28,982 nucleotides of DNA from Patescibacteria group bacterium (GCA_038065455.1 JBBTQX010000010.1:1-28982), one strand, 5' to 3'. Positions 1 to 28,982 are shown, counted from the first letter of the stretch. The notes: generated from the sequence alone by a model not told the origin. Translations and numbers: made by a program.

Positions 1-672
1 GTTCCGCACGATATCAACGGATTTCACCCCTACACCGTGCGTTCCACAGACCTCTAACACCCTCAAGTCTCATAGTTTTCCCGGCAACTCCGAAGTTAAG
101 CCTCGGTCTTTAACCGGAAACACATGAAACCCCCTACGCACCCTTTACGCCCAATAAATCCGGATAACGCTTGGAGCCTTCGTATTACCGCGGCTGCTGG
201 CACGAAGTTTGCAGCTCCTTATTCCTACCCTAATCAATAACTTTTTGAGGTAGAAAAGCAGTTTACGATCCGAAGACCTTCATCCTGCACGCGGCGTCGC
301 TCGATCAGGCTTTCGCCCATTGTCGAATGTTCTTGACTGCTGCCACCCGTAGGTGTACGAGCCGTGTCTCAGTCTCGTCGTTGGGGATCGGCCTCTCAGC
401 CCCCCTACCCGTCGTAGCCTTGGTGAGCTCTTACCTCACCAACAAGCTGATGGGACCTAGGCCGCTCTCAAAGCGTCTTGCGACTTTAGAATTGCTTCCA
501 CATCGGGAATTAGCGAACCTTTCGGATCGTTATGCCCGACTTTGAGGTACGTACCAGGGCGTTACTAACTCGTTCGCCACTATTCAATACAAAGCGCATT
601 GAACCGTTTGACTTGCATGCCTTATCCACACCGCCAGCGTTCATCCTGGACCAGGATCAAATCCTCTAAAAA
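1..672 (-). rRNA. rrs: 16S rRNA gene, 5' portion (continues beyond the window start)
   Basis: Reverse complements of conserved 16S sites: 515F site TTACCGCGGCTGCTGGCAC at 185-203, 341F site CTGCTGCCACCCGTAGG near 337-353, and a variant 27F site at 646-665. The 5' end is approximate. Confidence 0.98.
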
Positions 673-824
673 GAAGTTCCGTATGAAAAACCCTCGATCG
701 AGTTTCTCGTACAAAACTTCCGAATAAACAGGATAACTAAAAAAATTTTCCACATTATTGCGTAAGATTATGAACTTTTCAATAAAACATTCGGTTGGGC
801 ATCCTTTTCCTTCAGCAAGATGTA

Positions 825-852
825 ATTATAAGGAGGAGTGTAAAAATGTCAA
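825..852 (-). promoter_or_regulatory. Sigma70 promoter of the rRNA gene
   Basis: Perfect TTGACA (852-847), 16-bp spacer and TATAAT (830-825) on the minus strand, about 150 bp upstream of the 16S 5' end. Confidence 0.85.
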
Positions 853-917
853 CCAAGCAATAAGGATCGAGAGCGGGGCTTGCTAATCGTCTATTTCTGT
901 GTAAAATAATACTCGTT

Positions 918-1172
918 ATGAAAAAAGATCTTCATCCGCAATATTTCCCGAAATCCAAAGTGACCTGCGTTTGCGGAAATTCTTTCACCGTGGGTTCGAC
1001 CGTCCCCGAGATATCCGTCGAAATCTGCTCGAAATGCCATCCTTTCTACACTGGCCGCGAACAGCTGATTGATACCGCTGGTCGCGTCGAGAAATTCCGG
1101 GCCCGCCGGGAAAAAGCTCAAGCCAAACCGAAAACAATCAAAAAAGCCAGGATTGTGAAAAATAAAAAGTAA
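918..1172 (+). CDS. rpmE: 50S ribosomal protein L31 (type A, Zn-binding Cys retained)
   Basis: MKKDLHPQY...CVCG...[12 protein letters not shown]...DTAGRVEKF signature. Confidence 0.97.
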
Positions 1173-1175
1173 CCC

Positions 1176-1802
1176 ATGGAACTGCAAACAAAAGCGAGAA
1201 TCATATTCGGCAAAAAGACGGAAAAATTACGCAAAGCCGGAATCATCCCCGCCGAAGTTTTCGGCCGCGGCATAAAGAACGAGCATGTGAGCGTTTCCGC
1301 TAAAGAATTTTCCAAAATTTTCAAGGAAGCCGGTGAAAACACTGTCATTAATCTTGTGGACGAGAAGGGCGCGAAAACGCCGGCCATAATAAGCGATGTT
1401 TCTTTTGACCATTTAAAAAACGAAATGCTCTCCGTCGATTTCCATCATATCCGGCTCGATGAAAAAATTCAGGCAAAAGTGCCGATTGAATTCGTAGGCG
1501 AAGCTCCTGCCGTGAAAAAAGGCTTGGTTATCATCAAAGTCATGAACGAGATAGAAGTGGAGGCTTTACCGAACGAAATTCCCCACCGCTTCGAAGTGGA
1601 TATCTCGGCTCTCGAAAATCCCGGCCAGGATATTTCCGTAAAGGATTTGAAACCGGTCGCAGGAGTGAAAATTCTCGCCAGTTCCGATGCGACTATCATA
1701 ACGGTGGCCGAATCCAGGAAAGAGGAAGTAGTTACTCCCCCGCCCGCTCCGGCGGCGGAAGCGGCCCCGGCCGAAGCGCCGGAAACGAAGGAAAAAGCGT
1801 AA
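1176..1802 (+). CDS. rplY: 50S ribosomal protein L25 / general stress protein Ctc
   Basis: LRKAGIIPAEVFG and SVDF motifs, the TL5-like C-domain VPIEFVGEAPAVKKG...IP...VDISAL, and an Ala/Glu-rich tail. Confidence 0.93.
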   Translation: MELQTKARIIFGKKTEKLRKAGIIPAEVFGRGIKNEHVSVSAKEFSKIFKEAGENTVINLVDEKGAKTPAIISDVSFDHLKNEMLSVDFHHIRLDEKIQAKVPIEFVGEAPAVKKGLVIIKVMNEIEVEALPNEIPHRFEVDISALENPGQDISVKDLKPVAGVKILASSDATIITVAESRKEEVVTPPPAPAAEAAPAEAPETKEKA

Positions 1803-1856
1803 CTCTAAAGTTACGCTTTCGTTTTACCAAGCAGCGGAAATGCTATGATAGATATT

Positions 1857-3245
1857 ATGAAGCGAATTTTCCTCGGATTGGCGATTATCACCGCCTTTTT
1901 TTGGCTGGCAAGCCCGGCTGTTGGCAAGGCCCAAACAGAATCCATAAGTACCAGCACCCAAACCGAATCTGCCAGCGCTCCCGTCTCCCAATCCCAATCG
2001 GAGAGAAGCGCGCTTGAACAGCAGCTCGCCGACTTGGAAAAAGAAATTGAGACTAACCAGCAAAAAATCGACGAATACCAGAAACAGGGCAAAACCCTGA
2101 CCGGCGAGATAGGTTCTTTAAACGCCAAAGTCAACAAAATCAATCTTCAAATCAAAGCGATCAATCTCCAGCTTTCCAATCTCGGCAGCCGGATAACCGA
2201 TACCCAAAAAAATATAAACCGAACCGAAAACCAAATAGATAATCATAAGAATGCCATCGGGAAATCTTTAAGAATCATCTACGAATCCGACCGGGAAACC
2301 TTGGTGGGAATATTGCTCGCCAACGACAACTTCTCGGATTTTTTCGGCAATCTTAACGATATCACGCTCGTTCAAACTAATTTAAGGTCATCATTGGAAG
2401 AAATAACCAACCTCCGCCAGAATCTTCTGCAACAGAAAGAAGAGCTTTCTTCGGAAAAAACCGACGCGGAAAATCTGAAAGCAATCCAGGAGGCCCAACA
2501 AAGGAATGCGAAGGCCGTCCAAAGCCAGAAAAATACCCTTCTAAAAGAAACTAAAGGCAAAGAGTCGGTGTACCAAAAAATCGTTGCGGAGAAAAAAGCG
2601 ACGGCGGCCGAAATTCGGACCCGCATCTTCGAACTTTTAGGCGGCGGCGAATTGACCTTCCAAAAGGCCTACGATTATGCCAAGCTCGCCGAAGGAGCAA
2701 CGGGCGTCCGATCCGCCTTGGTTCTCGCTATTCTGGATCGGGAATCTAAGTTGGGAAAAAATGTCGGCCGGTGTTCCTATAAAAAAGCAATGCATCCGAC
2801 GCGCGACATTCCCTATTTCACGACTCTGCTCGCGGCCCTCGGCATCGATTCGGATTCCCAATCAGCCTATGTATCCTGCGCTAACAGCCACGGTGCCTAC
2901 GGCGGCGCGATGGGGCCGGCTCAATTCATTCCTTCCACTTGGAAGCTTTATACCAATTCAGTTTCGAAAGTCACGGGCAACAATCCCGCGAACCCTTGGA
3001 ACAATTCCGACGCCTTCGCGGCCACCGCGCTCTACATGAAAGACTTGCTTGCCTCCCAAAGTTGTAAGGATTATGCCAATGCGAACAAGAATGTCGCGTC
3101 CTATCAAACACTTTCGGAAAGGTGCGCGGCGGCAAAATATTACTCCGGCGGCCGCTGGTATATCTACCGCTTCTGGTACGGCCAGCCGGTTGTAGATAAG
3201 GCCAACGATTTCCAGGAGGATATCGATACCCTGAACGGTAAATAA
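1857..3245 (+). CDS. Secreted PcsB/CwlO-like coiled-coil protein with C-terminal lytic transglycosylase (SLT/MltB-like) domain
   Basis: Signal peptide, long coiled coil, catalytic-type ILDRES and GAMGPAQFIPSTW motifs. Start placed at 1857 because the ATG at 1845 lies inside a TGcTATGAT extended -10. Confidence 0.85.
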   Translation: MKRIFLGLAIITAFFWLASPAVGKAQTESISTSTQTESASAPVSQSQSERSALEQQLADLEKEIETNQQKIDEYQKQGKTLTGEIGSLNAKVNKINLQIKAINLQLSNLGSRITDTQKNINRTENQIDNHKNAIGKSLRIIYESDRETLVGILLANDNFSDFFGNLNDITLVQTNLRSSLEEITNLRQNLLQQKEELSSEKTDAENLKAIQEAQQRNAKAVQSQKNTLLKETKGKESVYQKIVAEKKATAAEIRTRIFELLGGGELTFQKAYDYAKLAEGATGVRSALVLAILDRESKLGKNVGRCSYKKAMHPTRDIPYFTTLLAALGIDSDSQSAYVSCANSHGAYGGAMGPAQFIPSTWKLYTNSVSKVTGNNPANPWNNSDAFAATALYMKDLLASQSCKDYANANKNVASYQTLSERCAAAKYYSGGRWYIYRFWYGQPVVDKANDFQEDIDTLNGK

Positions 3246-3259
3246 TTTTATAATTTTTA

Positions 3260-3997
3260 TCAGGATTCCTTCTGAAAGGCTTTTACTACGGGTTCGAAAT
3301 CCCCCTCCAGAATTTTCTCTATGTTGTGCCACTTCTTGCCGATGCGGTGGTCGGTAATGCGATCGTCGGGAAAATTATACGTTCTGATTTTTTCCGAGCG
3401 GTCGCCCGAACCGATTTGATTGTTCCGAAGTTCCGATATCGAGCCCACGGATTGTTTTTGCGCCTCATCATAGAGTATCGAGCGAAGCATTTCTATCGCC
3501 TTCTCCCGATTCGCATGCTGGGAACGTTCCGCCCGGCACGATACGACGATACCCGTAGGCTTATGCAAAACCCGAACTGCGGTTTCCACCTTATTGACGT
3601 TCTGCCCGCCGGGGCCGCCTGCCCGAGAAAAGGTGAATTCCAAATCACCGTCTTTCATATCAACTGCTTTAGCCTCTACCACGGGCAATACCGCAACCGA
3701 AGCGGTTGAGGTGTGAATTCTGCCCTGTCGTTCCGTGTCCGGCACGCGCTGGACGCGATGCACGCCGGACTCGTGTTTCAGCGCGTCATAAACGCCCAAG
3801 CCGGAAACCTCGGCCACAAGAGTCTTATAACCCTTTGCGCCGGATTCCGATGCATCGAGGGTAGAAAAAACCCAACTCTTTTTCAAGGCATATTTTTGGT
3901 ACATCCGCGCGAGATCGCCGGCAAAGAGCGAGGCTTCGTCGCCCCCCGTTCCGGCCCGAATCTCTAAGATTATCTTATTTATATTCTGCGATCCCAT
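3260..3997 (-). CDS. prfA: Peptide chain release factor 1, N-terminally shortened (PCRF + RF-1 domains)
   Basis: [28 protein letters not shown] (PxT recognition loop), [10 protein letters not shown] (GGQ) and [11 protein letters not shown] motifs; only 245 aa. Confidence 0.88.
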
Positions 3998-4054
3998 TTA
4001 GAACAATTAAACAGTATTATAAAAATAACCGCAACTAATTTCTTGTTTTTTATC

Positions 4055-4090
4055 TATCACAAATAGAAGCCTAGGCTTCTATTTGTGATA
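4055..4090. repeat. Perfect 36-bp intergenic palindrome
   Basis: TATCACAAATAGAAGCCT|AGGCTTCTATTTGTGATA between fba and prfA. Confidence 0.9.
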
Positions 4091-4110
4091 ATAATCGGAA
4101 TTTATAAAAT

Positions 4111-5016
4111 TTATTGGAATTTATTAAATAACCTTAATTTTCTCTCCACAATCTCTTCTATTTTCGAAATCGCGTCCGGGGTGAGTTTGTAGGGCGCCAC
4201 TTCGTTCGGTTTTTCCAGCAAATCTTTTTCCAATCCCTGCCGCCAAGCGGCGCGCAGTTCCGTCGAGATATGGACCATGGAAATTCCGGCATCAATCGCG
4301 GCAAGGATGTCTCCATCGGTGTTGCCGGAAGCGCCGTGAAGCACGAGCGGAATGCCGACCGATTTTTTGATTGCCCTAATTCTTTCTATATCAAGCGCCG
4401 GATCGGGTGTATTCGCATACATCCCATGAATATTCCCGACCGCGGGTGCGAGCAAATCCACGCCGGTTTCTTTCACGAACCTTGCGGCCTCTTCCGGCTT
4501 TGTGAAATCTTCCGGCTTGATTGCCGCTCCCTCCGGAATACCCTCCCTGATCTCCGAAGCGCTTCCGATATAGCCCAGTTCGCCTTCGAGGAGAATTTCT
4601 TTTTTCCAGAATCTGAAACCCCGTTTTACCAAATCTGCCGCCAGCTTCGTCTGCCTGATGTTTTCTTCAAACGAAAGTTTTTCCCCGTCAAAAAGCACTT
4701 CGTCAAAATCCAAATCCGCCGCGACTGCGGCATTTTCCAAAGAATGGGTGTGATCGGCATTCAAGAAAAGCCAGAAACCTTCTCCGTCGGCTGACGGATT
4801 ACCATGTTCTTTGTTGTAGCTATCAATCAAATCCCGAACATGGTGAATACCGATAAAATCGCGCTCGCCCTCGGAAACGCCGATTACGACCGGCACCTTC
4901 AGCCTCATTGCCGCGTGCGCAATTCCCTTCAGCTGTTCCAAATTGGAAATATTAAAATGCCCGAGAGCAATCTTATTTTTCTCGGCTTCCTTTATGGCTT
5001 TTTTCAAACTTCTCAT
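4111..5016 (-). CDS. fba: Class II fructose-bisphosphate aldolase family protein
   Basis: GHFNISNLE, NADH, EGELGYIG, LAPAVGNIHG and LVLHGASG motifs. Confidence 0.9.
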   Translation of the reverse strand: MRSLKKAIKEAEKNKIALGHFNISNLEQLKGIAHAAMRLKVPVVIGVSEGERDFIGIHHVRDLIDSYNKEHGNPSADGEGFWLFLNADHTHSLENAAVAADLDFDEVLFDGEKLSFEENIRQTKLAADLVKRGFRFWKKEILLEGELGYIGSASEIREGIPEGAAIKPEDFTKPEEAARFVKETGVDLLAPAVGNIHGMYANTPDPALDIERIRAIKKSVGIPLVLHGASGNTDGDILAAIDAGISMVHISTELRAAWRQGLEKDLLEKPNEVAPYKLTPDAISKIEEIVERKLRLFNKFQ

Positions 5017-5031
5017 TAACTTAATTATAAC

Positions 5032-6288
5032 TTATATCTCAAAATAACCCTGCAATAGATATTCTTTCGCGAACTTCTCCAGTTCTTCGAAGCTGAAGTA
5101 TTCCGAAAAGACGCGGTTCCAGAGCGCCTCCTCGTGATGATAGAGATACTTCACCATTTCCTTTTCTTTAACGAGGCTCATCACCGTATCCACCAGATTA
5201 AAGCTCACGAGCGTATCATTCCCCACCTCATCCTTAAAATAATCGCCGACCCAATCCAATCCCGCCCAAAAACTCAAATCCACGCTCTTGCCATCCAAGG
5301 CCTCGCCGAGTTTCAGCACATCGTGTCCCGCCTTCGTCCAATGAATCGCTTCGGGATTCACATGCGGTGCGAAAAGCCGCCAATCGTTTTCATCGTCCTT
5401 GGCCAAATAGCGCTGAATCACGAGCCAGAGGGTTTTCTCACCCTCCGGAAATCGGCGGTCAGGCACATCTCCCCGCAGAAGCGAAATAATATTTTCCGAG
5501 AATGTTTCCGGAAACTCCGCGTTTTTTTTGAAAAGTTCCGAATAGAAGGGTATTTCGTGGAGATAGTGAAAAATAAGGCTGATCATTCTTAAAAGTTCGC
5601 CCGAAATTCCCAAGGCAACCGGAATGACAAAGACTACGCCCATTTCTTTCAGGTGGCTGATATTATGCTTCTTTTTCACGACGAAGGCCGAGGCCGCCTT
5701 GCCCCATTTTTCGGAAAGTGCCTGAACCACAATCTCCCGCTCTTCGAAATCAGCCGACGTGAGGCTTTCATATTGCTTGAAAAAAATGCCGTTCAGCCAC
5801 TCGCTTCCTTCCACAAAACGGAGAGCGCTGTATATTTCAAAAAGGTCTTCCTTCTCCAACATTTCATCCACCGTTCCATAACCGAGATATTCCATCACTT
5901 TCTTCGGTGGCTCATTTTTCAGAAACTCGATTGCTTTCCCCCTTCGAAGAAAAAAGCCATGGTTTGTGCCCGCCACTTTCTTCATTATCTCCAGTATCCG
6001 CGTGCAATCGCCTTGGATGCAGAAAGACGGCCGGCCAAGCGCTTCAAATATAAGATGGTCATCGGCTTCAATTTTCGAGATGAGCGCGTCATAAACCTCC
6101 TTCGCTTGGGCATCTTTGGCCACGCCCAACTTCAAAAGCCGGTCGTTTATCAAAGACTCGTTCTCCGCCACAATCTTTTCCATTATGCCATCCTTGCCCG
6201 TCAGGACGGAAAGATGGCGCTCTATTTTGGCCAAAAATCCCTTGTCGGCCCGCAAAATCTTCGCGATCTTCTCGGAAGCGACTGTCAT
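5032..6288 (-). CDS. Hypothetical protein (418 aa) whose start overlaps the PfkB kinase stop
   Basis: Long ORF with a 4-bp ATGA overlap at the upstream stop; no family recognised. Confidence 0.8.
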   Translation of the reverse strand: MTVASEKIAKILRADKGFLAKIERHLSVLTGKDGIMEKIVAENESLINDRLLKLGVAKDAQAKEVYDALISKIEADDHLIFEALGRPSFCIQGDCTRILEIMKKVAGTNHGFFLRRGKAIEFLKNEPPKKVMEYLGYGTVDEMLEKEDLFEIYSALRFVEGSEWLNGIFFKQYESLTSADFEEREIVVQALSEKWGKAASAFVVKKKHNISHLKEMGVVFVIPVALGISGELLRMISLIFHYLHEIPFYSELFKKNAEFPETFSENIISLLRGDVPDRRFPEGEKTLWLVIQRYLAKDDENDWRLFAPHVNPEAIHWTKAGHDVLKLGEALDGKSVDLSFWAGLDWVGDYFKDEVGNDTLVSFNLVDTVMSLVKEKEMVKYLYHHEEALWNRVFSEYFSFEELEKFAKEYLLQGYFEI

Positions 6289-7274
6289 ACTTTTTCCGTT
6301 CTTATTTTCAAATTATTCCACCGTGGCTTCCAAAAATCGGATATTTTGAGCGTCCCCTCGGTTGCCCCGACATGTTCCACGACCGAGGTGGCATTCGCGC
6401 TTGCGAGCCGGATGGCGTATTTTACGTCCCCGCCGGATTTAATCAGCCCGGCCGTAAAGCCCGAACCGAAAGCATCTCCCGCGCCCGTGCGGTCAACTAG
6501 TTTATTTTCCCTGAAAGCCGGCGCCCGATAGATAAGTTTGCCATCCGAAACCGTCACGCCCTTCGCTCCGTTCGTGACCGCGACAATACCGGGCATAAGC
6601 GCGTCCAGTTTTTTGAAAACTTGGCGTTCTTTGGAAAAAGGCAGGCCGGTCAAAATTGCCGCTTCTTCCTCGTTCAAAATAAGAAAAGAGATGTCTTTGA
6701 GATTTTTGAGAATTTCTTTCGGATAATGTTTCAAATGGTATCCGCTCGGATTGAAAGCCACTGAAATTTTGTTTTTCCGCGCGAAGGCGATCAGTTTCCC
6801 TAAAAATCTCGTCGATTCGCCCGAGAGCGACAAGTACCACCACTTGGCCTTGAGCCGCTTCAGATAAAAATCACTGATATTGAAAAGGCCGGAAGCGCCG
6901 TGATAGCCCAGTATCGTCCGTTCGCCGTCTTTCAAAAGCAGGACGGAATAGCCCGTCGGAAGCTCGTCTGTCTTAGTAATCAGATTGGTGTCCACGCCTT
7001 CCCCGTTCAGACGCCGGCGGATTTCCCGGCCACCCGGGTCGTCTCCCGTTTTTCCGGCGCAGGCCGTATCGAATCCGAGCCGGCTGAAAGCCACCGCGGC
7101 ATTGGCCGAATTTCCGCCGATAGTGAAATAGATGCTATCCACTTCCAGCTTTTCGCCGAGCGGCAAAACAATGGCTTTCTTCGACGGTGTTTTTTTCCAA
7201 GGAATAGTTTGAAATTTCGGCGCTTCGAAAAAAGCATCCCGCTTCACCGAACCAATGGTAATAACATCAAACAT
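6285..7274 (-). CDS. PfkB/ribokinase-family carbohydrate kinase
   Basis: GGNSANAAVAFSRLG (signature 1) and DRTGAGDAFGSGF (signature 2). Confidence 0.93.
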   Translation of the reverse strand: MFDVITIGSVKRDAFFEAPKFQTIPWKKTPSKKAIVLPLGEKLEVDSIYFTIGGNSANAAVAFSRLGFDTACAGKTGDDPGGREIRRRLNGEGVDTNLITKTDELPTGYSVLLLKDGERTILGYHGASGLFNISDFYLKRLKAKWWYLSLSGESTRFLGKLIAFARKNKISVAFNPSGYHLKHYPKEILKNLKDISFLILNEEEAAILTGLPFSKERQVFKKLDALMPGIVAVTNGAKGVTVSDGKLIYRAPAFRENKLVDRTGAGDAFGSGFTAGLIKSGGDVKYAIRLASANATSVVEHVGATEGTLKISDFWKPRWNNLKIRTEKV

Positions 7275-7357
7275 CTATCAAATTATATAACAATTACCCC
7301 ATGGAGTCCTGTTTTTTTACCTGAGGTGTACGAACTAAGGTAATTTAAAATTTGACT

Positions 7358-7378
7358 TTACGAGGTTAAACCTCGTAA
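7358..7378. repeat. REP-like palindrome, family 1, upstream of the transposase
   Basis: TTACGAGGTT-A-AACCTCGTAA. Confidence 0.9.
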
Positions 7379-7391
7379 GATTATAAATAAT

Positions 7392-8102
7392 ATGAAACAA
7401 CCAATTTTTGCCGACAATCAAATCTATCATGTTTATAATAGGGGGGTTGAAAAACGTAATATATTTTTAGATGACCAAGATAGATTTAGATTTATTCACG
7501 ATCTTTTCGAATTTAACGACGAAACTCCGGCGGCAAATATATATTATAAGTTTAATAAACTCGTTGGATTTCAATCTTACGAGGTTAAACCTCGTAAGAT
7601 TGAAAGAGAACCCAGAAAAACACTCATAAACATTTTAGCTTTTTGTTTAATGCCAAATCATTTTCATTTACTTTTGCAACAGAGAAAAGAAAATGGAATT
7701 GTTAAATTTATGCAAAAGTTGGGCACTGGTTATACCATGAGCTTCAATCAAAAATATGAAAGAAGCGGTTCTCTATTTCAAGGAACTTATAAGGCGATTT
7801 TAGTTGAAAAAGACTCTCATTTTATTCATCTCCCCTATTATATTCATCTTAATTCTTTAGATATCAAATTTCCTGAATGGCGAGAAAGAGAAATTAAAAA
7901 TTATAAAGAAGCGATGGATTTTTTGGAAAATTACCACTGGTCAAGTTTTCCGGATTATATCGGCAAAAAGAATTTTCCTTCAGTAACCCAAAGAAAAATC
8001 CTTTTGGAATTTTTCGGCGGTCCTGAACAATACAAAAAAGATACCATTAAATGGCTCAAAGAAATGAATTTAGAGGGAATTAAAGATTTAATTTTAGAAT
8101 AA
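7392..8102 (+). mobile_element. REP-associated tyrosine (HUH, Y1/IS200-like) transposase, RAYT-like
   Basis: YHVYNRGVEKRNIF, CLMPNHFHLLL (HUH), RSGSLFQG, YIHLN (putative catalytic Tyr) and WSS motifs. Visibly AT-rich, antisense to its neighbours, and flanked by palindromes. Confidence 0.9.
7569..7605. repeat. REP-like palindrome, family 1, inside the transposase CDS
   Basis: TTTCAATCTTACGAGGTT-A-AACCTCGTAAGATTGAAA (18-bp perfect arms). Confidence 0.92.
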
Positions 8103-8116
8103 CGAGATTTGGTCTT

Positions 8117-8139
8117 CTTACGAGGTTAAACCTCATAAG
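8117..8139. repeat. REP-like palindrome, family 1, downstream of the transposase and overlapping the transketolase stop
   Basis: CTTACGAGGTT-A-AACCTCATAAG (one mismatch). Confidence 0.9.
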
Positions 8140-9133
8140 TTCTCTTCAGGACTTTTTCCACCGCTTTTTTTATGTCTTTCACACCCATTCCGTATTTCTC
8201 TATGAGTTCTTCGGGACTGCCCGATTCGCCGAAAGTGTCTTTTAATCCGATAAATTCCATCGGTACCGGCCGGTGTTTTGCGAGCAGTTCCGCCACCGCG
8301 CCGCCCAATCCGCCGTGAATTTGATGTTCCTCCACTGTCACGACTGCGGGATATTTTTCAACTAATTCTAAAATGGTTTTTTCATCCAGCGGCTTTACGG
8401 ATGGGCTGTTTAAAACCACCGTGCCGATTTTCTCCTTTTCCAGTTCTTTGGCCGCGAGAAGCGCGTTATAAACCAGCGCTCCGCAGGCGATGATTACCGC
8501 TTGCGGTTTTTTCGACATCCAAAACGCTTGCGCCTTGCCGGGCGTAAACGGCGTTTCTTCCGTCGTAATCACGGGCGATTTCTCGCGGGCGAAACGCAAG
8601 TAGACCGGGCCCCAGATCTTCGCGGCCGCGACTGTCGCTTTTCTCGCTTCGAGCGCATCGCACGGCACGAAGACCTTCATATTCGGTATCACTCGCATGA
8701 TTGCGATATCCTCCGTTGCCTGGTGCGTCGCGCCGTCCGGCCCCACGGAAATGCCCGCGTGATGCCCCGCAATCTTCACGTTGGAATCGTTATAGGCGAT
8801 GGTGGTGCGGATCTGCTCGTAATTCCGGCCCGGAGAAAAAGTGGCGTAAGAGGCGATGAAGGGAATTTTTCCGGAAACCCCGAGACCCGCCGCGATCGTC
8901 GCCATATTCTGCTCGGCCACTCCGATTTCGAAAAACCGCTCCGGGAATTTTTTCGAAAACGCTTCGCTCCGGGTGGATTCCATGAGATCCGCGCAAAGCG
9001 CGACCACGTTTTTATCCGAATCGCCGGCCAACACTATTCCGTCACCATAGCCGTCTCGGATTGGTTTTTGTTCCACATCAGCATCAAATAACTTGGGATT
9101 TAGATGTAATTGTGGATTTAACATATTATTCAT
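8126..9133 (-). CDS. Transketolase, C-terminal (pyrimidine-binding) subunit
   Basis: RFFEIGVAEQNM, GPDGATHQATED, GPVYLR and VTVEEHQIHGGLG motifs. Confidence 0.93.
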   Translation of the reverse strand: MNNMLNPQLHLNPKLFDADVEQKPIRDGYGDGIVLAGDSDKNVVALCADLMESTRSEAFSKKFPERFFEIGVAEQNMATIAAGLGVSGKIPFIASYATFSPGRNYEQIRTTIAYNDSNVKIAGHHAGISVGPDGATHQATEDIAIMRVIPNMKVFVPCDALEARKATVAAAKIWGPVYLRFAREKSPVITTEETPFTPGKAQAFWMSKKPQAVIIACGALVYNALLAAKELEKEKIGTVVLNSPSVKPLDEKTILELVEKYPAVVTVEEHQIHGGLGGAVAELLAKHRPVPMEFIGLKDTFGESGSPEELIEKYGMGVKDIKKAVEKVLKRTYEV

Positions 9134-9986
9134 GTTCCGATTTTATCCTCCGACCCAATGTCCGCAATTCGTGAAGTGCCTTCTTCGCTTCCTCTTTATT
9201 CGGTGATTTCCCATGCCACAAATAATCGTGCTCCATAAAACTCACGCCTTTTCCCGGGATCGTATGTGCGATTATCACGGTCGGCTTTTCGTAGATGGCT
9301 TCGGCCTCCGAAACCGCGTCCGTCAAATCCTGCATATTGTGTCCGTCAACCTCCAGCACATGCCAATTAAAAGCTTCGTACTTCGCCCTCAATGATTCCA
9401 GAGGCATCACATTCTCCGTAAAGCCGTCTATCTGGATATTATTCCGGTCCACGACAGCCGTGAGACTATTCATTCTGTTCTTTCCCGCGAACATTACGGC
9501 CTCCCAATGATTCCCCTCCTGGTGTTCGCCATCCGACGTTAAACAATAAACTCTGTATTTTTTATTGTTGAGTTTCGCCGCGAGCGCCATGCCGATAGCC
9601 TGCGAAAGTCCCGAACCCAAAGGGCCAGAGGTCATTTCAATCCCCGGCAAGGCCCGGCGGTGCGGATGGCCCTGGAGGCGCGTATTCAGTTTCCGAAGCG
9701 TCATTAATTCCTCCAAGTGAAAATAGCCGGCGTAAGCTAGCGTAACATATAAAACGGGGCAGATATGGCCATTCGAGAGCACCAGCCGGTCCCGCTCCGT
9801 CCACATGGGCTTTTTCGGATCGTGGTTTAAAATATGGAAATAAAAGGCGGTAAAAATATCCGCCATCCCCAATGGCCCGGCCGAATGCCCCGAGCCCGCC
9901 TCAAGGAGCGTTTCCACCACCTTCTCGCGGATCCTGTTCGCCAGTTCTTCCAAATATTCAAGCCGTCCCTCATGGATGGGTTTCAT
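9126..9986 (-). CDS. Transketolase, N-terminal (TPP-binding) subunit
   Basis: GSGH, RDRLVLSNGH, RLQGHP, GPLGSGL and SDGEHQEG...DRN TPP motifs. Confidence 0.94.
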   Translation of the reverse strand: MKPIHEGRLEYLEELANRIREKVVETLLEAGSGHSAGPLGMADIFTAFYFHILNHDPKKPMWTERDRLVLSNGHICPVLYVTLAYAGYFHLEELMTLRKLNTRLQGHPHRRALPGIEMTSGPLGSGLSQAIGMALAAKLNNKKYRVYCLTSDGEHQEGNHWEAVMFAGKNRMNSLTAVVDRNNIQIDGFTENVMPLESLRAKYEAFNWHVLEVDGHNMQDLTDAVSEAEAIYEKPTVIIAHTIPGKGVSFMEHDYLWHGKSPNKEEAKKALHELRTLGRRIKSEHE

Positions 9987-10009
9987 CCTCCTAATTATAA
10001 CTTATTCGC

Positions 10010-10660
10010 TTAAACCCGAAGGAGTTCTTGATAGGCTTTTTCCGGCGAAGTATTTTTCCAGATATAGGATACAGCCACGATCGCGTCGGCGCCAGCGTCC
10101 TTCACTTGTTCCGCGGTATCGGGATTCATCCCGCCGTCGATTATGATTTTGACATTCGGCCAAAGGCTTTTTATATATTTTATCTTGCCAACAGTACTCC
10201 GAGCGAATTCTCCGCCCGAAAATCCCAATGGAACCGCCACCAACTGGACCGAGAAGTTAAGGCTCAAATTTTCCGATTTCACGATTTCTTCGATGTTAGT
10301 GTTCGGGCCGATGCCGATAATCGTCTCCGCTCCGTAAAAATCTTTGGCAATTTTCTGAACAAGACTTAGGCTTTTTACGCCGCTCTCGAAATGCACTGCC
10401 AGCTTCTTCGCTCCGGCCTTGAGCCAGTTTTCAAAAACCGACTCCGGATGCTCCACCATTAGGTGAATTTCCGCCGAGATTTCCGGATTCTTTTTCGTGA
10501 GTTCGGCCAATTCCGCCGGATTATTCCAGGTCCTGGCCGGCGCGAAAACGCCATCCGTCACATCGATTTGAACGGCACGGACACCGAGCGTGGCCGCCGC
10601 ATCCCAGTGTTTCCTGACACATTCGAAATCCGGGCAGTTTATGCCGACGATTACCTCCAT
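10010..10660 (-). CDS. rpe: Ribulose-phosphate 3-epimerase (divergent)
   Basis: IDVTDGVFAP, EIHLMV, VHFE, IDGG and AGAD motifs; adjacent to rpiB and transketolase. Confidence 0.82.
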   Translation of the reverse strand: MEVIVGINCPDFECVRKHWDAAATLGVRAVQIDVTDGVFAPARTWNNPAELAELTKKNPEISAEIHLMVEHPESVFENWLKAGAKKLAVHFESGVKSLSLVQKIAKDFYGAETIIGIGPNTNIEEIVKSENLSLNFSVQLVAVPLGFSGGEFARSTVGKIKYIKSLWPNVKIIIDGGMNPDTAEQVKDAGADAIVAVSYIWKNTSPEKAYQELLRV

Positions 10661-10780
10661 CCCGTTAGAGACAAGATGTGCTTTTTAAGCACATCTGTTT
10701 ATTATGCGAGTTGTCTGATTTTTCGAGTTGTCTGTAATTGTTTATTTTCATATATTCACCTTGAACGTCTCTAACGGGAT
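10659..10780. mobile_element. 122-bp MITE-like element with 14-bp terminal inverted repeats
   Basis: ATCCCGTTAGAGAC (10659-10672) and GTCTCTAACGGGAT (10767-10780) around an AT-rich interior. Mobility is inferred. Confidence 0.6.
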
Positions 10781-10786
10781 CCATTA

Positions 10787-11302
10787 TCATCTCCAATTTA
10801 TATTTGTCTTCAATATAGTATTACCGGATTCATCATCCGAAACGGGCGAAATCAATTTTTCTTCCAGTCGGGAGATTTCTTCCAATCTACGTTGATGTCT
10901 TTCTTCTCCCGAAAATGGCGTTTCGAGCCAGGTTAAAACTATTTTTTTTGCCATTTCCTCATCGGCATAATTCGCGCCTAAAGAAAGAATATTGGTATCA
11001 TCCTCCTTCCGGCCGTCGAAAGCCTGGTCGGGCGACGAAGCGAAGGCCGCCCGGATATGCAGGAATTTGTTCGCCACCACGCTCATTCCCGCTCCCGAAC
11101 CGCAAATCAGTATCCCCCGCGCCGTTTCAAACTCCTGGCTCACCTGCTTCGCGACTTTAATCGCGAATAAGGGATAGTCGTTATTTTCATTATATTTTTC
11201 GTCGCCCATATCCACCGCGGAATAACCGCGCATTTTCAAAAAATCCTTGATTTTTTCTTTTAGGGCGAATCCTTTATGGTCCGCCCCGACGTAGATGACC
11301 AT
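10787..11302 (-). CDS. rpiB: Ribose-5-phosphate isomerase B
   Basis: GADHKGF, DYP, GILICGSGAGMSVVANK, NILSLG and FSGEERHQRR motifs. Confidence 0.93.
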   Translation of the reverse strand: MVIYVGADHKGFALKEKIKDFLKMRGYSAVDMGDEKYNENNDYPLFAIKVAKQVSQEFETARGILICGSGAGMSVVANKFLHIRAAFASSPDQAFDGRKEDDTNILSLGANYADEEMAKKIVLTWLETPFSGEERHQRRLEEISRLEEKLISPVSDDESGNTILKTNINWR

Positions 11303-11336
11303 ATTAAATCGGAGTTTTTCCGGAGCTGATTCTCAA

Positions 11337-12356
11337 TCAATTAGAAATGGTGAACTGACCGCTATCTCCCCAATTGTTCGGGTAAGGCAGGTAAAATACC
11401 CTCACGGAATAATTAGAACCGTCAGCTAAGGAGGTGGGAACCCGCCAACTGTAGTTTCCGCTATTCGGAGTATCACCCGCGATAAAATCAAGATAACTCC
11501 CATTTCGATAAAGACTAAGCCTGACACTCGGAGCTATGAAGCCGGCGTTAGACCATTGGATATTATAGCTACCGCCCCTTGACCAAGTCGAAGTCGCACC
11601 GCTTGCCGGAGAACTGACGGAAAAAACCGGCGTGGAAGTTGGAGCAGGCGGGGTTGAGGTTGATGTCGGAGGGGTTGAGGTTGATGTCGGAGGGGTAGAT
11701 GTGGATGTGGATATAAGTGTAGGTGTGGAAATCGGGGTTGAAATTGGTACTGGTATTGGAATCGGCGTAGGAAGTGGATTAGAATTAGGAACAGAAATAG
11801 GGGTTGAAGTGGGAACAAAATTAATAGTGGTAGGAACAGGTAATATCGGAATGGCAGTCAGCGGCTGGATAGCGCACGGACCGGATTGGTCAAGCGTTTG
11901 AATGGTCGCGTCATCCACGACACCGCTGATATCCAATCCATTTTCTCCCTGGAAACTTTTGAGGGCGGCCTGGGTGATCGTGCCGAAGAAACCGGTCGGA
12001 GAGATTTGCATATATCCCCTGCTTTTTAAGATTCCCTGTAATTTTGAAACGGCGCTACCGCGGGAGCTTCGCCGTAATCCATTCAAATCGGAAACGGAAC
12101 AGGAAAAGGCAATAGCCGGAGAAGTACTTGAAACCGTAATCTGGGTTGAAACCGGAACTAGTGTCGGCAAAGTTGTCGCACTTCCTGAAATGGATTGGCT
12201 CCGTATAGCGATTAGCTGGGTTTGCAGAGTCTGGAGTTGAGCTAAGAGCGCCTGTATCTGCGCCGAGACATCGGTTGTCTGCGCCCGACCTTGAGCCGGC
12301 AAAAGGAATGAGCCGGCGAGAAATATCACTGCGACTAAAATGAATAATTTTTTCAT
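11337..12356 (-). CDS. Secreted protein with peptidoglycan-binding domain, Pro/Thr-rich linker and C-terminal Ig-like (Ser/Thr-rich, Kre9-like) domain
   Basis: Signal peptide; LRRSSRGSAVSKLQ...TGFFGTITQAALKSFQ...GVVDDAT (PG_binding_1-like); SP..G..W..G.SYNIQW...NSGNYSW.VP...D..GQFTI. Confidence 0.8.
   Translation of the reverse strand: MKKLFILVAVIFLAGSFLLPAQGRAQTTDVSAQIQALLAQLQTLQTQLIAIRSQSISGSATTLPTLVPVSTQITVSSTSPAIAFSCSVSDLNGLRRSSRGSAVSKLQGILKSRGYMQISPTGFFGTITQAALKSFQGENGLDISGVVDDATIQTLDQSGPCAIQPLTAIPILPVPTTINFVPTSTPISVPNSNPLPTPIPIPVPISTPISTPTLISTSTSTPPTSTSTPPTSTSTPPAPTSTPVFSVSSPASGATSTWSRGGSYNIQWSNAGFIAPSVRLSLYRNGSYLDFIAGDTPNSGNYSWRVPTSLADGSNYSVRVFYLPYPNNWGDSGQFTISN
11651..11700. repeat. 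21-bp tandem repeat encoding PPTSTST
   Basis: GGGTTGAGGTTGATGTCGGAG twice plus a degenerate partial unit. Confidence 0.75.
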
Positions 12357-12508
12357 ATGTCTTTATAATACCACCCCCCTCAAAAAAACAATAGCCTTGC
12401 GAACGATGTTCTGACCGCTAAACCCCGAAATTCGCCCTGAACCAGTCTAGAAGCGTTTTAACGTCTGCCGCTCGGTTATCGGAGCCTAGAACGCCGATGA
12501 AAATAGTT

Positions 12509-13525
12509 CTAGACGAGCCTGGCTACTTCTAAAACGTGCTTCACGAGCGTCGAGGCGTAGCCTGCTTCGTTGTCGTACCACGAAAGCACTTTCACGAGAT
12601 CGCCATCCACCACTTTGGTGAAAGATAAATCTGCAATCGCGCCGTAAAGCTCGCCCACGATATCGGACGAAACGAGTTGATCTTCCGTCGTCTTGAAAAT
12701 CCCTTTCCACTTGGACGAGGCCGCCGCTTTCCTCAAAATATCGTTTACTTCCTCCGCCGAAGTTTTTCTTTTGGAAACAAACGTGATGTCGGCGATGGAA
12801 CCGCAGGCGACGGGCACGCGCATCGCCATCCCGTCGAACTTCCCTTCCAATTCCTTGATTGCCCGCGTAACCGCGATGGCCGCGCCGGTCGTTGAAGGTA
12901 TGATATTCTGCCCCGCCGTCCGGCCGCGCCGGAAATCCCCGCCTTTCACGGGGCCATCCACGATTGATTGCGTCGCTGTGTATCCGTGCACCGTATTCAA
13001 AACGGCTTTCTTTATTCCCGGCTCCTCGGACAATATCTGAATTAAGGGCGAAGCGGCGTTCGTCGTGCAGGAACCGTTTGAAGTGATCGGGCAGGTTTTC
13101 ATTTCGCTGTCGTTTACGCCCACGAGCACCGTCCGGCCGAGTGTTCCGTCCTCGTCTTTCGCGGGCGCGGTCAATACCACCCGCTTCGCGCCGGCAGTCA
13201 AATGCGCCTTGGCTTTTTTGTACGATTCGAAAATACCCGTCGCTTCCACCACAATGTCAATTTTCAATTTCTTCCATGGCAATTTGGCCGGATCTTTTTC
13301 CTGGAGAAAGATTATTTTCTTCCCGCCAATTTTGAGATTTGATTTTTGAAATTTGATCTCTCTATCATACCGGCCGTAGACCGTGTCGTATTTCAAAAGA
13401 TAAGCCAAGTTTTCAACGTCGCCTAAGTCGTTTATCGCAACGATATCCAATTTTCTTTCATTCAAGGCCTGCCTCAAAAAAAGTCTGCCGATTCTCCCGA
13501 ATCCGTTTATAGCGATTTTAGTCAT
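12509..13525 (-). CDS. gap: Glyceraldehyde-3-phosphate dehydrogenase, type I
   Basis: IAINGFGRIGR, SNGSCTTN, IIPSTTGAA and WYDNEAGY motifs. Confidence 0.97.
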   Translation of the reverse strand: MTKIAINGFGRIGRLFLRQALNERKLDIVAINDLGDVENLAYLLKYDTVYGRYDREIKFQKSNLKIGGKKIIFLQEKDPAKLPWKKLKIDIVVEATGIFESYKKAKAHLTAGAKRVVLTAPAKDEDGTLGRTVLVGVNDSEMKTCPITSNGSCTTNAASPLIQILSEEPGIKKAVLNTVHGYTATQSIVDGPVKGGDFRRGRTAGQNIIPSTTGAAIAVTRAIKELEGKFDGMAMRVPVACGSIADITFVSKRKTSAEEVNDILRKAAASSKWKGIFKTTEDQLVSSDIVGELYGAIADLSFTKVVDGDLVKVLSWYDNEAGYASTLVKHVLEVARLV

Positions 13526-13531
13526 TGGTTT

Positions 13532-13659
13532 ACCAGGCAGTGAAAATGCGATTGCAAGCCACCCCTGAATCGGCGATTTTCTTTGTTTTTAATGACCTTT
13601 TGCTTGTTTTCATTTTTTAATTAATATCATATTTTACGATCGCATTTCTACTGCCTGGT
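13532..13659. mobile_element. 128-bp inverted-repeat element A
   Basis: Left end ACCAGGCAGTGAAAATGCGATTGCAA; right end, reverse-complemented, ACCAGGCAGTAGAAATGCGATCGTAA. Confidence 0.6.
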
Positions 13660-13673
13660 TTCATTATAAAGCA

Positions 13674-14195
13674 TCAGTAAGCCGGTTGCGACTGTTTTTC
13701 TATGAGCGGTTTCGCCATAACGCTATCCCCGACTTGCGCCCTCAAGAGCTTTGCCCGGCCGACATGGAGCTCTAAAACCCTGTCCACCTCGCCCGGCGGC
13801 ACATAGCTTTTCAGTTCGCTGTCGGGCGCGTTCAAATCGGCTGGCGGTTGCGCATTCTCCGTAAAGCCGATAATTTTGCCTTCCGATATCCAGACAATAT
13901 CTATCGGAAATTTCATCCCTTTCATCCAGAAACCGTAAGTTCCCGGCTTTTCAAAAACGAAATACATCCCCTCGTTCAATCCGATGCTGTCCCGCCCGCT
14001 CAAACCCCTGCTCCTTTCCGCTTCGGTATTCGCGAGCTCCGCCACGATATATTGTTCGCCTATCTTGATATTCACCTTATTCGTCACCGCCTCAATTCGA
14101 TTCAGATAATAAAGAGTGGTAACCGTCGCCCCGGCCGTGAAACCGACGATGAAAATGACAAGACCTAAAATTCCTTTTGTATTCGAAGAAACCAT
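13674..14195 (-). CDS. DUF192 family membrane-anchored protein
   Basis: N-terminal TM; AELANT..ERSRGLSGR...GMYFVF...FWMKGMKFPIDIVWI...VLEL..G. Confidence 0.88.
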   Translation of the reverse strand: MVSSNTKGILGLVIFIVGFTAGATVTTLYYLNRIEAVTNKVNIKIGEQYIVAELANTEAERSRGLSGRDSIGLNEGMYFVFEKPGTYGFWMKGMKFPIDIVWISEGKIIGFTENAQPPADLNAPDSELKSYVPPGEVDRVLELHVGRAKLLRAQVGDSVMAKPLIEKQSQPAY

Positions 14196-14202
14196 TATTT
14201 CC

Positions 14203-14340
14203 TATACCAGGTAGTAGAAACTCGATTTAATTTTTCGACTGTTTTTTTGTATCAGGTTTAAACATAAATTATTACTTAAAATTTTTATAATATGGATGTA
14301 ACGGGACATGGCTACAATCGAGTTTTCACTACCTGGTATA
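14203..14340. mobile_element. 138-bp inverted-repeat element B (same family as A, opposite orientation)
   Basis: Left end TATACCAGGTAGTAGAAACTCGATT; right end, reverse-complemented, TATACCAGGTAGTGAAAACTCGATTGTAGCC. The right end contains the stop codon of the methyltransferase gene. Confidence 0.6.
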
Positions 14341-14820
14341 TAATAACCCGAAAAGTGCGATGCCGAAAGCGACGCTGACGTTCAGCGATTCCTTTCTTCC
14401 TTTCATCGGTATCTCCAATATTTTATCGGCGTTTTTGAGGATATTTTTAGGCAAACCGTTAACCTCATTCCCCACAATGACGGCAATTTTGATCTTTGAT
14501 TTTTGATTTTTAAATTTGTAATATGGAATGGAATTTTTCGACTGTTCAACAGCCAGGATTTTATAGCCTTCTTTTTTCAATTTTTCCAAAAATTTTGAAA
14601 TAGCCCTGGGCGAACGAACCGCTTCCCATGGCATTGTTTTTTCGGCGCCGAGCGCCACTTTCGCGATTTGCGGACGGGCTTTGCCGAAGCAGTCGAACGG
14701 CGCGGGCGTGATGCCGCAAAGATAAATTTTCGAGACCCCGGCCGCGTCCGCCGTCCTGAATATCGAGCCGACATTGTGCAAACTCCGAACATTATGGATG
14801 ATAGCGACAATTTCCCTCAT
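14329..14820 (-). CDS. TrmH/SpoU-family RNA methyltransferase
   Basis: HNVRSLHNVGSIFRTADAAG, VGNEVNGL and IPMKGRKESLNVSVA SPOUT motifs. Confidence 0.92.
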   Translation of the reverse strand: MREIVAIIHNVRSLHNVGSIFRTADAAGVSKIYLCGITPAPFDCFGKARPQIAKVALGAEKTMPWEAVRSPRAISKFLEKLKKEGYKILAVEQSKNSIPYYKFKNQKSKIKIAVIVGNEVNGLPKNILKNADKILEIPMKGRKESLNVSVAFGIALFGLLYTR

Positions 14821-14837
14821 ATCTTTATTCTAACAGA

Positions 14838-14874
14838 AAAATAAAAACACCTGTCAGCATACTGACTGACAGGT
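14838..14874 (-). terminator. Probable intrinsic terminator
   Basis: 9-bp stem ACCTGTCAG/CTGACAGGT (14849-14874) followed on the minus strand by GTTTTTATTTTT, just after the 69-aa ORF. Confidence 0.65.
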
Positions 14875-14882
14875 ATTCCATC

Positions 14883-15092
14883 TTAAAACGCGAAAGCCGA
14901 AGGGGTGGAGGCACGAGGCCTAATATCTTTTTTGCTGTCTATCTTTATAATAACAACCGGATTTATTGTTTCTGAACCGCAATCCGGACAGGCGATAAAT
15001 GTCTCCGAATTTTCTTCCATTGATCCGGAAGATAGATGGGCAAATATATCCATTGACCCTCTCTTATCGCAGAATCCACACTCATATTCCAT
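14883..15092 (-). CDS. Small zinc-ribbon-like protein
   Basis: CGFC and CPDC pairs in 69 aa, a purine-rich upstream sequence, and its own terminator. Confidence 0.6.
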   Translation of the reverse strand: MEYECGFCDKRGSMDIFAHLSSGSMEENSETFIACPDCGSETINPVVIIKIDSKKDIRPRASTPSAFAF

Positions 15093-15182
15093 ATATTTCC
15101 CTTTCCTTATTGTAAATAAAAAGTTACTTAAAACTTAACTGTTCGCAATATAGCATATCCGACCGGAAAAGTCAAAAATGCC

Positions 15183-18100
15183 TTATTGTAGGAAGAAACT
15201 CGCGTCTTTCCCCATATCTCCCGACCAATAGCCGTCCGAGTAGCTGTCGCCCGCCGAGCCAAAAATGTAATTCGTGTTCGAAATCCCCGGCCCATTCATA
15301 GGCACGAGCCAATAATAAGAATTGGAATTGAGATATATCGGGCTTATAAAACTGAATTCCAAACTGCGGGCCGACGGATGGTCTTCCATCGGCCATTGGT
15401 AATTGACGTCGGTGGTCGTGGCAATCAGATTCCCCATTGAACCGTTGTTATCGGAATATATTCCGATGAAGGTATCGGTAACGCTGTAGGGGCCGGCGCC
15501 TTTACCGACAGTCATTCCGATTTTACCGGCATTCGAACCTATTTGAATAAATATCCTTTGACCCGCGCCGTTCGATGTGCCAACTATCTGGCTCGCGTCA
15601 TTCTGATGGGGAAAGGGATTATAATTAGTCGGAAAATTCCAATTTTTTGCGACTGGCTGGGAAATATTTCCGAAATCATCGACGGCCCGCACGCCGATTT
15701 TATAGCCATGCGGGAAATTGACCGGAACGCTTGCCGAGAGATTTCTTCCTGTCGACTGCCATCCGGCCGGAGAAAATTCGGTTGAACTCGAATAATTGAA
15801 TTCGTAGAAAATATTATTGTCGAGCGAATCAGGGTCGGTTGCCTTCGGCCAAGCCAAATTCAAAGCCGAATGAAGACTATCGAACTGGAGAGTAACATCC
15901 GCCGGAGCGAGCGGCGGCAAAGATGGCGGCGGAGCGGATTGAAAATGGTATTGGCGCTTGTCCGCCGCCGCCAGCCGGAAATTGGCATAACCGCCGATGG
16001 TCGAAGAATAATCATAGAAAGCCGCCGTAACGTAGGCACTCGGTCCGAAATCCGTTACTCCGCTCGGCACGGCAATCGGAACAATAAAATGAAAATCTTC
16101 CAAACCGGACATTCCCTGCGGATTCAAACCTCCGCCTAAAGACGAACAGTGGTCGCCTTCCGGGAGAAGTATGAATTTATTGGAAGTCACATAACCATCG
16201 CCGGAACAGCGCAGATAACTCAAAATCGCCAGATTTGAATTATCCGCCGGCGAAAATTTATTGTTTTCAATCAAATTAGCGTCTTTCGGAGCGGCGGAAT
16301 TCACATACAGAAGTACTAATTTCCAATTTCCGTATGAACCCGGAATGAACGGATAATTTCCGTAATAAGCGTCTACGACATTTCCTCCCCCGCTTCGGGA
16401 ATCGCGATAGAAATATAAATTCGAAAAGAAACTCGGGACGTCCGCCGAGAGATTCGCCGGCGGCGAACCCAAGCCGTCCCGGTCGAAAGCCCGCAAGAAA
16501 AAAGCATAATTCCGGCCGATTTCGTCTATGCTCCGCGAAAGACCGATAGCGGCGCTCGTCGTGGCAAAAATTTCCGAAGTGGAAGCATTTCTGATTTCAT
16601 AACGGACGGAAAGCGCGTCGCCCATGGAATCAAGCGCCTCGTTCCATTTGAAGACTAATTTCATCGTGGAGGAGGAATAAGTCAGGCTCGCGCCGGTCAA
16701 ATTCGGAGCCATTCTCGGTTCAGGCAAACTGCCGGAATTCTGGGGCTTGGGATTGGAACGGGTTTCAAAATCACCGGACTGGCTTCCACTACATGAATTT
16801 CCGGCAAATTCGCCCTCGCCGCTTCCGGCCGATATACAATTTCCTGTCGGTTTTGCCTTCCTTTCCAAGCTCTGACCCGCCTGGGAAATGGATGTATTCG
16901 TATAGGCCAAACCGCCCACGCCCGCTCCAATATTGTCAAAAAGATAAGCGGTGATGGCCACGCCTTCGCTCGCTCCCGAAACGTTCGGCAAGGACGCAGT
17001 TCTTAGAATATCCGCGGCAGTCCCGCTATAATTTACGGCATTATAATCATTCAACCCCACCAGTAAATATCCTTTTGCCGGAATCACCATTCTGTCTGCC
17101 GTATGTTCCGACTCGCCGAACAACGCCAGAGAATTGGTGGATGTCGAATCGCTCCGGAAATATTTGAGCGACCAGCCTGACAGATTGAGCGATTGATTCC
17201 CGTCGTTATACAATTCCACAAATTCTTTGCCGACATCCCCTCCGTCGCCCGTCGCGTGAAACAAGAGCTCGCTTACGAAAATTGTGTTGGAAAATGTCGA
17301 GGTGCCGACGGAATTGAGCGCGCTCGAAGTCGCGTTCGTATTCGTACTGGTGCTATTATTCCCGCCATTGCTCGAATTGGTGCTGGTAGCCGTACTCGTG
17401 GTATTGGTAGTTTGATTGTAATAGTAGTAATAAGTAACCGGAGGATAATAAACAATCGGGGGTAGTGTCGGCTGTTGAACGACAGGCGCTTGAACAGGCG
17501 GCGCTTGAACAGGCGGCAATTTCGGCATACTCGTCGCAGGTGGTGTCTTTAAAGACACCACCTCGGGAATAGTTTTTCTAGCCAAAGCCTTACTTTTCAA
17601 ATTGGCGGTTTTGCTGATGAGGCTGTCGATTCGTTCGTTTAGCGCGTCCATTTCGCTGTTTCCCTCGCTCGTTTCAATAATTTCTTCGTCCGCTTCAACG
17701 GTTCCTTCGTCCGCTTCAACGGTTCCTTCGTCCGCTTCAACGGTTCCTTCATCCGTTTCAATATCTCCTTTTTCCGGCGACAAAATACTTTTTTCTCCGA
17801 TATCCTCCGAATTAACTTCGTCCGACTGGGTGCTATTGTCAAAGATAGCACCCGAAATAGTGTCGGTTATATCGGAATTACCGGCATTGTCCGCAGATTG
17901 GAATATTCCCCTGATTGCCTCGCCGATGGAAGCAAGAAAAGATTTTTGATTTTGTTTTTTGAAATTCGGGTCATTCTTCGCCATCTCGGCTTCTTTGAAG
18001 AATAAATATACTATCCCGGCCCCGTATTGGACGGATTTGGTGGAAAGTCGGGACCAATATTGAGACATTATAGTTGGTCTATTCAAAAGTTCATCATTAT

Positions 18101-18941
18101 TAAAAGAAAAAACTCCATTAGCTCTGACTACTGGATAATCGCCGAATTCATTATCAATTTTTATTCCATAACTTTTACCGTCACTTTCAATTCTAAAATA
18201 ATCTGCTTGTGGTAAAAAATAACCACTATTGATAGTGTTTTTGCTATAAAAGTTATTATTGGAATACTTCGCCAATCCGTCAAAATACGAATTCAAATCG
18301 CTTAATTGAATCGGGGACTTCCCGTTCAATCTCCCCGGCAAACCGGAATCCTTATTATTCAGCTTGAATTTGTCCGTCCAATTCTCGTAGGGACTGTCGC
18401 CCGGATGAGGGTCGTTCCGCGTATGGTCCGGCACGCTCGCATCCTCTATCAAATGGAGGATATGCCCTAGCGCGAAAAAGGCTTTTTCTTTTTCCCCGTT
18501 TACGTAATATTCCAATGCCTTGTGCCAAGTGAAATTCGTTTCGGATGATATTCCGCTTATTTTTCCGGTTTGAGCGGCGGATAAAATAGAAGCGATAGTC
18601 GCGGGAACTTTATACTTCACGCTATTCTGATTCGTCTGATTATTCGCCCAATCCTTCGATTTTTCCCAACTTCCGAGAAGCGAGTCGTGAAAACCGACAT
18701 TGTTTACCGGGTCATAGAAGTGATTCATCGGCCGGATATTGTCGTCCTCTTTCCGTGACCCGTCTATCATATAATTTCGGAAACCTTCGGGTATTTGATT
18801 GCCGAGAAAATTCTTATTATAAAAATTCACAATCTCATCCGTCAGATAGGCGTGCGTGCCGATATTGTAGGCAAAAGACTCTCTTGGGAAAGAGATAAAT
18901 AAAAAAGATAAAACAAGCGAAAATAAGATAAGTCTTTCCAT
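15183..18941 (-). CDS. Large secreted protein: Zn-dependent phospholipase C/P1-nuclease-like domain, low-complexity linker, lamin-tail domain (LTD) and Fn3-like repeats
   Basis: Signal peptide then YNIGTH, HFYDP and LGHILHLIEDASVPDH...YE; IFVSELLF...EFVELYN...LSGWSL (LTD); W..A.D...Y...RA.D..G Fn3-like segments. Confidence 0.78.
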   Translation of the reverse strand: MERLILFSLVLSFLFISFPRESFAYNIGTHAYLTDEIVNFYNKNFLGNQIPEGFRNYMIDGSRKEDDNIRPMNHFYDPVNNVGFHDSLLGSWEKSKDWANNQTNQNSVKYKVPATIASILSAAQTGKISGISSETNFTWHKALEYYVNGEKEKAFFALGHILHLIEDASVPDHTRNDPHPGDSPYENWTDKFKLNNKDSGLPGRLNGKSPIQLSDLNSYFDGLAKYSNNNFYSKNTINSGYFLPQADYFRIESDGKSYGIKIDNEFGDYPVVRANGVFSFNNDELLNRPTIMSQYWSRLSTKSVQYGAGIVYLFFKEAEMAKNDPNFKKQNQKSFLASIGEAIRGIFQSADNAGNSDITDTISGAIFDNSTQSDEVNSEDIGEKSILSPEKGDIETDEGTVEADEGTVEADEGTVEADEEIIETSEGNSEMDALNERIDSLISKTANLKSKALARKTIPEVVSLKTPPATSMPKLPPVQAPPVQAPVVQQPTLPPIVYYPPVTYYYYYNQTTNTTSTATSTNSSNGGNNSTSTNTNATSSALNSVGTSTFSNTIFVSELLFHATGDGGDVGKEFVELYNDGNQSLNLSGWSLKYFRSDSTSTNSLALFGESEHTADRMVIPAKGYLLVGLNDYNAVNYSGTAADILRTASLPNVSGASEGVAITAYLFDNIGAGVGGLAYTNTSISQAGQSLERKAKPTGNCISAGSGEGEFAGNSCSGSQSGDFETRSNPKPQNSGSLPEPRMAPNLTGASLTYSSSTMKLVFKWNEALDSMGDALSVRYEIRNASTSEIFATTSAAIGLSRSIDEIGRNYAFFLRAFDRDGLGSPPANLSADVPSFFSNLYFYRDSRSGGGNVVDAYYGNYPFIPGSYGNWKLVLLYVNSAAPKDANLIENNKFSPADNSNLAILSYLRCSGDGYVTSNKFILLPEGDHCSSLGGGLNPQGMSGLEDFHFIVPIAVPSGVTDFGPSAYVTAAFYDYSSTIGGYANFRLAAADKRQYHFQSAPPPSLPPLAPADVTLQFDSLHSALNLAWPKATDPDSLDNNIFYEFNYSSSTEFSPAGWQSTGRNLSASVPVNFPHGYKIGVRAVDDFGNISQPVAKNWNFPTNYNPFPHQNDASQIVGTSNGAGQRIFIQIGSNAGKIGMTVGKGAGPYSVTDTFIGIYSDNNGSMGNLIATTTDVNYQWPMEDHPSARSLEFSFISPIYLNSNSYYWLVPMNGPGISNTNYIFGSAGDSYSDGYWSGDMGKDASFFLQ
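17538..17563. repeat. Palindrome family 2, in CDS
   Basis: AGGTGGTGTCTTT|AAAGACACCACCT, perfect 26 bp. Confidence 0.9.
17684..17762. repeat. 21-bp tandem repeat encoding GTVEADE
   Basis: CTTCGTCCGCTTCAACGGTTC three times exactly (17684-17746) plus a degenerate unit. Confidence 0.9.
17828..17853. repeat. Palindrome family 2 (degenerate), in CDS
   Basis: GGGTGCTAT-TGTCAAAG-ATAGCACCC. Confidence 0.8.
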
Positions 18942-18962
18942 CGCTTTGATTAAACTAACTGC

Positions 18963-19487
18963 CTACATACTCTCTATTTTCCAGACGCCGGAATATTTGT
19001 TTATACGTAAATCTATATCTGTAACAAAAATTCCCTTTTTATCATATGATGAAAAAACAAAATAATCTGAACTTATAGCCGAATTGGGATCGGGTTTAGC
19101 AGAAACCGAAATATTGATTATTTCCCTTAAATCACCTTCATTATCAAATTTTATTAGAGACTTCTCCCATATTCTCCTCGTCAAATAATCCGGACTTTGC
19201 GTATTCGTATCCAGCATAAAATACTTACTCGCGAGCTCAATATCCCCCTTCTTCAGAGCATCCACAAACATCGCGAGGGTTTCTTCCGGGGTTTTGCCGC
19301 CATAGGTATCCGCTCGCATAGCGGCCTCGAATGCCTCCATTCCAGAAGTATATTTCTGCAAATTCTGCTCGAAAAGCTTATTTTGCTTGGCCTGCGGGGA
19401 AAAGTAATTTTCCCAGGTAAAGCGCGCGCCAATAGATAGAATTAGAACAACGAACCCCGCGCCGATGATAAAGAATTTATTTTTCAT
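18963..19487 (-). CDS. Membrane-anchored hypothetical protein upstream of the phospholipase-like gene
   Basis: N-terminal TM helix; GGKTPEETLAMFVDALKKGDIELASKYF start and WKI end reminiscent of NTF2-like folds. Confidence 0.75.
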   Translation of the reverse strand: MKNKFFIIGAGFVVLILSIGARFTWENYFSPQAKQNKLFEQNLQKYTSGMEAFEAAMRADTYGGKTPEETLAMFVDALKKGDIELASKYFMLDTNTQSPDYLTRRIWEKSLIKFDNEGDLREIINISVSAKPDPNSAISSDYFVFSSYDKKGIFVTDIDLRINKYSGVWKIESM

Positions 19488-19492
19488 GAATT

Positions 19493-19537
19493 AAAAAACA
19501 AAAACGGAAAACAGAGCTTGCGCCCTTTGTTTTCCGT
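19493..19537 (-). terminator. Terminator-like hairpin plus U-tract immediately upstream of the 19487 start
   Basis: Minus strand reads ACGGAAAACAAAGGGC-GCAA-GCTCTGTTTTCCGT-TTTTGTTTTTT. Confidence 0.6.
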
Positions 19538-19612
19538 CTCAAATCAATTTAATTTTAACTGTTATCTCTCCTAAATCAACCGACTTATGCACACCCCCGA
19601 ATATGGGAATAG

Positions 19613-19942
19613 TTAAAAATCTTTCCTGGCGGCGAAAGCAAACTGGTCGAAATATCGAATCAGGTCGGGAAACGAGCTTTTATAGAGCTTTCCGCCGTAA
19701 ACGGCATCGCAGAATACCTCCCGTGCCCGCCCAATCTCCCGGCGGCGGCCAATCCAGCGCGGATCGCCTAACGTAAGGTCGAAGAGATCCAAGGCCCGTT
19801 CTACCGCTCCCCAGAACAGCTTCTCATCTTTCCCTTCCTGGCGCGAAGTTCTCAAAACCTCGCTTCCGATATTACCGAGCTGTTCGGCCAATGAGAACCG
19901 ATACCATCCACCCGCCGCCAATTCTTTGTGAATAGGTGGCAT
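19613..19942 (-). CDS. Hypothetical helical protein paired with the DUF5674-like gene
   Basis: W..FSLAEQLGNIGSEV.R...ERALDLFDLT..DPR...EIGRARE; starts 1 bp after the upstream stop. Confidence 0.72.
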   Translation of the reverse strand: MPPIHKELAAGGWYRFSLAEQLGNIGSEVLRTSRQEGKDEKLFWGAVERALDLFDLTLGDPRWIGRRREIGRAREVFCDAVYGGKLYKSSFPDLIRYFDQFAFAARKDF

Positions 19943-19943
19943 A

Positions 19944-20294
19944 TCAATCCTCTATCAATTTTTTTACTATATTCAGTATGTTTTTCCTTGTTTCTGGATT
20001 TTCCACATCCCGCGAGCGATTGCCGAGATTCGGTTTCAAATTAACCATTGAATCAAATTCAATCCATTCGTTCTCCGGCTTATTCGGATAAATATTGATA
20101 CCCCAAGTGTCTTTCCGCTGGGAGCTTTCTTCTTCCGAAAGCAGGACTTCTTCATCCGTGTGAAGCTCTCCGCCGACTGCCATAATCTCCTGATTAACAT
20201 CGACTACTGCTTTAACCAAATCGCCGAATTCCGCATTAGCCATTAAAATCACCTCGGATTTCTTTATCGGTTTTTTTACTATTTTAATTTCCAT
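19944..20294 (-). CDS. DUF5674-like protein
   Basis: LVKAVVDV...GGELHTDEE.LL...WGINIYP...IEFDSMVNLKP. Start refined to MEIKIV because TGgTATTAT lies 6 nt upstream. Confidence 0.72.
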   Translation of the reverse strand: MEIKIVKKPIKKSEVILMANAEFGDLVKAVVDVNQEIMAVGGELHTDEEVLLSEEESSQRKDTWGINIYPNKPENEWIEFDSMVNLKPNLGNRSRDVENPETRKNILNIVKKLIED

Positions 20295-20311
20295 TTTTCT
20301 ATAATACCACA

Positions 20312-21262
20312 TTACTGGCTTTGGGAATTTTGGGGCGTGGGCGAGGAAGCGAGAATGAAATTCGCGCCTGTCCAGCCCGTTCGCGCGAGGCTCTGCCCCT
20401 TCGGAATGTCGTCCCAGTATATTTCCTCCATCTTGTTCCCATCGGAATCATAAAGCGCGACCGCATTTTTCTTATATGCCAGGGTGTTCGACGAAGTCCA
20501 GGCGATATCGAGCGCGGCGCTCCCCGCGTAGCCCGAGGCATTGCCGAGAAGCAAATACCGGCCCGGCTGGATGACTTTTCCCGAAAATAGCTTAGCGGAG
20601 ACGAGCGAGCCTTCGCTCCCGGAAGAAGTTTTCTTTTTCAGAGTCCAGCCGGTCAAATCCACCGCATTTCCGCCGGCATTATACAATTCCACGAATTCGT
20701 AGTTGGCGCCGGAATCCGCGCCCGCCATTATTTCGCTCACTAATATCCGCCCGGTTTTTGAAACTGTGGTTGCGGATTGGATTTGAGGCTGGGTGCTATC
20801 TTTGAAGATAGCACCCGAATTGGAGGTGTTTGACGGAGAAATTTGAGATTGCGAAGACTGGGAAGACGTGTCGGGGTCGAGAATCGAGATGATTTCCGAA
20901 ATGCGCGTTTCGAGCAGACTTAGTTTATTGTTCAAAACTTTCAAATCTTCGCTCGAGGTTTTTGAAACAATGTTCGCGGTATACACCTTCACGCCTACGG
21001 GTGTGCTTGTGATATTTTTCTTCGGCTGGGTGGTGTCTTTAAAGACACCACCCGAATTCTCGTTCCCAAACTGGGAGGTATACTTAACTACACCACCCGG
21101 TTCTCCGGACTGATCTAAAGGGATTTTATTCAGGGGGATTTCGCCGACATACACTCCGGCGGAGGGAGAAAAAGCGCGAGTCGCGAGAGAGGTTAGGTTT
21201 TTCGGCCCGACCGCGAAAACAAATATCGCCAGAACGGTAAGAGTGATAAATAAAGCCTTCAC
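20312..21262 (-). CDS. Secreted or anchored lamin-tail-domain protein
   Basis: GTG start, hydrophobic N-terminus, and ILVSEIM...EFVELYN...VDLTGWTL...GQSLAR...PTP LTD motifs. Confidence 0.82.
   Translation of the reverse strand: MKALFITLTVLAIFVFAVGPKNLTSLATRAFSPSAGVYVGEIPLNKIPLDQSGEPGGVVKYTSQFGNENSGGVFKDTTQPKKNITSTPVGVKVYTANIVSKTSSEDLKVLNNKLSLLETRISEIISILDPDTSSQSSQSQISPSNTSNSGAIFKDSTQPQIQSATTVSKTGRILVSEIMAGADSGANYEFVELYNAGGNAVDLTGWTLKKKTSSGSEGSLVSAKLFSGKVIQPGRYLLLGNASGYAGSAALDIAWTSSNTLAYKKNAVALYDSDGNKMEEIYWDDIPKGQSLARTGWTGANFILASSPTPQNSQSQ
20791..20816. repeat. Palindrome family 2, in CDS
   Basis: GGGTGCTATCTT-TG-AAGATAGCACCC. Confidence 0.88.
21028..21053. repeat. Palindrome family 2, in CDS
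   Basis: GGGTGGTGTCTTT|AAAGACACCACCC, perfect 26 bp. Confidence 0.9.
21073..21098. repeat. Palindrome family 2 (degenerate), in CDS
   Basis: GGGAGGTATACTTAACTACACCACCC, 3 substitutions from the 27563-27588 copy. Confidence 0.75.
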
Positions 21263-21278
21263 GAAAATATTATAACAC

Positions 21279-21614
21279 TTACCTGCCCATGATTTTAGAT
21301 ATTTTCGATTTCAAATCCGGAAGATCTTTTCCGATTATTTCCCAAACCAATTCCGTATCGACGTCGAAATACTCGTGAGTGAGAAAATCTCTCGTACCGG
21401 CTATCTTTTTCCACGGAACATCAAGATGTTTTTCCTTAAAATCAACCGGCAGATTTTTGACGGCTTCGCCGATAATTTCCAATCTCCTAAGGACGGCGTC
21501 TTGGATTTTTAACGATGACTCGAATTGTTCCTTCGATATACCGGAAGCATATTCTTCTATTCGGACGATACTTTCCAGAATATGTTCAAGTAATACTTCC
21601 GGCTTCTTGGTCAT
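21279..21614 (-). CDS. HEPN/DUF86 (HepT-like) ribonuclease toxin
   Basis: DAVLRRLEIIGEAVK and PWKKIAGTRDFLTHEY (RX4HXY motif). Confidence 0.9.
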   Translation of the reverse strand: MTKKPEVLLEHILESIVRIEEYASGISKEQFESSLKIQDAVLRRLEIIGEAVKNLPVDFKEKHLDVPWKKIAGTRDFLTHEYFDVDTELVWEIIGKDLPDLKSKISKIMGR

Positions 21615-21892
21615 AATACCGAAACTAGGTCTTTTTGGATAAAGGGCCTTATTCTCGGAGATAGGGAACCCGGGGTCGCTAAATCCACCTTAATCCCCAG
21701 AATTTCCTCCAATTGCAATTTTAATGCGACCAAATCAAGCAAACTTTTGCCTTTGGGCAGTTCCACCAGCAAATCTATGTCGCTTGCCGGACCCGACTCT
21801 CCCCTTGCAACCGAACCGAAAATGGAGGCTCGGATGACTCCGGCGGCCCTCAAGGTCGGTAAAATTTTCAATTTTATGGAATCAATTTTCAT
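21611..21892 (-). CDS. Minimal nucleotidyltransferase (MntA-like antitoxin)
   Basis: FGSVARGESGPASDIDLLVE (GSX10DXD) and KVDL; 4-bp overlap with the HEPN gene. Confidence 0.9.
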   Translation of the reverse strand: MKIDSIKLKILPTLRAAGVIRASIFGSVARGESGPASDIDLLVELPKGKSLLDLVALKLQLEEILGIKVDLATPGSLSPRIRPFIQKDLVSVL

Positions 21893-21900
21893 ACGGAAAT

Positions 21901-21958
21901 ATTATACCATAAAAACGACAATCGCCAGAGCGGCGACGGAAAGAAATATGCCTTTCAC
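21901..21958 (-). repeat. Signal-peptide-like fragment, copy 1 (MKGIFLSVAALAIVVFMV*), ending in the MNT promoter
   Basis: Near-identical to 22840-22898 and similar to the first codons of the LTD gene at 21262. Confidence 0.8.
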
Positions 21959-21966
21959 GGTTTTAA

Positions 21967-22578
21967 TTATACCACGCTGAAACGGATGAGTTCTTTTTTT
22001 ATAACGGCGTCGGATACTTCGAATCCTTTCATATAAACTATATTCTCGGTGTAGTCGATGTCTTTAAAATAGGCCAGTTGGACGCGGAATATTTTTTCAT
22101 TGAATTCGTTGCCGAAGATTTTTTTCGCTTTCCACGCAATCGGCGAAATGTCGCCGTATTTCTTGGCGATATAATACAAATCGACATAATCCTTCCATTT
22201 GGCGCGGCGCCCCAACGCGTATGCTTTCATTGCTGCCAATGTCAAAAGATCGGGTATTCTTACTGTGTCATCAAACAATTTTTTGAATTCAATCGGATAT
22301 GGGTAATGAAAAAAGGTTATCTTGACGCTCCGCGCAATGAAGGTGAATTCCCCGGTTCTTTGCACGAGGATTTTTTCGATCTTCTCACGACGCGCGATGC
22401 GCGATTTCAAGATTAAAGTATTAAATAACGAATGTGAGAATAAATCAAAATCTATCGATCTTCTATGGCCGAGGTGAAGCGCTATAGCCGTTCCACCCAC
22501 CAAACCGAATTGTTTCGAAAACCTCCTAATCGTAGATAAGAGCATTTCCTGCTCCAAGGTTAAAATTTCTTTATGCAT
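21967..22578 (-). CDS. AbiEii/AbiGii-family nucleotidyltransferase toxin
   Basis: LVGGTAIALHLGHRRSIDFDLF and LAAMKAYALGRRAKWKDYVDLY motifs. Start refined to MHKEIL. Confidence 0.88.
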   Translation of the reverse strand: MHKEILTLEQEMLLSTIRRFSKQFGLVGGTAIALHLGHRRSIDFDLFSHSLFNTLILKSRIARREKIEKILVQRTGEFTFIARSVKITFFHYPYPIEFKKLFDDTVRIPDLLTLAAMKAYALGRRAKWKDYVDLYYIAKKYGDISPIAWKAKKIFGNEFNEKIFRVQLAYFKDIDYTENIVYMKGFEVSDAVIKKELIRFSVV

Positions 22579-22831
22579 GCGCGTGAAAATAATGCTTGAA
22601 ATAGTGCACAATTTCCGGGTAATAGTTCACTCTCTTTCTGCGGGGATGGGTTTGTTTTCTGAAAATCCGAGTTGTTTTCTTGATACCCAAGATGGAAATT
22701 AGTTTTTTCACATCGTCAAAATCGCCGTAATTCAGGACACTTTCCACTACCGCCTCTTCGGAAAGCTTATCGAGATCGCGGACATACCAAAATAGATATG
22801 GGCGCTTTTTAACAAATTCATCTATTTTCAT
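22571..22831 (-). CDS. Small partner or antitoxin of the AbiEii-type toxin (DUF6922-like)
   Basis: LFWYV....LSEEAVVESVLNYGDFDD; overlaps the toxin start. Confidence 0.72.
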   Translation of the reverse strand: MKIDEFVKKRPYLFWYVRDLDKLSEEAVVESVLNYGDFDDVKKLISILGIKKTTRIFRKQTHPRRKRVNYYPEIVHYFKHYFHAHA

Positions 22832-22839
22832 ATAAGACT

Positions 22840-22898
22840 ATTATACCACAAAAAACGACAATCGCCAGAGCGGCGACGAAAAGAAATATACCCTTCAT
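22840..22898 (-). repeat. Signal-peptide-like fragment, copy 2 (MKGIFLFVAALAIVVF...), ending in the AbiE-module promoter
   Basis: Shares AAAAACGACAATCGCCAGAGCGGCGACG and flanks with 21901-21958. Confidence 0.8.
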
Positions 22899-22907
22899 CG
22901 GAGTAGC

Positions 22908-23024
22908 TTATGAAAGATTATTCAATATTTTACCAATCTTCAATTTTAAATCTGGAAAGTCTTTTTGAGTAATTTCCCAAACTGTGTCCAAATCAATAGA
23001 AAAGTATTCATGAATAACATAATC
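22908..23024 (-). pseudogene. 3' remnant of a second HEPN/DUF86 toxin
   Basis: Translates to DYVIHEYFSIDLDTVWEITQKDFPDLKLKIGKILNNLS*, which aligns with DFLTHEYFDVDTELVWEIIGKDLPDLKSKISKIMGR of 21279-21614. There is no 5' part. Confidence 0.85.
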
Positions 23025-23028
23025 GCTA

Positions 23029-23049
23029 TTCGGAAGTCCGACTTCCGAA
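23029..23049. repeat. REP-like palindrome, family 1 variant
   Basis: TTCGGAAGTC-C-GACTTCCGAA. Confidence 0.85.
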
Positions 23050-23055
23050 GAAATA

Positions 23056-23322
23056 TTATTTGTAAATATCGTGCGTTCCGGCCTCTAAAAATAAAACGGT
23101 TCCTTCTCTAAGAAAGATAAATTTAATCCTGTAAGACTTTGCAATAGAAAAGGCCCACACTTCTCTTTCTTTACCGTGAAGTTTATGGGTATCAAGACGC
23201 GAATCAAACGGATCCTTTCTAAAAATCTTTTCTTTTTCCTTGGCGGCTTCCTTGACGCGGGTAGGCAGTTTTTTGTAGTGGCGCTCGAATCTCGAACTCG
23301 TTCGAACTTCGCGGATGACCAT
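23056..23322 (-). CDS. RelE/YafQ-like type II toxin
   Basis: FERHYKKLP...PFDSRLDTHKLHG...AFSI...YRIKF...GTHDIY. Confidence 0.87.
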   Translation of the reverse strand: MVIREVRTSSRFERHYKKLPTRVKEAAKEKEKIFRKDPFDSRLDTHKLHGKEREVWAFSIAKSYRIKFIFLREGTVLFLEAGTHDIYK

Positions 23323-23325
23323 ACA

Positions 23326-23544
23326 TCAATCCAAATTAGCTAAAGAACGAATCTTTATGGTTTTGCCTGATTTATATTCTTTTATTCCCTCCTCCGCAAG
23401 TTTATCTAACTTCTCCGCCTCTTTGCCAGTTAGATAATACGTGGGCGCTGATTTGGCGATAAGTTTCTCATACTCTCTCACGGGAAGAATGACTATGCCT
23501 GATTGCTTTTCTATTTTTGCCTTCTGAATAGTAATAGTATTCAT
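23326..23544 (-). CDS. Putative antitoxin
   Basis: 72 aa, 3 bp upstream of the toxin; VILPVREYEKL and EGIKEYKSGKT motifs. Confidence 0.75.
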   Translation of the reverse strand: MNTITIQKAKIEKQSGIVILPVREYEKLIAKSAPTYYLTGKEAEKLDKLAEEGIKEYKSGKTIKIRSLANLD

Positions 23545-23875
23545 ATTGATACTATATCACACTCAAAAATCCCTACAAGGCCGAGTCTTCGGGCTATAGG
23601 CAGAAGTTAAAAAAGCACCGCTCCTATCTTTAGGAGCGATGAATTAAAAAGTTTTTTGAAGAGAAATACGACCGCTACAGTTAACTGTAGCACCGATGAG
23701 GTTGGAGGCTTACAAAGAGCGCAACTGTACTGTTTTTTCTTATATCTTTTTCTCATACTGCATCTTTAATTTGCGCTTAAATTCATCAAGGGTTAAAAAA
23801 TTATCCCGATTTTTATTCTTAATTTCCGGAAAAACTTCTTCGACTTTTCAGGATAAGAAATTTGTCCTTTAAAAG

Positions 23876-24160
23876 CTATTTGAATTTCTTATAAATTTTG
23901 TCGTGGTGGTCAAAGTCGATGAAACGCAATTCGCCCTGATGAAATTCGTATACTAAAACAAAAGAACCGATGTGTAGGCGCCGACGATTTCTCAAGGTAT
24001 AGCGAAGAGGCTTGCCGATGCTGGGCTCGCGGAGAATCTTATTTATCTGATCTTGAATTCTTTCGAATAAGGCTGCGTTCTTTTTATACCGGCGAAGCGC
24101 GTTCTCAAATTCATGTGAATATACAATTTTAAAGATATCGCGATGTAGCCTATCTGCCAT
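23876..24160 (-). CDS. RelE/ParE-like type II toxin
   Basis: KILREPSIGKPLRYTL...RRLHIGSFVLVYE....FIDFDHHDKIY. Confidence 0.85.
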   Translation of the reverse strand: MADRLHRDIFKIVYSHEFENALRRYKKNAALFERIQDQINKILREPSIGKPLRYTLRNRRRLHIGSFVLVYEFHQGELRFIDFDHHDKIYKKFK

Positions 24161-24161
24161 A

Positions 24162-24392
24162 TCAAATGGCTCTCAACCACCTCTTCATCTCTTTCGGAGA
24201 ATTAAAAGAGCGGCCATTTCCTTTATCTAGCTCGCGACTAATTCTCTCCCACCTCTTTAATATCGCCGGCCGGATCAATACTTCATCAGATTGGAGAAGG
24301 CCCTTTTTAATGAATAATATTTCTTTTTCAAGCAATAGCTGGCGTTGGACAATATTTTGATACTCTCTTTTCGGTATAGTAATGGTATTCAT
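24162..24392 (-). CDS. Putative antitoxin
   Basis: 76 aa, 1 bp upstream of the toxin; TITIPKREY and G.GRSFNS.KE motifs. Confidence 0.75.
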   Translation of the reverse strand: MNTITIPKREYQNIVQRQLLLEKEILFIKKGLLQSDEVLIRPAILKRWERISRELDKGNGRSFNSPKEMKRWLRAI

Positions 24393-24502
24393 ATTTGCTA
24401 TAATATCACACCCAAAAATCAGAAGTCAAAACCCCGAAAATGTTTTTATGGCCTTTTACCAAATTAATAAGCCATGGCTGGATAACTTGGTAAAATAGTT
24501 AG

Positions 24503-24525
24503 CTTATGAAGTCGGACTTCGTAAG
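24503..24525. repeat. REP-like palindrome, family 1 variant
   Basis: CTTATGAAGTC-G-GACTTCGTAAG. Its reverse complement CTTACGAAGTCCGACTTCATAAG matches the 8117-8139 copy at 18 of 23 positions. Confidence 0.85.
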
Positions 24526-24527
24526 AT

Positions 24528-26012
24528 TCAATGACACAGATTGTACAATGTTACTGTAGCCAAACAAGTACCGATAGTACAAGTGCTACCACTAAACCAG
24601 CCAGTCGGATAACCAGAATCTGGAGGTCTTGCTTCTACAATGTTGAGGATAAATTTTATAAATTTTGATAAATAAAAATCATTTTTAACTAATTTTAGGG
24701 GTGTATCTATCCTTGCTATTGCACATAGGTTTGAAGCGGTAGATATATCACCACAAGTATCAAAAGTTGAACTAAAACTATAATTAATACATAAGTTATC
24801 TGGAGGTTGTTGTTGTGAAGATATTTGCGCATATACTGTAGGGCCGGTAGCGGAAGTGGTTTTCCAGCCGCCTTCTATGCTACCGTTGCTACAGTTATAA
24901 TCAAAACTCCCATCGCCGCGGTTGGTATAGTAATAATTCGTCTGGCCGGGATAAGCTAGTTCAGCATTGGTCGTGGCAGGATCGGCATCGTAGCAGTCCG
25001 TACTTGTCGTCACGGGAACCTGATAGTGGGACCCTGTCCCCTGCCCATTCACAGCATTCATACGAACATAACCAGTCCAAGAAGCTGTACTAGACGTATA
25101 AATTTGAGTTCCAGAAGCATAGCCATCACCATCACCATCCCGGAAAAATGGATAAGCCTGAAGTATTTTTGCATCACCAGTAATAGAATTAGTTGGAGTG
25201 CCTAATTTACCAGTTCCTATAGTTATTTTAGTCCCAGGAGCAAAAGCAATGGTAGCTGGGCCAGTAAAAGACACTGTAAAACCATTAATAGTCGAATTCC
25301 CATCAAAAGCTTCTACTCCGGTGCCAACAGAACAATTACCAGTAAGAGCGCCGGCGCTATTATAGTTACAAACTGGGTCGGACCAAGCCAAAGTCATAGA
25401 ATCCAAGCGACCCTTGGAATCTTCTACCACAAACCTAGTGTGGTAAGTTCTAGTATGAGTATCCTCCACCACCCACTCTCCCCTATAACGGTATTGAACC
25501 ACACCATCCACAGCTTGAATTTTTTCTATCAAATTACCAACTAAGTTTTTATTTTCTACAACTAAATCGTTAATAACTAAAAATCCATTTTTATCTACAG
25601 AATAAGCCGATGGTTTTTCTTCTAATGTAGAAACTGGAGCCGAAGACTCCATTTTTAATTCCACCATCTTTACTGTGTTATCCGTCTCTATCTCCGCCCA
25701 AACTCGCTTTAATTCTACATCACTATTTATTGCCACCAACATCTTCTGGGTGTCTCCCACCTTAACATCTAGGGGATCAATAAAACCGGTAACAAATTTT
25801 GGAAATTTATCGGCACCGCTGACGGAGAAGGAATATTCTCCTTTGGGGATAGACCACTCCTGACCTTGAGCATTTATATAAGATACCAAGCCCAAATCAG
25901 CCACAGGAGAACTGACCGTGGAACGATATTTTATAAACGTCCAAATTCCACCCAAGCCAACTATAACTACCAAGAATCCAACTAAAACCAGGTTTTTATT
26001 ATTTTTATTCAT
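24528..26012 (-). CDS. Membrane-anchored Cys-rich surface protein with MopE-like putative metal-binding motif
   Basis: N-terminal TM; RDGDGDGYASG and DCYD....YPG....DYNC motifs. Confidence 0.7.
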   Translation of the reverse strand: MNKNNKNLVLVGFLVVIVGLGGIWTFIKYRSTVSSPVADLGLVSYINAQGQEWSIPKGEYSFSVSGADKFPKFVTGFIDPLDVKVGDTQKMLVAINSDVELKRVWAEIETDNTVKMVELKMESSAPVSTLEEKPSAYSVDKNGFLVINDLVVENKNLVGNLIEKIQAVDGVVQYRYRGEWVVEDTHTRTYHTRFVVEDSKGRLDSMTLAWSDPVCNYNSAGALTGNCSVGTGVEAFDGNSTINGFTVSFTGPATIAFAPGTKITIGTGKLGTPTNSITGDAKILQAYPFFRDGDGDGYASGTQIYTSSTASWTGYVRMNAVNGQGTGSHYQVPVTTSTDCYDADPATTNAELAYPGQTNYYYTNRGDGSFDYNCSNGSIEGGWKTTSATGPTVYAQISSQQQPPDNLCINYSFSSTFDTCGDISTASNLCAIARIDTPLKLVKNDFYLSKFIKFILNIVEARPPDSGYPTGWFSGSTCTIGTCLATVTLYNLCH

Positions 26013-26060
26013 TAGTTTAAGTATATCAAATTAACCCATATTTAGGTCTATTTTTATATA

Positions 26061-26133
26061 TTGATTCTTTTAATATGGTATGGTATAATACTATTAGAAA
26101 CTAAATAACTAAATATAAACTACAGAAAGGAGG
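26061..26133 (+). promoter_or_regulatory. Sigma70 promoter and Shine-Dalgarno of the T9SS-CTD gene
   Basis: TTGATT (26061-26066), 17-bp spacer with TG extension, TATAAT (26084-26089), and AGGAGG (26128-26133) 8 nt before the ATG. Confidence 0.75.
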
Positions 26134-26141
26134 GTTGGGTT

Positions 26142-27551
26142 ATGAAAAACTCAATCATAATGTTGATAGTAGTGGTAAGTGTGGGTTTTGCCGGTTATCC
26201 TCAATTAGTTTTTCAGAAACAGACGACCCTTGGCGGGAGTAATGATATAGCCAAGGGATTTGGAATAAATAGTTCAAATTTTCTTATTTGGGGGTGGCAA
26301 GATATAAATGTTCCGAACAAGCTTCGCACCTCAGTCAAAAGTTTGGACACAGATTTTTTAGAAAAATGGTTAGTACTAGACTCTGAAGCAACCCAGGGCT
26401 TATCTGGAGCGTTTCCATTAAATAATAAGTCAACTGTTCTTTATAGCAAAGACTTATATTCTTCCAAGGGTCGCTTACTGTTTTTGGACTCCAATGGAAA
26501 ATTGCTGAAAAAAATTGAATATAATCAAGGGTTAGCGCTGGGTAAGGTGGACGGTCTAGCTTTCTGTATTTCCGATAAGGCCGAGGCCTATAACGAAAAT
26601 GGAGAGTTGGTTTTCTCTTGGCCGATGGACTACAACGGCTCAACCAATGTTTCCATTCGCTCGTTAGGGGAATTTATTTGGATATCCTCTTTTGGCGCCA
26701 AAGTTTTTGTGGAAAAACGCAAAAAACTTACCGGTGAATTAATTTGGAAATACGAAACCGAAGGAGTGAAGTCATTTGGAGATTTAGATGAAGATGGTAA
26801 TTTTTATATGGGATTTTCCAAATACCAAATGGATTCTCTTTGGATTCTCCAATACCAGGTGGTAAAGGTAAACTCGGAGGGGTTAGAGATTTGGCGAAAG
26901 GCCTGGCACGCTAGAAACACGCCACTAGGCAAAACTCAAACATTCTGCCAAGGACTAACTCTGAATAAAGAGAAGAACCTAGTTGTCTTAGCTGGGCAAA
27001 TTCAAAAAGGGGAAAACCGAATGAATGGAGAAAGGTCCGCCTACATAGCTGGACTCGCCATGAGTACTGGAGAAATTCAATGGGATAAAACCTGGGATTA
27101 CTCTGGGACTTGGGTTTCCAGCGCAGACGGAGTCTTGTTCTGGGGAAATGATCTCTTTGTGCTATCTCATAGCTACTCTAGTTCCACTGGAGCAATTCCA
27201 AATGTAATTTACTTGGAAAAGTACAAGGTGGATAAAGTTCTCTCGGTTGGAGATCCTAAACCAACACTCCCCTCCGAATTCCGTTTGGAGCAGAACTATC
27301 CGAATCCGTTCAATCCTAGGACGATGATCCGGTTTGAGATGCCGAAACAAAGCTTAGTAAGACTGGCGGTTTACGATATTCTTGGCCGGGAGGTGAAACT
27401 TCTGGTTCAGGAAATCAAATCAGCCGGCGTTTACGAAACCGATTTCGATGCCTCGGAATTGCCGAGCGGAACATACTTCTATCGCCTCCAAGTCTATGGA
27501 AGTTCAACTTCCATATTTACGGAGACGAAGAAGATGATTCTGATGAAGTAG
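26142..27551 (+). CDS. Secreted probable beta-propeller protein with T9SS type A sorting-like C-terminal domain
   Basis: Signal peptide, repeated G...W motifs, and C-terminal FRLEQNYPNPFNPRT.I.F...VRLAVYDILGREV..LV...SGTYFYRL...TKKMILMK. Confidence 0.85.
   Translation: MKNSIIMLIVVVSVGFAGYPQLVFQKQTTLGGSNDIAKGFGINSSNFLIWGWQDINVPNKLRTSVKSLDTDFLEKWLVLDSEATQGLSGAFPLNNKSTVLYSKDLYSSKGRLLFLDSNGKLLKKIEYNQGLALGKVDGLAFCISDKAEAYNENGELVFSWPMDYNGSTNVSIRSLGEFIWISSFGAKVFVEKRKKLTGELIWKYETEGVKSFGDLDEDGNFYMGFSKYQMDSLWILQYQVVKVNSEGLEIWRKAWHARNTPLGKTQTFCQGLTLNKEKNLVVLAGQIQKGENRMNGERSAYIAGLAMSTGEIQWDKTWDYSGTWVSSADGVLFWGNDLFVLSHSYSSSTGAIPNVIYLEKYKVDKVLSVGDPKPTLPSEFRLEQNYPNPFNPRTMIRFEMPKQSLVRLAVYDILGREVKLLVQEIKSAGVYETDFDASELPSGTYFYRLQVYGSSTSIFTETKKMILMK
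27495..27515. repeat. REP-like palindrome, family 1 variant, in frame in the CTD
   Basis: TATGGAAGTT-C-AACTTCCATA, encoding YGSSTSI. Confidence 0.8.
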
Positions 27552-27560
27552 TAATAAAAC

Positions 27561-27590
27561 ATGGGTGGTGTACTTAAGTACACCACCCAT
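27561..27590. repeat. Palindrome family 2, intergenic; probable terminator between convergent genes
   Basis: ATGGGTGGTGTACTT|AAGTACACCACCCAT, perfect 30 bp, followed by TATTTTTT on the plus strand. Confidence 0.85.
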
Positions 27591-27610
27591 TATTTTTTGA
27601 AAATTCGGAT

Positions 27611-28982
27611 TTATTTTAGAAGCTTGTCCAAGTTCATGCCTTCCACCTCGTCCCCTGTTCGGAGATTGCCGTCTTTCTTCGATGCGTCAAAGCGTGGGGC
27701 GGTCAAACGATATGAGATTTCGAGATTTCGAGATTTCGATGAATCGAGATTTTGAGATTTTGAGATTTCGAGATTAGACGGTTCGGCGTGAATAATTATT
27801 TTGCCGTCTTTCTTTTCATACCATGCATTGCCGTTAAAATTATGAGCTAGTAAAACGGTTATACCGTTTATCACGTTCTCCACTGAGGTTCTATAAACCT
27901 TTCCATCGTTTGAGAGATAGTCGCGGGCATCAATATTGATAGTTTGAGCAAACATCCACAAATCACTGCCCTCTTCGGCATTTTTCAAATCCAAAATCGC
28001 TTTGCCATTTTTAAGATTAACAGTTCCTGCAGTTTCTTCTTTTAATCCCGTCATACCGGCCATATAGGTAGCATATTTTTTGCCCTCTATGGTATATGGC
28101 GGGTCTACTTCATTCGCATTTACCTTGTTCACGGTAAGATTGTTCTGAATAGTGACATTTCCAGTATCAAAAATGGTCATTAAATCAGTGCCGGGATAGG
28201 TCGCGGTATCCGCGCCGAAATGGATGGCCTGACTTGATTCATTATTATCGGAATCGATGTTGAAATAAAGCTGGTCGTCGGTGTTCACCATTGCATTAAT
28301 CGTGCTAGGCGTGCCGAGCTTCAATACCACCGAGCCGTTCGAGGTGCCACCGATAATCGCGGCTCCGGCAACACTAAGGGCAGTAGCAGGGGTAGTGGTA
28401 CCGATGCCGACGTTGCCAGTGCCTTCAAGAGTCATTACCTGCTTTGTTCCGACCGTTCCAACAGCATCAGTGCCATAATTCCACAAGTAAAAATCAATAT
28501 CATTCCCTGCTGCCGCAGTCGAATTGTGGCGTGTCTTAATTGCGTGAGCATAACTTATGCCGCCTCTGTCATATCCAAAAACAATTTGATTATTACCAAA
28601 ATAAGATGAGTTGTTGCCAGCTTCCAAAAGTAAAGCCGTGTTAGTTCCACTAGTCCCACCGGTTTGATAAACATCCAACTTCGCCCCCGGACTCGTCGTC
28701 CCGATGCCGACGTTGCCTGTTCCTGTTTGTAATTGAATGACTCTTGTTCCTGTTCCATTGTCAACAAATAATTGTAAATCTCCGGATTCTTGATTTCCAA
28801 TAGAAGAAACTAATCCGCTTTGTTGAATTATCATTCCATCGCTGGCAATAGAACCAGTGGTGGAGTTTATCAATTGAAAAGTCGGACTTGATGCCGCATA
28901 TAAAGACAACAATCTTCCCGGACTCGTCGTCCCGATGCCGACGTTGCCTTGATTATTAATTGTCATTCTAATATTCGTATTA
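27611..28982 (-). CDS. C-terminal part of a large GNVGIGT-repeat (tail-fibre-like or adhesin-like) protein; 5' end lies outside the window
   Basis: Three GNVGIGTT(S/T)P repeats; the frame stays open from 28966 to the window edge. Confidence 0.8.
   Translation of the reverse strand, partial: NTNIRMTINNQGNVGIGTTSPGRLLSLYAASSPTFQLINSTTGSIASDGMIIQQSGLVSSIGNQESGDLQLFVDNGTGTRVIQLQTGTGNVGIGTTSPGAKLDVYQTGGTSGTNTALLLEAGNNSSYFGNNQIVFGYDRGGISYAHAIKTRHNSTAAAGNDIDFYLWNYGTDAVGTVGTKQVMTLEGTGNVGIGTTTPATALSVAGAAIIGGTSNGSVVLKLGTPSTINAMVNTDDQLYFNIDSDNNESSQAIHFGADTATYPGTDLMTIFDTGNVTIQNNLTVNKVNANEVDPPYTIEGKKYATYMAGMTGLKEETAGTVNLKNGKAILDLKNAEEGSDLWMFAQTINIDARDYLSNDGKVYRTSVENVINGITVLLAHNFNGNAWYEKKDGKIIIHAEPSNLEISKSQNLDSSKSRNLEISYRLTAPRFDASKKDGNLRTGDEVEGMNLDKLLK
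27714..27777. repeat. 8-bp tandem repeat (GAGATTTY) x8 inside CDS
   Basis: GAGATTTC x3, GATGAATC, GAGATTTT x2, GAGATTTC, GAGATTAG. Confidence 0.9.

Follow-up and report, generated by a model that had tools for sequence, protein, structure and literature searches.

The DNA analysed here (the window) is a 28,982-nt stretch from a Patescibacteria group bacterium (GCA_038065455.1 JBBTQX010000010.1:1-28982). ORF calls place every gene at the locus on the minus strand, as are the gene fragments and promoter boxes described below. An intact surface-protein gene of 316 aa (20312..21262; Pfam LTD, 8.1e-20; N-terminus MKALFITLTVLAIFVF) is preceded by a series of toxin-antitoxin (TA) modules. TA pair 1 consists of an antitoxin-like ORF of 76 aa (24162..24392; no Pfam match), the partner of a 94-aa ParE/RelE-type toxin gene (23876..24160; ParE_toxin, 9.9e-09), and over 51 nt its promoter and start show 84% identity to those of TA pair 2. 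The latter comprises a 72-aa antitoxin-like ORF (23326..23544; no Pfam match) and an 88-aa YafQ/RelE-like toxin (23056..23322) whose match to YafQ_toxin (0.0043) is below cut-off, as is that of its counterpart in the strain contig L055 (6e-05, below the 30-bit cut-off). At the junction with the next feature lies a perfect 21-nt palindrome (23029..23049), the 13-nt core of which, GAAGTYNRACTTC, has six sites in the genome and none in the control. There follows a HepT (HEPN) toxin remnant retaining only the C-terminal third (22908..23054; HepT-like, 9.3e-08; profile positions 88-119 of 120). The AbiE pair encodes a DUF6922-like antitoxin of 86 aa (22571..22831), again below cut-off (0.0028) although its homologs in loci L075 and L162 do match DUF6922, and a 214-aa AbiEii nucleotidyltransferase toxin (21967..22611; AbiEii, 2.1e-12). 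Adjoining the LTD gene are a 93-aa MNT antitoxin (21611..21892; NTP_transf_2, 3e-15) and an intact 111-aa HepT (HEPN) toxin (21279..21614; HepT-like, 6.3e-31). With adjacent small antitoxin and toxin genes and family domain matches, the modules are predicted type II/IV TA systems. The inserts are operons of 0.7-0.95 kb holding two TA genes each and nothing else.

Extended -10 promoter boxes lie close to the start codons. The box TGGTATAAT occurs 8 nt upstream of the AbiEi-like ATG (22840..22848) and 8 nt upstream of the MNT ATG (21901..21909), whilst the LTD GTG is preceded at 6 nt by TGTTATAAT (21269..21277). A further TGGTATAAT, made from the last AbiEii codons and stop (21966..21974), lies 7 nt upstream of a GTG in the spacer beyond, as an earlier note on this DNA had stated. 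The same arrangement of AbiEii stop and box precedes the intact LTD gene in L055 and in G004, a genome of the same genus, and L055 has a junction of the same type as the TGTTATAAT one, TGTTATAGT, between its HepT and a stub of the LTD gene. Genome-wide, 49/149 boxes of this type are followed at 5-10 nt by a start codon that opens an ORF of 50 codons or more, compared to 7.6% of random positions. Extended -10 promoters 6-8 nt from start codons imply that the TA operon transcripts here are leaderless.

Two spacers between the modules carry fragments of the LTD gene start, each holding its first 16 codons. A repeat search of the window found a 47-nt family with copies at 22851-22897 and 21911-21957 (94% identity), the third member of which, at 21215-21261, is the true LTD start (66% identity). 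The earlier note's claim that these spacers encode copies of that start held: in both 48-nt fragments, stub A (22851..22898) and stub B (21911..21958), likeness to LTD ends after codon 16 and passes into the TGGTATAAT promoter of the next TA pair. Stub A reads on as an ORF to 22818 (MKGIFLFVAALAIVVFCGIIVLYENR and stop, 26 aa) and stub B, from its GTG, to 21902 ((M)KGIFLSVAALAIVVFMV and stop, 18 aa). A second family (22820-22854 and 21881-21915; 35 nt, 80%) prolongs the homology of the two stubs through the promoter and as far as codon four of the gene that follows. When 13,182 candidate start sites of the genome were scored against the stubs, none came closer to either stub than the LTD start (32/48), with a mean of 14.6 (sd 3.2) and next best scores of 28 and 27. 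A 100-nt query around stub B had no other match in the 654-kb genome. Both stubs share the derived bases ATTGTCGTTTTT where intact genes have ATATTTGTTTTC, which makes it more likely that a single stub was copied by homologous recombination than that the gene was hit twice independently.

Comparison with relatives identified these fragments as truncated, displaced original 5' ends of the LTD gene. In G004 (LTD nucleotide identity 75.6%), which lacks MNT-HepT, AbiEii is followed by TGGTATAAT and by an LTD ortholog whose start reads MKGIFLSVAILAIFVF; this is the MKGIFL beginning that the earlier note had proposed to look for in relatives. The G004 start is 83% identical to stub B and its promoter over 69 nt, and its first 48 nt agree with stub B at 39/48 and with stub A at 41/48 positions (manual count, alignment A1). 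In the same alignment G004 tracks stub B as far as CTGGCGAT, beyond which it tracks the true LTD start of the window, and stub B itself resembles the G004 start in its 5' half and is common to stub A in its 3' half. Since AbiE lies directly upstream of a MKGIFLSVAILAIFVF-type LTD gene in G004, the stubs represent old LTD starts and the MKALF start of the window arrived with MNT-HepT. The stubs have the ortholog-like states (MKGIFL) and it is the resident copy that departs from them (MKALF), and L075 provides an independent case of ortholog-like stubs beside an odd resident copy.

Strain contig L055, whose LTD protein is 95% identical, displays a different order, namely a YafQ-like pair, a long LTD remnant, MNT-HepT, a stub, AbiE with an internal deletion and LTD, compared to HepT remnant, stub, AbiE, stub, MNT-HepT and LTD in the window. 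The equivalent of stub A in L055 lies downstream of an intact HepT gene, to the tail of which the HepT remnant of the window is only ~64% identical, and the older LTD remnant extends to about codon 47 with a 20-codon internal deletion. Sequence identity along the array is a mosaic. Against G004 the window is identical at 600/600 positions from 22801 to 22202, inside AbiE and taking in the 86-aa antitoxin from 22801, and then falls to 74-86%. Against L055 it is identical over stub A and AbiEi (300/300) and over 150/150 positions in the C-terminal half of AbiEii, then about 80%, with 80.8% over 709 columns for the whole MNT-HepT module; successive windows at the 5' end of LTD agree at 32/50, 39/50 and 47/50 positions before 400/400 are identical. 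The tract in which the window and L055 diverge opens at the MNT promoter and closes about 120 nt into LTD. The replacement 5' end, amounting to the first ~120 nt of the present gene, thus travels with MNT-HepT, in agreement with the earlier note. LTD orthologs in G001, G002 and G003 (50-57% protein identity) have no TA genes upstream, and among 401 genomes of the order searched, a sample without G004, the stub core RCCNNTCTGGCGATNNTNGTTTTY occurred only in G000, the genome to which the window belongs. An order-wide DNA search with MNT-HepT and the LTD start found no donor in which the two adjoin; the closest MNT-HepT relatives, in G279 and G269 (72% and 69%), are not next to an LTD gene.

Array content and order were also polymorphic in metagenome contigs, with breakpoints in the repeats. 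A joint 21910>22851, present in Logan contigs for two runs from independent studies (X8 and X9), lacks AbiE and one stub; 28 nt fit both sides of the joint, the break lies inside these 28 nt common to both stubs, and the MNT side matches over 206 nt with 0 differences. This form without AbiE may be ancestral rather than derived. Run X8 also holds the window-type junction of stub A and AbiEi as well as the G004-type joint 21234>21931. Strain variation at the repeats, which the earlier note had suggested examining, is seen in L055 and in X8/X9. Contigs from three runs carry a 175-nt deletion (23982>24158) in the ParE region. The joints 22107>22180 and 22200>22432, with sides of less than 30 nt, were treated as unreliable, and nothing was inferred from the parts of the stretch lacking contig cover in X11 and X14. 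All sequences compared are metagenome assemblies, and it is the assembler that connects the two sides of the 600-nt tract, which co-occurring species have in common. The locus thus shows mosaic identity tracts whose limits vary, and recombinant forms with their joints in the repeats, as expected of cassette exchange between relatives by homologous recombination.

Pfam detected no integrase or recombinase among the window ORFs, consistent with the earlier note, and no transposase within the TA modules; an IS200-like Y1 gene is found at a distance of 13 kb. GIY-YIG domains were absent from the window contig, the six matches in the genome all lying on other contigs. The single PF00589 tyrosine recombinase gene of the genome (309 aa, contig C4) is presumably a housekeeping Xer-type enzyme. 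Both recA and comEC are present.

Judging by the sequences compared, the stub or bracket architecture is a general pattern that is not confined to the window. In other Patescibacteria, the module of 11/74 AbiE loci (about 15%) lies between direct repeats of 22-40 nt that are specific to the locus, and 63/74 have no such bracket. Controls exceeded the same score in 0/888 cross-locus comparisons and in 1/65 and 2/67 same-genome decoys. Brackets in this genome are 36-48 nt long. The clearest brackets lie 0-32 nt before the antitoxin start and 0-10 nt after the toxin stop, several repeats terminate at a T run, and only 1/14 is perfect. Equivalent repeats at other loci are promoters, terminators or gene 3' ends, with sequences that differ from locus to locus. 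Three-copy arrays were found in L075 ([stub]RelB/YafQ[stub]AbiE[intact gene]), in L111 ([repeat]AbiE[repeat]MNT/HepT[repeat]) and in the window. On contig C5 of G000, a second MNT-HepT is flanked on both sides by the start of a different secreted-protein gene, in a repeat that is perfect over 41 nt, the stub retaining a promoter and an intact 21-codon ORF, and on contig C8 a 36-nt bracket surrounds an IS and AbiE. Searches for empty sites gave no ortholog of the 209-aa protein at C5 in 40 relatives (E<=1e-8) and one distant match for L106.

We consider it probable that the array was built by homologous recombination in which the duplicated gene start served as a portable arm, giving a cassette-like array that needs no integrase. 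In this lineage TA operons, each with its own extended -10 promoter, sit immediately upstream of LTD. An incoming module would arrive with its promoter and the first codons of a relative's LTD allele, recombination in the homologous LTD 5' region would join the new start to the resident gene body, and the old start would stay upstream as a stub. Once at least two stubs were present, RecA-type homologous recombination could delete, duplicate or permute the modules, and a module with one stub could enter any relative with a homologous gene start. The recombination is presumably RecA-mediated, and the DNA presumably arrives by natural transformation. The earlier note had successive modules entering at a single site some 50 bp into LTD; the replacement 5' end, the variable content and the lack of an integrase stood, but the single fixed site was not supported, as the L055 remnant reaches ~codon 47 and crossovers lie at various positions inside or beyond the stub. 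Homologous recombination alone is insufficient to explain the first duplication at each locus. The narrow range of bracket lengths and the way in which the repeats hug the operon ends also speak against this account, since they look more like enzymatic target duplication, and the perfect 41-nt repeat on C5 is as expected for a fresh one. Further points against it are the failure to find a donor with MNT-HepT beside LTD, the LTD orthologs of G001-G003 that lack TA genes, the absence of the stub pattern from the other 400 genomes sampled in the order, and the 63/74 AbiE loci that have no bracket.

These features would follow if an unrecognised trans-acting insertion mechanism, cutting with a stagger of ~30-50 nt, moved promoter-to-stop TA cassettes and duplicated the target, with repeated hits on the duplicated target (here the LTD start) building the array. 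Analogues are the repeat duplication of CRISPR arrays and the long target duplications of IS1634/IS1549-type elements. The excess of bracket repeats at AbiE loci (11/74) over controls (0/888), the tight cassette limits, the C5 and C8 brackets, the three-copy arrays and the T-run ends are all compatible with such an enzyme. However, no candidate gene lies in or beside the cassettes, inspection by eye of junctions at nine loci revealed no conserved termini or inverted repeats, and a single perfect bracket in 14 is few. The copies in the window, C5 and L075 differ as alleles do, with homology running beyond the identical core, and the MNT-HepT 'cassette' carries its promoter together with ~120 nt of diverged LTD, which target duplication does not predict. 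We therefore regard an insertion enzyme as rather unlikely, although the best placed of the alternatives. Unlike target-duplicating transposons, the modules of the window have neither a transposase nor termini visibly in common.

The remaining explanations fared worse. An alternative raised in the earlier note is that the stubs are expressed as hydrophobic micropeptides (18 and 26 aa), which would account for their being kept; such peptides might act on membranes or be leaders regulating the TA operon downstream. The consensus extended -10 box 7 nt upstream of the stub B GTG would suit expression, as would the promoter and ORF of the C5 stub and the short ORFs of the L075 stubs. Against this, the tails past codon 16 arise where the reading frame runs on into promoter DNA, leaving ORFs of unequal length (18, 26 and 30 aa), stub A has no promoter upstream within the window, the L055 remnant has lost 20 internal codons, the AbiE-less form demonstrates that a stub can be lost, and the equivalent repeats elsewhere are often non-coding, so the idea found no support and is improbable. 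Still more improbable is that the junctions are metagenome assembly artefacts mixing co-occurring strains, despite the coverage of about 7 on the window contig and the identity of 600 nt of AbiE to a more abundant co-occurring species. The junctions have unique flanks around a 28-nt common core that is shorter than the Logan 31-mers, the junction at stub A is seen again in L055 and in X8 contigs, similar architecture occurs in unrelated assemblies, and five runs, which may include the source sample, hold all sampled 31-mers of 20900-23400. Hardly more probable than an artefact is an integron- or island-like site-specific system with its recombinase elsewhere in the genome and the stub as attachment site. 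Sedentary chromosomal integrons, such as the Vibrio superintegron, do consist of tandem small cassettes, many of them promoter-bearing TA pairs, with repeats that are uniform per array and a content that varies between strains, and the window array resembles them in its repeat-separated, strain-variable TA cassettes with their own promoters. It differs in having no IntI in the window, the sole PF00589 gene of the genome being that on C4; in a repeat that is homologous to the coding start of LTD orthologs and, where attC sites follow each cassette, is placed before it; and in repeats that are locus-specific across genomes, with variable crossover points. Islands that target dusA insert into the 5' end of the gene and bring a replacement 5' end, so that old and new segments form direct repeats, much as the LTD 5' segment is duplicated at both junctions here and the 316-aa ORF is restored intact. 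Such islands are of large size and bring a tyrosine integrase with them, in contrast to the recombinase-free TA operons of the window, whose arms differ like alleles.

Recombination on a portable gene start, our preferred account, has counterparts in two other systems. Orphan toxin-immunity arrays of CDI/Rhs loci keep displaced fragments of the main gene beside stacked modules, providing homology for module-swapping recombination, and the window likewise retains gene fragments beside each stacked module. There, the retained fragment is internal or 3' and the module is fused to the main protein, whereas the modules of the window are independent upstream operons, with exchange confined to the promoter and the signal-peptide codons. 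Deletion and duplication between direct repeats, together with the homology-facilitated illegitimate recombination of transformable bacteria, in which one homologous anchor is combined with a short-homology join, resemble the window in the gain and loss between relatives, the mosaic tracts and the presence of recA and comEC. We know of no description of such recombination building ordered TA arrays with regular 22-48-nt duplications of a gene start, and the titles and abstract openings returned by a literature search did not describe any case in which stubs of an adjacent gene separate TA modules.

TA and defence modules pile up in hot spots, and their arrival without an integrase is rarely visible. 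The legible scars at this locus, with relatives displaying empty, single and reordered states of the array, offer a concrete and testable model of how ultra-small, uncultivated bacteria gain and lose cassettes. They also indicate how insertion at the 5' end of a gene is tolerated, the incoming DNA supplying a new promoter and signal-peptide start. Tentatively, Patescibacteria may possess a general integrase-free means by which TA operons, and perhaps small accessory operons of other kinds, are stacked. In it, brackets of 22-48 nt copied from the local target, in many cases a secreted-protein gene's promoter and first codons, would act as portable attachment sites or be the products of a long-stagger enzyme. 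Through such bracketing copies, arrays would grow at one site as CRISPR and integron arrays do, with the target gene always rebuilt.

On the minus strand, which carries every gene from 19.6 to 26 kb of the window, the array follows a 494-aa gene and a palindrome. It begins with an antitoxin-like gene and a ParE-type toxin (24392-23876; ParE by Pfam) and a second antitoxin-like gene with a YafQ-like toxin (23544-23056; YafQ Pfam match under the curated cut-off). A perfect 21-nt palindrome (23029-23049) separates the latter pair from a HepT toxin gene reduced to its last third (23054-22908; Pfam). There follow stub A (22898-22851), the AbiE module, namely a DUF6922-like antitoxin (under the curated cut-off) with AbiEii (22831-21967; Pfam), stub B (21958-21911), the MNT and HepT genes (21892-21279; Pfam for both) and the intact 316-aa LTD surface-protein gene (21262-20312; Pfam). 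In contigs of sequencing runs X8, X9 and X11, 175 nt within the ParE toxin gene (window 23982-24158) are deleted and replaced by AA; the toxin is apparently inactivated in other strains. A second, far larger LTD-domain surface protein (1252 aa, 15183-18941, minus strand), with a Thr/Ser/Asn-rich and Pro-rich linker, is encoded 1.4 kb downstream of the LTD gene. A 469-aa protein (26142-27551, plus strand) carries a Por_Secre_tail domain (type IX secretion C-terminal sorting; 5.7e-09), unexpected on a Patescibacteria contig, from a lineage that is not known to have a type IX secretion system.

The stub-like repeats between the TA modules were confirmed. A repeat search of the window aligned stub A with stub B at 94% identity across 47 nt and the true start of LTD with stub B at 66%. 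Their reading frames are 26 aa (A) and 18 aa (B), as the earlier note had read them, and consist of 16 codons identical or nearly so to MKGIFLSVAALAIVVF followed by read-through into promoter DNA. Also as described there, both stubs run on into TGGTATAAT, and stub B has its own TGGTATAAT, built from the last AbiEii codons, 7 nt ahead of its GTG. The TGGTATAAT after each stub lies 8 nt ahead of the next antitoxin ATG, and the LTD gene has a TGTTATAAT box 6 nt ahead of its GTG. Genome-wide, 49 of 149 TGNTANAAT extended -10-like boxes had an ORF of 50 or more codons starting 5-10 nt on, compared with 7.6% of random positions. This placement fits the boxes being promoters of leaderless transcripts, a type of mRNA that may be common in the organism. 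The stub sequence had no further occurrence in the rest of the 654-kb genome. Among 13,182 candidate starts (mean score 14.6, sd 3.2), that of LTD was the top match to both stubs (32/48), with the runners-up not far below (28 and 27).

Orthologs indicated which start is the older. In G004, from another species in the genus, the LTD ortholog shows 75-76% protein and 75.6% DNA identity. There the contig order is DUF6922-like antitoxin, AbiEii, TGGTATAAT, 7 nt and an LTD gene starting MKGIFLSVAILAIFVFAVGPKN, with a DUF5674 gene next, as in the window. AbiEii end and LTD start thus form a complete gene junction in G004, of which stub B is the leftover in the window. In the alignment, the G004 start tracks stub B through CTGGCGAT and thereafter the window's present LTD start. 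More distant orthologs start MKGLLFIIALGVVIILF (G003) and M(M)SGRFLFVIALAAVIVLF (G001). Given these three starts, the stubs carry the ortholog-like form, which bears out the comparison proposed in the earlier note; the stubs are old LTD starts, and the window's present MKALF start is the unusual one.

Module content and order differed between strains, with breakpoints at the repeats, as had been anticipated. The metagenome strain contig L055, whose LTD protein is 95% identical to the window's, runs from an IS with an rve transposase through a YafQ-like pair, a palindrome, a promoter with a longer LTD remnant, MNT-HepT, TGTTATAGT with a 16-codon stub and the AbiE pair to TGGTATAAT and LTD. The longer remnant reads (M)KGIFLSV then ATRAFSPSEVYIGEVPLNN, has a 20-codon internal deletion and extends to about codon 47. 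The AbiEii gene of L055 has an internal deletion (L055 5484-5487 versus window 22293-22543) that removes the N-terminal nucleotidyltransferase half; the antitoxin is intact. MNT-HepT therefore precedes AbiE in L055, AbiE (after the HepT remnant) precedes MNT-HepT in the window, and G004 has AbiE alone. The rve-type IS (L055 2797-3706) borders the L055 TA array on the left, in the position that the ParE pair takes in the window.

Further forms were found by mapping Logan contigs (not reads) from four further runs on window 20200-24600. Joint 21234>21931 (X8, depth 224) corresponds to the G004-type form without MNT-HepT. Joint 21910>22851 was found in two studies (X8, depth 50.8; X9, depth 17.4), the span between its sides being marked 'not known'; AbiE and one stub are absent, and the sides are joined within 28 nt exactly common to stubs A and B. 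Of the 632-nt contig carrying it, 206 nt match the window's MNT without a difference, 73 nt fall on stub A and the end of the HepT remnant, and 28 nt fit either side. X8 also has a contig with the window-type stub A to AbiEi junction, so both forms co-occur; the AbiE-less form could be ancestral.

Identity along the locus was strongly mosaic. Window and G004 (contig C30) are identical at 600/600 nt (22801 to 22202), from about codon 10 of AbiEi to mid AbiEii. From there as far as stub B identity is 74-86%, and to the left it is 22/50 and 33/50. The perfect tract, set against 75.6% in neighbouring LTD, suggests that co-occurring Patescibacteria exchanged this DNA very recently. Against L055, identity is 300/300 over stub A and AbiEi, only 33/50 and 31/50 between the HepT remnant and the L055 HepT tail, 150/150 in the C-terminal half of AbiEii and then about 80%, uniformly 80.8% over 709 columns of MNT-HepT, and 32/50, 39/50 and 47/50, then 400/400, along LTD. 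On this profile, the window's divergent tract begins at the MNT promoter, takes in HepT and its TGTTATAAT box, and stops about 120 nt inside LTD, with its right-hand end past the stub. This tract is the replacement 5' end of LTD previously proposed. Perfect-identity tracts with ends inside coding sequence are the product expected of homologous exchange between co-occurring relatives.

Bracketed TA modules are a general pattern, which reopens the question of mechanism. A scan for AbiEii in genome contigs gave 80 loci (48-63% identical, G004 excepted); six had flanks too short, and for the other 74 the antitoxin's upstream flank was aligned with the AbiEii downstream flank. Own-locus scores exceeded the maximum of 888 cross-locus controls at 11/74 loci, in genomes that are not independent (L143 and L145 share a contig), compared with 1/65 and 2/67 same-genome decoy windows. 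The repeats are locus-specific and 22-40 nt long, being a gene start with promoter (L075, L104), a promoter as far as the ATG (L091), the upstream gene's last 12 codons (L106) or terminator-like hairpins or -35 regions (L111, L132, L136, L150). Three copies divide RelB/YafQ, AbiE and an intact membrane-protein gene at L075, and AbiE and MNT/HepT at L111. In relatives of the L075 genome the membrane-protein gene is single-copy, with TA not directly upstream in 4/5 loci examined, and the L075 stubs again have ortholog-like bases.

Self-comparison of the window's genome gave 23 direct-repeat pairs (28-150 nt, 400-3000 nt spacing). A perfect 41-nt repeat brackets a second MNT-HepT (C5:27198-27961; L161 700-1900), in which an in-frame stop interrupts HepT. 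Upstream of the pair, the copy is a 21-codon stub with a promoter, MNKFG-FTTPQIVIFILAL-VVV*. The other copy, lying downstream 6 nt past the HepT stop, opens the gene for a 209-aa secreted protein, MFKDNKA-FTTPQIVIFILAL-AVVVGG..., a resident gene start without a promoter of its own. A 36-nt repeat (92%) brackets an rve transposase and a DUF6922/AbiEii pair (C8:60438-62584; L162). A 42-nt repeat (90%) brackets a lone PaaX-like gene with a Cas2-like domain (C4:60409-61069; L163).

The earlier note had TA modules repeatedly entering one site. Displaced LTD starts and module gain or loss at repeats stand; the repeated hits do not, since stubs A and B share ATTGTCGTTTTT where the intact genes align with ATATTTGTTTTC, which suggests that one stub was copied rather than the same nucleotide hit twice. 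The earlier interpretation is thus largely right, but we read the fragments as gene starts displaced within a TA array that is polymorphic and recombines, and think it probable, with some reserve, that crossing over in the LTD 5' segment produced them. A TA module would travel jointly with an LTD 5' segment and insert by crossing over there and deeper into LTD; the old start would be pushed upstream and left as a stub, and later stub-stub recombination would delete or reorder modules. Both recA and comEC are present in the genome. The absence of an integrase near the array was upheld: window ORFs include no recombinase except an IS200-like Y1 gene 13 kb off, and the genome's one PF00589 gene lies on another contig. 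The window's contig has no GIY-YIG gene. The Y1 transposase domain (1.5e-09) is in a 236-aa protein (7392-8102, plus strand), longer than usual for the family.

Counting against recombination, it does not account for the first duplication's origin, an order-wide DNA search found no donor with MNT-HepT beside LTD, all array sequences are metagenome assemblies, and flank alignment gave no bracket repeat at 63/74 AbiE loci. The narrow length range of the bracket repeats and the tight cassette limits keep alive the rather unlikely alternative that an unrecognised long-stagger insertion activity places TA cassettes. Integrons, dusA-type islands, CDI/Rhs orphan arrays and homology-facilitated illegitimate recombination offer likenesses; among the records listed by full-text literature searches, none concerned TA arrays divided by fragments of a neighbouring gene.

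The palindrome core GAAGTYNRACTTC, extended to about CTTACGAAGTCSGACTTCGTAAG, occurs at six genome sites (window 23029-23049, 24508-24520 and 27499-27511; C3:4575, C8:59600 and C8:65116) compared with none in a reversed control. Four of the six, two in the window and two on C8, adjoin TA genes, and similar palindromes lie beside the L055 and G004 arrays. The palindrome could be a terminator or a REP-like element.
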